Positions 1 through 64,000 of a DNA stretch of 64,000 nucleotides are shown piece by piece (position 1 is the stretch's first letter; each line of letters starts with the position of its first letter). Source of the stretch: Longimicrobiales bacterium (GTDB lineage: Bacteria > Gemmatimonadota > Gemmatimonadetes > Longimicrobiales > Gaopeijiaceae). Where the stretch lies: the NCBI GenBank assembly GCA_965116905.1, contig OZ220732.1, forward strand, positions 1,248,001 through 1,312,000, given 5' to 3'. The notes under the pieces are model-generated. The model saw only the letters and a program-made list of their open reading frames with translations. It had not been told where the DNA came from and searched no databases. The position numbers and the translations under genes are program-made.

Positions 1-248
1 CAACCGTCCTGGAGTTGTGCGGGGAGCACGGTATTCCCACCCGCGTCGCCGACCTCTCCCTCACCGAAGCGTATCGCGCGGACGAGGCGTTCTGCACCGG
101 CACCATGGGCGAGCTGGCGAGCGTGACCGAGATCGACGGGCGAACAATCGGCGGGCGCGCGCCGGGGCCGATGACCGCGCGCCTCGGCACGCTGTACGGG
201 GAACTGACGGCAGCCTCCGGGACCGTCGTGGTGGAGCAGGCACAGTGA
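1..248 (+). CDS. Aminotransferase class IV (branched-chain/D-amino acid aminotransferase), C-terminal part; truncated by window start
   Basis: LTEAYRADEAFCTGTMGELASVTEIDGRTIG..PGPMT matches the class IV PLP aminotransferase C-terminus. Confidence 0.85.
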   Translation, partial: TVLELCGEHGIPTRVADLSLTEAYRADEAFCTGTMGELASVTEIDGRTIGGRAPGPMTARLGTLYGELTAASGTVVVEQAQ

Positions 249-907
249 ATCCCGCGACCCCCCCGGCACTGCACGCAACCCATCGGCCCGGAGCCGGTGT
301 CCACGAATCGGGAAAGGGAGAATCGGGGACGGGCACGCCGGCGCGCGACCGGAGACTCGGCTCGGTGACGGAAGCGCAACTCATACAGCGATTCAAGGAC
401 GGGGATCACAGTGTCGCGCGGTCGCTGTACGACAAGCACGTCGACCGCGTCTTCCGCATCTGCTACCGGTTCGCGGGCGAGTACGATCTCGCCCAGGATT
501 TCACGCAGGAGACGTTCGTGCGGGCGTTCACCAAGATCCACACCTTCCGCGGCGAAGCGGCCTTCGGGACCTGGTTGTCCACGGTTGCGACCAGCGTTTC
601 GCTGAACGGACTGCGCAAGGTGAAGCGCATTCGGACCCGGGAAGTCGAACTGGACGATCAGCTGCGGGGTGCCTCGCCGAGCCCCCGGCTGGAGCCCGAT
701 GTCCGCGCCGACCTGCACCGGGCCATCGACGATCTGCCGGACGGCTACCGCGCCGTCTTCATTCTGCACGATCTCGAGGGCTACACACATGCGGAGATCG
801 GGCAGATGCTCGGCATTCAGACCGGCACCTCCAAGTCCCAGCTCTTTCGCGCCCGGGCCCGGTTGCGGGAGAAGCTGGCCGTGCACGCCGGGGAGTGGGC
901 GTCATGA
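245..907 (+). CDS. ECF RNA polymerase sigma factor
   Basis: Region 2 (AQDFTQETFVRAF..F.GEAAFGTWL) and region 4 (LPDGYRAVFILHDLEGYTHAEIGQMLGIQTGTSKSQLFRAR). Start GTG 245 overlaps the upstream TGA; GTG 365 is an alternative. Confidence 0.92.
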   Translation: MNPATPPALHATHRPGAGVHESGKGESGTGTPARDRRLGSVTEAQLIQRFKDGDHSVARSLYDKHVDRVFRICYRFAGEYDLAQDFTQETFVRAFTKIHTFRGEAAFGTWLSTVATSVSLNGLRKVKRIRTREVELDDQLRGASPSPRLEPDVRADLHRAIDDLPDGYRAVFILHDLEGYTHAEIGQMLGIQTGTSKSQLFRARARLREKLAVHAGEWAS

Positions 908-1803
908 GCGACCTCGACGGCTTTGCAGCGTTCCTCCGCCGGGAGGGCACGTCCTATCACGCGCCGCCCCCGACGCCATCCGACGCGATGTGGCCGGACG
1001 TGAGTGCGCGCATGGATGCGGCCGCCTACAATGCGCCGCCGCCGGTGCTCCGCGAGGAAATGTGGGAGAGGATCGAGGCGGCGTGGTCCTCCGGGCCGGC
1101 GGTCGAGCCAACCGGAGATACCGCGCGCTCTCCGGCCCGGTGGGCAGGGAGGCGGATCCATACGGGATGGGCGGCGGGACTGGCGGCGGCTGCTTCGCTG
1201 GTGTTGGGGCTGATGCTGGGCCGCGGCTTCGCGGACCCTGGGGCTGGGACGACGGACGAACCGTCGGTCGGTTCCGCCGCCGAGACGCCGGGGCCGAACA
1301 TCGTCGAGGTGGAAACCGAGCCGACGGTGGATCCGCGCGAATCCGCACCCGCGGTCGTTGTTGCGGATGCAGCGCCCGCCGAGTCGGCCGCGGCGGAAGA
1401 GCCAGCGCAAGCCGAGGCGCCCACCCGCGTTGCTCCCACGACGCCCGCCGCGTTTGCCGCAATCGCGCAGCCCGCGGCCCACTACGAGACCTCACGGCAC
1501 CTGGACCGTGCCGCGACGCTGCTCACCGCGTTCCGGATCGATCAGGGCACGCCGATGTCACAACAGGATCTGGCCCGATGGGCCCGTGAACTGCTCGGCG
1601 ACACGCGGATGTTCCTGGACATGGAGGCGCCCCGCTCGCCATTGGAACGTGCGTTGCTCGAAGACCTGGAGCTGGTGTTGCTGCAGATCTCACGCCTGGG
1701 CCCCGGCGTACCCGACTTCGAACGGCAGTTGGCGCTCGAAAGCATGGAGTGGAAGGGCACCCTGACCCGGCTGCGCGCGGCAAGCGCTACTGGAGAGATG
1801 TGA
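904..1803 (+). CDS. Putative anti-sigma factor, single-pass membrane protein
   Basis: ATGA overlap with the sigma gene, one TM segment (WAAGLAAAASLVLGLMLGR), acidic Pro/Ala linker, helical C-terminus. Confidence 0.65.
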   Translation: MSDLDGFAAFLRREGTSYHAPPPTPSDAMWPDVSARMDAAAYNAPPPVLREEMWERIEAAWSSGPAVEPTGDTARSPARWAGRRIHTGWAAGLAAAASLVLGLMLGRGFADPGAGTTDEPSVGSAAETPGPNIVEVETEPTVDPRESAPAVVVADAAPAESAAAEEPAQAEAPTRVAPTTPAAFAAIAQPAAHYETSRHLDRAATLLTAFRIDQGTPMSQQDLARWARELLGDTRMFLDMEAPRSPLERALLEDLELVLLQISRLGPGVPDFERQLALESMEWKGTLTRLRAASATGEM

Positions 1804-1805
1804 TC

Positions 1806-1840
1806 CCAGGCGCTCGCGACGACTGAGCGGGAGCGCCTGG
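1806..1840. other. GC-rich intergenic hairpin
   Basis: CCAGGCGCTC...GAGCGCCTGG 10-bp inverted repeat without a U-tract. Confidence 0.4.
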
Positions 1841-1843
1841 CTG

Positions 1844-4618
1844 ATGGAGGAATACAAGATGACAACCCGCACGAAAGACCTCGTCACCGTCGGTTCGATA
1901 CTGGCCGCTCTGATGTTGGCGGACACCGCCGCGATCATCGCCGGCCCGCTACCCGGTTCACCTGGCGGACGCCTGTCCGCCCAGAGTACGCGGCAGATGG
2001 AGGAGGAGTTGTTCCTCCAGGCGCGGCGCGCGATCAACAGCGAAGAATTCGAGGAAGCGACAAGACTCTTCGCCGAGCTTCGCGACCGCTTCGAGCACCC
2101 GCGGTACCTCGCTGACTCGTACTACTGGGAGGCGTTCGCGCGTTATCGGCAGAGCAATCTGGACGAAGCCCTCGTCCTTCTGGAGGCGCTGTCGGTCTAT
2201 GCCGAGGCGAAGGACGGCTATTTCGTTTCTTCGCGGGGCCATGTCCCGCCGGGCCGCCTCCACGACGAATGGCGTGACCTCCGGATTCGGGTTCTCCGTC
2301 AACTCGCGGAGCGCGGCGACCCCCGCGCGGCCGAGGAGGCGTTGCGCCAGGCGGAAGCAGTGCTGCAGGCCGACACGCCCTCGGTGACGCTGGCCTCGCT
2401 GCGCGCGCGCCAGGAGTCGGCACAGAGGGCGTATCAGAGGGCGCTCGCGACGCAACGGGAGCGGCAGGAGTCGGCGCAGCGCGCGTTTCAGGAGGCGCTG
2501 ACGTCGCAGCGGTCGCGGGTGGACTCGGCCCACCGGACCTACCAGAGGGTGTTGGCCGTGGAGCGCTCACGGGCGGATTCCGTGCACCGGGCCTATCAGC
2601 GGGCCCTGTACTCGCAGCGGTCGCGCGCGGATTCGGCCCAGCGGTCGTTCCAGAGAGCCGCGAGCAGACAGCGCTCCTGGGCGGACTCGGCGCAGCGGTC
2701 GTACCAGAGGACGTTGGCCAGACAGCGGTCGCGGGCGGATTCGGCCCAGCGATCCTACCAGGGCGCGCTGTACCGGCAGCGAAGGGAAGTGGACTCGGCC
2801 CAGCGGTCATACCAGGGAGCATTGAACAGGCATCGCACACAGGCGGAAAGGGCACGCCAGGCGTACGAGAGAGCTCTGTCGCGACGTCGGATGCCGCCGG
2901 ACTCGGCCCAGCGTGTGTACGACGCGGCTCTGTCGTTGCAGAACGTCGGCCGGGATTCGGCGACAGCCGCGTATCTTGCAGTGCTGGAGGGGCGGCAGGC
3001 AGCGCAGGATTCGGCGTCGGCCGCGTACCGGGCCGCGCTCGAGGCCCAGAGGGTTGGGCAGGACTCGGCGGCCGCGGCGTACCGGGCGGCCCTCGCGGTG
3101 TTCGAAGCGCGGCAGGACTCGGCGGCTGCGGTGTACCGGGCCGCGCTGGCCGCTCAGGAGGCGGCGAAGGACTCGGCGGCGCGGGCCTACCGGGCGGCTC
3201 TGGCGGCGAAGGAGGCGCGGGAGGATTCGGCGGCGTCTGTATACCGCGCGGCGTTGGCGGCCGAGGAGGCGGCTCGGGAGGCGGCGGCGCGAGCCTACCG
3301 GGCCGCCATCGCAGGGGAACCGTCCCAGCCGGACACGGTACAGGGGGTGCCACCGCCAACGCCGACCCGTCCGGACTCGATGGCGCCGGTGCTCCAGCAG
3401 CTTCGGGCGCAGGTGCAGCAATTGGACTCGGCGACCCAAGCCATGGCGCAGGCAGCCGGGGTGGCGGATCAGGCGCCCGCGGCGGTTCTGTCGTCGCTGG
3501 CGGATTCGCTGGCTGCCGCCACCTATGCGTTGCGAGTCGACCCATTGCGAGTCGACCCATTGCAAGTCGACCCGGTGCAGATCGACGTGCTGCCGGTCGA
3601 CCTGCCGCGGATCGAAGCAGACCTTACCGTCCTGTCCCAGGCCGCGATGTACGCGGGACAGCAGGTGCCCGCGCACTGCGAGGACACCTCCGTGCAACAG
3701 GCGGCCCTGACGGCACTGTTGAGTCTGGAAACCGATCGCCTGCCGCTCATCCGGAGTGTCCTGGCACGCCACGATGAGTGCTCGCGGAGATTGCGGGAAC
3801 AGGCGGTCACATTGCTGGCGGCGCAACGCACGGTGGCTGCCCAACGAGAGCTGGTGGGTATTGCCGCCAATCACCCGGAACCGGATACGCGGGAAGCAGC
3901 CGTTCTGGCGCTGGCAAGCTTCAACACGGCTACTGCCGTCGGGGCACTAGCGGACTTGCTCATGGAATCCGTCGACTCCGATGTGCGTGGCGCAGCCATT
4001 TGGGCGCTGCAGAGCAGCAATCAGGCGGCAGCGCGCCGTGCGCTTATGGCTTTTGCCCGCGACAGCTCGCGACCGGTGGATCTCCGCAACGCCGTCCTCC
4101 AGGCGCTCGGACAGAGAATCGATGTGTCGACCGAGAGTTTGATCGAGCTCCATGGGACGACCGGATCCCAAGAGCTGGAAAAGGTGCTTCTCATGGTCCT
4201 TGGCCGCCGTGCCCAGGCGGGAGAGGAAGCCGTCACGAACTGGCTGTTCGAGCTGGCGATGGACGAGGAACAGGACTCCGATTCCCGTCAATCGGCGCTC
4301 GAAGCGTGGTCCCGGGGACCCTCCGTGGACCTGGAACGGGTCGGACGATCGTACGCGCAGATGGAAGAGCCCGAAATGAAGGAGCAGATCTTCTACGCCC
4401 TCTACCGCAGGACGCAGTCCATTGGGGACAGCGCCGAGGCGGTCGTCGGCAAGATGATCGAGCTGGCTCGGGCGGAAGCCGATCCCGCCGTACGCACGAG
4501 GGCCGTCTACTGGATTGGCCGGACAGGATCCGAACAGGCCATCGAGTTCCTTCTCGAAGTGATGCGTGAGCGCCCGAGACCATCGTCAGAAGACACGGGA
4601 GCCGGGAGCATCAGTTGA
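1844..4618 (+). CDS. Exported TPR + long helical repeat + HEAT-repeat protein
   Basis: Signal-like N-terminus, TPR-like YLADSYYWEAFARYRQ, 17 x 18-aa repeats, C-terminal HEAT repeats (VRGAAIWAL, VRTRAVYWIG). Confidence 0.75.
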   Translation: MEEYKMTTRTKDLVTVGSILAALMLADTAAIIAGPLPGSPGGRLSAQSTRQMEEELFLQARRAINSEEFEEATRLFAELRDRFEHPRYLADSYYWEAFARYRQSNLDEALVLLEALSVYAEAKDGYFVSSRGHVPPGRLHDEWRDLRIRVLRQLAERGDPRAAEEALRQAEAVLQADTPSVTLASLRARQESAQRAYQRALATQRERQESAQRAFQEALTSQRSRVDSAHRTYQRVLAVERSRADSVHRAYQRALYSQRSRADSAQRSFQRAASRQRSWADSAQRSYQRTLARQRSRADSAQRSYQGALYRQRREVDSAQRSYQGALNRHRTQAERARQAYERALSRRRMPPDSAQRVYDAALSLQNVGRDSATAAYLAVLEGRQAAQDSASAAYRAALEAQRVGQDSAAAAYRAALAVFEARQDSAAAVYRAALAAQEAAKDSAARAYRAALAAKEAREDSAASVYRAALAAEEAAREAAARAYRAAIAGEPSQPDTVQGVPPPTPTRPDSMAPVLQQLRAQVQQLDSATQAMAQAAGVADQAPAAVLSSLADSLAAATYALRVDPLRVDPLQVDPVQIDVLPVDLPRIEADLTVLSQAAMYAGQQVPAHCEDTSVQQAALTALLSLETDRLPLIRSVLARHDECSRRLREQAVTLLAAQRTVAAQRELVGIAANHPEPDTREAAVLALASFNTATAVGALADLLMESVDSDVRGAAIWALQSSNQAAARRALMAFARDSSRPVDLRNAVLQALGQRIDVSTESLIELHGTTGSQELEKVLLMVLGRRAQAGEEAVTNWLFELAMDEEQDSDSRQSALEAWSRGPSVDLERVGRSYAQMEEPEMKEQIFYALYRRTQSIGDSAEAVVGKMIELARAEADPAVRTRAVYWIGRTGSEQAIEFLLEVMRERPRPSSEDTGAGSIS
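2408..3320 (+). repeat. Coding tandem repeat, 17 degenerate units of 54 bp (18 aa)
   Basis: D/E-S-A codons recur at 2414, 2468, 2522 ... 3224, 3278 at exact 54-bp spacing; the unit at 2846 is degenerate. Confidence 0.9.
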
Positions 4619-5850
4619 TGAGCACGCCAACGGCATTCGCTCGGTCGGATGCCCCGCTTCGTCCGGCTGCCGCGGTGCCGCCTCTCGCGGCGCCTGCCCT
4701 CGCCGCGCTGGCCCTCCTGGTTCTCGCCTGCGCGGAGGACCAGCCTCCCCGCGGCTTTCCCGAAGTCCCCACCTTCGAGGGCTCGATCGATCTCGAAATC
4801 GGCGAGCTGGATGGGGACGATCCGTACCTGTTCACCAGGATCGCGTCGATCGTCGGGGACGCTCAGGGCCGACTGATCGTTGCCGACGGACAGACAAGCG
4901 AAATCCGCGTCTTCGAATCCGACGGCCGCTTCGCGTTCCGTGCCGGGGGATACGGCGAGGGCCCGGGCGAACTCTCCGACATCTGTTGCCTGGCTATCGG
5001 GCCGGACGGCGAACTGTGGGTGCGCGAGGGCTCCCGTTACAGCGTGTTCGCGCTGGAATCGGCTGGCGCCGAATACCTGACAGGCATGAGAACCCTCCAA
5101 CCGGGCATCGGCTCGCGCGATCCCTTCACCTTTGACCCGGACGACAACCTGGTCAATGTCGGGCCGGTGACGCGTCGGGACGCTACGAATCTGACCGCGC
5201 AGCTCCGCGGCGTCACGGCTCGCCTCGTTGTCAACCCCGACGGCGCGGTGGACACCGTCGTCCTGGCCGACGCAGAGCGCCAGTACACCGGTCAGGCCAC
5301 GACCGAATTCGAGCGCGAATTGGAGGGTCGCAGCATCCGCGGCATCAATTACCTCCACCACTGGTTCGGCCCGACCTGGATCCACGCGCACGCCGACGGG
5401 GGCGCCTGGGCGGAGGCCGTCACCTCGCAGTACTCGATCAACTATCACCATCCGGACGGAACCGTTTCGCAGATCGGGGGTCCGCCGCTCGAGGGGCCGG
5501 TGTTGAGCCCGGACGAACGGACTACCGCGGAGTCCAGAATCCAGCGTGACCTCGACAATTCCAGCCTCGACAATCATCCGTTCGGGATCCCCGACCGCAA
5601 GCCACCGCTCGAAGGAATGTTCTTTGACGCCGGTGGCCGGCTGTGGGTCGAGAAGTCAGCCGCCGACGGCGACGAAACCCGCGAAGCCGACGTCTGGGCC
5701 GGAACGGAACTCGTCGCCCGCTACCGCTGGCCGCGCCGTATCGCGGAATTCCCGACCCCCTGGGCCACTGAGTCGATGCTGTACGGGGTGACCACCGACT
5801 CGCTCGGCGTGCAGCGGGTGGCCCGGGTTCGGTTCGCGCCCAGGGACTGA
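4618..5850 (+). CDS. 6-bladed beta-propeller (NHL-like) lipoprotein
   Basis: Lipobox LVLAC, GGYGEGPGEL motif, DAGGRLWV blade motif; TGATG overlap with the upstream gene. Confidence 0.75.
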   Translation: MSTPTAFARSDAPLRPAAAVPPLAAPALAALALLVLACAEDQPPRGFPEVPTFEGSIDLEIGELDGDDPYLFTRIASIVGDAQGRLIVADGQTSEIRVFESDGRFAFRAGGYGEGPGELSDICCLAIGPDGELWVREGSRYSVFALESAGAEYLTGMRTLQPGIGSRDPFTFDPDDNLVNVGPVTRRDATNLTAQLRGVTARLVVNPDGAVDTVVLADAERQYTGQATTEFERELEGRSIRGINYLHHWFGPTWIHAHADGGAWAEAVTSQYSINYHHPDGTVSQIGGPPLEGPVLSPDERTTAESRIQRDLDNSSLDNHPFGIPDRKPPLEGMFFDAGGRLWVEKSAADGDETREADVWAGTELVARYRWPRRIAEFPTPWATESMLYGVTTDSLGVQRVARVRFAPRD

Positions 5851-5900
5851 TTCGCCGGGGCCCGGTCCCCGGGAGCACAAACCGCGAGGGCGCCCGCCGC

Positions 5901-6368
5901 CTACCCCTCCGTCACGTCCGCCGACCAGCTGACCTCGACCGCGCCCTCGAGGCTGCGCGCCGTCGGGCACTTCGCCACATGCGTGTCCAGCGCGCGGTCC
6001 ACCTTGTCGCGCGGCGCGCCTGCCGGCAGCCGGATCGTGTAGTGCGCGTGGATTTTCGTCAGTACCACCATCCGGTCGACCACTTCGTTGACGCCTTCGG
6101 CCCGCACGCTGATTGCGTCGTTGGCCATCGGGATCCCGCGCACCTCCAGTGCGCCGTTTAGGGTCCCGAGGAGTCAGCCGGCGGCCGCCGCGACGAGATA
6201 GTCGACGGGCAGCGGCCGGTCGGGTTCGGCGTCGAGCCGATAATGGGCCTTGATGGGTCCGTGGACGCCGAAGTCGACTTCGGTGCCGTCTTCAAGGGTC
6301 GCGCGCCGGTGGATTCCGTCCACTTTGGCGACGCTCGCACGTGCGGTATAGAAGGGTTGTTGTTCCAT
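5901..6368 (-). CDS. OsmC/Ohr-family selenoprotein (TGA at 6176-6174 read as Sec)
   Basis: Two in-frame ORFs join through TGA to give DYLVAAAAG-U-LLGTLNGALEVRGI; resolving Cys in KCPTARSL; SECIS-like hairpin follows. Confidence 0.85.
6132..6167 (-). promoter_or_regulatory. Putative bacterial SECIS element
   Basis: After UGA: GGGACCC..GCGCAC-UGGAG-GUGCGC-GGGAUCC; apical loop 26-30 nt downstream of the UGA. Confidence 0.65.
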
Positions 6369-6434
6369 GGCGGAGACCTCCTGGCGGCGATGGGCGTCGC
6401 CCCCTCGGCGAGTCATGGGGCGAACGGTCGGAAG

Positions 6435-7616
6435 TTATCCACCCACGATCCGCGCGTACAGCTCCGGATCGGTCGCGCCCTCGGTATTGAACACGAGAAC
6501 ACGCGAGCGCTCATCGAGCCCGATCGCCCGGCGTCGCTCCTCGTCCCGCGCGACCTCGATCAGGCCCAGCAACCCCGCCACGCCCGACTCCCCGCCCTCG
6601 AACGGCTCCCCCAGTTCGCCTCGCGCGGCGGCGCGCATGAGCGGCGCGATCCCGTCTTCCGGGACGGTCATGAACGCGTGGGCTCCCGTACCGACGATCT
6701 CCCACGCGAGCGGCGAGATCTCGCGGCAGCTCAGCCCCGCCATGATCGTGTGCAGGTCGCCGCGGCTCGCGCTCGGCTTCCCCGCGAGCGCACTTTGCAG
6801 GAGCCCGTCCGCGGCGGCTGGCTCGACGATCACCGCTAGGGGTCGATCCTCGCCCAGGCGCTCCCACAGGTGTCCGATCACCGCCGCCGCCAGCCCGCCG
6901 ACCCCGCCCTGGATGAAGATGTGGGTGGGCTGTGTATCATCCAGGGTGGGCCGTGTATGATCCGGGGTGGGAAGCAGTACATCCAATGCTTCACTGACCA
7001 TGATCGTGTATCCCACCATGACGTGACGGGGGATCTCCATGTATCCCGGATACGAGGTGTCCGAAATCACGGTCCACCCGTTCCGCGCGGCGTCGCTCGC
7101 CGCCTGGGCGACCGCGTCGTCGTACTCGCCGTCCACGCGCACGACCCTGGCGCCGAACGACCGGATCGCGTCGGCGCGAACCCCGGTCACGTGCCCGGGC
7201 AGGTAGACGACGGCGTCGCAACCGAACATGCGCGCGCCCCACGCGACGGAGCGTCCGTGGTTGCCGTCGGAAGCGCAGGTGACGGTCGCGGCAGCCGGGT
7301 GGCCCTCGCCACGCTTCCCGGCCGAGGAAGCCGCGCGACTTGCCGCACCCTTCATCCTCCGCCGGATACCGTACGCCCCGCCCAGCGCCTTGAAGCTGCC
7401 GAGTCCGAAGCGGCCGCTCTCATCCTTTACCCACACGGACTCGAGCCCGAGGCTTGACGCCAGCTTCGTCTCGGTGCGCAGAGGCGTCGGGGCGTAGCCC
7501 GGCCACGCCGTGATTTCGGCGAGTGCCTCGCGATGGGCGGCGCCGTCGATGATCCTTTTCAGCGCGGCGGGGTACGGCATGGCCGGGGCCGCGTCGGCAT
7601 TGAGCGTCCAGTTCAC
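6435..7616 (-). CDS. dpaL: Diaminopropionate ammonia-lyase (PLP)
   Basis: [64 protein letters not shown]. Confidence 0.88.
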
Positions 7617-7638
7617 AACCTATTACCTTGTTTGGGCA

Positions 7639-8319
7639 ATGGATTTCCGTCAAATGTTTATCGGGTCTCGGAAAACTCGACTGCCCGATCCGGAAGACGC
7701 GCTTCCGGGCCGAGCCGAGCCGTTGCCCGTGTCCGGGTTGCACCACGTGAGCGGCAACCGGATGAAGCCGCCGTTCCCGTCGGGCTTCCAGCGAGCGTAC
7801 TTCGCGATGGGGTGCTTCTGGGGCGCCGAGCGGCAGTTCTGGGAGTTGCGCGGCGTGTATTCGACCGCGGTCGGCTATCAGGGCGGCCGGACGTCGAACC
7901 CGACCTACGAAGAGGTGTGTACGGGGGGCACCGGGCACGCCGAATCGGTGCTCGTCGTCTTCGATCCGGATGTGATCGACTACCGTACGCTCCTGGCCGC
8001 GTTCTGGGAAGGGCACGACCCGACGCAGGGCATGCGGCAGGGGGCCGATGTGGGCACGCAGTACCGCTCGGCGGTGTACGTGGTCGGGGATCACCAGCGC
8101 CACCAGGCCGAGGCGTCCCGCGAAGTCTTCCAGGGCGAGCTGTCCGGCGCCGGATACGGCACGATCACGACCGAGATCGCGGAAGCCCCCGAATTCTACT
8201 ACGCCGAGGAATATCACCAGCAGTACCTGGCGAAAAACCCGGGCGGGTACTGCGGCCTCGGGGGCACGGGCATCTCCTGTCCGAGCGGCATCCCGGAACC
8301 GGATCCCGACCGCGGATGA
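7639..8319 (+). CDS. msrA: Peptide methionine sulfoxide reductase MsrA
   Basis: [55 protein letters not shown]. Confidence 0.97.
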
Positions 8320-9188
8320 GTCCGGACAACCGCCCCATCAACGGTCCGCCGTGGCGGGGACGGCTCTACGCGATCCTTTTCGAATCGGACAAGAACGGTG
8401 TGGCGACGGCGTTCGACGTCCTGCTGATCCTCACGATCCTGTCCAGCGTCGTGGTGGTCATGCTCGACTCGGTGGAATCGGTCGTGGCCGAGCATCGTGT
8501 TCTGCTGCTCGTCCTGGAGTGGATCTTCACGATCCTCTTCACGATCGAGTACGCGGCGAGACTGGCCGCGGTGCGTTCGAAGCGGCGTTACGCGCTGAGC
8601 TTCTTCGGCATCATCGACCTGCTGGCGATCATCCCGACCTACCTCAGTCTGCTGCTGCCGGGCACGCGCTTCCTGGTCATCATCCGGGTGTTGCGGGTGC
8701 TGCGGGTGTTCCGGGTACTCAAGCTCGTGCGCTACATGGGCGAAGCCAGGACCCTGGGACGGGCGCTGGCGGCCAGCCGCTACCGCATTATCGTCTTCCT
8801 GATCTCGGTGGTGACGCTGGTTGTGATTCTGGGGTCCTTCATGTACCTGATCGAGGGGTCGACCGCCGGTTTCACGTCGATCCCCCAGTCGGTCTACTGG
8901 GCCGTGGTCACGCTCACGACCGTGGGCTTCGGCGACATTACGCCGGCGACGGCGATGGGCAAGTTCCTGGCGGCCATCATCATGCTGATGGGATATGGTC
9001 TGATCGCCGTGCCGACGGGGATCGTAAGCGTTGAAATGGCCCAGGCGGCGCATATGGCCAGGAAGATGGAGGGGTCGCCGAGAGTGCGGGACCGGGTGTG
9101 TTCGGACTGCCACAGCGGCGGCCACGACTACGACGCGCAGTTCTGCAAGGGATGCGGGGGGACGGTGGTGGGGGTGGGGGCGGAATGA
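8316..9188 (+). CDS. Voltage-gated potassium channel (ion transporter)
   Basis: S4 segment [13 protein letters not shown], selectivity filter TTVGFGD, C-terminal Cys-rich knuckle. Confidence 0.92.
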
Positions 9189-9958
9189 AGAAGCGGAAGC
9201 CGCCGGGCGGACCGGCGGGCGGATCGGCGGGCGGACAGGCAGGCGGATCGGCGGGCCCGGAGCGGCCGATCTCGGTGGACGAGGCCCGCGAGAAGGTGAT
9301 CGACCTCCTCAGCGAGAGCTTCGCCCAGGATCTCGTGTCCATCGAGGACTTCGAGCGGCGGGTCACCCTGGCGCAGAAGGCTCGCACCATGCCCGAGCTG
9401 GGGGCGGCGATCGAGGGACTTCGCGCAGGCGCGCCTGGCGCACCGGCTGCCCGGGGCGACGAACTTGCGGCCCTGCCGCGGACTGCGGCGGATCTGCCCG
9501 CGGGACGCATCCGGTCCGCCGACCGGGCCGTAGCCATCTTCGGCGAGACCAAGCGCAGCGGGGCCTGGATACCGGCGCGGCGCAACACCGTGGTGACCGT
9601 CATGGGGTCGATGGAGCTCGACCTGAGAGAGGCCCTGCTGGGGCCCGGCGAGACGGTCTTCACGGTGACCGCGGTGATGGGTTCGGTCGAGGTCATCGTG
9701 CCACCCGGCCTGCACGTCGAGTGCTCGGGTTCGGCGATTCTCGGCAGCTTCGAACACCTCGGGACCCGGGCGCTGCTGGCGTCCGGGGACGTGCCGATGG
9801 TCCGGATCGACGGCTTTTCGGTGCTCAGCTCGGTGGAGATCGAGTACCGGTATCCGGGTGAGAGCCGGCGCGAGGCCCGGCGCAGACGGCGAAGGGAAAA
9901 AAGGGAGCGGAAGCGTCTCCAGCGGCGGGATCGCTCGCGCCTGGGTCCCGGACGGTAG
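9185..9958 (+). CDS. DUF1707 (SHOCT-like) + LiaF-like domain protein
   Basis: REKVIDLLSESFAQDLVSIEDFERRV; AIFGETKRSGAW..MGSMELDLREA..MGSVEVIVPPG. Confidence 0.8.
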   Translation: MKKRKPPGGPAGGSAGGQAGGSAGPERPISVDEAREKVIDLLSESFAQDLVSIEDFERRVTLAQKARTMPELGAAIEGLRAGAPGAPAARGDELAALPRTAADLPAGRIRSADRAVAIFGETKRSGAWIPARRNTVVTVMGSMELDLREALLGPGETVFTVTAVMGSVEVIVPPGLHVECSGSAILGSFEHLGTRALLASGDVPMVRIDGFSVLSSVEIEYRYPGESRREARRRRRREKRERKRLQRRDRSRLGPGR

Positions 9959-10039
9959 CGGGGGCACCACCGGACGGTTACGCTGTCCGCGGCCGTTTTC
10001 GGTACCGACGACTCACTTCCTCCAGGAGGCGACAAGCCA

Positions 10040-10444
10040 ATGTTCAAGACGGAACACGCGGGACTCAAGGAGTTCGCTTACAACGCGCTACGCGTGGTTG
10101 CCGGCTTCCTCTTCGCTCAGCACGGGGCCCAGAAGCTGTTCGGCGTGCTGGGCTCGGAACCCGTGGAGAGCCTGATGAGCCTCAGAGGCGCCGCCGGCGT
10201 CATCGAGTTCTTCGGCGGACTGCTGCTGATGTTCGGGCTGTTCACGAGACCGGTCGCCTTCCTCGCCTCCGGACAGATGGCGGTCGCGTACTTCATGGTG
10301 CACGCACCGCAGGGATTCTGGCCGATCATGAACCGCGGCGAGCTTGCCGCCTTCTACTGCTTCACCTGGCTCTTCTTCTTCACGCACGGCAGCGGCCGGT
10401 ACTCCCTGGACGGGTGGCTCGCCGGCCGCAGGGAAGACGGCTAG
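10040..10444 (+). CDS. DoxX family membrane protein
   Basis: LRVVAGFLFAQHGAQKLFG, GLFTRPVAFL, GSGRYSLD; GGAGG RBS. Confidence 0.92.
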   Translation: MFKTEHAGLKEFAYNALRVVAGFLFAQHGAQKLFGVLGSEPVESLMSLRGAAGVIEFFGGLLLMFGLFTRPVAFLASGQMAVAYFMVHAPQGFWPIMNRGELAAFYCFTWLFFFTHGSGRYSLDGWLAGRREDG

Positions 10445-10447
10445 CGG

Positions 10448-10864
10448 CTAGCAGTGCGCGTCGAAAGCGGCCTGCAGGTCGTCGGCGATCGCGGGCGCTG
10501 ACCGCCCCTCGATCTGGAAGCGCTCGAGCATGAACACGACATCGCCGTCCTTCAACAACGCGATCGAAGGGGAGGACGGCGGGTAGCCGATGAGCTGCTT
10601 GCGGGCTTCCGCGGTGGCGTCCAGATCCTGTCCGGCAAAGACCGTGACCTTGTGGTCCGGCTGCTTTTCGCCCTGCAGGGCCAGCGTCACGGCCGGGCGG
10701 AAGATCCCGGCAGCGCAGCCACACACGGAATTGACCGCGACGAGCACGGTGCCTTCCATGGCGTCCATCGCCTGGTTGACCTGCTCCGCGTCGCGGAGTT
10801 CCTGGAAGCCGATCTGAACCAGTTCGTGCCGCATCGGGGCGACCATCATTTCTGGGTAGGGCAT
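10448..10864 (-). CDS. BrxA/BrxB family bacilliredoxin
   Basis: VNSVCGCAAG..RP, TVFAGQD, PPSSPSIALLKDG, IEGR motifs. Confidence 0.92.
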   Translation of the reverse strand: MPYPEMMVAPMRHELVQIGFQELRDAEQVNQAMDAMEGTVLVAVNSVCGCAAGIFRPAVTLALQGEKQPDHKVTVFAGQDLDATAEARKQLIGYPPSSPSIALLKDGDVVFMLERFQIEGRSAPAIADDLQAAFDAHC

Positions 10865-10944
10865 GTTCTTGTGGGGTCCTGTGGCGGGGGTCGGTGGTTG
10901 TACAGGTGCTTGTAACCGATATTATAGGCCGAAGGAGGTCCCCG

Positions 10945-11478
10945 ATGGAAGTTGTCCGCCTGCGGGTGAATGGAGATGAGCGCGTTTGCGGGGTGCCCGC
11001 GCACTACACCCTGCTGGAAACGCTGCGCTACGGCCTGGGTCTGACCGGGTCCAAGCAGGGGTGCGACAAGGGGGACTGCGGAGCCTGTACCGTAATCATG
11101 GACGGACGGGCCATCCTGTCGTGCATCACGCCGGTGTGGGAGGCCGAGGGGCGCGAGGTGCGCACCGTCGAGGGGCTCGCCGAGGGGACGGAGCCGCACC
11201 CGGTGCAGGACGAATTCGACCTCAACGGGGCGGCGCAATGCGGGTTCTGCACGCCCGGCATCCTGTGCAGTTCGGTGGCGCTGCTCGATCGCAACCCGGC
11301 GGCGACCCGCGAGGAGATCCGGGCGGCGCTGGCGGGCAACCTTTGCCGCTGCACCGGCTACGCGAAGATCTACGACGCCGTGGAGGCCGCGGCGACCCGG
11401 GTGGGCGGGAAGGCGCCGGAACCGGAGCCAGCGGGGCCGGAGCCGAAGGCCACTCCGGTCGAGCGGGTGGGCGCGTGA
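10945..11478 (+). CDS. hcrC: [2Fe-2S] subunit of a xanthine-oxidase-family enzyme (HcrC-like)
   Basis: KQGCDKGDCGACT, QCGFCTPG, GNLCRCTGY; AAGGAGG RBS. Confidence 0.85.
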   Translation: MEVVRLRVNGDERVCGVPAHYTLLETLRYGLGLTGSKQGCDKGDCGACTVIMDGRAILSCITPVWEAEGREVRTVEGLAEGTEPHPVQDEFDLNGAAQCGFCTPGILCSSVALLDRNPAATREEIRAALAGNLCRCTGYAKIYDAVEAAATRVGGKAPEPEPAGPEPKATPVERVGA

Positions 11479-11488
11479 GGGTGGGCGC

Positions 11489-14400
11489 GTGAGCGTGCGC
11501 GACGCTCCGGGGCCCGCCATCGCGGGCGACGCCGCCGAGGCGGACCGGTCCGGCGACGTCCTCTCCACCATCGGTCGCCCCATGCGCAAGGTCGACGGGC
11601 TGGCGAAGGCGACCGGGAGGGCGCGCTACACCGACGACATCCGGCTTCCCGGGATGCTGCACGGGAAGATCCTCAGGAGCCCGCATCCGCATGCGCGCAT
11701 CCTGGCGATCGACACGTCGCGCGCCGAAGCGCTGGAAGGCGTCCACGCGGTGGTGACCGGCCGCGACATGCCCACGCGCTACGGCATCATTCCGTGGACG
11801 CCGGACGAGTATCCCCTGTGCGTGGACCGGGTGCGCCACATCGGCGATGGCGTGGCGGCGGTGGCCGCGGTGGACGAGGACACGGCCATCGCGGCGCTGG
11901 ACCTGATCGACGTGGCGTACGAGGAGCTGCCCGCGTACCTCGACCCGCACGAGGCGATCGCCGCCGACTCGGGCCCGTACATCCACGAGCCGCGCAAGCC
12001 GGGGTTGAACGGCAACGTGACCAAGGTCGTGCGGCTGGCGTTCGGCGACGTGGAGGCCGGGCTCGGCGACTCGCATGTGGTGGTCGAGGGCGACTACTTC
12101 TTCGAGGGGACGACCCACACGCCCATCGAACCCCACTGCGCGATCGGGCTCGCCGAGGGCGACGGCAAACTCACCGTGTGGTCGGCGACGCAGGTCCCCC
12201 ACTACCTCCACCGCGAGCTGGCCCGGGTCCTGGAGGTGGATCCGGCGCGGGTGCGGGTCATCCAGCCGCCGGTCGGCGGGGCGTTCGGCGGCAAGTCGGA
12301 GCCCTTCGACCTGGAATTCTGCGTCGCGAAGCTGTCGATGATGACGGGCCGGCCGGTCAAGATCCTGTACACGCGCGAAGAGGTCTTCTACTCGCACCGC
12401 GGGCGGCACCCGTTCCACATGCGATACCGGACCGGGGCCACGCGCGACGGCATGCTCACCTCGGTCGACGCCAGGATCGTCATGGACGGCGGGGCGTACG
12501 CGTCCTTCGGGCTGGTCACGACCTACTACGCCGGGCAGCTCCTGACGGCGCCGTACCAAATGCCCGCGTACCGCTTCCACTCGACGCGCGCGTACACGAA
12601 CAAGCCAGCGTGCGGACCGAAGCGGGGTCACGGCTCGGTGCAGCCCCGGTTCGCGTTCGAGGTCCAGCTCGACCGGATCGCCGAGAAGCTCGAGATCGAC
12701 CCGATCGAACTGCGCAGGCGGAACTTCATCGGTGCGAACACGCGTACGGTGAACGACCTGCGGATCACGTCCAACGGCTTCCTGGAGTGCCTGGACGAGG
12801 TGGAGCGCGCGAGCGACTGGAAGCGCAAGCACCGCCGTCTGCCCTTCGGGCGCGGGGTGGGCGTCGCGGGATCGACCTACATCACGGGCACCAACTACCC
12901 GATCTACCCCAACGACATGCCGCAGTCGGGGATCCAGCTCCAGGTGGACCGGTCGGGGCGGGTGGCGGTCTTCTCCGGAGCTTCCGAGATCGGCCAGGGC
13001 GTCGATTCGATGGTCGCCTACATCGTGGCCGAGGAGCTGGGCGTGCCGCTGGACCATATCCGGGTGCTGGCGGGCGACACCGACTTCACGCCGGTCGATC
13101 TGGGCGCGTACTCGTCGAGGGTCACCTTCATGCTGGGGAACGCCTGTATCGACGCGGCGCGGAAGCTCAAGGCGCAGGTGCAGGAGGCCGTCGGGGCCGA
13201 GTGGGGCGTGAAGCCGCGCGAGGTGCTGCTGGCCGGGGGGCTGGCCCTGCAGGCGGGGGACACGGGCACGAGCATGCCGGTACGGGACGCATTCAACCTG
13301 GCCGAGGCCGCGTTCGGGACGCTGGGCGCCACGGGGTCGTACAACACGCCCAAGGACGTGCATGGGGACTACAGGGGCGCGACGATCGGCGCTTCCCCCG
13401 CGTACTCGTTCACCGCGCACGTGGCCGAGGTGGAGGTGGACGTGGAGACGGGCTTCGTGACGGTCGACAGGATCTGGATCGCCCACGACTGTGGACGGGC
13501 CCTGAACCCGGTACTGGTCGCCGGGCAGATGGAAGGTTCGGCGTACATGGGGTTCGCCGAGGCGCTGATGGAGGAACAGATCTTCAAGTCGGAGGACCAG
13601 GGGCGCGCGGGCCTGCACAACGCGCCCTCGCTGCTGGACTACCGGATCCCGACCAGCCTGGATACGCCGGAGCTGGAGTCGCTGATCGTCGAGTCGATCG
13701 ACCCCGAGGGCCCCTACGGCGCCAAGGAGGCCGGTGAAGGGCCGCTGCACCCGTCCATTCCGGCCATTGCCAACGCCATCTACGACGCGGTAGGCGTCCG
13801 CATGGACTCGTTGCCGTTCTCGCCGCCTCGCGTCTGGCGGGCGCTGCGGTCCGCGGGTGTGTCGCTCCGGTCCGGGGGCGCGGCGCTTCGGTCCGGGGGC
13901 GCGGCGCTTCTGGCCGTCCTCGGGGCCGGGGCGTGCGAGAGCCCTCCCGGCCCTCCCGATGCCGGCACGGATCGCGACTGGGAGATCGCCCGCGATCACT
14001 ACGAGTGGGCGGTCGCGCAGCAGCCCGATACGTTCCCCCGCTTCGGCGACCTCGTGGCGCGCATCGGCGAACGCTTCGTCGGGACGACCTATGAGCCGCA
14101 CACGCTGGAAGTCCCCGGACCCGAGCGCCTCGTCGTCAACCTGCAGGCGCTCGACTGCGTGACCTTCGTCGAGAACGCCCTGGCGCTCGCGCGTCTGGCT
14201 CGGCACCAGCCGCCGGAGGGCGCGTTCAGGAATGCGTACCGGGACGAACTCACGCGGATCCGCTACCGGGGGGGAGTGCTGGACGGATACCCCAGCCGCC
14301 TCCACTACTTCAGCGAATGGATCGCGGACAACGAGGCCGCGGGAATCCTGACCGCACTCTCGCGGGAACTCGGCGGCGTGGCGGACAGCTCGGCCATCGA

Positions 14401-14779
14401 CTTCATGTCCACCCACCCGGACGCGTACAGGCAGCTCGCCGATCCGGATGTCCTGGCGGGCGTCCTGCGCACGGAGGGGCGGATCAGTGCGGTCGAGCGG
14501 TACTACATACCGCAGGAGGAGATCGCCGCGAAGGCACATCTGATCCGTGATGGCGACATCATTGCCGCGACGAGCACGGTCCCCGGCCTGGATATCGCGC
14601 ACACGGGGATCGCCCTCTGGCAGGAAGGCGAGTTGCGGCTTCTCCACGCGCCGCTGGTGGGTTCGCACGTGGAGATCAGCGAGGGGACGCTGGCCGAGCG
14701 GATCCAGCGGATCGGCGGCCAGGACGGGATCATGGTCGCGCGGCCGGTCGCGCCCGGTGGAGTGCACGCGGACCGCTAG
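11489..14779 (+). CDS. hcrA: Molybdopterin-binding subunit (HcrA-like) fused in frame to a C-terminal DUF1460/NlpC-P60 amidase-like domain
   Basis: First ~790 aa show XDH-family motifs (VGGAFGGK, GQMEGS, GPYGAKEAGEG); from ~13930 LDCVTFVE, RLHYFSEW, GDIIA..GLDIAHTG, LLHA. Confidence 0.8.
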   Translation: MSVRDAPGPAIAGDAAEADRSGDVLSTIGRPMRKVDGLAKATGRARYTDDIRLPGMLHGKILRSPHPHARILAIDTSRAEALEGVHAVVTGRDMPTRYGIIPWTPDEYPLCVDRVRHIGDGVAAVAAVDEDTAIAALDLIDVAYEELPAYLDPHEAIAADSGPYIHEPRKPGLNGNVTKVVRLAFGDVEAGLGDSHVVVEGDYFFEGTTHTPIEPHCAIGLAEGDGKLTVWSATQVPHYLHRELARVLEVDPARVRVIQPPVGGAFGGKSEPFDLEFCVAKLSMMTGRPVKILYTREEVFYSHRGRHPFHMRYRTGATRDGMLTSVDARIVMDGGAYASFGLVTTYYAGQLLTAPYQMPAYRFHSTRAYTNKPACGPKRGHGSVQPRFAFEVQLDRIAEKLEIDPIELRRRNFIGANTRTVNDLRITSNGFLECLDEVERASDWKRKHRRLPFGRGVGVAGSTYITGTNYPIYPNDMPQSGIQLQVDRSGRVAVFSGASEIGQGVDSMVAYIVAEELGVPLDHIRVLAGDTDFTPVDLGAYSSRVTFMLGNACIDAARKLKAQVQEAVGAEWGVKPREVLLAGGLALQAGDTGTSMPVRDAFNLAEAAFGTLGATGSYNTPKDVHGDYRGATIGASPAYSFTAHVAEVEVDVETGFVTVDRIWIAHDCGRALNPVLVAGQMEGSAYMGFAEALMEEQIFKSEDQGRAGLHNAPSLLDYRIPTSLDTPELESLIVESIDPEGPYGAKEAGEGPLHPSIPAIANAIYDAVGVRMDSLPFSPPRVWRALRSAGVSLRSGGAALRSGGAALLAVLGAGACESPPGPPDAGTDRDWEIARDHYEWAVAQQPDTFPRFGDLVARIGERFVGTTYEPHTLEVPGPERLVVNLQALDCVTFVENALALARLARHQPPEGAFRNAYRDELTRIRYRGGVLDGYPSRLHYFSEWIADNEAAGILTALSRELGGVADSSAIDFMSTHPDAYRQLADPDVLAGVLRTEGRISAVERYYIPQEEIAAKAHLIRDGDIIAATSTVPGLDIAHTGIALWQEGELRLLHAPLVGSHVEISEGTLAERIQRIGGQDGIMVARPVAPGGVHADR

Positions 14780-14782
14780 CCG

Positions 14783-15823
14783 ATGCTCCGCCTTCCACCC
14801 TTCCGCTACCACCGGCCGCGCACGGTGCCCGACGCCGTCGCCCTGCTGGCCGAGTTCGGCACGGACGCCATGCCGATCGCTGGCGGCACCGACCTGATGC
14901 CCAACATGAAGCACCGGCTCTTCACGCCGGCGCATGTGGTGTCGCTGAAGGGTGTTGGCGCCATGCGCGGGATCAAGGTGGTGGAAGGTCCGGGCGCCGG
15001 GGCGGGGGACGCCGGGACGGCCACCCACGCGCCGGGGGCCGGGACGGCCCTGCGCATCGGCGCGCTCGAGACCCTTGCCGATGTCGCGGCGAGTCCGCTA
15101 GTCCGCCGTCACTTTCCCGGTCTGGCGTACGCCGCGGGCGTGGTGGCGGGTCCCCAGCTGCGCAACATGGGCACGATCGGCGGCAACGTCTGCCTCGACA
15201 CACGGTGCACGTACTACAACCAGACGCGGTTCTGGCGGAGCGCCCTGGGGTACTGTCTCAAGAAGGACGGAACCGTCTGCCACGTAACCGGGGTGGGCAA
15301 GAAGTGCGTGGCCGCCCATTCGGCCGACACGCCACCCAATCTCATCGCGCTTGGCGCCAGCCTCACCCTGGCCGGCCCGCATGGCGAGAGGACCCTGGAC
15401 GCTGCAGACTTCTTTGTGACCGATGGCATCTGGAACACCCGCCGGGAACCCGATGAAATCCTCACCGCGATCACCATTCCCATCGCGCGGAGCCGCCGCA
15501 GCGCGTACGGTAAGCTGCGCCAGCGCAACTCGATCGACTTCCCCCTCCTCTCGGTGGCGGTTGTGGGCGACTTCGGGGAGACGGGGACCGTGAAACGGCT
15601 GACCGGCGTCGTGTCCGCCCTGGGGGCGCGGCCGCGGGTGCTGGCGGGCTGGTCGGAACTGGCGGTCGGCGGGCGGCTCGATGGCGCGACGATCGACGCG
15701 CTGGCGGAGCGGGCGCATGCACAGTGCCGGCCCCTGGACAACCTGATTGTGGATGCCGAATGGCGGCGGGCGATGGTGCCCGTGTATGTTCGGCGAACTC
15801 TGGAGGAGTTGACCGTGTCATGA
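14783..15823 (+). CDS. hcrB: FAD-binding subunit with [4Fe-4S] insert (HcrB-like)
   Basis: IAGGTDLMPNMK, QLRNMGTIGGNVCLDTRCTYYNQ..CLK..CHV..C. Confidence 0.85.
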   Translation: MLRLPPFRYHRPRTVPDAVALLAEFGTDAMPIAGGTDLMPNMKHRLFTPAHVVSLKGVGAMRGIKVVEGPGAGAGDAGTATHAPGAGTALRIGALETLADVAASPLVRRHFPGLAYAAGVVAGPQLRNMGTIGGNVCLDTRCTYYNQTRFWRSALGYCLKKDGTVCHVTGVGKKCVAAHSADTPPNLIALGASLTLAGPHGERTLDAADFFVTDGIWNTRREPDEILTAITIPIARSRRSAYGKLRQRNSIDFPLLSVAVVGDFGETGTVKRLTGVVSALGARPRVLAGWSELAVGGRLDGATIDALAERAHAQCRPLDNLIVDAEWRRAMVPVYVRRTLEELTVS

Positions 15824-16311
15824 AGCGCGAACGCGCGTTATACCGTGAGCGAACCTGGGCTCCGGCGTGGGTGTGGGTTCTGATCTGGGGAGCATGCCTG
15901 GCGGCGGTCGGTGCGACGGTCTACGGGGCGGGCCGCGAACCGATGTCGACGGCCGCGCTGGTCCTGACCGTAGGGGCCGTGCTGCTCTTCCCCCTCCTCC
16001 TGAGCACCCTTTTCCTGTGTCTCGACGTCGAGGTCCGTGCCGATCACCTCTTCATCGCCTTCGGGCCGATGCATCTCGTGCGCAAGCGGATCGCGTACCG
16101 GGACATGGAGTCTGCGGAGGCGATCACGTACAGCCCGCTCCGCGAGTTCGGCGGATGGGGGATTCGCCCCACGAAACGAAGGACCGCGTGGACCATACGG
16201 GGCAACAAGGCCGTTCGCATCACCCTGGGCAGCGGCAGGCAGATCTACGTGGGATCGCGCTACGCGCACCGGCTGGCCGGCCGCATCGCGCCGCGCCTGG
16301 GGGTGCGCTGA
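15820..16311 (+). CDS. Small two-TM membrane protein (PH-like C-terminal domain)
   Basis: YRERTW, two TM helices, YSPLREFGGWGIR..GNKAVRI..IYVGS. Confidence 0.7.
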   Translation: MKRERALYRERTWAPAWVWVLIWGACLAAVGATVYGAGREPMSTAALVLTVGAVLLFPLLLSTLFLCLDVEVRADHLFIAFGPMHLVRKRIAYRDMESAEAITYSPLREFGGWGIRPTKRRTAWTIRGNKAVRITLGSGRQIYVGSRYAHRLAGRIAPRLGVR

Positions 16312-16320
16312 TAATCTGCG

Positions 16321-16404
16321 GCTTTAGCTAAGCTAGACTAAGCTAAGCTAGAGCCAGGCTGGGCCGGGGCTAAGCCAGGCTGAGCCGCGGCTGGGCCGGG
16401 CTAG
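16321..16404. repeat. Degenerate pentamer microsatellite between convergent genes
   Basis: GCTAA/GCTAG/GCCAG/GCTGG/GCCGG units with ~5-bp period. Confidence 0.7.
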
Positions 16405-17675
16405 GCCCGCTCCAGGACCATCGCGAAGCCCATGCCGCCTGCCGCGCACACGGTCACCATGCCGAACTGACCGTCCCGCCGCCGCAACTCGTTGAGGAGC
16501 GTCACGGTCAGGCGCCCGCCCGTCGCGCCGAAGGGGTGACCGATCGCGATGGAGCCGCCCATCACGTTGATCGCGTCCGGGTCGGGGTGGCCCAGTCGGC
16601 TGGAGCGGCCGAGTTCGTCGCGCCCGAAGGCGTCGGAGTCCCACGCCTGCAGGTTCGACAGCACCTGGGCGGCGAATGCCTCGTGCATCTCCAGCAGGTC
16701 GATGTCGGCCATGGTGATCCCGGCCCGCTCGAGCGCGATGGGCGCGGCGTAGGCGGGTCCCTGAAGCAGTTGGGCGGCCGGATCGAGGGCCGTGAACGCG
16801 TAGCTGCGCACATACCCCAGCGGCTCCAGTTGCAGGTCGCGCGCGCGTGACGGCGACATGAGCAGGACGGCGGACGCCCCGTCGGTCAGCGGCGACGAAG
16901 TGCCCGCGGTTACGGACCCGAATCGCCTGTCGAACACGGGACGGAGCGCGGACAGCGCCTCCATCGAGGTATTCGCCCGGATGCCGTTGTCGCGCTCCAC
17001 GATGTCCTTGTAGCGCGGGGGTACGTAGACCGGGGCGATCTCGGCGGTCAGGCGCCCGTCTTCGGTGCCGGCGTGCGCCTTGCGGTGCGACCCCAGCGCC
17101 CACCGGTCCTGGTCCTCGCGTGCGATCCCGTTCTCCTTGGCCATGCGCTCGGCCGCCGCGCCCATGGTCTCGCCGGTCGAATACTCGGCGATCGCGGGAG
17201 CCACCGGCACGAGGTCGCGCGGGCGCAGCGCGGTGAAGGCGCGAAGCCGCGCTCCGAGGCTCTTCGCCTTCGAGGCCGACACCAGCGTTCTGGCAAGACG
17301 GTCGGACGCCAGAATCGGGACACGGGACAGGCACTCGGCCCCACCGGCGACGACCACGTCGGCGACGCCCGCCTCGATCAGATTCACCCCGTCGGTGATG
17401 GCCTGGTTGGCCGAGGCGCAGGCCCGTGAAACGGTTGTGGCCGGAACGTCGTGCGGCAGGGTGGCCAGCCCGACCTCGCGCGCGATGTTGGGTGCTTGCG
17501 GGTCGTGGACGACCGTGCCGTAGATCAGCTGGTCGACCAGGTCGGGTGCAACCGGGGTGCGGGCCAGGAGCTCCGTGACCGCGTGGCGACCCAGTTCGAT
17601 CGCCGTCATGCGTGCGAAGTGGGTGCCGGCCCTGGTGAACGGGGTGCGGCAGCCGGAAACGATGGCAGTCTTCAT
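16401..17675 (-). CDS. fadI: Acetyl-CoA C-acyltransferase (thiolase, FadI-like)
   Basis: GCRTPFTR, APNIAREV, VSRACAS, MHEAFAAQVL, GGSIAIGHPFGATG, CAAGG. Confidence 0.9.
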   Translation of the reverse strand: MKTAIVSGCRTPFTRAGTHFARMTAIELGRHAVTELLARTPVAPDLVDQLIYGTVVHDPQAPNIAREVGLATLPHDVPATTVSRACASANQAITDGVNLIEAGVADVVVAGGAECLSRVPILASDRLARTLVSASKAKSLGARLRAFTALRPRDLVPVAPAIAEYSTGETMGAAAERMAKENGIAREDQDRWALGSHRKAHAGTEDGRLTAEIAPVYVPPRYKDIVERDNGIRANTSMEALSALRPVFDRRFGSVTAGTSSPLTDGASAVLLMSPSRARDLQLEPLGYVRSYAFTALDPAAQLLQGPAYAAPIALERAGITMADIDLLEMHEAFAAQVLSNLQAWDSDAFGRDELGRSSRLGHPDPDAINVMGGSIAIGHPFGATGGRLTVTLLNELRRRDGQFGMVTVCAAGGMGFAMVLERA

Positions 17676-17711
17676 TGGTGACCTCGACCCACGTCTGTTT
17701 ACCTTAGACCG

Positions 17712-18977
17712 ATGCAAGCCGTCGAATTCAAGGTAACGATCCCCGGGTTCATCCTGGCCCGGAGCCTGGGCCGTGTCAGCGACGCTTTCGTCTACGGTCG
17801 TCCCTCGGGCGTGCGCCTGGTGGATCGGCCGGTGCCGGCGGTGCCGGGCGACGACTGGGTCCGGATCGATGTCCAGCTGTGCGGCATCTGCGGCAGCGAC
17901 CTGGGGAACATCTCCTACAAGTCCAGTCCGGCGATGGAGCCCTTCGGGTCCTTCCCCGCGGTGCTCGGGCACGAGATTCTGGGACGCGTGGCCGAGGTGG
18001 GGTCCGGGGTCTCGAATCTGGAGGTGGGCCAGCGCGTGGTCGTGGACCCCATGCTGCACTGCGAGGCCCGTGGTTGGGAAGAGGACTCCTGGTGTCCGTC
18101 GTGCGATGCGGGGCGCCACTCCACCTGCGAGCAGTCGGGAGACGAAGGACCCCTGCAGGTGACTTCGGACGGCCTGGCTCCGGGACTGACCATCGGGTAC
18201 CATCGCGACCTGCCCGGCGGCTGGGGCGAGCAGATGATCGCGCACAGGCGGCAGGTGTTCCCGGTGCCGGACGACGTGCCGGACCGGGTCGCCGTGCTCG
18301 CCGAGCCCCTCTCGATCGGGGTGCACGCCGTGCTGCGAAGCGGCGGCCAGCGGTCGCGCGGCCCGATCCTGGTGATCGGGAGCGGCACGATCGCGTTCGC
18401 GGCCATCTGGTCGTTGCGCACCCTGGGCTATTCCGGCCACCTCGTCGCGCAGGCCAAGCGGCCGCATGAGGTCGCGCTGGCCAGGGCCCTGGGCGCCGAC
18501 GAGGTCGTCACGCCGGGCGACGAGGCGCGACAGGCGCTGGTCGATACCGGGGCGAGCGCCTACATGCCGGTCGTCGGGGACGAGGTCTACGCGGGCGGCG
18601 GTTTCCCCCTGGTGTTCGACTGCGTGGGGTCCCAATCGAGCATGATGCAGTCGTTGCGCTACGCGTCGGCGCACGGCAGGGTCGTGCTGCTGGGGTGTGC
18701 GGGCCAGCTGCGCAAGCTGGATCTCACGTTCGTCTGGGCGAAGGAGCTCCGGGTGCAGGGGTACGTCGGATACGGCGCCGAGGAGTGGCTGGGACGCCAC
18801 CTCCACACCTTCGAGGTGACGCTGGAACGCATGGCCGCGGAGTTGGCCGCCGGCAACGGGGCGCTGGACGGAATGGTCACCCACGTCTTCCCGCTGGCCC
18901 AGTACCGCGACGCCTTGCGCGCCGCCTACGACCACCGCCGCAGCAAGGCGGTCAAGGTGGTGCTGCAGTCCGGGTAG
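17712..18977 (+). CDS. Zn-dependent alcohol dehydrogenase (MDR family)
   Basis: CGICGSD, LGHEILG, structural Zn Cys cluster, GSGTI. Confidence 0.9.
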   Translation: MQAVEFKVTIPGFILARSLGRVSDAFVYGRPSGVRLVDRPVPAVPGDDWVRIDVQLCGICGSDLGNISYKSSPAMEPFGSFPAVLGHEILGRVAEVGSGVSNLEVGQRVVVDPMLHCEARGWEEDSWCPSCDAGRHSTCEQSGDEGPLQVTSDGLAPGLTIGYHRDLPGGWGEQMIAHRRQVFPVPDDVPDRVAVLAEPLSIGVHAVLRSGGQRSRGPILVIGSGTIAFAAIWSLRTLGYSGHLVAQAKRPHEVALARALGADEVVTPGDEARQALVDTGASAYMPVVGDEVYAGGGFPLVFDCVGSQSSMMQSLRYASAHGRVVLLGCAGQLRKLDLTFVWAKELRVQGYVGYGAEEWLGRHLHTFEVTLERMAAELAAGNGALDGMVTHVFPLAQYRDALRAAYDHRRSKAVKVVLQSG

Positions 18978-21174
18978 CTGTGCCGGAGCCCCCGCCGGCC
19001 GTCAGCACCACCCGCGCGTCGACCGGGACCACGCGGTCTTCGTAGACAAAGAGCGGGTTGACCTCGACCTCGGCGATGTCCTCCCATGTGAGGAGGCATT
19101 GGGCGACCGCGCTCGCCGCGGCCACGACGGGTCCTGTGCGGATGGCGGGCCGGCCTCGCGTGCCGTCGAGCAGGGCCCGGGCCTTCAGCTCCGAGAGCAT
19201 CGACTCGATCTCGGCGTCGCTCACGGGCAGCACCCGGTGCGCGACATCGCGAATCACCTCGACCCAGATGCCGCCGGCACCGATGGTGAGGACCGGTCCC
19301 AGCTGGGAGTCCCGACAGGCTCCGATCAGGAATTCGGCGACGGGTCTGGACAGCATGGGCGACGCCAGCGCCGCGTACGGCTCCGCGGGAAGGTCGTGAG
19401 CGAGCGCGTGCCTGCGGGCACCGGCCACGATGCTCTCGAAGGCGGCGCGGGCCTCGTCCGGGGTGGTGATGCCGAGGACCACGCCCCCCGCGTCCGACTT
19501 GTGGGTGATGTGCCCGGAAAGGAGCTTGAGCGCGACGCCCTGGGGGGGTCGAACCGCCTTTTCGGCAGCCTCCTCTCCGGTCCTGATGATCTCGGCCGGT
19601 TCGAACGCGAGCCCGGATTCGCCGAGGATCGCCCGGGCCTCGAGTTCGGTCAGGTTGCTCCGTCCGTCTGAGCGCGCGGCGATGATTGAATGATGACGGC
19701 TCGGTGCTATGAATAGGGATTTGGCAGCCGCTGGCTGCGAGTCTGCGAACGAATTCGCGGCGTCCTGGCGGGAGTCGCGGTGCGTCAGCCTGTTGCTCCG
19801 GCGCTGCAACTCCGCAACCGCGCGGCAGGCAACCTCCAGGGACTCGATCACCGGCACGCCGGCCCGGCGCAGCGCGTCCAGCGGCGCGCTTTCCATGGCG
19901 GTATAGAGCGACTGCACGACCAGCCCCTTGCCCGCGGCGCGCATCGTCGCCGCCATGTCGTCCGCCGCCGCGGTCTCGACCCCGGCAAGCCGTTCGGAAA
20001 AGCGGATGCCGTAGCCGCCGAACAGGCCCACAACCAGCACGGCGCCGACCGCCGGGTCGGCGGCGAGCGCTTTCAGTGAGCGCGGGAAGGCTCCGGGATC
20101 CGAGTCCGCCGCACCCGCGACGTCGACCGGATTCCGCACGGCCGCGGCCGGTCCGAGGCGGGTTCTCAGGGCGGACATGGTCGCCTCGCCGAGTTCGGCC
20201 AAAGGCGCTCCCATCTCGCCGAGGAAGTCGACGGCGAGTGTGTTCTGTCCGCCGCCATCGGAGAGGATGGCGATCCCGCCGCCTGCCGGACCGGGCACCT
20301 GGGAAACCAGCGTCTCGGCGATATGGGACAGCTCATCGGTGCGCACGACCTCGACCACTCCGACCTGCGCGAGGCCGGCGCGGAGGCGGTCGTAGGGCCC
20401 GGCTACGGCGCCGGTGTGGGAGGTCGCCGCCTCGGCGCCGCGGGCGGTGCGCCCCGACTTGACCACGACCACCGGCTTGTGGCGCGTCACCGCCCTGGCC
20501 GCACGCAACAGGGCGCGGCCGTCCTTGCACCCTTCGACGTGCGCGATTATGCCGGCTGTCCCATCATGCCCGCCAAGGAACTCGAGCACCTCGCCGAAAC
20601 CGACATCGACCTCGTTCCCGAGCCCGCAGCAGATGGAGATGCCGAGCGCTGTGCGCCGCGTGATCTCGTTCATGAGGCCCAGCGCGATGTTCCCCGATTG
20701 AACGAGCAGGGCGATGCCCCCCGGCCGCACGCCCCGCGCGCCGATCAGGTTGACGCCGCGGAGCAGGTTGAGGAGTCCCGAGGTATTGGGCCCCACCACG
20801 CGGACGCCGCTGTCGCGCCCCGCCGCCGCCAGTTCGGCCTCCAGGCGCGCGCCCTCCGGGCCCGACTCGCCGAACCCCACGGCCAGCACGACCGCGCCGC
20901 CGACCCCCCTGTCGCCGCATGCACGAACCAGTCCGGGCGCGGTCGCCGCCGGCGTGCACAGCACCGCGAGGTCGACCGCCTCCGGAAGTTCGTCCAGGGA
21001 GCGCAGCAGCGTGTGTCCCAGCAGCGTTCCGCCCGCGGGGTTGACCGCATGGACCTGGCCCTCGTAGCCGGATTCACCGAGCGCGCGGAGGATCTGGTGC
21101 CCGCGCTTCCCCGGATCGGTGCTGGCACCCACGACCACGATCGAGCGCGGCTCGAAGATGCGCGCGAGCGTCAT
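18952..21174 (-). CDS. Acetate--CoA ligase (ADP-forming) family protein
   Basis: PRSIVVVGAS, RVVGPNTSG, QSGN, SHTGAVAG, NPVDVAG, HKSDAGGV, EVEVNPL..VDARV. Confidence 0.92.
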   Translation of the reverse strand: MTLARIFEPRSIVVVGASTDPGKRGHQILRALGESGYEGQVHAVNPAGGTLLGHTLLRSLDELPEAVDLAVLCTPAATAPGLVRACGDRGVGGAVVLAVGFGESGPEGARLEAELAAAGRDSGVRVVGPNTSGLLNLLRGVNLIGARGVRPGGIALLVQSGNIALGLMNEITRRTALGISICCGLGNEVDVGFGEVLEFLGGHDGTAGIIAHVEGCKDGRALLRAARAVTRHKPVVVVKSGRTARGAEAATSHTGAVAGPYDRLRAGLAQVGVVEVVRTDELSHIAETLVSQVPGPAGGGIAILSDGGGQNTLAVDFLGEMGAPLAELGEATMSALRTRLGPAAAVRNPVDVAGAADSDPGAFPRSLKALAADPAVGAVLVVGLFGGYGIRFSERLAGVETAAADDMAATMRAAGKGLVVQSLYTAMESAPLDALRRAGVPVIESLEVACRAVAELQRRSNRLTHRDSRQDAANSFADSQPAAAKSLFIAPSRHHSIIAARSDGRSNLTELEARAILGESGLAFEPAEIIRTGEEAAEKAVRPPQGVALKLLSGHITHKSDAGGVVLGITTPDEARAAFESIVAGARRHALAHDLPAEPYAALASPMLSRPVAEFLIGACRDSQLGPVLTIGAGGIWVEVIRDVAHRVLPVSDAEIESMLSELKARALLDGTRGRPAIRTGPVVAAASAVAQCLLTWEDIAEVEVNPLFVYEDRVVPVDARVVLTAGGGSGTATRTAAPP

Positions 21175-21220
21175 TCGAGAACGCGGGCGAGCGTCATTCG
21201 ACGATGCGGGCGAGCGTCAT
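21152..21220 (-). repeat. Three tandem 23-bp copies of the gene start, forming mini-ORFs MTLARIVE* and MTLARVLE*
   Basis: ATGACGCTCGC(C/G)CGC..TCGA x3; ATGs at 21220, 21197 and 21174, each in an ATGA overlap. Confidence 0.9.
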
Positions 21221-22023
21221 TTTCCCACGAAGTCGGGCCTTCGGCCGGCATGGAACGCGGCCAGCCCCTCGGCCCAGTCCTCGGTGTCGAAGATGACTTC
21301 GAGGACTTCGCGTTCGCGCCTGAGCGCCTCTTCGCGCGAGATCTCCGGCGCGGTGCCCATCAGCTGCTTCGCGGCGGCCAGGGGGATCGGAGCCCGCCGC
21401 GCGAGCCGCTCTGCCCATTGCGTGGCCACGGCCAGCACGTCCGCTGCGGGAACGGCGCGGTTCACGACGCCCATCGCGGCCGCCTCGGCACCCGAGAAGA
21501 AGTCGCCCATGTAGATGAGTTCACGGGCCTTGAGCACACCCACCCGCTGGGCCAGGGTATACACCGCGCCGCCGCCCACGAAGGTGCCGAGCGCGACTTC
21601 GGGGAGCCGCAGTCTGGCCTCGTCGGCCACGACGGCGAGGTCCGCGGAGAGCGCGATCTCGAGCCCCGCACCGATCGCGTGCCCGTTCACGGCCGCGACG
21701 ACCGGGGTGCCGATCGTCTGGATCAGGTGGTTCGCGTGCTGTCCGGCCCGGATGTAGCGCGCCCGTTCTTCCGGGGAAGGCGGCGTGTCGCGATGCTCCT
21801 TGAGGTCGGCGCCGGCCGAGAACGCGCGACCGGTCCCGGTGAGGATCACGCAGCGCACCTCGGGGTCGGCCGCGGCGGATTCCAGTCCCGCGATCAGCTG
21901 CTCGTAGAGCGGCATGCTCACCGCGTTGAGGCGGTGGGGGCGGTTGAGCGTGAGGGTGAGAAGGCGTCCGTCACGGGTCGCGATGACTTCGCGATCCCGG
22001 TGTCCGCCGCCGCTACCCGGCAT
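21217..22023 (-). CDS. Enoyl-CoA hydratase/isomerase
   Basis: LTLNRPHRLNA, FSAGADL, VNGHAIGAGLEIAL, LPEVALG. Confidence 0.93.
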   Translation of the reverse strand: MPGSGGGHRDREVIATRDGRLLTLTLNRPHRLNAVSMPLYEQLIAGLESAAADPEVRCVILTGTGRAFSAGADLKEHRDTPPSPEERARYIRAGQHANHLIQTIGTPVVAAVNGHAIGAGLEIALSADLAVVADEARLRLPEVALGTFVGGGAVYTLAQRVGVLKARELIYMGDFFSGAEAAAMGVVNRAVPAADVLAVATQWAERLARRAPIPLAAAKQLMGTAPEISREEALRREREVLEVIFDTEDWAEGLAAFHAGRRPDFVGK

Positions 22024-23650
22024 CGAACGGCCTGCCGCCCCGCACCAGAGCGCGTCCCGGAAGCGCCATGGTGGCCTCGCCGTCCCGGACGGCGAAGGTC
22101 CCGTTGACGAGCACGTGGACGGTCCCGCGGGAGTACTGGTGGGGGTTCTCGTACGTCGCCATGTCGTCGACGGCGTTCAGGTCCAGCACCGTGATGTCGG
22201 CTGCGTATCCCTCGCGCAGATAGCCGCGGTCGGTCCAGCCGAGAAAGTCCGCCGCGAGGCCCGTCATCGAGCGGATCGTGTGGGGCAGCGTGATCAGGCT
22301 TTCGTCCAGCACGAGGTCGCGGATCTTCTTCGTGAATGATCCGAACGCGCGGGGATGCGTGACCGGACGGGTCGGGCCCGGGTCGCGTCCGTCCGTGCAC
22401 GTCATCATCCAGTCGAGTTGGGCCAGGTAGCGCACGTTCTCGATGTCGTACAGTCCGAGATTCATGACGGCGGCGTTCCCGTCGCGCAGGATGTGCCGCG
22501 CCGCGGCGGGCGCGTCCATCGCCAGTTCGTCCGCGACCTCCTGCAGGGTCTTCCCGTTCAGATCGGGGCGCTGGTCGGCGAAGAGGAGCCGCTCGGCGCC
22601 ACCGCGAATCGCAAGCATCTCGCGGGTTTGCCGGTCGATGACGGCAACCGTGTCGGGATCTTCGAACCGCCGCACCATGGCCGTATCGCCGCCCACGGCT
22701 GCCCAGCCCGGGATCGTGTAGGAGCGCAGGTTGGACTGCGTGGCGGTGTACGAGTGGTGGGCACCCGCGACCTCGACGCCCCGCGCGCGTGCAGCCTCAA
22801 TGAGCGCGGCGCCCTCGGGGGCCCGGCCGTAGTTGTGCGCGCCCTGCGCGTTGAAGTGGCTGAAGATGACCTTCGTGCCCGCCTCTTCACCGATGCGGAT
22901 CCCCTCCTCGATCGACGCGAGGTAGCCGAAGGAAGGATACGCCGCGCCGAGGTCCCGGTCGTGCGTGTCGTAGATGGCGCCGTCGTATTCGGCGGCGACC
23001 CGGTTCAGCTCGATCACCTCTTGCGTTTCGGCGTAGTTCCCCGGCAGGTAGAAGAGTCCCGTGGAGAGGCCAAGGGCGCCTTCGTCCATTCCCTGGCGAA
23101 CCAGGTCGCGCATCTCGTCCAGCTCCCCGGCCGAGGGCTCCCGGTCTGCCATCCCCATCACCCACGCCCGCACCGAGTTGTGCCCTACGAAAAGGAACGC
23201 GTTCACGCCGATCCCGTCTTCCTCCCAGGCGGCCAGCCGTGCGGCAACCTCCGCACTGCCACCTCCGTCCATCCCCAGAGCCACGCTGGTGATCCCCTGA
23301 TGGAGAAACGCCCGCGCGTCGCGTCCGTGATCGCTGTCCAGCTCGGCATGGGAGTGCATGTCGATGAATCCGGGGGTCACGACCAGACCGGTGACGTCGA
23401 GCGTGTCCGTAGCCGGCGGCCCATCCACGCTCGCGTCGCCCAGGAACACGATGCGGTCGCCCGACACCGCGATGTCCGCGTTCACGGCATCGCTGCCGGT
23501 CCCGTCCAACACGGAGCCACCCGTCAGGAGCAGGTCGGCGGGCGGTTCGTCGGGCGTGCACGCGGCGAGCGCGGCCAGGAGCATGGAGAGCAGCGCTCCA
23601 CCCTGCAGGAAGCTCCCGCGCGCCCTCCGCCAGGGCTTCAGTTTCTTCAA
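22013..23650 (-). CDS. N-acyl-D-amino-acid deacylase family amidohydrolase (lipoprotein)
   Basis: Lipobox LAAC, PGFIDMHSH, GLSTGLFY, HPRAFGSF, RGYLREGYAADITV. Start TTG 23650 or ATG 23584. Confidence 0.85.
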   Translation of the reverse strand: MKKLKPWRRARGSFLQGGALLSMLLAALAACTPDEPPADLLLTGGSVLDGTGSDAVNADIAVSGDRIVFLGDASVDGPPATDTLDVTGLVVTPGFIDMHSHAELDSDHGRDARAFLHQGITSVALGMDGGGSAEVAARLAAWEEDGIGVNAFLFVGHNSVRAWVMGMADREPSAGELDEMRDLVRQGMDEGALGLSTGLFYLPGNYAETQEVIELNRVAAEYDGAIYDTHDRDLGAAYPSFGYLASIEEGIRIGEEAGTKVIFSHFNAQGAHNYGRAPEGAALIEAARARGVEVAGAHHSYTATQSNLRSYTIPGWAAVGGDTAMVRRFEDPDTVAVIDRQTREMLAIRGGAERLLFADQRPDLNGKTLQEVADELAMDAPAAARHILRDGNAAVMNLGLYDIENVRYLAQLDWMMTCTDGRDPGPTRPVTHPRAFGSFTKKIRDLVLDESLITLPHTIRSMTGLAADFLGWTDRGYLREGYAADITVLDLNAVDDMATYENPHQYSRGTVHVLVNGTFAVRDGEATMALPGRALVRGGRPFDAG

Positions 23651-24936
23651 TTTCCCCCCGTGCGCCGAACGAAAAGGACGCCCTCGTCCATCGAGGTGAC
23701 GGCGATCAGGCCGCTGGCGAAGAACGGGTAGTTCGACCACGACCCGGTCGTGCCCGCCACATCGCCGCCGTTGGGTTCGGTGTCGAAGAACGCGATCTCC
23801 CGGGGGTTCTCGCGGTCGGAGATATCCAGCACCCGGAGGCCAACCCTGTAGTTGGACTGGTACATCAGGTCGCCGACGATGTACAGGTTGTGATCCGTAG
23901 CCTGGGTTTCGCTCAGGAACTCCTTCACGATGATGGGATCGTCGAGATCCTGCACGTCCCAGACGAGCGTCCGGGTTGCACCCTGCGATGCGAACTCGTC
24001 GAACTCGTCGTTCATGTAGAAGTACTCGTGAGCGTCATCGATCCATCCCTGGTGGGAATAAGCTGCCGCGGGATAGGACACCGACGCCAGCGCGATGGGT
24101 TCCTGCTTGTCCGTCACGTCGGCAATGCTGAGGCCCGTCTCATTCGACCCGAAGCAGACCTCGCGCCCGCGATGCTCGGTGTCGGGACCGCGGTACACGA
24201 TGCACATCGCGTCATGCGTATAGCCGGTCCCCCGGATGCCCGTAGTGGTGTCCGCAAAACACCCTGCGAATTGCGGGTCGGTGGGCACGCGGATGTCGAT
24301 CATGTGCAGGCCGCCCCCGCATGTGTCCCCGCCGCCATTGCCCCCGACGGAGTAGGCGAACCCGGTCTCCTCGTTGATCACGATGTTGTGGGCGCTGTGG
24401 ATCCTGTCATACGTCGTGGTGGCCGTAAAGGTCACGGGCGGTTCGGTGACCGAGCGCAGTTCGGTCAGATCGAAGACCTGCATCCCGTGCGCGCCCGCGC
24501 CGTCGGCGACGATGAAGGCGTGGTCCCGGTACACCTTGATGTCTCGCCAGGTGTTCCTGGTCGCACCTGCCGTCAGGGGCAGAACGCCGGTGTGGACCGG
24601 GAACTGCGGGTCCTTCAGATTGACGAACGAGGTGCCGCCCGAGTGGCCGACCAGTGCCCACTCCGTGCGCGTGACGGGGTCCTGCCAGCCCCAGATGTCG
24701 TTGACGAGGCCTTCCTGCGCGTCAATCTGGTCCTTCCGGAGCCGCGACACGAGGTCGATTCGCGAACAGGGATAGTCGCGCGCCTTGCCGTCAGCACACC
24801 GCGCTCCGCTGCCGGGTGGCGTCACCGTTGTCGTGTCGACGGGCGGTGGCCTGATGGTGCCGGAATCGTCGTCGGAACATGATGCGGCAACGCACACACC
24901 GATCACAATCAACGGAACGACACGGGCAAGTCTCAT
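23647..24936 (-). CDS. Choice-of-anchor B / LVIVD-repeat lipoprotein
   Basis: YPCSRIDL, NDIWGW, WRDIKVY, AHNIVINE, YTHDAMC, YSHQGW, DHNLY, GSWSNYPFF. Confidence 0.85.
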   Translation of the reverse strand: MRLARVVPLIVIGVCVAASCSDDDSGTIRPPPVDTTTVTPPGSGARCADGKARDYPCSRIDLVSRLRKDQIDAQEGLVNDIWGWQDPVTRTEWALVGHSGGTSFVNLKDPQFPVHTGVLPLTAGATRNTWRDIKVYRDHAFIVADGAGAHGMQVFDLTELRSVTEPPVTFTATTTYDRIHSAHNIVINEETGFAYSVGGNGGGDTCGGGLHMIDIRVPTDPQFAGCFADTTTGIRGTGYTHDAMCIVYRGPDTEHRGREVCFGSNETGLSIADVTDKQEPIALASVSYPAAAYSHQGWIDDAHEYFYMNDEFDEFASQGATRTLVWDVQDLDDPIIVKEFLSETQATDHNLYIVGDLMYQSNYRVGLRVLDISDRENPREIAFFDTEPNGGDVAGTTGSWSNYPFFASGLIAVTSMDEGVLFVRRTGGN

Positions 24937-25032
24937 GTTGAAAAGTGTCAAGCGCCGCAAGTGCGCGCAACGCGCCGTGGCTTCGCCCCGAGATCGGCGG
25001 GGGGCAACTGGGGCATCCGGCCTGCGTGGGAA

Positions 25033-25653
25033 CTAGCGGGGTCGCAAGTCCACGACCAGACGCGGCTCGCCCAGCGTTTCCATGATCCGGTATTCCACCT
25101 CGCCGGCCGTGCCCAGAACCCACCGTACTCTGTCGCCTTCGTCGCAGGTCTGCATCGCCGCCGTGAGCACGGGGGAATCCAGGGTGCGGCTCTGGTCCGT
25201 CACGGTGGCGCCGCCGTCCCGATTGGCGCGGGCGCCCATGAGCTCAACGGCCAGGTGGGCAGGAGCCTCGATGGCTTCGCCGGTGCCGTCGCAGCCGCCG
25301 CCCGCCTCGGTCCCCAGGGCCAGCCGGAATCCGGGTATATGCGACTCGAAGGCAAAGATCACGCGATCGTAGCCGTCCGAACTCTGAGTGCTCACGTTCG
25401 TCAGCGTCGCGGGTTCCCGGTCGGCGCTGGCGTCCTTCGAAACGGTGTTGCGTCCCCACGGGGTGTTGAGGCCGACCTGAGACGGGTCGAGATCGCCGTA
25501 ATCGGCCTCGGTCAGTTCGTCACGGGGATTGTCGGTGGAGATGAATGGGTCGGGCGTCGGCGCCTCTTCCGCCCGGTCCCCGCAAGCCGCTGCGAGGAGG
25601 AGAGCTGCGGGCGCCACCAGGCACCACTTGCTGATATTCAGTCGAGTAGACAA
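25033..25653 (-). CDS. Lipoprotein with AMIN-like domain
   Basis: Lipobox LAAAC, GYDRVIFAF, CDEG..WVLG, PRLVVDL; TTG start with AAAGGA RBS. Confidence 0.65.
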   Translation of the reverse strand: MSTRLNISKWCLVAPAALLLAAACGDRAEEAPTPDPFISTDNPRDELTEADYGDLDPSQVGLNTPWGRNTVSKDASADREPATLTNVSTQSSDGYDRVIFAFESHIPGFRLALGTEAGGGCDGTGEAIEAPAHLAVELMGARANRDGGATVTDQSRTLDSPVLTAAMQTCDEGDRVRWVLGTAGEVEYRIMETLGEPRLVVDLRPR

Positions 25654-25742
25654 GGCCGCAGGTCCTTTCTTTCCGATGTTTCGTCCGTGCCGGGCGCCTG
25701 CGCCATCGCGCGCCGCTCGACAACTCATCCTAAAGTAGCAAA

Positions 25743-27005
25743 TCAGCCGAGCAGGACGTTCCGGGCCGTGCGGACGCCCTCGGCGAGCTGCTCCACTTCT
25801 TCGACAGTGTTGTAGAGGTAAAACGATGCCCGCGTGGTTGCCGACACGCGGAAGCGGTCCACTACCAGCTGGGCACAGTGATGACCGGCGCGCACCGCGA
25901 TTCCCTCGGCGTCCAGAATGGTGGCGACGTCCTGCGCGGATGTCCCCTCGATCACGAACGGCACCACTCCGGCCCGCTCCTCCAGGACGCGGGGTCCGAA
26001 GATGCGCAGTCCCTCGACATCGGCCAGGAGTTCCATGGCGCGGCTGGTGAGCGACTGCTCGTGCTCGTGAATGGCAGCGCGGCCCACGCCGTCCAGGTAG
26101 TCGGCGGCGGCGGCCATCCCCACCGCGCCGGCGATGTTGGGCGTGCCCGCCTCGAACTTGTGGGGTACTTCGGCCCACGTGCTGTGATCGCGGTACACGT
26201 GTTCGATCATCTCGCCGCCCCCCTGGTATGGGGGCATCCCTTCGAGGAGCCGCCGCTTGCCCCACAACGCGCCCATCCCCGTCGGGCCGCACATCTTGTG
26301 TCCCGAGAAGGCGTAGAAGTCGCAGCCCAGGGACTGCACGTCGACGGCCAGGTGAGGGGCTCCCTGTGCCCCGTCCAGGACGTAAACGGCATCGCTCCGG
26401 GCGCGCACGAGTCTCCCGATGTCCCGCACGGGGTTGATGGTGCCCAGCGCGTTGGAAACGTGGGGAAGCGCGACGACTCTTGTGCGTGCGCCGAGCATGT
26501 CGCGCAGCTGGTCCAGATCGAGGTGGCCGGCGTCGGTCAGTTCGACGAAACGCAGCGTGGCGCCGTTTCGCTCAGCCAGGAGCTGCCACGGCACCAGGTT
26601 CGAGTGGTGCTCCATGGCCGAGATGATGATCTCGTCGCCGTGCGCCACCCGCGCCTGTCCGATCGAGAATGCGACCAGGTTGAGGGCCTCGCTCGTTCCG
26701 CGCGTCCAGACGATCTCGTGCGCGTCGGCGGCGTTGATCCACCGGGCGATCCGGGTGCGGCTCTCCTCGTATGCCTCGGTCGCCCTGCGGGCCAGTTCGT
26801 GCACGCCGCGATGAACGTTGGCGTGATCCCGCAGGTAGTACGTGCGGATCGCCTCGATGACCTGGAGGGGCTTCTGTGACGACGCCGCGCTGTCCAGGTA
26901 GACGAGGGGCCGTCCGTCGACCACCTGGCCGAGGATCGGAAAGTCCTCACGGATCCTGGCAACGTCGAGTCGCGAACCCGTCACGGTGCTCACGGGCCGG
27001 CTCAT
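25743..27005 (-). CDS. sufS: Cysteine desulfurase SufS
   Basis: LVYLDSAASSQKP, ANVHRGVH, EHHSNLVPW, SGHKMCGPTG, RAGHHCA. Confidence 0.96.
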   Translation of the reverse strand: MSRPVSTVTGSRLDVARIREDFPILGQVVDGRPLVYLDSAASSQKPLQVIEAIRTYYLRDHANVHRGVHELARRATEAYEESRTRIARWINAADAHEIVWTRGTSEALNLVAFSIGQARVAHGDEIIISAMEHHSNLVPWQLLAERNGATLRFVELTDAGHLDLDQLRDMLGARTRVVALPHVSNALGTINPVRDIGRLVRARSDAVYVLDGAQGAPHLAVDVQSLGCDFYAFSGHKMCGPTGMGALWGKRRLLEGMPPYQGGGEMIEHVYRDHSTWAEVPHKFEAGTPNIAGAVGMAAAADYLDGVGRAAIHEHEQSLTSRAMELLADVEGLRIFGPRVLEERAGVVPFVIEGTSAQDVATILDAEGIAVRAGHHCAQLVVDRFRVSATTRASFYLYNTVEEVEQLAEGVRTARNVLLG

Positions 27006-27026
27006 CCGTGCGGAGCGGCGGGACGG

Positions 27027-27365
27027 TCAGTCCAGCCGTATGAAAACCTCGCCACCCTGCACTTCCACTGGAAAGGTCCGCACCGGGGCCACCGCGGGCA
27101 ATTGGGTGGCGCGGCCGGTGCACACGTCGAATCGGGCGCCGTGGAAGGCACACTCCACCTGGCCGTCCTCCAGCTCACCGGCTGACAGCGGATAGTCCTG
27201 GTGGGAGCACCGGTCTTCAAGGGCGTAGATATCGCCGTCCAGATTGACCAGCACGACGGGGCCGACATCGGTGGCGACGGCCCTCAGCGTGTCCGGCGCC
27301 ACCTCGTCGACCGATGCCACGCGCACGCGAGAGGACTGCGGGCTGGCGGCCCGCGATCTAGACAC
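27027..27365 (-). CDS. Rieske-type [2Fe-2S] ferredoxin
   Basis: CSH...VECAFHGARFD; start approximate. Confidence 0.88.
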   Translation of the reverse strand: MSRSRAASPQSSRVRVASVDEVAPDTLRAVATDVGPVVLVNLDGDIYALEDRCSHQDYPLSAGELEDGQVECAFHGARFDVCTGRATQLPAVAPVRTFPVEVQGGEVFIRLD

Positions 27366-28740
27366 CGCGGAGCTTCGCCACAATCGCATTCGTCACCTTC
27401 TCCACAACCCCGCCCATCGGCAGCCGCGCCAGGACCTCGCCCAGGAAGCCCCGTACAACCAGCCGCTCGGCCTGCCCACGGGTCAGCCCGCGGCTCATCA
27501 GGTAGAAGAGCGCCTCTGCATCGAGCTGGCCGACGGTCGCGCCGTGGGAACATCGGACGTCGTCGGCCCCGATTTCCAGATTCGGCAACGACGTCGCGAC
27601 CGCGTCGTCCGAAAGGATCAGGTTCCGGTTGGTCTGGTAGGCGTCGGTGCCCTGAGCCCCCTCGTGGACCCGGATGATGCCGCGAAAGACGCCTCGTGCC
27701 GTGCCGTCGAGGGCACCCTTGTAGAGCAGGTCGCTGTGTGCGTGGGGCGACACGTGATCCTGGCTGGTGTTGAAGTCGAAGTGCTGGTCGCCGTCCCCGA
27801 AATAGAGGCCGAGCATGTCGCTGTGGGCCCCCGGTCCGAGGAGGCGTGCGTTGAGATCGACTCGCCCGACCGAGGCTCCGAGAGCGACGTTGAGCGTATC
27901 GAGCGTCGAGTCCCTCTCGGCGAGCGTACGCTGGTTGGCAAGGTAGAAGCCGCCATGCCCCAGGCGCTGCAGGGAAACGTACTGCACCTGCGCGCCGCCC
28001 TTCGAAAAGACTTCGACCGCGGTGTTCACAAGCGTCGTGCGGTCGAAATCGGGCGAGAGGGTTTCTTCGACGAAGGACAGCCGGCTCGACGCTTCCGCGA
28101 CGATGAGAATGCGGGTGAAGGTGGCGGTGCCCGGTCGCGATACCCAGCGGCTCAGGCGAATGGGTCGCTCCACGTGGACTCCGCGCGGAATCCGCAGGAA
28201 CACCCCGTCGCTCCACAGGGCGGCGTTGAGGGCGGGGAACTTGCCGTCCGACGCCGGGACGGCCTCGGTGGCGAGAAGCCTCCTGACGTCACCGTCACCC
28301 CGGCGGGCCGCATCTCTGAGCGATGCCAGCACGACACCCTGCCGTGCGAGCGAATCGTCCAGCTCCACCGACACCACCCGGCCGTCGACATCCACCACGC
28401 GGCCAGCGCTGTCCCGGTCCTGGTCCATCGCCTGGCGCAAGGCGTCGGGCAGAACGGCGGCACGGGCACCGGCGCCAGCGGCGGCTCCGACACCGGCGCC
28501 GGCACCGAGCCCCAGGTCCCCGGCCGAAACGACCAGGTCGTCCAGTCGCAGAGTGCGCGCAAGGTCCGTGTACCGCCACTCCTCGGAGCGCGTCGAGGGC
28601 ATCGGAGTGGCCTGGCAGGTGTCCCACGCCTCCTCGCGCCGGGCCCTGAGCCACGTCGGGTCCGCGGCTCCGATCCCTGCCACGGCGGCCCGCCCGATAC
28701 CGGGGGCGGTCCGTTGGCGTACCGCAGCGGCCTGGCTCAC
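27358..28740 (-). CDS. sufD: Fe-S cluster assembly protein SufD
   Basis: [45 protein letters not shown]. Confidence 0.93.
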
Positions 28741-30152
28741 CCCACGCTCCCTTCCATCTCCAGCTCGATCAGCCGGTTGAGTTCGACCGCGTACTCGAGC
28801 GGCAACTCCTTCGCGATCGGTTCGATGAATCCGCGCACGATCAGCGCCATGGCCTCCGCCTCGTCCATCCCGCGGCTCATCAGGTAGAAGAGCTGCTCGT
28901 CCCCGACCTTCGACACCGTGGCTTCGTGGCCCACCGTGGCCGACTTCTCGTCGATTTCGATATAGGGGAAGGTGTCGGTACGGGACGTCTCGTTGATCAG
29001 GAGCGCGTCGCACTCGACGTTCGACCTGGCGTTGGCGGCCCCGTCGTAGACCTTGCACAGTCCGCGGTAGGAGGAGCGCCCCGTCCCCTTGGAGATCGAC
29101 TTCGAGACGATGCTGGACGACGTGTTCGGCGCCACGTGAATGACCTTGCCGCCGGTGTCCTGGTGCTGTCCGTCCCCGGCGTACGCGATGGACATGATCT
29201 CGCCGTGCGCGCCCTCTTCCATGAGGTAGCAGGACGGGTACTTCATGGTCAGCTTCGACCCCAGGTTCCCGTCGAGCCATTCCATGTGCGCGCCCCGGTG
29301 CACCAGCGCCCGCTGGGTCACCAGGTTGTACATGTTGTTCGACCAGTTCTGAATCGTCGTGTAGCGGAAGAAGGCGTCCGGCTTGACCACGATCTCGATC
29401 ACGCCCGAGTGGAAGGAGTCGGTCGAGTAGACCGGCGCGGTACATCCTTCGATATAGTGCGCGCGCGATCCCTCGTCCGCGATGATGAGCGTGCGCTCGA
29501 ACTGTCCCAGCCGCTCCTGGTTGACGCGAAAATACGCCTGCAGCGGCGTCTCCAGCTCCACTCCGGGCGGGATGTACACGAATGACCCGCCGGACCACAC
29601 CGCCGAGTTGAGCGCCGCGAACTTGTTGTCGGCAGCCGGGATCACCGTCCCGAAGTGCTTGCGGAAGAGCTCGGGGTGGTTCTTCAGGCCGTCCTCGATC
29701 GAGTCGAAGATCACGCCCTTCGATTCCCACTCCTCCTTCAGCGAGTGGTAGACCATTTCCGAGTCGTACTGAGCCCCGACGCCAGCCAGGATCTTGCGCT
29801 CCGCCTCGGGAATGCCCAGCCGTTCGAACGTCTCCTTGATGTTCTCGGGGACATCGTCCCAGGAGCGTTCCATCTGCTCCTGCGGCTTCACGTAGAAATA
29901 CGTCTGGCGCAGCGTGTCCTCGAGTTCCGACAGATCGCCGCCCCATTGGGGCATGGGTTTGGACTCGTAGATGCGAAGCGCCTTCAGGCGGCGCTTGAGC
30001 ATCCACTCGGGTTCGTCCTTGCGGGCGGAAATCTGCTCCACGATTTCGGCGTCGAGCCCGGGCCGCGTGCGGAAGACCGGCTCGGAGTCCGTGACAAAAC
30101 CGAACTTGTAGTCGTCCAGTCCGAGTCCCTGTATGACTTCATTGTCAGGCAT
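28737..30152 (-). CDS. sufB: Fe-S cluster assembly protein SufB
   Basis: [62 protein letters not shown]. Confidence 0.97.
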
Positions 30153-30169
30153 CTGATTCCTCCATGCGC

Positions 30170-30952
30170 TCAGGCCGCATGAGCCTTTCGGTATTCCTCG
30201 TAGCCGCGTGCCTCCAACTCCAGCGCAACCTCCGGGCCGCCCGACTCCACGATCCTGCCGTTCACCATGACGTGGACCACATCGGGGGTTATGTGGTTCA
30301 GGATGCGCTGATAGTGCGTGATCAGCAGCACGGACATGTCGGGGCTTTCCCGCTTCAGGGTATTGATCCCGTTGGAAACGATCTTGAGTGCATCGATGTC
30401 CAGGCCCGAGTCCGTCTCGTCCATCACCGCCAGCGACGGCTTCAGGACCGCCATCTGCAGAATCTCGTTGCGCTTCTTCTCGCCCCCGCTGAAACCGTCG
30501 TTCACGGGGCGCTGCGCGAACGAGGGGTCCATTTCCAGCAGCTCCATCCGATCCATCAGCAGCTCCTGGAAGTCGAAGAGATCGAGTTCCTCATCGTCCA
30601 CCAGCCGCGCCTGCAGCGAGGTGCGCAGGAAATTCGCGATGGACACGCCCGGAATCTCGACCGGGTACTGGAACGCCATGAACACGCCGGCCTGCGCGCG
30701 CTCGTCGGGCTCCATTTCGAGCAGATCCTCGCCGCCGAAGCGCACCGAGCCGCCGGTGGGCTCATAGGCCGGATGACCCGCGATCACCTTGGCCAGGGTG
30801 CTCTTGCCCGATCCGTTCGGACCCATGATCGCGTGGATCTCTCCGGGCTTGATGGCGAGGTCCACCCCCTTCAGGATCTTGAGATCCTCGTCCGCGACCC
30901 CGGCCTTCAAGCCCGCCACGTCGAGAATCGGTGCGTTGTCCATCCGGGACAC
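30170..30952 (-). CDS. sufC: Fe-S cluster assembly ATPase SufC
   Basis: [44 protein letters not shown]. Confidence 0.97.
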
Positions 30953-30963
30953 TCCATTATCAG

Positions 30964-30985
30964 TAATAAGAATGATTATTGATTA
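30964..30985. promoter_or_regulatory. Putative Fur-family operator upstream of the suf operon
   Basis: AT-rich TAATAAGAATGATTATTGATTA; 11/15 match to TGATAATnATTATCA. Confidence 0.6.
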
Positions 30986-31096
30986 GGGTCCCAAAGCTAC
31001 CGGAGGGCGTTGCGCCAGTCAAGTGGATTGGTCGCGCGGCAGAGCGGGCCCGCAGTTCACTTAAGATGTTGCAAAAACGCTAGTTACGAGCTACGC

Positions 31097-32725
31097 TCAG
31101 AAGATCGCACCGGCGATCCAGGTGTCCGATCTCGCCCAGGCGGACTGGAACAGCGCCTTTGCGTCTTCAGCTTCGAAATCCTTGCCCTGTGCCCGGAGCG
31201 CCGCTTCCAGTCCGAAGAGCGACCAGCCGTTCATGGGATGATCCTCCAGCGCAGCGCGGAACACGCCCTCGGCCTCCTGGTGCTGCTCCAGCTCCAGCAG
31301 CAGGTCGCCAAGCCAGTGGCGGGCCGAGAAATTCAGCGGCTCGGGCTCGTCGTACCGCAGTCCGTCTTCGAGCTCGATCGCAGCCTCCAACACCTCGATG
31401 GCGCTGTCGGTTTTCCCCTCGTGGCGCAGGATCTCACCCTCCAGAATGCCCGCGACCACTCCAAGCAGATCCGCCGCGGAATGGCCCCTGAAGCGCTCGC
31501 CGTCGGGGGTTTTCTCGGCCGCCCGCCGCACCTTCTCCAGGTAGACCGAGGCGCGGTCGGACTCATCGTGGCGCAGGTACGCGTAGCCCCGGGCAAAGTC
31601 CCAGAAACCGCGCTGGATCCCTCCGGCCGGAGGATCGTCCAGCTCGAGGATTTCGTCAAAGCGCCCGAAGCGAAGCATCGTCATGGCTTCGTAGAAGGCG
31701 CCCCCCGGCACGATCTTGCCGTAGTCCCGGGCGGCCTGGATGGCGACCGCCCCCTGGCCGTCCATCGACGCGGCGAAGAGAAGCATGTGCAGGTTGTGCG
31801 ACGGGTAGATGGCCCACGCAATGTCTTCTTCGGCGCGCTGGTCGGAGTGCCAGGCGGCGAGGTTGGAGCGCACCGCGTCGCCCCAGCGCCCGATCCGGTT
31901 GTAGGTGTGGGACGGCATGTGCTGGATGTGGCTGGCTCCGGGGATCGACGCGCCGAGATGGTCCGCGCACGCCTCCGCCTTCCAGGGCTTGATCGTGGGC
32001 TCGGTGGCGTGCACGTAGAGATGGCATGCACCCGGGTGCGCGATGTCCATGGCCAGAACGGCCTCGAGGATCCCGTGGATCTTCGTGACCGCCGGCTTGT
32101 CGATGTCCCAGCGCCCGCGCCGCGGCTCCAGCAGCATGAGGGACTCGCCGTAGAGCGTGCCCACGTCGAGGTCGTGCGGAAACCGCTGGTACACGTCGGC
32201 CATGGCGCGCGCGTACGTCGAATCCAGCATCTTCCGCGCGTCGCCGTCGTGCTCCTGCGTGTACCGGACCGCCATCGCATCGATCAGCGCCTTCTCGACG
32301 TCGTTGGCGTTGCCGTCGGCCAGGGCCTTCGCCTTCCGGATGTTCTCATATGCGCGCGGTGCGTCGTCGGGGCCCATCGGTCCGTTTAGGTAGGGTCCCC
32401 AGGCCCATGCCTCGCCCCAAAAGCACATGGCGCACTCGGGATCTTCCCGCTGCGCCTGGCGGAAGGACCGGGCAGCCCGCAGCGGCGTAAAGGCGTACAT
32501 CATCTGCACGCCCTGGTCGAAGAACTTCTGCGCGCGTGCCGAACTGGTCGTGATCGGGCGGGTCAGGGGACCGAGTGCGTCGGCGTAGTACGTGGCCTCT
32601 TCGTCGAAGCCTGCCGGGTACTCAACCTCCTGTGCCTCGCCATGCGTCTGCGCAATGGCGAAAAGGGACGCGATGACCGCGGTTGTGACGATGGCGCGAC
32701 GGCGCCGGGTACATTCAGGATCCAT
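31097..32725 (-). CDS. Exported TPR-containing protein
   Basis: Signal peptide, AQKFFDQG, CAMCFWGEAWAWGP, HPGACHLYVH, HIQHMPSH.Y.RIGRW, NGWSLFGL. Confidence 0.8.
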   Translation of the reverse strand: MDPECTRRRRAIVTTAVIASLFAIAQTHGEAQEVEYPAGFDEEATYYADALGPLTRPITTSSARAQKFFDQGVQMMYAFTPLRAARSFRQAQREDPECAMCFWGEAWAWGPYLNGPMGPDDAPRAYENIRKAKALADGNANDVEKALIDAMAVRYTQEHDGDARKMLDSTYARAMADVYQRFPHDLDVGTLYGESLMLLEPRRGRWDIDKPAVTKIHGILEAVLAMDIAHPGACHLYVHATEPTIKPWKAEACADHLGASIPGASHIQHMPSHTYNRIGRWGDAVRSNLAAWHSDQRAEEDIAWAIYPSHNLHMLLFAASMDGQGAVAIQAARDYGKIVPGGAFYEAMTMLRFGRFDEILELDDPPAGGIQRGFWDFARGYAYLRHDESDRASVYLEKVRRAAEKTPDGERFRGHSAADLLGVVAGILEGEILRHEGKTDSAIEVLEAAIELEDGLRYDEPEPLNFSARHWLGDLLLELEQHQEAEGVFRAALEDHPMNGWSLFGLEAALRAQGKDFEAEDAKALFQSAWARSDTWIAGAIF

Positions 32726-32890
32726 CGGGGGGCTATCCGTGTGTCTGGGTGAGCATTCGGGACACGGCCAATCTGAGCGACCGGGCCGATGCCTGCCAGT
32801 CCCCGGCACCTCGCCGTCCTCGCGATTAGAATGTTACGATCCAGATCAGCGTATACGCTTGTGTGCACCTGAATCCAACATGGAGGAAGC

Positions 32891-33457
32891 TTGCTCCCTG
32901 ACCTGGAGCGGGAACTATTGCGAAAGTGCCAGGCGGGCAACGCTCGCTTCTTCGAACCGATCGTGAGGGCGTACGAACGCCCCGGACTGCGGGTGGCTCT
33001 GGGAATGATGGGGAACCCGGACGATGCGCGGGACGCGCTGCAGGACGCGTTCGTGAAGGCGTGGAAATCACTTCCCCGCTTCGACCTGAAGAGGCCGTTC
33101 GCGCCGTGGTTCTTTCAGATTCTGAGGAATCAATGCAGGGACGCGCTCCGGAGCCGCAAGGTCCGATTCCAGCTGGAAGCGCTCGACGAGAGGCTGGAGA
33201 TGAAGCCGGCCGACCCCGAGTCGGGCCCCGAACGCATGCGCCAGAAGAAGGCTGCCAAGGAGCTGCTCTGGTCGGGGCTCGAGAAGGTCAGTGAAGATCA
33301 CCGCGAGATACTCGTATTGAAGGAAATCGAGGGGTTTCGCTACGGCGAGATCGCCGGGATATTGAACATTCCGGAAGGAACGGTCGCCAGCCGGCTTTTT
33401 CACGCGCGGCGGGCGCTGGCCGAGGTACTGCGGGAGTCACAGGCGGACTACCCGTGA
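32891..33457 (+). CDS. ECF RNA polymerase sigma factor
   Basis: DARDALQDAFVKAW..FD..PF.PWF, EIAGILNIPEGTVASRLFHARRAL; GGAGG RBS with TTG start. Confidence 0.93.
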   Translation: MLPDLERELLRKCQAGNARFFEPIVRAYERPGLRVALGMMGNPDDARDALQDAFVKAWKSLPRFDLKRPFAPWFFQILRNQCRDALRSRKVRFQLEALDERLEMKPADPESGPERMRQKKAAKELLWSGLEKVSEDHREILVLKEIEGFRYGEIAGILNIPEGTVASRLFHARRALAEVLRESQADYP

Positions 33458-33945
33458 ACGATTCCCATGGAGCACCGGGGGAAGAGGCCCCTCCGGAGGC
33501 GGATGAGCCCATGAACGCAAACCTGTCGAACGAAGTGAGCCATGAGGAACTCATGCGTTTCCTCGACGGCGAGGTCACGCCCGAGGAGCGGGCGCGTATC
33601 GAGGGACGCCTGGCGGGGTCGAGCGAGTTGCGACGCGAGTTCGCGATCTTCCGCTCCATGAAACAGGACCTGCAGGACCTGTCGTTCGCCGCCACCGTCG
33701 ACGACTCGGTGTGGGATCGGATCAGGAACAGGATCACGCAGCCGGTGGGCTGGGTGCTCGCGGTGGCCGGATTCGTGGCCTGGCTCGGCTACGGCGTCTG
33801 GACCTTCGTCACGTCGCCGTCGGCGATCGTCGTCAAGCTCGCGACCGGCGCGATCGTCATCGGGATCCTGGTACTCCTCGCCAACGTGATCTGGGACCGT
33901 TACACGGAGTTCGGAACGGACCCGTACCGTCACGTACAACGATGA
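33454..33945 (+). CDS. Anti-sigma factor (degenerate zf-HC2-like domain, two TM helices)
   Basis: ELMRFLDGEVTPEERARIE..L, two TMs, DPYRHVQR; coupled to the sigma gene. Confidence 0.75.
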   Translation: MNDSHGAPGEEAPPEADEPMNANLSNEVSHEELMRFLDGEVTPEERARIEGRLAGSSELRREFAIFRSMKQDLQDLSFAATVDDSVWDRIRNRITQPVGWVLAVAGFVAWLGYGVWTFVTSPSAIVVKLATGAIVIGILVLLANVIWDRYTEFGTDPYRHVQR

Positions 33946-34271
33946 TACTGGCAACGACGGAGGCGGTCGCCGGGCACCGTGCGGTGCGCACGCTGGGAAT
34001 GGTGAGGGGCAGTTCCGTGCGCGTGCGCCACATCGGACGTGACCTCATCGCCAGCCTGCGAAATCTGGCGGGTGGGGAAGTGTACGAATACACGAAGCTG
34101 CTGGCCGAAGTGCGCGAGCAGGCGGTGGACCGGATGGTCGCGGAAGCCGAAGCGCTCGGTGCGAACGCGATCCTGGCCATCCGCTTTCAGTCTGCCGAAG
34201 TGAGCAGGGGCGCCGCGGAGATGATGTGCTACGGTACCGCGGTGGAGTTGCGCCGGTCCGACCGAAGCTGA
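33942..34271 (+). CDS. YbjQ family (UPF0145) protein
   Basis: LGMVRG..RHIGRDLIASLRNLAGGEV..YTKLL..REQA..RM..A..LGANA..YGTAV. Confidence 0.92.
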   Translation: MILATTEAVAGHRAVRTLGMVRGSSVRVRHIGRDLIASLRNLAGGEVYEYTKLLAEVREQAVDRMVAEAEALGANAILAIRFQSAEVSRGAAEMMCYGTAVELRRSDRS

Positions 34272-34960
34272 CCAGGCGCGGTCCGCGCCAGGGTTCCGGC
34301 CGCGCGCTGCCTCTTGTAGTGGGTCATCTGAATGTCGTGCACCCGGCCTATGATCACGAGCAGAAGGAGGCTCGCCGGCACCAGGACGCCCAGCGATACC
34401 GCCTCGCCCAGGTGTTCGGCTGCACGCTTGTCGATCCCAACCACACCCTTCCGGGCCGCCCAGGTCACCCAACCCGCCGTCGACGGCCCCACAATCGCCA
34501 GGAGCCACCAACAGGGAAGCAGCGCCGATACCCGCTGTCGCTGCCAATTGAGGGGGCCAACGCTGGCCTTCCAGATCTCTCGCATCGCCTGGTAGGGCTT
34601 CCAGAGGTTGGCAATGGGGACGAAGTACCAGCCGACTGCGCCCCGCGGGGTGAAGGCCATCTCCATGGCGCCGAGCGCCCGGGCATTGCTGTTGGCCCGA
34701 TGGATCCACCTGGACACGACAATGGCGGTAGTCAGGGCGGCCATTCCCAGAAGCACGCGGAAGCCCCAGAGTTCCGGTGACGCCAGCGACTCCCCGGCTT
34801 CGGCAAGCGATCGATAGGCGCGGGCGTGGTGCTGGATCCCGAGGAGTGCCGCAAGCAGGCTGAAGCCCAGGAACCCCCTGGCCTGGTTCGTCAGACCGGT
34901 GGGGTTTCGGAAGCCTGCAGACCGCCCCGGCCCCATACCATCGTCCTGTACATCAGGCAT
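34229..34960 (-). CDS. DUF4328 family membrane protein
   Basis: WIHRANSNA..FTPRGAVGWYFVPIANLWKPYQAMREIWKAS. Confidence 0.8.
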   Translation of the reverse strand: MPDVQDDGMGPGRSAGFRNPTGLTNQARGFLGFSLLAALLGIQHHARAYRSLAEAGESLASPELWGFRVLLGMAALTTAIVVSRWIHRANSNARALGAMEMAFTPRGAVGWYFVPIANLWKPYQAMREIWKASVGPLNWQRQRVSALLPCWWLLAIVGPSTAGWVTWAARKGVVGIDKRAAEHLGEAVSLGVLVPASLLLLVIIGRVHDIQMTHYKRQRAAGTLARTAPGQLRSDRRNSTAVP

Positions 34961-35840
34961 GGTCTGTACCCTGGCTCTTGAAGGAGTCGAACCCCACGCA
35001 CGCGACCCCGAACCCGCCCAGCCTCTTCGCCATCACCCGTGCCGCTTCAGGGTTGGAATCGACCAGAATGTAGTTCCTGCCCCTGCGCGCCGCAGCCTCG
35101 CCCGTGGTCCCGCTTCCCGCGAAGAAGTCCAGCACCGTGTCTCCCGGGTTCGAGTGCACCTTCACGATGCGTTCCAGGACCCCCAGCGGCTTCTGCGTGG
35201 GATACCCGGTCTTCTCGCCGCCGGTCGGACTGACGATCGTGTGCCACCAGACGTCCGTGGGCGTCTTGCCGCGCGCGGCCTTCTCCCTGCCGACCAGCCC
35301 CGGCGCCATGTACGGGATCCGGTCCATCTCGTCGTAGTTGAAGGTGTACTCGCCCGGATCCTTCGCGTACCAGAAGATCGTGTCGTGCTTGGCCGGCCAC
35401 CTCCGCTTAGACCGCGCCCCGTAGTCGTACGCCCAGATGATCTCGTTCACGAACGACGCGCGCCCGAAGATCTCGTCGAGCAGGATCTTGCAGTAGTGCG
35501 CTTCGCGGTAGTCTATGTGGAAGAAGAGCGACCCCGTGGGCGCGAGCACCCTGTGCGCCTCCTGAAGCCGCGGTTCGAGAAAGGCGAGGTAGTCAGCGTG
35601 GCGGTCCTCGTAGCTGCTCCGCCCCAGGATCGTGGTGCGGTAGCGGGCGCCCTGGAAGCCGGTGCGGTCGCCATTGTCGTCGCGCTCGACCCGGATGCGC
35701 GTTCGCGCCTGCGCCCGCCCGGTGTTGAAGGGCGGATCGACGTAGATGAGCTGCACGCTCCCCCCCTCCATCGCCCGCAGCGCGGAGAGGTTGTCGGCCA
35801 GGATGATCCGGCCCGCCGGGCCACCCTGGCCGCCCTTCAT
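34953..35840 (-). CDS. Site-specific DNA methyltransferase (N6-A/N4-C, beta class), orphan
   Basis: IYVDPPFNTG precedes YPTQKP..VLDFFAGSGTT. Confidence 0.93.
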   Translation of the reverse strand: MKGGQGGPAGRIILADNLSALRAMEGGSVQLIYVDPPFNTGRAQARTRIRVERDDNGDRTGFQGARYRTTILGRSSYEDRHADYLAFLEPRLQEAHRVLAPTGSLFFHIDYREAHYCKILLDEIFGRASFVNEIIWAYDYGARSKRRWPAKHDTIFWYAKDPGEYTFNYDEMDRIPYMAPGLVGREKAARGKTPTDVWWHTIVSPTGGEKTGYPTQKPLGVLERIVKVHSNPGDTVLDFFAGSGTTGEAAARRGRNYILVDSNPEAARVMAKRLGGFGVACVGFDSFKSQGTDHA

Positions 35841-35877
35841 CAGCTGTCCCCGTCGGACATCAGCTGTCCCCGTCGGA
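35838..35877 (-). repeat. 20-bp tandem duplication of a TGATG junction, forming mini-ORF MSDGDS*
   Basis: CATCAGCTGTCCCCGTCGGA x2. Confidence 0.9.
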
Positions 35878-37485
35878 GACCGCCCGTTCCTCCTTGGCCT
35901 TGCGAACCATCTCGCGCACGTCCGCCAGCAGCTGCCGTGCGTCGTAGATGATCCCGTCCTTGATCGTGTACCTGATGCTGCCGACGCGCTCCACCTCGCC
36001 GGTGTCGTCGTTGAGCCGCGGGGTGCCGTTGCCATAGAGCACCTTGAGGTTCTGGAGCGGGTTCTCGTCCACGACGACCATGTCGGCCTTGAGGCCCGGG
36101 CGCAGAATGCCGAAATCGATGGTGGAGCCCTTGGGGTCGTGCAATTCCTCGGCCCCGTACAGGGTTGCGGAGCGGATCACCTCGACGGGGTGGAAGCCGG
36201 CCTCGCGCAACAGTTCGAGTTCGCGGATGTAGTCGAAGCCGTAGAGCTTGTAGATGAAGCCGGAGTCGGAACCGGTGGTGACGCGCCCGCCCGCATTCTT
36301 GTAGTCGTTGAGGAAGTGCATCCACTTGTTGAAGAAGCGCTTCCAGTGGTACTCGTCCTCGCTGGTCCAGTAGAACCAGTAGGACCCGTGGGCGATGCGC
36401 GACGGCTGGTAGAAATCCCACTGGCTGGGCAGCGTGTACTCGTCGTGGAAGTCGGCTTCGCGGGAGCGCATCACGTCGCGGCTGGCCTCGTAGATCGTCA
36501 TCGTGGGGTCGAGTCCGAAGTCGAGCTCCAGGAACCGGTCGATGAGGTCGTTCCACTGGTCGGATCCCGGCTCGGCAGCCTGGTTCCACAGGCGGCCGAC
36601 GTTGCCGAAGCGGTGCTGCTCGTCCTGGTAGTTGTAGTCGAGCGGCCAGTCCTGGACGCTGAAGTCGGTCAGCATCGACTCCATGAGGCCGTAGTAGTGG
36701 GTCATCATGTCGAGGCCGACCTCGGCGGCGTCGAGCGCGGTCATGCGCACCACGCCCATCTGGCCGAGGTGGGCGACGGTGCCGAGCCCGAACTTCTTCG
36801 CTTCGTCGATCACCGCGGCCATGATGTCGGGGTCCATCGCACCCAGCTTGAGGCCGTCGATCTTCGCGCCTTCCACGTCGACTTCGACCGCCCAGCGCAC
36901 CCACTCCCGCGCCTTCTCGGGCGAGTCGACCGGGCCGCGGTCCCAGGCCTCGCCGGGGCGCGCGTAGGTGAACATGCGGGGGGCGACGATCTCGTTGCGC
37001 TCGGCCAGCGCCTTCTCCTGCAGCGCCCACATCATCGGGCCGTGGCCGACGCCGCGCGAGGTGGTGATGCCGTGGCCCATCCAGAGCTTGTAGGTGTACT
37101 CGGGCTGGGGTGCCTTGCCGCCGCCGCCGGTGTGCGCGTGCATGTCCACAAAGCCGGGCATGATGAACATGCCGGTCATGTCGATCTCCCTGGTGGCGCC
37201 GGAGGGGCGGCGCTCCTCGTTGATCGGGACGCCGGGATATCCAACCGTCTGGATTTCGGATATCCTGTCGCCTTCAATCACGATATCCACGGGACCCATG
37301 GGCGGGGCACCCGTGCCGTCGATGATCGTGGCACCGCGAAGGATCAGCCGCTCGTGGGGACCGTCCCCCTCGGCGGCACCGCGGGGCGTGGTGGGGTCCA
37401 TCTGCGCGGAGAGCAGGGTGGGGATGGCCACCGCCGCGGCGAGCGCGAGGGCGGCAGAACGAATGTGGCCACGTGAGAACTGCAT
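35860..37485 (-). CDS. Exported amidohydrolase family protein
   Basis: Signal peptide, PGFVDMHAH, TGSDSG, G.LRPGLKADMVVVDENPL. Confidence 0.88.
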   Translation of the reverse strand: MQFSRGHIRSAALALAAAVAIPTLLSAQMDPTTPRGAAEGDGPHERLILRGATIIDGTGAPPMGPVDIVIEGDRISEIQTVGYPGVPINEERRPSGATREIDMTGMFIMPGFVDMHAHTGGGGKAPQPEYTYKLWMGHGITTSRGVGHGPMMWALQEKALAERNEIVAPRMFTYARPGEAWDRGPVDSPEKAREWVRWAVEVDVEGAKIDGLKLGAMDPDIMAAVIDEAKKFGLGTVAHLGQMGVVRMTALDAAEVGLDMMTHYYGLMESMLTDFSVQDWPLDYNYQDEQHRFGNVGRLWNQAAEPGSDQWNDLIDRFLELDFGLDPTMTIYEASRDVMRSREADFHDEYTLPSQWDFYQPSRIAHGSYWFYWTSEDEYHWKRFFNKWMHFLNDYKNAGGRVTTGSDSGFIYKLYGFDYIRELELLREAGFHPVEVIRSATLYGAEELHDPKGSTIDFGILRPGLKADMVVVDENPLQNLKVLYGNGTPRLNDDTGEVERVGSIRYTIKDGIIYDARQLLADVREMVRKAKEERAVSDGDS

Positions 37486-37537
37486 CCGGGAACCTCCTGT
37501 GGGTGAACAGTGACGATCTGCAATGTACAGTGTATGA

Positions 37538-39712
<2,175 letters not shown>

Positions 39713-39718
39713 CAGCGC

Positions 39719-41518
39719 GTGGGCCAAACGCGCGGCGAGCAGGCCGGCGGGAAGGCGCCGGGCAACGGCGAACTTGGGCGCCGCGTCGCTGAGCTCGCGG
39801 ACCTCATTGCCCTGGACGGCGGTGATTCGCACCGGGTCAACCATTATCGGCGGGCGGCCACCGTAATCCGCCGCTTTCATCACTCACTGGCGGAGATCAT
39901 CCTGTCCGGCACGGACCTGACCCGGGTGCCCGGGATCGGAAAGGGGCTGGCGGGGTTCCTGGGTGAACTGGTCCGGACCGGTTCGGCGAGGCGTCTGGAG
40001 GACTACAGGGCCCGAATCCCGCGGGGCATTCTCGACCTGATGCGTGTCGACGGCGTCGGCGCAACGCGGGCCCGGACGCTCCGGGACGCGGGCGTGGATT
40101 CGGTCGAGAAGCTGGAAGCCGCGCTCGACGGCCGGTGGATCCATCGGCTGGACGGCTTCGGGCCCTCCGTGGCGAGCCACATCCGCCGCAGCCTCGAGGC
40201 GCGACGTGCGCAGCGTGGCAAGGCACTTCTGTCGCAGGCGGACAGGGCCGTGAGGCGGCTCATCGGAGTCCTGCGGGCAAACGGCGTCGAGTGCAGCATG
40301 GCCGGCGACATCCTGCGGCGCACGGAAATCGTGGCGACAGCCGATATCGTGTGCGCGGCGTCCTCGGAGGTCCTCCGGGACCTGGCGTGCGAATGTCCGG
40401 AGGCGCGGGTGGATGGGACCAGGGGCGACAATCCGGTCCTGGTCACCGTGGACGACGTGCGAATCAGGCTGGTCGCCGCTCCGCGCGAACTGATGGAGCC
40501 GATCGCCCACCACCTCACCGGTCTGCCGGCCTATCTCGACGCACTGGCCGCCCGGGCACGCCGCTACGACCTCGAGATCACACCCACGGGGATCGTCGGG
40601 GTCGGCGGCATGGGCGGCATGGGCGGGACGGGCGATACCGGCGATACCGGCGATACCGAGACCGACGCGAGCCCCGCCTCCGACGAGGCCGCAATCTACC
40701 GACGGCTTCGCCTCCCGTGGATCCCTCCGGAGCTGCGGGAGGATGGCACCACTCTGGAGCAGGCGGAGCGCGGCCTCCCGTCCCTTGTCACGCTGGACGA
40801 CATCCGCGGTGATCTGCACCTGCACACCACCTGGAGCGACGGCGCCGCGACCCTGCGAACCATGGTCGAGGCCGCCGCGGCGCGAGGATACGACTACATC
40901 GCGGTGACCGACCATTCCCCGTCGACCGGCGTCGTGCCCGGCCTGGACGCGGCCGCGCTCGGGGCCCAGGCCGAGGAGATCGCGCGCGTTCAGAGCGACT
41001 TTCCCGGCATCGCCATCCTGCGGGGCTGCGAAGTGGACATCCTTCCCGACGGCACCCTCGACCTGGACGACGAGACGCTCGCGACCCTGGACATCGTGCT
41101 CGCTTCCGTCCATTCCGCCTTTGCCATGTCCCGGAGCCGAATGACGGACCGTATCGTCCGGGCGATGGAAAACCCGCTGGTCGACATCGTCGGTCACCCC
41201 ACCGGCAGGAAGCTGGGACGTCGCGATCCGTACCCTGTCGAACTGAAGGCGCTGCTCGAGGCCGCCCGCGACCTCGATGTCGCCGTCGAGGTCAACGGCA
41301 GTCCCCGGCGGCTCGACCTCGACCACCGCGGACTTTGGCTGTGCCGCGAGTTGGGCGTTAGAGTCGTTGTAAATTCCGATGCGCACTCGGTGGCGCGGCT
41401 GGACAACATGCGGTACGGAATCGACCAGGCTCGGAGGGGATGGTTGCAACCAGCTCAGATTGCAAACGCTACAGAGCTTCCCGCGTTTAGACAGTGGCTT
41501 GGCCGGAGGCTTGATTGA
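39719..41518 (+). CDS. polX: PolX/PHP (DNA polymerase X family with 3'-5' exonuclease PHP domain); polymerase site degenerate
   Basis: HhH VPGIGKG, WIPPELRED, PHP motifs HLHT, TDH, GCEVDI, HPTGR, NSDAH. Confidence 0.88.
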   Translation: MGQTRGEQAGGKAPGNGELGRRVAELADLIALDGGDSHRVNHYRRAATVIRRFHHSLAEIILSGTDLTRVPGIGKGLAGFLGELVRTGSARRLEDYRARIPRGILDLMRVDGVGATRARTLRDAGVDSVEKLEAALDGRWIHRLDGFGPSVASHIRRSLEARRAQRGKALLSQADRAVRRLIGVLRANGVECSMAGDILRRTEIVATADIVCAASSEVLRDLACECPEARVDGTRGDNPVLVTVDDVRIRLVAAPRELMEPIAHHLTGLPAYLDALAARARRYDLEITPTGIVGVGGMGGMGGTGDTGDTGDTETDASPASDEAAIYRRLRLPWIPPELREDGTTLEQAERGLPSLVTLDDIRGDLHLHTTWSDGAATLRTMVEAAAARGYDYIAVTDHSPSTGVVPGLDAAALGAQAEEIARVQSDFPGIAILRGCEVDILPDGTLDLDDETLATLDIVLASVHSAFAMSRSRMTDRIVRAMENPLVDIVGHPTGRKLGRRDPYPVELKALLEAARDLDVAVEVNGSPRRLDLDHRGLWLCRELGVRVVVNSDAHSVARLDNMRYGIDQARRGWLQPAQIANATELPAFRQWLGRRLD

Positions 41519-42486
41519 GCGAGCTGATCGCGAATCTCCTGTTCCTCATTGGAGGCTTCGGGGCTCTCTACTTCGGTGCCGAGTGGCTGGTCCGCGGCTC
41601 CGTGCGCATCGCCTCGGAAATGGGCGTCAGCCCGGTCGTGGTCGGTCTTACGCTGGTATCGCTGGGCACGTCCGCGCCCGAACTGGTCGTGTGCATCCAG
41701 GCGGCCATCGACGGCGCGGGGAATCTGGCCGCGGGCAACGTCCTCGGATCGAATCTCGCCAACATCGGCCTCATTCTGGGCGCGACGGCGCTCCTGCAGC
41801 CCGTGGCGGTCGCTGATCGCGTGATCGGCCGCGAAGTGCCGATCATGATCCTGATCACGGTCATGATCTTCCCGTTCGTGATGGACGGGAGCATCAGCCG
41901 GGGCGACGGCGTGCTGCTGCTCGTGCTCCTGATCGTGTACCTGGCCATCACGTTTGCCTGGGCCGAGGAGGACGACGCGGACATTCTGGACGAGGTGGGT
42001 CTCGCACGCGACGGGGATCGTCAGGAGCACGCGACAAGCCGCCTGGGCAACCTGGGTCTGGTGGCGGCCGGAGCCATCGGTCTGGCGCTGGGGGGGCGGG
42101 CGATCATCACTGGCGCGACCTACCTGGTCGACGCGTTCGGCGCCAGCGAGATGGTGATCGGGGCCACCGTGATTGCCATCGGGACTTCGCTGCCGGAACT
42201 GGTGACCTCGCTGGTCGCAGCCGCCCGGAAGCACGCGGATGTCGCGGTGGGCAACATCATCGGGTCGAACATTTTCAACCTGACGGCGGTAATGGGAGGC
42301 TCGGCACTGGTCCAGGGCTTCGAGATCGAGGGCACGGTCCTGACCACGGAACTTCCCGCGGTGCTCCTGTTGTCGCTGCTGGTGTGGCCCGTGGCGGCCA
42401 GCGCCCGCAGGGTGCGGCGCTCGGAGGGGCTGCTGCTGCTCATGGCCTACGGCGGGTGCATGGTCTGGATCGGCCTTGCCCACTGA
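41515..42486 (+). CDS. Calcium/sodium antiporter (YrbG-like)
   Basis: Two alpha repeats GTSAPEL and GTSLPEL, GNVLGSNLAN and GNIIGSNIFN. Confidence 0.93.
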   Translation: MSELIANLLFLIGGFGALYFGAEWLVRGSVRIASEMGVSPVVVGLTLVSLGTSAPELVVCIQAAIDGAGNLAAGNVLGSNLANIGLILGATALLQPVAVADRVIGREVPIMILITVMIFPFVMDGSISRGDGVLLLVLLIVYLAITFAWAEEDDADILDEVGLARDGDRQEHATSRLGNLGLVAAGAIGLALGGRAIITGATYLVDAFGASEMVIGATVIAIGTSLPELVTSLVAAARKHADVAVGNIIGSNIFNLTAVMGGSALVQGFEIEGTVLTTELPAVLLLSLLVWPVAASARRVRRSEGLLLLMAYGGCMVWIGLAH

Positions 42487-43837
42487 GTCGGCAAACCGGG
42501 ATCTGGCGGAGCGCCTGAGCAGGGTCGAGTCCAGGAACGTCACCTTCCTGCGCCACCGGCCGCCCTTCTGGACCGAGGCCGAGGGCGCGACCGTCCGTGA
42601 CGCCGCCGGAAAGACCTGCCTGGACTTCACCGGCGCGTTCGGGGTCGCGCTGGCCGGCCACCGCCATCCGCTGATCGCCGAGCGGATCGCGGCCCAGGCC
42701 CGCCGACTGGTCCACGGCATGGGCGACATCCACCCGCCGGCGGTGAAGGTGGAGTTCCTCGAGGCGCTCGCCGCGCTGATGCCCTGGCCCGACACCCGGA
42801 CCATCCTCGGCCTCAGCGGATCGGATGCCGTCGAGGCCGCGCTCAAGACCGCCCAGCTCGCCACGGGCCGGCACGGGATCATCGCGTTCGAGGGCGGGTA
42901 CCACGGGCTCACGCTCGGAGCCCTGGCGACGACCCACCGGGTGCACTTCCGCCGTCCGTTCACGAATCGCCTGGCGCATCATGTGCATTTCGTGCGATTC
43001 CCGTCGTCGGCGGACTCGGCGGACTCGGCGGAGGGCGTGCTGAGCGAAATCGACGCGCTGCTGTCCGGCGACGCGGCGATCCCGGTTGGGGCCGTGCTCG
43101 TGGAGCCGATTCAGGGCCGGGCGGGCGTGCGCATCCCGCCACCGGGGTTCCTGGCGCGGCTGGCGAAGCGAACGCGTGCCGGAGGCGCCCTGTTCATCGC
43201 CGACGAGATCTTTACGGGGATGGGACGGACGGGCGAGCTCCTGGCGTGCGATCATGACCGGGTCGTGCCCGACCTGGTGTGCCTGGGCAAGGCCCTTGGC
43301 GGGGGCATGCCGCTCTCGGCCTGCTCCGGATCCCGTGAGGTGATGGACGCCTGGCCGCCGTCATCGGGCGAGGCCGTGCACACAAGCACGTTTCTGGGCC
43401 ATCCGCTCGGGTGCGCCGCGGGGCTTGGGTTCGTGGCGGCGCTGGAAGCAGACGACCTGGCCGGGCGCGCGCGCCGACTCGGAGCCCTCGCGCTCGACTA
43501 CCTGACGGCGAAGCTGCGGGGCCGCGAGGAAGTGCGGGAGGTGCGGGGAAGGGGGCTGATGCTCGGCGTGGAGCTGCGCGTGCCGGACCCCGCGTCTGCA
43601 GGTGCCGCGGCGGACGCCGATGCCGCCGCTGACGCCGACGTGGGCCCGGCCGTGGCCGTCGCCGGGCGCGCGCTCGACCGGGGGCTGATCGTGTTGCCTG
43701 CGGGATCCGGCGGCGAGGTGGTTGAACTGACGCCGCCCGCCACGATCAGCGAGAAGGAACTCGAAGCGGGACTGGAGGTGCTGGTATCCGCGATGGCTAC
43801 GCGGCCTTCGCCCTCCACGCACCGATCCACTCCGTGA
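42476..43837 (+). CDS. Aminotransferase class III
   Basis: SGSDAVEAALK, GGYHG, EPIQG, DEIFTGMGRTG, GKALGGG. Confidence 0.9.
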   Translation: MPTESANRDLAERLSRVESRNVTFLRHRPPFWTEAEGATVRDAAGKTCLDFTGAFGVALAGHRHPLIAERIAAQARRLVHGMGDIHPPAVKVEFLEALAALMPWPDTRTILGLSGSDAVEAALKTAQLATGRHGIIAFEGGYHGLTLGALATTHRVHFRRPFTNRLAHHVHFVRFPSSADSADSAEGVLSEIDALLSGDAAIPVGAVLVEPIQGRAGVRIPPPGFLARLAKRTRAGGALFIADEIFTGMGRTGELLACDHDRVVPDLVCLGKALGGGMPLSACSGSREVMDAWPPSSGEAVHTSTFLGHPLGCAAGLGFVAALEADDLAGRARRLGALALDYLTAKLRGREEVREVRGRGLMLGVELRVPDPASAGAAADADAAADADVGPAVAVAGRALDRGLIVLPAGSGGEVVELTPPATISEKELEAGLEVLVSAMATRPSPSTHRSTP

Positions 43838-46800
43838 CGCTGTAGTTCAGCATCGCGAGCGCGGGCACGACCAGCATCAGCAGGAACGTCGCGATCAGGA
43901 CGCCGAAGCCGACCGAGGTCGCGAGAGGCACGAGGTGCTGCGCGTAGGTGCTGGACTCGAAGACGATCGGGGCCACGCCCAGGAACGTCGTCAGGGAGGT
44001 CAGCAGGATGGGCCGGAAGCGGCTCTTGGCACCGGCGATGATCGCGTCGCGCGCTGACATTCCGGAGTCCCGCAGACCGTTGATGAACTTGATCATCATC
44101 AGCGAGTCGTTCACGACCACTCCGAAGACGCCGATCAGTCCGTAGAGCGACCAGAGGCCCCAGCTGAGTCCCAGCAGCATGTGTCCGGCCAGGGCGCCGA
44201 CCGCTCCCAGCGGCACGGCGGCCATGATGATGAGCGGCTGGGAGTAGGAACCGAAGGGGATCGCCATCAGCGCATACATCACGAGCAGTGCCAGGAAGAG
44301 CGACCTGCTCAGCACGGTGTACGCGTGCTCCTGGTCCTTTCGCAGGCCTCCGATGGTGTATTCCAGCCCAGGGTGCTCGTCGATCAGTCGCGGAAGAAGG
44401 TCGTTGTCCACGCTGCGGTTGGCCTGCGCGGCGGATGTGAGCCGCGGGTCGATATCGGCGGTGACCGTCACGGCCCGGCGGCTGTCGACCCGGTGTATGG
44501 TGGCGGCCGACCTGGCGAACCGCGCGGACGCCACCTGCCGCAGCGGCAGCTCGCCGCCCGGAGTCCGCACGATGTAGCGTTCAATGTCGGTCGGCGAATT
44601 CCGCTCGTCCTCCGGAAGCCGGACGTAGACGCGCATGTCCTCCCGGCCCCGCTGCACCCTGAGGGCCTCCGAACCGAAGAACGCGGAGCGTACCTGCCCC
44701 GCAAAGCTGTCCAGGGTCAGGTTCAGAGTGCGGGCTCCGGGCTTAAGTTCCAGCAGAAGCTCCCTGTATCCCTTGTCGAGGTTGTTCCGGACATCGAAGA
44801 CACCGTCCAGGGCGGCGACCTCGCTGGCGAACGCGCCCGCGGCGGCAGCGAGCTCCTCGGGGTCCGGGTGCGAGAGCTCGAAGTGGACCGGAAGCCCCAG
44901 TCCCAGCAGGTTCGAGGAAATCGACACCGACTCGGCCCCGGGGACCGGGCCAGCCTCCTCGCGCCACATCCTCTCGAAGGTCGAAGCGGCGATGTCGTGC
45001 TCCTCCCACCCCGTCAGCTTGAACTGGACGGCGCCCACGTGACCGCGCGGCGCACTGACCTCGTCGCCGGCCAGCGGATCGTAGAGCGCGGCCGCCTCGC
45101 CCACGGTGACCGCGACGTCGAATGCCAGGGACTCCCCGTCGCCGACGTGGTCTTCCGACAGCCGTGCGGCGGCCCTCCTTCCCGCGGCTTCGAGGTCCCC
45201 CAGCACCGCCGCCGTCCGTTCGCCGGGTGTCCCCACGGGCATCTCCACGTTGGCGGAAACGACCTCTCCCTCGATGGGCGTGAGGAACTGGTTGGGCACG
45301 ATCCCCGAGGCTACGACGGCGCCGGAGAGGACGAGCAGCGCGGTCGCCGAAGCCAGCACGACCAGCGGCTGATCGACCGCGAACCGCAACCCCTTCTCCA
45401 GCGGGCCGTCGGTGATTCGCTTGAGCAGCGCCTCGGTGCCTTGCTGCACCCGGCGAAGGAGCCGTGACGCCCGGTTGCGCGCCTTCCCGGCGGCTTCCCT
45501 GAGGTGCGACAGGTGATTCGGCAGCACCAGCAACGACTCGATCAGCGACAGGAAAAGGACCGCGATGACCACGATGGGAATGCTCCGGCCGAGCTTCCCC
45601 TGCGGTCCCGGAGCCGGCAGCAGCGCCGCAAACGCGGTCACGGTGGTGAGGACCGAGAAGATGACCGGGGTACTGACGATTCGAGTCCCCCGGATCGCCG
45701 CCGCGACGCCGCGAGCGCCGCGCTCCCGCTCGGTGAACACGCTCTCGCCCACCACGATCGCGTCGTCCACCACGATCCCCAGGGCAAGGACGAGCGCCAT
45801 CAGCGAGAACATGTTGATCGAGATGCCCATCAATCCCATCACCAGGAACGTCCCCGCGAACGCGACCCCCAGCCCCACGGCAACCCAGACCGCCAGCCGG
45901 ATCTGAAGGAAGAGCGCCAGACAGAGGAACACGAGCGCCAGTCCCAGCAGCGCATTCTCGATCATCAGGCCCAGGCGCCCCGCGACTTCCTCGGAGTCGT
46001 CCTTCCAGATGGCGATGCCGGTGCCCTCGGGAAGGGCCGGCAAGACCTCCGCCGCCAGGTAGTCGGTCACGACACGGGCGATGTCCAGCACCTGCTCGTC
46101 CGAGGTGCGAAACACGTCCACGCGAACCGCCGGCTGCCCGTTGTAGCGCACGCTGAGATCGGAGTCCGCGAATCCGTCCCGCACGTTGGCGATCTCGCCC
46201 AGCCGAACCGACGTGCCGTCCGGCCGCGTCAGAACGACGATGTCTTCGAAGTCCCCCTGGTCGTAGTTCTGTCCCAGGGTTCTGACGAGCACTTCCTCGT
46301 TGGCGGTCGACACCATGCCGGCGGACAGCTCGAGCGATCCCTGCCTCACGGCGAATGCGACATCGTCCAGCGTCAGGCCGAGGGCCCTCAGGTGCCTGAG
46401 CGGCACCTCGATCGAGATCTCGTAGTTCCGGGCGCCGCTGGTTTCGGCCAGAGAGACTTCCGGGAGAGAGGAGATCCCCTCTTCGATATCGTACGCCAGC
46501 TCCTTGAGCGTGCGTTCGGGGACATTGCCGTGGACGAGAAGCCGGATCACGCTCTGGCGACTCGTGATTTCGCGCACCTCGGGGCGTTCGGCGCCGGCCG
46601 GAAAGCTCGGAATGCGATCCACCCGCGCCTTGACGTCGTTCAGGGCGCGATTGATGTCGGTTCCCGACCTGAATTCGACGACGACGGTCCCCAGCCCTTC
46701 GGTAGCCGTCGATTCGATGCGTTGCAACCCGTCGACCGCCCGGATCTCCTCCTCGATCCGGCGAACGATGGACTCCTCCACCTCCTGTGGAGCGGCTCCC

Positions 46801-46967
46801 GGGTACGGCAACACGATCTGTACCCGTTCCAGCGAGAAGTCGGGCAGGACCTCCTGGACCAGATTGCCCGCGGCCCCGAGTCCGGCCAGAAGGAGGAACA
46901 GCATGAGGACATTGGCGGCGACGCCATTCCTCGCCATGAAGCCTATCGGACCGTTGGCGCCCTTCAC
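43797..46967 (-). CDS. RND efflux transporter permease subunit (AcrB family)
   Basis: YPGAAPQEVE, GIVVDDAIVVGE, GVVVNDS, RFRPILLTSLTT. Confidence 0.93.
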   Translation of the reverse strand: MKGANGPIGFMARNGVAANVLMLFLLLAGLGAAGNLVQEVLPDFSLERVQIVLPYPGAAPQEVEESIVRRIEEEIRAVDGLQRIESTATEGLGTVVVEFRSGTDINRALNDVKARVDRIPSFPAGAERPEVREITSRQSVIRLLVHGNVPERTLKELAYDIEEGISSLPEVSLAETSGARNYEISIEVPLRHLRALGLTLDDVAFAVRQGSLELSAGMVSTANEEVLVRTLGQNYDQGDFEDIVVLTRPDGTSVRLGEIANVRDGFADSDLSVRYNGQPAVRVDVFRTSDEQVLDIARVVTDYLAAEVLPALPEGTGIAIWKDDSEEVAGRLGLMIENALLGLALVFLCLALFLQIRLAVWVAVGLGVAFAGTFLVMGLMGISINMFSLMALVLALGIVVDDAIVVGESVFTERERGARGVAAAIRGTRIVSTPVIFSVLTTVTAFAALLPAPGPQGKLGRSIPIVVIAVLFLSLIESLLVLPNHLSHLREAAGKARNRASRLLRRVQQGTEALLKRITDGPLEKGLRFAVDQPLVVLASATALLVLSGAVVASGIVPNQFLTPIEGEVVSANVEMPVGTPGERTAAVLGDLEAAGRRAAARLSEDHVGDGESLAFDVAVTVGEAAALYDPLAGDEVSAPRGHVGAVQFKLTGWEEHDIAASTFERMWREEAGPVPGAESVSISSNLLGLGLPVHFELSHPDPEELAAAAGAFASEVAALDGVFDVRNNLDKGYRELLLELKPGARTLNLTLDSFAGQVRSAFFGSEALRVQRGREDMRVYVRLPEDERNSPTDIERYIVRTPGGELPLRQVASARFARSAATIHRVDSRRAVTVTADIDPRLTSAAQANRSVDNDLLPRLIDEHPGLEYTIGGLRKDQEHAYTVLSRSLFLALLVMYALMAIPFGSYSQPLIIMAAVPLGAVGALAGHMLLGLSWGLWSLYGLIGVFGVVVNDSLMMIKFINGLRDSGMSARDAIIAGAKSRFRPILLTSLTTFLGVAPIVFESSTYAQHLVPLATSVGFGVLIATFLLMLVVPALAMLNYSVTEWIGAWRAKAA

Positions 46968-47009
46968 CTGGCCGTCACGCGACCCGGGAGTCAGCCAAGG
47001 GGGCCGCCT

Positions 47010-47300
47010 CTAGCGGGCCGAGGTCGCGAAGTCGATTCGCTCCGCCAGCTTGAGGTCCCGCTCCGTCACGCCCCCGGCGTCATGCGACCAGAGATGGAGG
47101 GACACCCGGTCGTACCGGATCTGGATATCCGGGTGGTGACCCTCCTCGTCGGCGATCGTCGCGACCCGGTTGACGAACACGATGGCGCTCCGGAACGAGG
47201 GGAACACGTAGTGTTTGCGTATTCCGTTGTCCGTGAACCTCCACCTGGAATGCGCGGCGGTCCACTCCTCGATCTGACTCGGGGAAAGCTTGTCTGCCAT
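47010..47300 (-). CDS. Pterin-4-alpha-carbinolamine dehydratase
   Basis: FVNRVA..A...HHPDI....V...LWSHDAGGVT.RD..LA..ID. Confidence 0.93.
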   Translation of the reverse strand: MADKLSPSQIEEWTAAHSRWRFTDNGIRKHYVFPSFRSAIVFVNRVATIADEEGHHPDIQIRYDRVSLHLWSHDAGGVTERDLKLAERIDFATSAR

Positions 47301-47413
47301 CGGTCCCCACGGGTAATTCACGGCCTTCTGGACGACCCAGCCAACGTCCCTCTTCGACTACTATCATAACGCCATGGTTGGACCGGTGCACGATGCGGGA
47401 TACATTTGTTTGC

Positions 47414-48388
47414 GTGGCCACGCTTCAAGAGCTCCTGGTACAGTCGAGCCGCACCTTCGCGGTGGGTATCGACCTGCTTCCCGCGCCCCTGCGGGACGAA
47501 ATCACCGTCGCCTACCTTCTTCTCCGCGTGTCCGACTACCTGGAGGACAACCAGGAACTCGGGGACGACGAGAAGATCGGCCTGCTGAACGAATGGCGGC
47601 GAGTGCTGGAGGGGCACGGCGACGGGGACGCCTTCGCCGCCCGACTCGAAGAGGCCCGCGAAGCAACCCCGGACGCGCTTGTCGCACGGCAGGCGGCCAC
47701 CGTCCTCGGCGCACTCGACCGGCTGGCGCCCGAGGCGCGGGACATCCTGGTGAGGCGGGTCCGGGAGTCGAGCGCCGGGATGGCCCGCTGGACCGAGAGG
47801 GGATCGGTCTTCCGGAACGAGGCGGACCTCGACGACTACATGCACGAGGTGGCCGGGCGGGTGGGGTACCTGCTCACCGAGCTCTTCGCCCTCCGGCTCC
47901 GGCGGCTTCGGGGCGAGCGGGAGCGCATGATGGAACTCGGGCGTGAGTTCGGCCTGGCCCTCCAGACGGTCAACGTGATCAGGGGTCTCCACGAGGACCG
48001 CGACCGCGGCTGGGTGTACGTGCCGGCCGCGTTCCTTCCGGATCCCCGCATCCGCCCCGGCGAGCTCTTCGATCCGGCCAACCGGAACGCTGCCATGGCG
48101 GTCCTGGACAGACTCGTGCGCAAGGCGGATCGCCATCTGGCGGCGGCTCGCGCGTATATCCGCCTGATCCCCCGCGGAAACCACAGGGTGCGGCTCTTCT
48201 GCCTGCTCCCGCTGCTCTTTGCGGTGCGCACCCTCGCGATCAGCCGCGCCAACCCGACGGTGCTGAAGCGGGAGACCAAGATGACGCGCCGCGAAGTCGA
48301 GGTCATCACCCGCCGGGCGAAGGTCTGGGGCTTCTCGAACGGGTGGATCGACTGGTACTGCAGACGACTGGAGACCCGGGGCGCGTAG
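47414..48388 (+). CDS. Squalene/phytoene synthase family protein (squalene synthase-like)
   Basis: SRTFA, YLLLRVSDYLED, YMHEVAGRVG, FGLALQTVNVIRG..ED, RLFCLLP. Start GTG 47414 (alternative ATG 47393). Confidence 0.85.
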   Translation: MATLQELLVQSSRTFAVGIDLLPAPLRDEITVAYLLLRVSDYLEDNQELGDDEKIGLLNEWRRVLEGHGDGDAFAARLEEAREATPDALVARQAATVLGALDRLAPEARDILVRRVRESSAGMARWTERGSVFRNEADLDDYMHEVAGRVGYLLTELFALRLRRLRGERERMMELGREFGLALQTVNVIRGLHEDRDRGWVYVPAAFLPDPRIRPGELFDPANRNAAMAVLDRLVRKADRHLAAARAYIRLIPRGNHRVRLFCLLPLLFAVRTLAISRANPTVLKRETKMTRREVEVITRRAKVWGFSNGWIDWYCRRLETRGA

Positions 48389-48437
48389 GGCACTCGTGCA
48401 GGGTACTCGCGCACGACACCGGCGGTGCGTACGGCTG

Positions 48438-48466
48438 TTGACCCCTATTCCGAGTTTCCGTAACTT
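48438..48466 (+). promoter_or_regulatory. Sigma70-type promoter of the tRNA array
   Basis: TTGACC-17 bp-TAACTT, 11 bp before the first tRNA. Confidence 0.75.
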
Positions 48467-48477
48467 AAAGATCTCAC

Positions 48478-48551
<74 letters not shown>

Positions 48552-48639
48552 TACAAGCGACGGAGTGTCTCCGGGAACGCCGCCTCAGCGCGGCGTTTCT
48601 GGCGTAGCGGCCCGGGGTACCGGGACTTGGATCGGCCAG

Positions 48640-48689
48640 GCCGACCGGTGGTTCCATGCGAACCCGCCGGCAGGGCCCGGTCGGTTTTT
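48640..48689 (+). terminator. Possible terminator or attenuator hairpin after tRNA-fMet
   Basis: GCCGACCGG...CCGGTCGGT followed by TTTT. Confidence 0.4.
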
Positions 48690-48710
48690 GTCGGAGCGAT
48701 GTCGGGCTTC

Positions 48711-48783
48711 GGCCAGGTAGCTCAGTTGGTAGAGCACGCGACTGAAAATCGCGGTGTCGGCGGTTCAATTCCGTCCCTGGCCA
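48711..48783 (+). tRNA. tRNA-Phe (GAA)
   Basis: Cloverleaf; CGCGA-ctGAAaa-TCGCG. Confidence 0.95.
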
Positions 48784-48795
48784 TTGGTTGACGCT

Positions 48796-48869
48796 AGGTC
48801 CGTAGCTCAATTTGGTAGAGCACCGGTCTCCAAAACCGGCGGTTGGGGGTTCGAGTCCCTCCGGGCCTG
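48796..48869 (+). tRNA. tRNA-Trp (CCA)
   Basis: CCGGT-ctCCAaa-ACCGG. Confidence 0.95.
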
Positions 48870-48885
48870 TAGCCGACGGAGGTTC

Positions 48886-48957
48886 GCCCTCATCGTCTAA
48901 CGGTTAGGACACCACTCTTTCAAGGTGGAGATCGGGGTTCGATTCCCCGTGAGGGTA
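48886..48957 (+). tRNA. tRNA-Glu (TTC)
   Basis: CCACT-ctTTCaa-GGTGG. Confidence 0.93.
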
Positions 48958-48993
48958 CTTGGCCGGCGCGGGTTGCCGGCCGCGAGGAAAATT

Positions 48994-49068
48994 GGGGCTG
49001 TAGCTCAGTTTGGTTAGAGTGCCGGTCTGTCACACCGGAGGCCGCGGGTTCGAGTCCCGTCAGCCCCG
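48994..49068 (+). tRNA. tRNA-Asp (GTC)
   Basis: CCGGT-ctGTCac-ACCGG. Confidence 0.95.
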
Positions 49069-49107
49069 CTGGCTGGTTTTTGAAAATATGGGTCGTGGAG
49101 CGGGTTT

Positions 49108-49180
49108 GGGGCCGTAGCTCAGTTGGGAGAGCGCCTGAATGGCATTCAGGAGGTCAGGGGTTCGACTCCCCTCGGCTCCA
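49108..49180 (+). tRNA. tRNA-Ala (GGC)
   Basis: CCTGA-atGGCat-TCAGG; G3:U70. Confidence 0.95.
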
Positions 49181-49203
49181 TTCACCGGATCGATGTGCCG
49201 AAG

Positions 49204-49288
49204 GCTCGGGTGGCGGAATTGGTAGACGCGCAGGATTCAGGATCCTGTGGGGGTTAACCCCGTGAGGGTTCGAGTCCCTCCCCGAGCA
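49204..49288 (+). tRNA. tRNA-Leu (CAG)
   Basis: CAGGA-ttCAGga-TCCTG; long variable arm. Confidence 0.95.
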
Positions 49289-49319
49289 TTGGCCGGAGCT
49301 GGCAGGCCAGGCTGGGAAC

Positions 49320-49403
49320 GCCCACGTGCTGGAATTGGTAGACAGGCTGGTTTGAGGGACCAGTGTTCGAAAGGACGTACAGGTTCGAGTCCTGTCGTGG
49401 GCA
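49320..49403 (+). tRNA. tRNA-Leu (GAG)
   Basis: CTGGT-ttGAGgg-ACCAG; long variable arm. Confidence 0.95.
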
Positions 49404-49434
49404 CTGAGTTTTTCGGCGATCATCGATTGGCGGA

Positions 49435-49508
49435 GCGCCCGTAGCTCAATTGGATAGAGTACCTGACTACGGATCAGGGGGTTGGGGGTTCGAGTCCTCC
49501 CGGGCGTA
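49435..49508 (+). tRNA. tRNA-Arg (ACG)
   Basis: CCTGA-ctACGga-TCAGG. Confidence 0.95.
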
Positions 49509-49516
49509 TTGGTGCA

Positions 49517-49590
49517 GGGCGCGTAGCTCAGCTGGCTAGAGTGCCACGTTGACATCGTGGAGGTCACAGGTTCAAGTCCTGTCGCGCCCA
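49517..49590 (+). tRNA. tRNA-Val (GAC)
   Basis: CCACG-ttGACat-CGTGG. Confidence 0.95.
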
Positions 49591-49620
49591 CTGGCAGTCC
49601 GCGGATGACCCGCGCGAGCA

Positions 49621-49693
49621 GGGGCCGTAGCTCAGTTGGGAGAGCGCAGCGTTCGCAACGCTGAGGTCAGGGGTTCGACTCCCCTCGGCTCCA
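49621..49693 (+). tRNA. tRNA-Ala (CGC)
   Basis: CAGCG-ttCGCaa-CGCTG; G3:U70. Confidence 0.95.
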
Positions 49694-49755
49694 CTGGCGA
49701 GGCGGCGACACGGCGGGGCCGCCGGGCCGTCCGCTTGCCGCCCGCCGGAAACATC

Positions 49756-49828
49756 GCCACCGTAGCTCAGCTGGTAGAGCACGTCACTCGTAATGACGGG
49801 GTCGTCGGTTCGAGTCCGACCGGTGGCT
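49756..49828 (+). tRNA. tRNA-Thr (CGT)
   Basis: CGTCA-ctCGTaa-TGACG. Confidence 0.95.
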
Positions 49829-49834
49829 CTAGCT

Positions 49835-49907
49835 AGCCCCGTGGTGTAATTGGCAACACGTCTGACTCTGGATCAGAAGAGTCCTGGTTCGAGCCCAGGC
49901 GGGGCTA
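49835..49907 (+). tRNA. tRNA-Gln (CTG)
   Basis: TCTGA-ctCTGga-TCAGA. Confidence 0.93.
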
Positions 49908-49910
49908 CTT

Positions 49911-49995
49911 GGAGGGATGGCTGAGCGGCTAAAAGCGGCGCCCTGCTAAGGCGTTGGTCCCAGTGACCACGTGGGTTCGAATCCCACTCCCTCCG
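49911..49995 (+). tRNA. tRNA-Ser (GCT)
   Basis: GCGCC-ctGCTaa-GGCGT; long variable arm; G73. Confidence 0.93.
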
Positions 49996-50122
49996 TGAAC
50001 GGCAGTGAACGGTGGGAGTGGGGTTCGAACTTGTTCGAGCCGGAGGCGGTCGCGCCGCCAGGCGCGAACGCCGGAGACGGCCGAGGACGGCGACAGCCGC
50101 CCACAGGCCCATCCCACTCCCT
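49996..50122 (+). repeat. tRNA-Ser-associated element, copy 1
   Basis: Antisense of the host tRNA 3' end (50009-50030), 80-bp core, 12-bp direct repeat of the tRNA (50111-50122). Confidence 0.85.
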
Positions 50123-50160
50123 TTCCAGGAGTGCGGCACACTCGCTCAGACGACCCCCCG

Positions 50161-50245
50161 GGAGGCGTAGTCCTAATTGGTAAGGCACCGCACTCGAAAT
50201 GCGGCGTGCGTCAAGCACTTGGGGGTTCGAGTCCCTCCGCCTCCG
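50161..50245 (+). tRNA. tRNA-Ser (CGA)
   Basis: CCGCA-ctCGAaa-TGCGG; long variable arm. Confidence 0.92.
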
Positions 50246-50263
50246 CTCAGGGAATCTTCAAAA

Positions 50264-50337
50264 CGGGGCGTGGCTCAGTCCGGTAGAGCGCTGCGTTCGG
50301 GTCGCAGAGGTCCCCGGTTCGAATCCGGGCGCCCCGA
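50264..50337 (+). tRNA. tRNA-Pro (CGG)
   Basis: CTGCG-ttCGGgt-CGCAG; C1:G72. Confidence 0.95.
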
Positions 50338-50348
50338 TTACCAACCGA

Positions 50349-50432
50349 GGACGGGTGGCCGAGTGGCTTAAGGCGCACGACTGGAAATCGTGTGGGCATC
50401 TGCCCGCGTGGGTTCGAATCCCACCCCGTCCG
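50349..50432 (+). tRNA. tRNA-Ser (GGA)
   Basis: CACGA-ctGGAaa-TCGTG; long variable arm. Confidence 0.95.
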
Positions 50433-50565
50433 TGAAGCGTCAGCGAACTGACGGGGTGGGGTTCGAACTTGTTCGAGCCGGAGGCGGCCGCGCCGCCAGG
50501 CGCGGGCGCCGGAGACTACCGAGGAGCGGCGGCAGCCGCCCGGAGGTTCATCCCACCCCGTCCGT
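50433..50565 (+). repeat. tRNA-Ser-associated element, copy 2
   Basis: Antisense of the host tRNA 3' end (50447-50468), 81-bp core, 16-bp direct repeat of the tRNA (50550-50565). Confidence 0.85.
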
Positions 50566-50576
50566 TGAGCTTCGAC

Positions 50577-51656
50577 ATGACCCCCCAAATCGTTCGCTTC
50601 GCTCCGTTGCTCCTGGGGAACTTGCTGGGTTGGAACAGTGGCGATCCACTAACCCGTCCCGTCATCCCCGGACCTGTTTCCGTAGAGCTCCAGCGTGACA
50701 CGTTGCTGTTGGAGATCGGGGTCATTGCGGGAGACCAGAACCAGGTTTTCGGCAACATCCGTGACGTCGACGTGGATGGGGATGGGAACATCCTGATTCT
50801 TGACGATCAGGACTTCAGTTTGTCCTGGTTTGGACCGGATGGGCGCTTTCGCGGCAGAACCGGACGTGACGGTGGCGGCCCCGGCGAGTTTCGAGCCCCC
50901 GCGGGTTTGGCCGTTAGTCCAGCGGGTCAGATTCACGTTTTGGATGCAGCCTCCCGAAAGGTCGTAGAGTTCGCACTGGGCGAGGAAGGCCTGGAGTTCG
51001 TTCGCAGCTTTCAGGCGCCAGTCCAAGGCAGCGACATGTGCCTTATCGACGGTCGCCTCGTTGTGCTGGGCCAGGCGTCGGATGGCGCACCCAAGGTCTA
51101 CATCCTGTCAGAGGAGGGCGAGGTGATTCGGTCGTTTGGACCAGGCTTTCCGCGCCAGCTACCTCCTCGTGGCCTGGAGAGATTCACAGCTTTTTTTGCC
51201 TCCAGTAATGGACGGGGCTATGTCCACTGCGCAGGAGGGGATGTCCTCGCGGTTGCCAGCGAGCGCCTGGGGATCGTGCGCTGGTTTTCTACACAGGGCG
51301 ACTTCATTCGTGAGGTAACGATCAACGGATTCAGCCCCGTCACGTGGACGCCAAGTCCCGGCGGTGGCCTGTCCATGGGAGTCGACCCGGCAACTGGCGT
51401 TGCCAACACGCTCTCGCACTTGTCAGGTGGAGGACCTGGACAGATCGTCGCCACGATACACACAGCATCAATGGAGGATATGGAGGGGCGTCTCGATATC
51501 TACGTACTCGACCTGGAGGCGGGCGAACAGTCGTCTCCGATCCCATCGGAGGCAGTTGCTTCAGCATTTGCGCACCACCGGCTCTACAGTCTCGTTCGCG
51601 ATCCCTATCCCAAGGTCCTGGTTCAGACAATTCCACAATGGTTGCGGCGACATTGA
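50577..51656 (+). CDS. 6-bladed beta-propeller (NHL-like) exported protein
   Basis: FGNIRDVDVDGDGNILILD, GRDGGGPGEF. Confidence 0.75.
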   Translation: MTPQIVRFAPLLLGNLLGWNSGDPLTRPVIPGPVSVELQRDTLLLEIGVIAGDQNQVFGNIRDVDVDGDGNILILDDQDFSLSWFGPDGRFRGRTGRDGGGPGEFRAPAGLAVSPAGQIHVLDAASRKVVEFALGEEGLEFVRSFQAPVQGSDMCLIDGRLVVLGQASDGAPKVYILSEEGEVIRSFGPGFPRQLPPRGLERFTAFFASSNGRGYVHCAGGDVLAVASERLGIVRWFSTQGDFIREVTINGFSPVTWTPSPGGGLSMGVDPATGVANTLSHLSGGGPGQIVATIHTASMEDMEGRLDIYVLDLEAGEQSSPIPSEAVASAFAHHRLYSLVRDPYPKVLVQTIPQWLRRH

Positions 51657-51717
51657 CACGTAGCGTGAGTCAGACCAGGCTGCCTTGGCTCGCCCTGGAG
51701 CGTGCAATACGACCGAA

Positions 51718-52836
51718 TCAACGTGAGGCGAAACTCAGGCCGGAGACGTCGTACCAGTCGATCCCACGCCGCGGGACGCCGCTCGGGTCGTCATCCGTCA
51801 ACGGACGGTCTACAAGTACGACCAGGCTGGAGCCACGCCGATCGAACGCAACCATGCTGTGGCGTACACGCACAGTACCCGCATAGGCCTGTGCCTCATA
51901 GACATCGATGTAGGAGAATGCATCCCGGTCCCGGGTAGTCGCCACCCAAAAGCGCCCGTGGTCGTCAACTGTGTGCCCGGACATTCTGGACCACGGCACG
52001 ACCGTGTTTCGGAACTCGGCCAAATCGGCTCTCGAAGGCTCCACGGCCCCGCCGGTCATGGCCTTTACCCCCTGAACGTACGTGGCCACATCGCGCTCGC
52101 CGGGGTAGTTCTCGGTGTAGGTGGGTGAGTCAACGACCGCCGAAGGGAGCCTGTCGTCCCGGTTCGCAAACCACACGGTCTTTTGTCCCTGGCAGGTGAC
52201 GAAGACCAACCCTCCGCCGGGAATCGGATGGCCAATTCCGAGGGTCGTGGCGTCGGGTGTCACCCCGTCGCTGCATTGGACTAGTTCCGGCGAAAAAAAG
52301 CGCTCCCAGACGAATCGCCCACTGGCGATTTCCACTTCGACCTGATGGCGCCTGCCAGTCTGCCGGTTGTAATGGGCACCCGCCACGGCCGATGATAGTG
52401 GCGTGACCGGGATGAGGTCGGGGATCGGTGACGAGGACACCACGGTAGTAGGCCTGGTGCTCGAGGTCTGGAAGACCGTCACACGATTCAATCGGAGGTC
52501 GAACGCCGCAAGCGTTCCTCCGGGACCGGGTCCCAGTAGGAGAGACCCCCGAAACTCTCCAGGACCCTCCCCTCGTCGTCCAAACCTCCAAAGCCTGTCC
52601 TGTGGGTTGGTACAGTAGACTTGGACGTTGTAGCCATCGACCACACAGGCAACGGAGTCGCTGGCTAGCGCGATTCCCCGCGACGGGCTATAGGGAGCCC
52701 GGGATTCGGCAAACGGCTCCGGAGATAGCACGAACTCCTGCGCCGATCGAGCATTCGGCCCGGCGCAGGAGGCTGTGCCGATGAACAGAACCACCGCTGT
52801 GACGCACGGCACGAGCCTTTGCCACATGAGCGCCAC
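51718..52836 (-). CDS. 6-bladed beta-propeller lipoprotein
   Basis: Lipobox TASC, FGRRGEGPGEF, DDHGRFWVAT. Confidence 0.75.
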   Translation of the reverse strand: MALMWQRLVPCVTAVVLFIGTASCAGPNARSAQEFVLSPEPFAESRAPYSPSRGIALASDSVACVVDGYNVQVYCTNPQDRLWRFGRRGEGPGEFRGSLLLGPGPGGTLAAFDLRLNRVTVFQTSSTRPTTVVSSSPIPDLIPVTPLSSAVAGAHYNRQTGRRHQVEVEIASGRFVWERFFSPELVQCSDGVTPDATTLGIGHPIPGGGLVFVTCQGQKTVWFANRDDRLPSAVVDSPTYTENYPGERDVATYVQGVKAMTGGAVEPSRADLAEFRNTVVPWSRMSGHTVDDHGRFWVATTRDRDAFSYIDVYEAQAYAGTVRVRHSMVAFDRRGSSLVVLVDRPLTDDDPSGVPRRGIDWYDVSGLSFASR

Positions 52837-54137
52837 TACCCCCCGCCCACTCGCCTCACCACCACCGTCTGCATCCCCAGCTCATCCGTCTCCAGCATCG
52901 CCATCAGTCCCCCCGGACCAAGGGCCATCGGCATGGGCGTTCCCGGGGGATAGCTGCCCAGGTAGCGGCCGTCAGGGGTCAGTACATCGATCGGACCGTC
53001 GCTGAAGACGTCCTCGCCACGCCGCTGCACCCAGATCCGTCCGTCCCACGTGGTGCGCAGATCCAGGACCACCGGGACCTCGTCGGCCACCGGGACCGCT
53101 TCGAGCTGGGCCAGGGTCGACAACCGGACCCCTTCGCGCATCCTCTCGTCCATGTCCAGCGATCCCACCATGATCTCGCCCGTAGTGGCGTTCTGGATTA
53201 TGCGATTCCCCTGCCCCCTGGCCTCGAATCCCGCGATCGCCTCTTCGACCCGCCGTTCGAACTCGGCCTCCACGATCCGGTCGGTCACGGGGACGGGGTG
53301 AAGGGGGCGCGAGAGGATGCGGACGAGGGTGCCATCCGCGTCGAGGATCTTGATCGCGTACGCCGACGAGTCCGAAAACGCCAGGCCCCCTTCCGGGAGG
53401 GTGCCGACGATCAGGGGTGGACCGAAGGTGCGCGGCGGCGGCGTGACACCACCCATCGGGATTTCGCGCCCGGCGATACGGAGCGTGAGTTCGCCGACGG
53501 GCGGCAGGCTCCAGGCCTGGAAAACCGTCTCGAGGGCCACTTCGTCGCCATCCAGGGCAGCGCGCAGGATACGGCGCTTTCCGGGAGGGTCCCTTTCGTC
53601 CTCGGGGATCATCTCCTCGATCCGTGCCAGCCCGACTCCCGTGAGGACAACGCCATCGCGACCACCGTGGATGCGGTCCGCGACCGCCAGCAGGTCATTC
53701 CCCACCCGCACGCCCCGGTCGAAGCTGCCGTCGCTGTTGTAGATCTGGAACGCGCGGTGCCGCGGGACATCGCCCACAACGATGCGCCCGTCCTCCATGA
53801 CCGCCAGCCACCTGGGGAAATCGAACTCGCCGGGACCGTCGCCGGAGCGTCCGATCGTCCGCACTAAGCTGCCCTCGCGGTCAACGACCACCACCGTCGA
53901 TGCGTCGGAGTCCAGCAGGTACAGGTTGCCGGCGCGATCGAAGTCGGCATCCTGGATCCTTCCGAACTGCTCCCAGGGCTCACCGCCCATGCCGCCTGCC
54001 CGGAACACCTCCTCGAAACCGGGGTCCAGCCGGCGGTCCTCGGCGGGCAGCTCGATCAGCTCCTGGGCGGCGACAGTGGGGACGCTCGCGAGACCTGTAA
54101 GGCACAACGCGGCACCGGTGATCAGCGACCTGTTCAT
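52836..54137 (-). CDS. 6-bladed beta-propeller exported protein
   Basis: Signal peptide [32 protein letters not shown]. Confidence 0.8.
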
Positions 54138-54307
54138 TCGTTCCTCCCGTTCATGCCCATTGCGACTCCGGTCGATGCTCTCGGCGTTGTCTCGCTCCCG
54201 CCCCCGCGGAAACTGCCCGATTCGAGTTGACGTAAGGGTATGGAGAGCGTGGTGTATACCGCCATTGTCACCTGCTGCCGGTCTTGCTTGTTGAGACGGA
54301 GTCCCGC

Positions 54308-55498
54308 ATGCGCCAATCCTCGTTCCGGTGGGCGCTGCCGCTCACGATGCCTTTTCTCGCCGCCGCTTGTGCCGGGGACGACGCACCCACCGCCGACTAT
54401 GTCATCAACCACGATGGCGTCATCCCTGTCATCAACCACGACCCTCCTCCCGCGGCTCGGCTCGACCTGGTGGTTTCGATCGGACCGAAGACCCTGACGG
54501 ACACGGGATCACCAGACGAGTTCGGCCGCGTGAGCAGCGTTGCGCTGGGGCCGAACGAGGTGGTCTTCGTAGCCGATGACCTTAACCATGAGGTGAAAGT
54601 GTTCGGGCTCGACGGTGCCCACCTCCGGACCTTCGGCCGGGAAGGCGAGGGACCGGGAGAGTTCCAGACCCTCAATTCCCTGGTTTGGTCGGGCGACCGG
54701 GTACTGACCTTCGACCCCGACCAGGGTCGCATCGGCGAGTGGTCGCTGGAGGGCGAGTGGTTGGGGCAGCGGAGGACGCGGGCCGGCGTCACTGGCCCAC
54801 CCGACCTGGTCCGTCTGTACTCTGTCGGCCCGGACGAAGTGTTCCGGGATGCAGTGAGTGATCAGCGTTATGAGCGGCACTTGATCGGCCTGAGCAGCCG
54901 CGGCGATACGGGCGACACGCTGGCATGGCTGCGTGCGCCGCCGAGCGGCCGTCAGGCCTACATCGAGTGCGAATACGAGGATCGAATCGGCTTCTTCGAG
55001 GTCCCATTCGCCACGCGATTCCTGCAGCATCCGGGGCCGGGCGGCGTGCGGTACTCGGCACTCAGTAGCGCCTACCGGATCTTCGTCACGCGGAGCGACG
55101 GCGCGGAGGTTCTCATGGTGATCGAGCGCCCGCTGCCGGCCGAATCGTTCAGTACCGCCGAGTGGCGGGCGGCGAACGCCGAGTACTACGAGTGGCGCGA
55201 GACCCGCAGCGACGCGTCGTGCGACCCGCGGGAACCGCCGCGGCCGGATGCGAGACCGTTCATCGAGGACCTCTTCGTCGCTCCGGACGGCAAGCTGTGG
55301 GTCGAAGCCGTGCGGGCGGCGGGCAACCGCTGGGAAGTGTTCGACACCGAGGGCAGGTTGATTGCCAGCGTCCCGGCTCCCCCGCGCCGCACCGAACACG
55401 TCGTTCCCGCGTTCGGTCCAGACCATCTGCTCACGATCCGCCGGGATAGCCTCGACCTCGATCATGTCGATGTCTGGCGCCTGGAACGGGGGAGTTGA
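54308..55498 (+). CDS. 6-bladed beta-propeller lipoprotein
   Basis: Lipobox [24 protein letters not shown]. Confidence 0.8.
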
Positions 55499-55519
55499 GG
55501 ACGGTGGCCCGAAATCCCT

Positions 55520-56173
55520 TCAGCCCAGCCCTTCCAGCACCGGCAGCAACTCCGTCGGCTCCGGCCTGCGCGTGTAGTCCGGATCGGCTTCGGCATAGGC
55601 GACGACCCCGTTGCGGTCCACGACATACGTCGCCGGGACCGCGAGCTCCCACGAGGGATCCCCGTTGAAGCGACTCAGGTCGATTCGCAGTTCGTTGCGG
55701 TAGACATCCCGCAGGCGTTCGGGGAAAACGAACGTCAGCCCGTAGGATCGGGCCACCCCGTTGCCGGGGTCGGTGAGCACGTCGAACTCGATGCCGTCCT
55801 TTCTAGCCCATGAGGAGGCAAAGTCGTGGAGCTGCGGCGATAGGGTGACCAGGGTGGCTCCACGGGCGCGGATCTCCGGGTACAGGGACTGAAGAGCAGC
55901 CTGCTCAGCGCGGCAGTACGGTCACCACCGCCCGCGAAAGAAGGAGAGGATTACCGGGCCTTTCCCGAGCAGCCGGGCGAGATGCACCGTCCTGTGTTCG
56001 AGATTGGGGCGCGCGAACGGCGGCGCACGGTCCCCGGCCTTCACGATGCCGTCCATGATGCCGGATGCGGCGAGGTCGGCCGTGCAGCTCCGAAGCACGG
56101 CGGTCACCGCGGGATCCCGCTTGGCGGCGCCTGTGTCGCGGATTCGGTCGAGGGTGTCGGCGAGCGTGGGCAT
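55520..56173 (-). CDS. Peroxiredoxin-like (AhpC/TSA) selenoprotein (TGA at 55924-55922 read as Sec)
   Basis: GDRAPPF..GPVILSFFRGRW-U-PYC..; the frame continues to LTDPGN.VARSYGL..WELAVPATYVVD..DPDYTRRPEP. Confidence 0.9.
55889..55908 (-). promoter_or_regulatory. Putative bacterial SECIS element
   Basis: CUGAGCA-GGC-UGCUCUUCAG hairpin with a G-containing loop 21-23 nt after the UGA. Confidence 0.55.
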
Positions 56174-56339
56174 GCAGACGCATCCGGGGACGAGTGTGGG
56201 CGTGTCTGTGAAGTGACCGTAGCCAAACCTTCCGCGCACGAATCTCGTCAGGCAAGGGCAAGGCACCTGCCGGCGCAGGTATCTGCTGGAAGGCGAGCAT
56301 ACTTCCATCTCCCAGGGAATGTGGCGAAAGGAACGAAGC

Positions 56340-57122
56340 ATGACGAGACGGACGAAGCGAGCGGCGACGGCAGTCGCCCTGGTGGGTGCAGCGGCGATAC
56401 CGGCAGGACTGGCGGCTCAGAGCCGCTGTGAGCTCCGCGACGAGATCGACCTCAGCGGGCCGGCTGTGGGCACGCTGGATATCGACGCCGGGGCCGGAAG
56501 GCTTCATGTCACGGGCGGCGGCGACAGCGGTGAGATCCGCGTGATGGCGGTCCTGTGTGCCTCCGATCGCGCCCGTATGGAGGGTTTGAGCGTGTCGCTC
56601 GACGGTGACAATATTCGGACCGACTATCCGGGCCGTATCGGCGGATGGGGCAACAACTACGCGCGCATCGATCTGACGGTTGAAGTGCCCGCCGGTACGG
56701 GGATCCGGGTGGTGGACAGCTCGGGCAGCCTGGAGATCGTCGGAGTGGGCGACGTGGAGGTGCGCGACGGCTCGGGGAGCATGTCGCTCCGCGAGGTCGG
56801 GTCGGTGTACGTCGAGGACGGGTCCGGCGGCCTCAGGATAGCGGACGTGACCGGCGACGTGGACCTGGAGGATGGCTCGGGGAGCATGGAGATCCGTGGC
56901 GTCAGCGGGAACGTGACCATATCGGACGGCTCGGGGAGCATCCGGGTGGAAGGCGTCGGCGGCACGGTGCGCATCGACGAGGTCGGATCCGGGGGAGTGT
57001 CGGTACGGGATGTGGATGGGGACCTGGTGGTGACCGATGGCCGCCGCGAGCGCATCCGATACTCCGACATCCGCGGAACTCTCGACCTGCCGCCGGCGCG
57101 CCGTAGGGGGCGCGGCAGCTGA
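56340..57122 (+). CDS. DUF4097 beta-strand-repeat (adhesin-like) exported protein
   Basis: Signal peptide, DAGAG.L.V.G, repeated D-G/S-S-G-S motifs. Confidence 0.8.
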   Translation: MTRRTKRAATAVALVGAAAIPAGLAAQSRCELRDEIDLSGPAVGTLDIDAGAGRLHVTGGGDSGEIRVMAVLCASDRARMEGLSVSLDGDNIRTDYPGRIGGWGNNYARIDLTVEVPAGTGIRVVDSSGSLEIVGVGDVEVRDGSGSMSLREVGSVYVEDGSGGLRIADVTGDVDLEDGSGSMEIRGVSGNVTISDGSGSIRVEGVGGTVRIDEVGSGGVSVRDVDGDLVVTDGRRERIRYSDIRGTLDLPPARRRGRGS

Positions 57123-57208
57123 AGGCGGCGCCGCTGGGCGCCACGACGAGCGCGGGTTACGGGGTGCCGCTACGTTTGTACCCGTGATTCCGTCCGTTCG
57201 ACACTGAA

Positions 57209-57712
57209 ATGGTGCTTGCCCCGGTGACAAACCGCGTCAAATGGCCTCGACCTCGGCGGGCGGCCCTTGCCCTGGCCCTGTCCGTCGCCACGCTAACGGG
57301 AGCGCTGGCCCTGCCCGCCCCGGCGGAGGGGCAGATTGCGCAGATCCTGCAGGCCGTGAACAGCGGTGGCAGCTGGATCCAGCTTCCCGTGGAGGGCGGG
57401 CGTGCTTCGTACCGCAGTCCGGCATTCCCGCTCGCGGGGATGGCCTTCGACGGCTGTGTGAAAATCTGGGAGCGCCATTCGGGTTCCTGGACGATCACCG
57501 CCAGGGACGCCATGGGCGACGCGCGGCTCGATGTCACGACCGCTCCCGGCGAACCGGTGAGGTTCGACTACAAGGCCGGCTTTCAGGCCCAATTGGAAGT
57601 CGACATCGAATGGAGCGAACCGCGGGACACGACGCTCTTCGTCTGGGTCGGGGTGTCGGCGTCGATGACCCAGGACACCGGACGGGACCTATGCCAGCCT
57701 CCACCCGGCTGA
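57209..57712 (+). CDS. Hypothetical exported protein
   Basis: Signal peptide and typical codon bias; no recognised domain. Confidence 0.6.
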   Translation: MVLAPVTNRVKWPRPRRAALALALSVATLTGALALPAPAEGQIAQILQAVNSGGSWIQLPVEGGRASYRSPAFPLAGMAFDGCVKIWERHSGSWTITARDAMGDARLDVTTAPGEPVRFDYKAGFQAQLEVDIEWSEPRDTTLFVWVGVSASMTQDTGRDLCQPPPG

Positions 57713-59079
57713 CGGCGGCCGGACCTCTTGCCGTGGGCACCCGCGCCCGCCCGCAACGCTGGGCAGCCGCCTTGGCCGCAATGGCCCTTATCGGGTGCTG
57801 CGTGCTGGGGGCACGCTCCGTGGCCGCGCAGGATCTGGCGCTCGCCAACGCCGTCGTTCTCAACCCGGCGGATGAGACGGTCGACCACGGCGTGCTGCTC
57901 ATCCAGGACGGCATCGTAGGCGGAGTCCTCGCGGCGGTGCCCCCGGACTTCGGGGGCCGGGTGCTCGACCTCGAGGGCCGCTTCGTCATGCCCGCACTGG
58001 CCGACCTGCACACGCACTCCTTCGGCAACATGTCCCCAAGGGGGATGCCGCAACTGCTTGGACCGCAGGGCACCGCCAACGCCGCGCTCTTCACGGGCGT
58101 CGCCTTCGTCCTCGACCTTTTCAGCCCGGAGCAGATGATCTTCGAGTATCGCAACCGGCGCCGCGACGAGGGAGGGCAGGGTGCGGAGGTGTTCGCGGCC
58201 GGCCCGTGCCTGACGGCGACCAACGGTCACTGCTCGGAGTACGGAGTCCCCACGCGTATTGTCGACACGCCCGAAGACGCGCGGCGGGAGGTCACCGACC
58301 TGGCCCGGTCGGCGCCCGATGTGGTCAAGATCGTCTATGACCACCAGACCTACGGCGGCCGCAGCATGCCCACGGTCGACCTCCCCACGCTGACCGCAGT
58401 CCTGGAGACGGCACGCCAACACGGTTTCAGGACGGTGGTCCATGTGGGGACCTGGGACGATCTGCGCGAGGCGGCGCTGGCCGGTGCGGACGCGGTGACG
58501 CACACGCCCGGTCCGGATGCCGTACCCGCCGGCCTCGCCGAACTGTTGGCTGCGCAGGGTACCTACCACATCCCCACGCTCGCGGTGCAAGGCGACTTCG
58601 CGCGCATGGCGGACGACCCCGGTCTTCTCGACGATGCCCTCCTGACCGAAGCGGTGCCGGCCGCCCTGCGCGATGCCTACAGGGTCGGAGACGGCTGGGA
58701 TCCTCGAATCGAGGGATTCCTGACGTGGCAACGCACGCTGATGGAGTCGAATCAGGTGGCGGTCCGGACGCTGGCCGAGGCGGGCGTGCCCATGCTTACC
58801 GGCACCGACGGCGGCAACATGGGCGTCTTCCAGGGATACTCGGTGCACCGTGAACTCGAGCTTCTCGTCGAGGCGGGACTCTCCGAATGGTCGGCTCTGC
58901 GGAGTGCGACGACCAACGCCGCCGGCTTCCTCGGCAGACGCTGGGGCGTGGCGCCGGGCGACGAGGCGGCGCTGCTGATCCTCGACGCCTCGCCCATCGA
59001 GTCGATCGGCAACACCAGGCGGGTGCACGCCGTGATCCAGGGCGGTATTGTGGTGGACAGGGAGTCACTGCTGAACTGA
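57691..59079 (+). CDS. Exported amidohydrolase family protein
   Basis: MPALADLHTH, DVVKI, GTDGGN, ELELLVEAGLS..ALRSAT; start uncertain (57691 or 57781). Confidence 0.85.
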   Translation: MPASTRLTAAGPLAVGTRARPQRWAAALAAMALIGCCVLGARSVAAQDLALANAVVLNPADETVDHGVLLIQDGIVGGVLAAVPPDFGGRVLDLEGRFVMPALADLHTHSFGNMSPRGMPQLLGPQGTANAALFTGVAFVLDLFSPEQMIFEYRNRRRDEGGQGAEVFAAGPCLTATNGHCSEYGVPTRIVDTPEDARREVTDLARSAPDVVKIVYDHQTYGGRSMPTVDLPTLTAVLETARQHGFRTVVHVGTWDDLREAALAGADAVTHTPGPDAVPAGLAELLAAQGTYHIPTLAVQGDFARMADDPGLLDDALLTEAVPAALRDAYRVGDGWDPRIEGFLTWQRTLMESNQVAVRTLAEAGVPMLTGTDGGNMGVFQGYSVHRELELLVEAGLSEWSALRSATTNAAGFLGRRWGVAPGDEAALLILDASPIESIGNTRRVHAVIQGGIVVDRESLLN

Positions 59080-59095
59080 GCCGGAGGTCACGCGC

Positions 59096-60280
59096 ATGTC
59101 ACCCACCAGACGACAGTTCCTCGGCGGGGCGGCGGCCGCCACGGGCGCGCTCGCGTTCTGGCGGTGTACCGTTCCGGAGGCACGGGCGCTTCGCATTCTC
59201 ATCCTCGGTGGCACGGGGTTTCTGGGGCCGCACATGGTCCGGTACGCCCAAATGCGCGGCCACACCGTGACGCTCTTCAACCGCGGACGCACCAACACGC
59301 ACCTGTTTCCCGAGGTGGAGAAGCTCGTCGGGGACCGGGACGGTGAGCTGGGCGCGCTGGAGGGCGGGACGTGGGACGTGGTGCTCGACAACTCGGGGTA
59401 CGTCCCCCGTCACGTCCGAGACTCGGCGCAGTTGCTGAAGGATGCGACCGACCACTACCTGTTCACCTCCACGGCCGGCGTCTACGCAAGCTGGTACGGT
59501 GCGGACGGGGGAATGAAGTCGGCACCGGGCGAGCCCGAATGGCCGGAAGGGGGGACAACGGAGGACGATCCGACCGTCGTGCTCCCGGAGCCCGAATCGG
59601 AGGACGTGGGCCAGTGGTACGGCCACCTCAAGGTCCTCTGCGAGGATGCCGTGCGCGAGGCGTATGGCGACGACCGCTGTGTGATCACGCGGCCGGGCCT
59701 GATCGTGGGGCCGGAGGACACCACCGACCGCTTCACCTACTACCCCGTGCGCCTCGACCGCGGCGGCGAAGTCATTGCCTTCGGGGCCCCGGACGACCCG
59801 GTCCAGTACATCGACGCGCGCGACCTCGCGGCCTGGTCCATCCGGCTGTGCGAGGAGCGGGTCAGCGGCACCTACAACGCGGTCGCCCCTCTCGGCGGCA
59901 TGCGCATGGGCGACTTCCTGGAGGGGATGCGCTCGGCGATCGGGGCGTCGGTGAACTTCACCTGGGTGCCGGGCGCGTTCCTGGCCGAACAGGGGGTGCC
60001 CGAGTTCTCGTTGCCGCCGTGGACGAACCAGGACGGCCCCTTCGCGGGCGCGACCAGCTTCCGGGCCGACCGGGCGTTCGAGGCCGGGCTTACCTCGCGG
60101 CCGCTGGCCGAGACGACCGTCGACACCCTCGAATGGTGGAAGTCGCTGGCGGCGGAACGCAGGGAGGAAATGAGAGCGGGCCTGAGGGGTGGAGACCTGG
60201 AATTCGGTCCGGCGTCGATGGACGCGCAAATGGAGCGGGAAGCCGAGATCCTCGCGGCCTGGCGGGCGTCGCAGGGGTGA
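59096..60280 (+). CDS. Tat-exported NAD-dependent epimerase/dehydratase
   Basis: TRRQFL Tat motif, LGGTGFLG, YGHLK, RPGLIVGP. Confidence 0.9.
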   Translation: MSPTRRQFLGGAAAATGALAFWRCTVPEARALRILILGGTGFLGPHMVRYAQMRGHTVTLFNRGRTNTHLFPEVEKLVGDRDGELGALEGGTWDVVLDNSGYVPRHVRDSAQLLKDATDHYLFTSTAGVYASWYGADGGMKSAPGEPEWPEGGTTEDDPTVVLPEPESEDVGQWYGHLKVLCEDAVREAYGDDRCVITRPGLIVGPEDTTDRFTYYPVRLDRGGEVIAFGAPDDPVQYIDARDLAAWSIRLCEERVSGTYNAVAPLGGMRMGDFLEGMRSAIGASVNFTWVPGAFLAEQGVPEFSLPPWTNQDGPFAGATSFRADRAFEAGLTSRPLAETTVDTLEWWKSLAAERREEMRAGLRGGDLEFGPASMDAQMEREAEILAAWRASQG

Positions 60281-60509
60281 CTACCTGCTGATCAGCTCGT
60301 ACTGATCAACTCGTAGACCACCACGCCGTCGTACATCCTCGATATTCCTCCGCCGGTGTCAGCCCGGGATCGGCCGGAGCTGCACGCTCGCGCGGTCTTC
60401 GGCAACCGTTCCGAACAACGCGTCATCCATTAAGATTGTCTGCGGAAAGACGCAAGGGACGCATCGGTCCCCACCGAACACGAACCATCAACCTCGAGAC
60501 AAGGGCGGC

Positions 60510-61499
<990 letters not shown>

Positions 61500-61511
61500 C
61501 AGCGACACAGA

Positions 61512-61550
61512 TGTATACTAAAGATGACAATATGTAAAGTAGAGTTTACA
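61512..61550. promoter_or_regulatory. Tandem AT-rich palindromic operator-like sites
   Basis: TGTATACTAAAGATGACA and TGTAAAGTAGAGTTTACA, starting 21 bp apart. Confidence 0.5.
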
Positions 61551-61585
61551 TTTTCCATGCCTGCGCACCGTGAGCGGTCGCGGCC

Positions 61586-62464
61586 ATGATCCCCCGCGAG
61601 ATCCTGAAGCAGGTGCGGCTGCTCGAGATTACTACGCGCGGACTCGTGAACGACGTGTTCTCGGGCGAGTACCACTCCGTCTTCAAGGGGCGGGGGATGA
61701 GCTTCGCCGAGGTGCGGGAGTACCGCTACGGCGACGACATTCGCGGGATCGACTGGAACGTGACGGCGCGGACGGGTTCGCCGCACGTGAAGGTTTTCGA
61801 GGAGGAGCGCGAGCTGACGCTGATGCTGGTCGTCGACGTGAGCGCTTCGGCCCACTTCGGGACCCGGGCGCGTATGAAGTCTGAGCTGGCGGCCGAGCTG
61901 TGCGGGGTGCTGGCGTTCAGCGCGATCAAGAACAACGACAAGGTCGGGCTGATCCTGTTTTCCGACCGGATCGAGCGGTTCGTGCCGCCTCGGAAGGGGC
62001 GCCGGCACGCGCTGCGGGTGCTGCGCGAGCTGCTGTACCACCCGGCGGAGGGCACGGGAACCGACATCGCGGGCGCGCTGGAATACCTGGCGCGGGTGAC
62101 GCGCAGGCGAGCGGTGGCGTTTCTCGTGTCGGACTTTCTGGCGGAGGGCTACGAGAGGGCGCTGTCGGTGGCGGCGCGGCGGCACGACCTGGTCGCCGTG
62201 CGGGTCGGCGACGCGCGGGAAGCGGCGATGCCGCCGATGGGGTTCGTCGAGTTCGAGGACCCCGAGACGGGTCGGCGGGTGGTGGTCAACACGTCGGGGC
62301 GGGTGTTCCAGGAGCGCTTCGGGGAGGGGCGGGCGGCGGCGCGGGCGCGTGCCGACGAGGTCTTCCGGCGCAGCAAGGTGGACTCGATCGACGTGACGAC
62401 CGGGGTGCCGTACGAGCGGGCGCTCCGGCGCTTCTTCGAGGAGCGGGGTCGGAGGGTGCGGTGA
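61586..62464 (+). CDS. DUF58 domain protein
   Basis: GEYHSVFKGRGMSFAEVREY..GDDIR.IDWNVTAR, DVSAS, SDF. Confidence 0.95.
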   Translation: MIPREILKQVRLLEITTRGLVNDVFSGEYHSVFKGRGMSFAEVREYRYGDDIRGIDWNVTARTGSPHVKVFEEERELTLMLVVDVSASAHFGTRARMKSELAAELCGVLAFSAIKNNDKVGLILFSDRIERFVPPRKGRRHALRVLRELLYHPAEGTGTDIAGALEYLARVTRRRAVAFLVSDFLAEGYERALSVAARRHDLVAVRVGDAREAAMPPMGFVEFEDPETGRRVVVNTSGRVFQERFGEGRAAARARADEVFRRSKVDSIDVTTGVPYERALRRFFEERGRRVR

Positions 62465-63549
62465 GGGGGGCCGGGTTTCTTGGGGCGGCGGGCTTGTGGC
62501 GTGCGGTCGTCGGGGCTTTCGTGGGGCTGGCGGTGCAGGCGGGGCCGTTCGCGCAGACTGGCGCCGCCCAGACCCCGCAAATCGCCATGGAGGTGGACAC
62601 GACGGCGATCCACGTGGGCGACCGGCTGGCGGTCCGCCTGACCGTCGTTCATCCGGACGACTGGGTCGTGGCCTGGCCCGATTCGTTGGCCATCTCGCCC
62701 TTCGAGGTCTTGGAATACGTGGTTGCCGTGCCGGAGGCCGTGCCGGTTGCCGTGCCGGGGGGAGGCGGGATGCGAGCGGCCGCAACGCTTGCGGTCACCA
62801 GCTTCGAGCTGGGCGAACTGGAGATTCCGCCGATCGAGGTCGCGGTGACCGAACCGGACGGCACGGTGCAGGTGCTGTCCACCGACCCCTTCCGCATCGG
62901 GGTGGAGAGCGTGGGCCTGGACGAGTCCGGCGACATCCGGGAGATCAAGGGGCCGCTGTCGATCGCGCGGAACTGGTGGACGCTGGCCCCCTGGCTGCTC
63001 CTGGTTGCGGCCGTGGGGGCGGGGGCCGTGTACCTGCGTCGGCGCGCACATGCGCGTCCGGTCGTCGAGGCCGAGAAGCCGAAGGTGCCGCCGCGCCCGT
63101 TTCACCTGGTGGCGCTGGAAGCGCTCGACGAGCTGGAGGCGTCGTCGTGGCTGGACCGCGGTCAGGTGAAGCGCTGGCACGTGCGGGTGTCGGAGATCAT
63201 CCGGACCTACGTGGAAGGGCAGCTCGAGGTCCCCGCGCTTGAAATGACCACGGGCGAGGTCGTGTCGGGGCTTCGCGGCGCGGCGCTCGGCGGGCGCGTC
63301 ACGGAGGCGTTCCATGCGTTCCTGGCCCGCTGCGACCTGGTGAAGTTCGCGAAGCTGCGCCCCGGCGCCGATGAGTCGCGGGAACTCCTGGGCGTGGCAC
63401 GCAACCTCGTGCAGATGACGAGCGGGGCGGGCGGGTTGGGCGCTGTGGGCGGCGGTGGCCCGGCAAACGACAACGCTGCGCCGGCGGACGACAACGCCGC
63501 CCCGCTCACGATCGCCACCGTTGAGGGAGCCCCTGGAGGCGCCGGATGA
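62461..63549 (+). CDS. Bat-operon membrane protein (BatD-like Ig domain plus TM helix)
   Basis: VDTTAIHVGD, DIREIK.P, TM helix, LEMTTGE, CDLVKFAK. Confidence 0.75.
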   Translation: MRGAGFLGAAGLWRAVVGAFVGLAVQAGPFAQTGAAQTPQIAMEVDTTAIHVGDRLAVRLTVVHPDDWVVAWPDSLAISPFEVLEYVVAVPEAVPVAVPGGGGMRAAATLAVTSFELGELEIPPIEVAVTEPDGTVQVLSTDPFRIGVESVGLDESGDIREIKGPLSIARNWWTLAPWLLLVAAVGAGAVYLRRRAHARPVVEAEKPKVPPRPFHLVALEALDELEASSWLDRGQVKRWHVRVSEIIRTYVEGQLEVPALEMTTGEVVSGLRGAALGGRVTEAFHAFLARCDLVKFAKLRPGADESRELLGVARNLVQMTSGAGGLGAVGGGGPANDNAAPADDNAAPLTIATVEGAPGGAG

Positions 63550-64000
63550 TCTTCCGTTTCGAGGATCCGTGGATGCTGCTCCTGCTGGGTGTCGTTCCGC
63601 TGCTGGGCTGGTGGTACGCGTCGCGCGGAAGGACTCGACGGGGATCGCTGACCTATTCCGACGTGGACGGACTCCTGCGTGCGCACGGTGGGGACGGGCG
63701 GTGGCTGCAGCACCTGCCGGCGGCGCTGCGCGGACTGGCGCTGGTTTGTCTCATCGTGGCATTCGCGCGCCCGCAAACCGGGGTCACCGGTGAGAATGTC
63801 GTGTCGGAGGGGATCGACATCGTGCTGGCGCTGGATGTCTCCAGTTCCATGCTCGCCGAGGACCTGGCGCCGAATCGGCTGGAGGCGGCCAAGGCGGTGG
63901 CGGCGGACTTCGCGGCCGGGCGCGTCAACGACCGCATCGGGCTCGTGATCTTCGCCGGTAAGGCGTTCACCCAGGCGCCCCTCACGCTGGATCATTCCGT
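63546..64000 (+). CDS. batA: BatA-like VWA domain protein; truncated by window end
   Basis: MIFRFEDPW, ARPQ, EGIDIVLALDVSSSM.AED..PNRLEAAK, DRIGLVIFAG. Confidence 0.9.
   Translation, partial: MIFRFEDPWMLLLLGVVPLLGWWYASRGRTRRGSLTYSDVDGLLRAHGGDGRWLQHLPAALRGLALVCLIVAFARPQTGVTGENVVSEGIDIVLALDVSSSMLAEDLAPNRLEAAKAVAADFAAGRVNDRIGLVIFAGKAFTQAPLTLDHS

Follow-up and report, generated by a model that had tools for sequence, protein, structure and literature searches.

TLR-like repeat units with host-matched arms behind serine tRNA genes in a Gemmatimonadota family

Results

Organization of the units in the tRNA cluster

The window, i.e., the whole stretch of 64,000 nucleotides that was analysed, harbours a cluster of 17 tRNA genes in which two serine tRNA genes are each followed by a gene-less unit of about 130 bases, with unit 1 located inside the cluster 3' of tRNA-Ser(GCT) and unit 2 located 3' of tRNA-Ser(GGA) (Table 1). 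From the tRNA outwards, each unit consists of a linker (14-15 nt), an arm that is antisense to the tail of the upstream tRNA (21-22 nt), a core (80-81 nt) and, at its far end, a copy of the tRNA end in direct orientation (direct repeat). An earlier note on this DNA had reported the same parts, and most of its measurements could be reproduced: positions 50009-50030 and 50447-50468 are the reverse complement of 49975-49996 and 50412-50433, respectively, at 20 of 22 positions each, the G-U-compatible mismatch common to both arms turned out to be a T-G wobble and affects tail position 8, the direct repeats of 12 and 16 bp lie where they had been placed, and wherever Ser(GCT) and Ser(GGA) differ, arm and repeat each match their own host tRNA. 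The cores, which had been called near-identical, are not, as they share only 86% of their positions.

Table 1. Features of the two units and of the genes around them (positions refer to the window)
Feature	Position	Strand	Remarks
tRNA-Ser(GCT), host of unit 1	49911..49995	+	CCA not encoded; tail (T-loop to discriminator) 49975-49995
Unit 1, linker	49996..50009	+	small hairpin, GNNA loop (GGCA) between GA pairs; GC/AT pair covaries in 8/37
Unit 1, antisense arm	50010..50030	+	against GCT tail, 19 Watson-Crick, 1 G-T and 1 mismatch of 21
Unit 1, core	50031..50110	+	second GTTCGA 50033-50038; main hairpin 50045-50072 (GCCA loop); hairpins with GGA triloop and GACA tetraloop
Unit 1, direct repeat of tRNA end	50111..50122	+	12 bp; ends 3 nt before discriminator
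tRNA-Ser(CGA)	50161..50245	+	different T-arm, without unit (0/30 genomes examined)
tRNA-Ser(GGA), host of unit 2	50349..50432	+	CCA not encoded; tail 50412-50432
Unit 2, linker	50433..50447	+	hairpin, GTCA loop
Unit 2, antisense arm	50448..50468	+	against GGA tail, 19 Watson-Crick, 1 G-T and 1 mismatch of 21
Unit 2, core	50469..50549	+	70/81 identical to core of unit 1
Unit 2, direct repeat of tRNA end	50550..50565	+	16 bp; from ATCC (T-loop) to discriminator plus one base, without CCA
Six-bladed beta-propeller gene (359 aa)	50577..51656	+	neighbour, outside unit; orthologue in the sister G034 lies 3' of an empty Ser(GGA) site

Compared with shuffled sequences, folding of the two units in the window reaches z-scores of -4.2 and -4.7. 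A downstream inverted match with a score of 16 is found only at Ser(GCT) and Ser(GGA) among the 51 genes called by ARAGORN in this genome, the next best score being 10, and the full core occurs just twice in the 4.2-Mb genome. The claim that only the two tRNAs sharing a T-arm carry the unit holds for Ser(CGA), which lacks it, but has to be extended by a third tRNA gene with the same T-arm, namely Ser(TGA) (G000:C1:c3079977-3080062), which lies outside the window and is followed by an internally deleted unit that retains the linker, the last hairpin and a 16-bp repeat. Downstream of this deleted unit resides a gene for an AbiEii-like AAA ATPase that recurs at the same locus in relatives.

Open reading frame calls that span the units (e.g., 50469-51656, starting from TTG) were rejected because the orthologue in G034 starts past the site. 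The beta-propeller gene behind unit 2 opens a run of genes of this type (50577-55498) 3' of the tRNA cluster, and the gene content at this cluster-end site differs strongly among relatives, which marks it as an insertion hot spot. No terminator-like site could be found 3' of unit 1 or unit 2, so that a role as terminator is unsupported.

Distribution, empty sites and arrays

In a BLAST search of 61 genomes, matches with E<1e-5 were obtained in 23 of the 36 genomes of the same genus and in none of the 24 from other families, and when 151 Gemmatimonadota genomes were searched with a covariance model, strong hits came from the same family only. The first-unit junctions between tRNA and arm, arm and core, and core and repeat are each bridged by exact contigs of a public sequencing run, which may represent the source sample. 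Together with the recurrence in the genus, these contigs rule out an assembly artefact, which the earlier note had taken into consideration.

The individual loci were compared in 37 genomes, the choice of which was partly guided by a hit and was supplemented with ten that lacked a strong one; as in all counts for the family given here and below, the genomes are related and the counts hence not independent. In the loci of the 37 genomes, an automatic call, which overlooked one full TGA unit found otherwise, detected the core at 17 of 28 Ser(GCT), 17 of 30 Ser(GGA) and 19 of 30 Ser(TGA) sites, and neither 3' of Ser(CGA) (0/30) nor 3' of other tRNA genes (0/319). Strains with empty sites, for which the earlier note had suggested to look, do exist: the Ser(GGA) site that is filled in the present genome (G000) is empty in its sister G034 ahead of the same gene, and G029 carries three units while its sister G030 has none at those tRNAs. 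In G010, G017 and G023, which are complete genomes of the same genus, none of the three tRNAs is followed by the unit, from which we can conclude that it is dispensable. The sister pair G026/G004 was distrusted, as its recA genes are 99% identical and its TGA flanks only 84%.

The number of copies per locus ranges from one to four full ones plus partial ones, with older, distal copies being decayed. Identical or near-identical copies occur in tandem, two each in G001, G026 and G035 and up to four in G180. Many empty sites retain nothing but a linker hairpin stub (7 of 28 at GCT). Core copies away from tRNAs, which the earlier note would have held against a tRNA-bound element, do occur to a limited extent: among four such copies in relatives, one is located 2.5 kb downstream of an empty site, two are truncated, and the fourth, a displaced partial unit, sits at an integrase-island end, directly 3' of a tRNA-end remnant and beside a gene for a P4-like tyrosine integrase.

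Several further observations were made at these loci. Another contig of G030 (L192) bears a second Ser(GGA) with a linker stub alone, followed by Ser(CGA), and represents a duplicated or rearranged piece of the cluster. The Ser(GGA) gene of G007 (L041) has an A-C mismatch in its acceptor stem. Agreement with the distant G016 (L043) extends over the variable arm and the tail as well as the unit and the DNA 3' of it, which suggests recombination inside the tRNA gene or a chimeric assembly. A different, MITE-like small element with terminal inverted repeats was seen within the tRNA cluster of G019 and G015, where it lies in the gap between tRNA-Pro and Ser(GGA) (L023) and in that between Ser(CGA) and tRNA-Pro (L019). 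Loci of related genera, namely L220, L221, L222 and L232 of genus g19 as well as L224, show this layout and other cores at the same tRNAs. The + strand loops of g19 are TTC, TTCG and CTAC, as if GNA-type hairpins sat on the opposite strand.

Host matching of arm and repeat

Of 45 arms found, two with a one-base shift were excluded, leaving 43 for the comparison with the host tRNA. At tail position 14, the arm forms a Watson-Crick pair with its host in 39 of these, and at position 17 in 40, with two G-T pairs and a single mismatch in the remainder (42/43 paired); the repeat matches its host at the two positions in 41/41 and 40/41 cases, respectively. Position 14 of Ser(TGA) varies jointly with the 5' strand of the same tRNA, and both arm and repeat vary along with it (18/18 arms; four changes on the recA tree). 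In a phylogenetic test, all three independent pairs were concordant (p 0.25), one of them being doubtful, so that tracking of the host by the arm within a locus is to be regarded as suggestive. An exception is the GGA unit of G014, which bears a GCT-type arm, and at tail positions 12, 13 and 20 the arm is unpaired in 20, 33 and 20 of the 45 arms.

Where arm and tail disagree (65 cells at positions 7-17), the repeat equals the tail in 63 cells but never the arm, and of the 27 full-length repeats not one is followed by CCA; it follows that the repeat was copied from the gene end and neither from the arm nor from the mature tRNA. The repeat reaches the discriminator (15 bp) in 27 of 43 units, and the shorter ones are found mostly at GCT, where 9 of 14 stop 2-4 nt before it. 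Given that the repeat is a plain copy of the gene end and that mismatches in the arm persist, a target-matching arm that is rewritten or templated, as contemplated in the earlier note, requires no special machinery, and none became apparent; the underlying idea of a non-autonomous, tRNA-targeting mini-element is the best supported one, with host tracking seen over 43 units.

The cores behave differently from the arms in that their tree does not sort by tRNA. Core identity averages 84% within a genome across tRNAs (27 pairs) versus 78% for the same tRNA across genomes (238 pairs), values that are uncorrected for genome kinship, and this pattern fits with a putative copying of cores between loci.

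Fold and loop chemistry

In an alignment of 37 units, 96% of the cells are paired, and compensatory changes, with both partners altered, are seen in 12 of the 30 pairs. The loops would be unusual for an RNA, being either G-N-A triloops or G-N-N-A tetraloops. In 32 of 36 cases the third position of the linker tetraloop is a pyrimidine, and GGA loops vary to GAA, GCA and GTA, unlike CsrA sites. Hairpins with GNA or GNNA loops are strongly biased towards one strand, as 39 units contain 209 of them on the + strand and 17 on the - strand compared to 61 +/- 7 in shuffles (two window units: 10, 0 and 3.0 +/- 1.7, respectively), and 39 random pieces of the genome show no such excess. It has been reported that GCGNAGC and GCGNNAGC mini-hairpins are exceptionally stable in DNA and far less so in RNA, and that GNRA and UNCG loops prevail in RNA hairpins (passages of PMC13037366).

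With DNA parameters, the arm of the + strand pairs with the direct repeat and the 3' part of the arm with the second GTTCGA, while the core is looped out. The predicted fold of this strand would hence represent a duplex copy of the tRNA T-loop and 3' end, which agrees with the proposal in the earlier note that the core is an insert splitting a second T-loop copy. With RNA parameters, a swapped fold, in which the arm pairs with the tail and the 5' strand of the tRNA with the repeat, is predicted to lie 15.6 and 13.5 kcal/mol below tRNA and unit folded apart, making an RNA switch or a misfold possible from the modelled energies. As the folded strand is also the transcribed one, the strand bias alone cannot separate DNA from RNA.

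Comparison with the TLRs of Escherichia coli

The layout of the units is already in the literature, and tRNA-linked repeats of this design exist in other phyla, a possibility that the earlier note had raised. Passages of PMC8144298 describe 22 TLRs at ten loci of E. coli, defined by an 18-19 bp copy of the end of the upstream RNA gene, comprising the tyrT/tyrV repeats (RtT, RF00391) as well as lys, arg and rrA/rrB/rrF members. According to the same passages, they have been known since 1978, and the only known function concerns the binding of Hfq and CsrA by three rRNA-linked ones (RrA/B/F), which are transcribed as part of the operon, a defined RNA arising from them by processing.

For the comparison, 12 TLR segments from the tyr, lys, arg and rrnB loci were used. 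Like the units, the tRNA-linked TLRs are located directly 3' of the tRNA, contain a repeat of the tRNA end that starts with (A)ATCC in the T-loop as well as a host-matched antisense stretch (8-22 nt in the copies examined), and TLRs occur in one to several tandem copies (one to five by the TLR criterion). The linker motif GA[AG]C-GN(N)A-G[CT]GA is present in 8 of the 12 segments compared to 30 of 39 Gemmatimonadota units, and GNA/GNNA hairpins are again concentrated on the + strand (57, versus 18 on the - strand and 11.8 +/- 3.5 in shuffles). The rRNA-linked TLR, which yields a CsrA-binding RNA (passages of PMC8144298), has the hairpins and lacks both antisense arm and T-loop. Compared to the E. 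coli TLRs, the arm of the Gemmatimonadota units is longer (21 nt, covering the whole acceptor strand) and only 14-15 nt away from the tRNA, the units are restricted to three serine tRNAs, and the repeat measures 15-16 instead of 18-19 bp, which results from the fact that CCA is not encoded (18 minus CCA).

Model RF00391 did not match the window even at E 10 (gathering threshold 45 bits), although it matched nine E. coli places as a positive control, and a covariance model of the unit did not match the E. coli TLRs (best E 0.68). Other Rfam models, applied to the window at gathering threshold and at E 10, returned tRNAs and weak, unrelated hairpin models only, so that an identity with a described Rfam family, which the earlier note had considered, was not found. 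Judged from sequence comparison, the units are of the E. coli TLR design without detectable sequence kinship. An identity with the DUF3800 RNA motifs was rejected because the unit has no Rfam match and these motifs, according to passages of PMC5737381, adjoin DUF3800 genes and not tRNA ends. Geobacter and Pelobacter multicopy sequences were likewise rejected as kin, as the literature passages on them describe no such element.

A pattern search for the layout over GTDB returned at least 120 loci. Among the matches listed, 94 have a repeat of at least 11 bp, of which 34 belong to the Gemmatimonadota family and 60 to others (Bacillota, Pseudomonadota, Verrucomicrobiota, other bacterial phyla and archaea). 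In these listed loci from other phyla, the arm is mostly short, with 4.5 of 10 outer positions paired versus 8.1 in the Gemmatimonadota family, and GNA/GNNA loops are again enriched (31 cores tested). Genomes of the Lachnospiraceae type (L062, L067, L070, L087, L089, L091, L105, L116) carry tandem units of this design, 70-75 bp in length, 3' of tRNA-Lys and upstream of a MatE gene.

Search for a mobilizing enzyme or carrier

The co-occurring HUH/RAYT transposase or reverse transcriptase genes that the earlier note had proposed to look for were not found: Y1 transposases (PF01797) are absent from all 38 genomes searched, i.e., the present one and 37 relatives, and reverse transcriptases (PF00078) from the present genome. 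The latter encodes 12 tyrosine recombinases, all of which are located elsewhere than the units, and no unit is found at any of these 12 loci. Matches to GIY-YIG nucleases in the same genome lie within frames of 617 and 371 aa, and another 15 loci, at which the GIY-YIG frames are short or odd, show neither a tRNA nor a unit within about 1 kb. Small GIY-YIG-like proteins of about 100-120 aa that end in GYxVW were observed in several members of the genus, unlinked to tRNAs (L314-L318, L320, L323).

The genes beside the units represent varied cargo (55 and 107 frames), and the 107 frames at the layout loci of other phyla include no common gene. A search of viral contigs with the architecture pattern gave no hits, and core patterns retrieved one metagenome and seven viral loci, none of which scored as a unit (best 15 bits). 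No match was obtained in phages, and a single chance match of 40% in plasmids. Among contigs of public sequencing data, whose coverage is thin and whose gaps carry no weight as evidence, neither a circle nor a precisely excised form was present, while alleles with a linker stub were. None of 18 raw reads falls on the units.

Discussion

A variant of the TLR kind with DNA-like behaviour

The units described here are real, structurally conserved and dynamic in copy number, and they are a variant of the TLR kind rather than a new kind of element. The passages of PMC8144298 on which we draw mention neither an antisense arm nor a DNA role of TLRs; older papers (Egan and Landy 1978, Rudd 1999, Bosl and Kersten 1991) may describe the arm. 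Three features of the Gemmatimonadota units point to behaviour at the DNA level, namely the DNA-type loops on one strand, a repeat that is copied from the gene, and cores that are common to the loci in combination with host-matched arms.

An intact tRNA gene followed by a displaced 3' fragment is the signature of insertion by a tyrosine integrase (Islander; passages of PMC4383910). The islands inserted in this way resemble the units in the intact tRNA, in the same-orientation displaced fragment that begins in the T-loop/T-stem region, and in their tandem stacking. They differ from them by an integrase gene, a length in the kilobase range and a 250-bp attP with arm sites, whereas the units comprise 130 bp of GC-rich hairpins without a gene and, unlike the islands, an inverted copy of the target. 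The ends of tRNA-Ser genes in relatives also bear integrase-island scars and an integrase island. AT-rich palindromic scars with repeats of the GTCCCAC type, as are typical of the ends of such islands, were observed 3' of tRNA-Ser or of the unit repeat at several loci (L010, L021, L043, L195, L198, L177, L218, L229).

A folded single strand is recombined at the attC sites of integrons and at attP(+) of phage CTX, where the middle is looped out and IntI and XerCD act on the targets attI and dif, respectively. Like these sites, the units have two inverted site copies about 80-90 nt apart that are predicted to pair, on one strand and in tandem arrays; they differ from them in the target, which is a tRNA end instead of attI or dif, and in that no cassette gene is tied to the unit.

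From our point of view, the reading that deserves preference, albeit tentatively, is that the unit is a non-autonomous element, the single strand of which folds so as to restore the T-loop and 3' site of the tRNA and is inserted by a borrowed tyrosine integrase. It is based on the signature of tRNA plus displaced 3' fragment, on the island scars at the same tRNA ends and on the gene-less strand that is predicted to rebuild the target; the strand-specific DNA-type loops, the filled and empty sites of sister genomes, the tandem copies and the 12 tyrosine recombinases of the present genome also favour it. The + strand would fold such that arm and direct repeat form a duplex copy of the target, in analogy to attC and CTX attP, and the borrowed integrase would insert this folded strand at the T-loop/3' site. 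Recombination would keep the tRNA whole, and the old tRNA end, once displaced, would become the direct repeat. The arm would track its host since it moves along with the tail copy and has to pair with it, with possible help from template switching across the short loop. Gene conversion could homogenize the cores among the three loci, and the arrays may expand and collapse via repeats of 15-30 bp, thereby leaving linker stubs behind. The stubs at many empty sites point to loss from an ancestral insertion, fresh gains being unproven. Against a mobile element speaks that there is no linked enzyme, no carrier and no circle.

Alternative explanations

One could also imagine that the unit is an RNA trailer or switch kept by the host, which is co-transcribed and released as a small RNA similar to RtT or RrB and whose arm, with the pre-tRNA and the repeat as alternative pairing partners, would tune 3' processing. 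The rRNA-linked TLRs of E. coli are indeed transcribed, processed and bound by Hfq and CsrA (passages of PMC8144298), unit 1 lies within the 17-tRNA cluster without a terminator-like site after it, the swapped RNA fold is favoured by the above-mentioned energies, and the stems covary. In a related strain, the boundary between tRNA and unit is crossed by contigs of an RNA run, from which neither transcription nor ends can be read. The RNA reading, which the earlier note had placed beside the mini-element, is thus thermodynamically possible; however, the loops are GNA triloops and GNYA tetraloops of the DNA type and not GNRA or UNCG, the variable GGA loops do not resemble CsrA sites, in 20 of 45 arms the pair corresponding to the first acceptor pair of a tRNA mimic is disrupted, and the unit is dispensable, being absent at three tRNAs in G010, G017 and G023. 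Taken together, we regard this explanation as rather unlikely.

A domesticated decoy or buffer, in which an old and immobile insert offers a repeat that absorbs the integration of islands or DNA hairpins that serve a highly transcribed locus, appears improbable. It would account for the att-like scar that is located 3' of the unit repeat rather than of the tRNA in G016, G029, G024, G009, G123 and G130, and for the 9 of 14 GCT repeats ending 2-4 nt before the discriminator, near the point at which damage of the displaced fragment by island integration has been reported (passages of PMC4383910). A scar behind the repeat is, however, equally compatible with a later insertion of the unit, scars also occur directly on unit-free tRNAs, islands also enter ahead of the unit and displace it (G012, G034), and neither tandem expansion nor frequent loss would be expected of a protective site.

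REP/REPIN sequences with RAYT (Y1) and the hairpin repeats of Ssn GIY-YIG nucleases are likewise short, non-autonomous, GC-rich hairpin DNA, and both HUH/Y1 and Ssn-type nucleases read DNA mini-hairpins. Spread by such a single-strand nuclease (HUH/Y1 RAYT type or small Ssn-type GIY-YIG) that cuts at hairpins would fit with the DNA-type mini-hairpins of the units. Nevertheless, the units occupy only two or three loci per genome with a strict tRNA target and are not dispersed as REPs are, PF01797 is absent from this genome and the 37 relatives, and the 15 small GIY-YIG loci lie away from tRNAs and units. For the Pfam families searched, spread of this kind is therefore largely refuted; a divergent nuclease is possible, and the explanation as a whole is very unlikely.

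Little can be said for a neutral by-product of replication slippage and template switching at tRNA ends, without function and without a mobilizer. Arrays that grow and collapse and the many decayed distal copies are what it would predict, but genomes with a mean recA identity of 84% have retained a core of 80 nt that shows compensatory changes and a constant loop chemistry, and the loop motif recurs in E. coli, so that this explanation is hard to hold given the covariation and has to be considered highly improbable. The most improbable explanation is a retro-element, with a reverse transcriptase for which the arm would be the tRNA primer-binding site or which would generate the repeat by copying the tRNA end. 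The complementarity of the arm to the last 21 encoded tRNA bases does resemble that of a primer-binding site; however, priming there would copy away from the core, the repeats are without CCA (0/27), no arm starts with the complement of the post-discriminator CCA, and PF00078 is missing from the present genome, to which the search was confined.

Implications for TLR-type repeats

Returning to the folded strand and its borrowed integrase, this reading could be extended to TLRs in general, which would then be minimal mobile elements consisting of folded single strands that occur across domains: inverted and direct target copies would pair and thereby rebuild a tRNA attachment site, hijacked tRNA-targeting integrases or a host enzyme would perform the insertion, and a change of the short arm would suffice for retargeting while the hairpin core is kept. 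We consider this extension doubtful at present.

For more than 45 years, no function has been known for the TLRs of E. coli, the study of which has treated them as RNAs. The Gemmatimonadota family, in which three host tRNAs are distinguished by two positions and in which sister sites with and without the unit as well as tandem arrays are found, represents a clean comparative case. The value of the present analysis lies in the comparative evidence for TLR-type repeats behaving as DNA, which is still a hypothesis as long as neither an enzyme nor an insertion has been seen. If the cross-domain reading were true, repeats that have been unexplained since 1978 would be accounted for, and a sequence-programmable substrate for single-strand integration would be defined.
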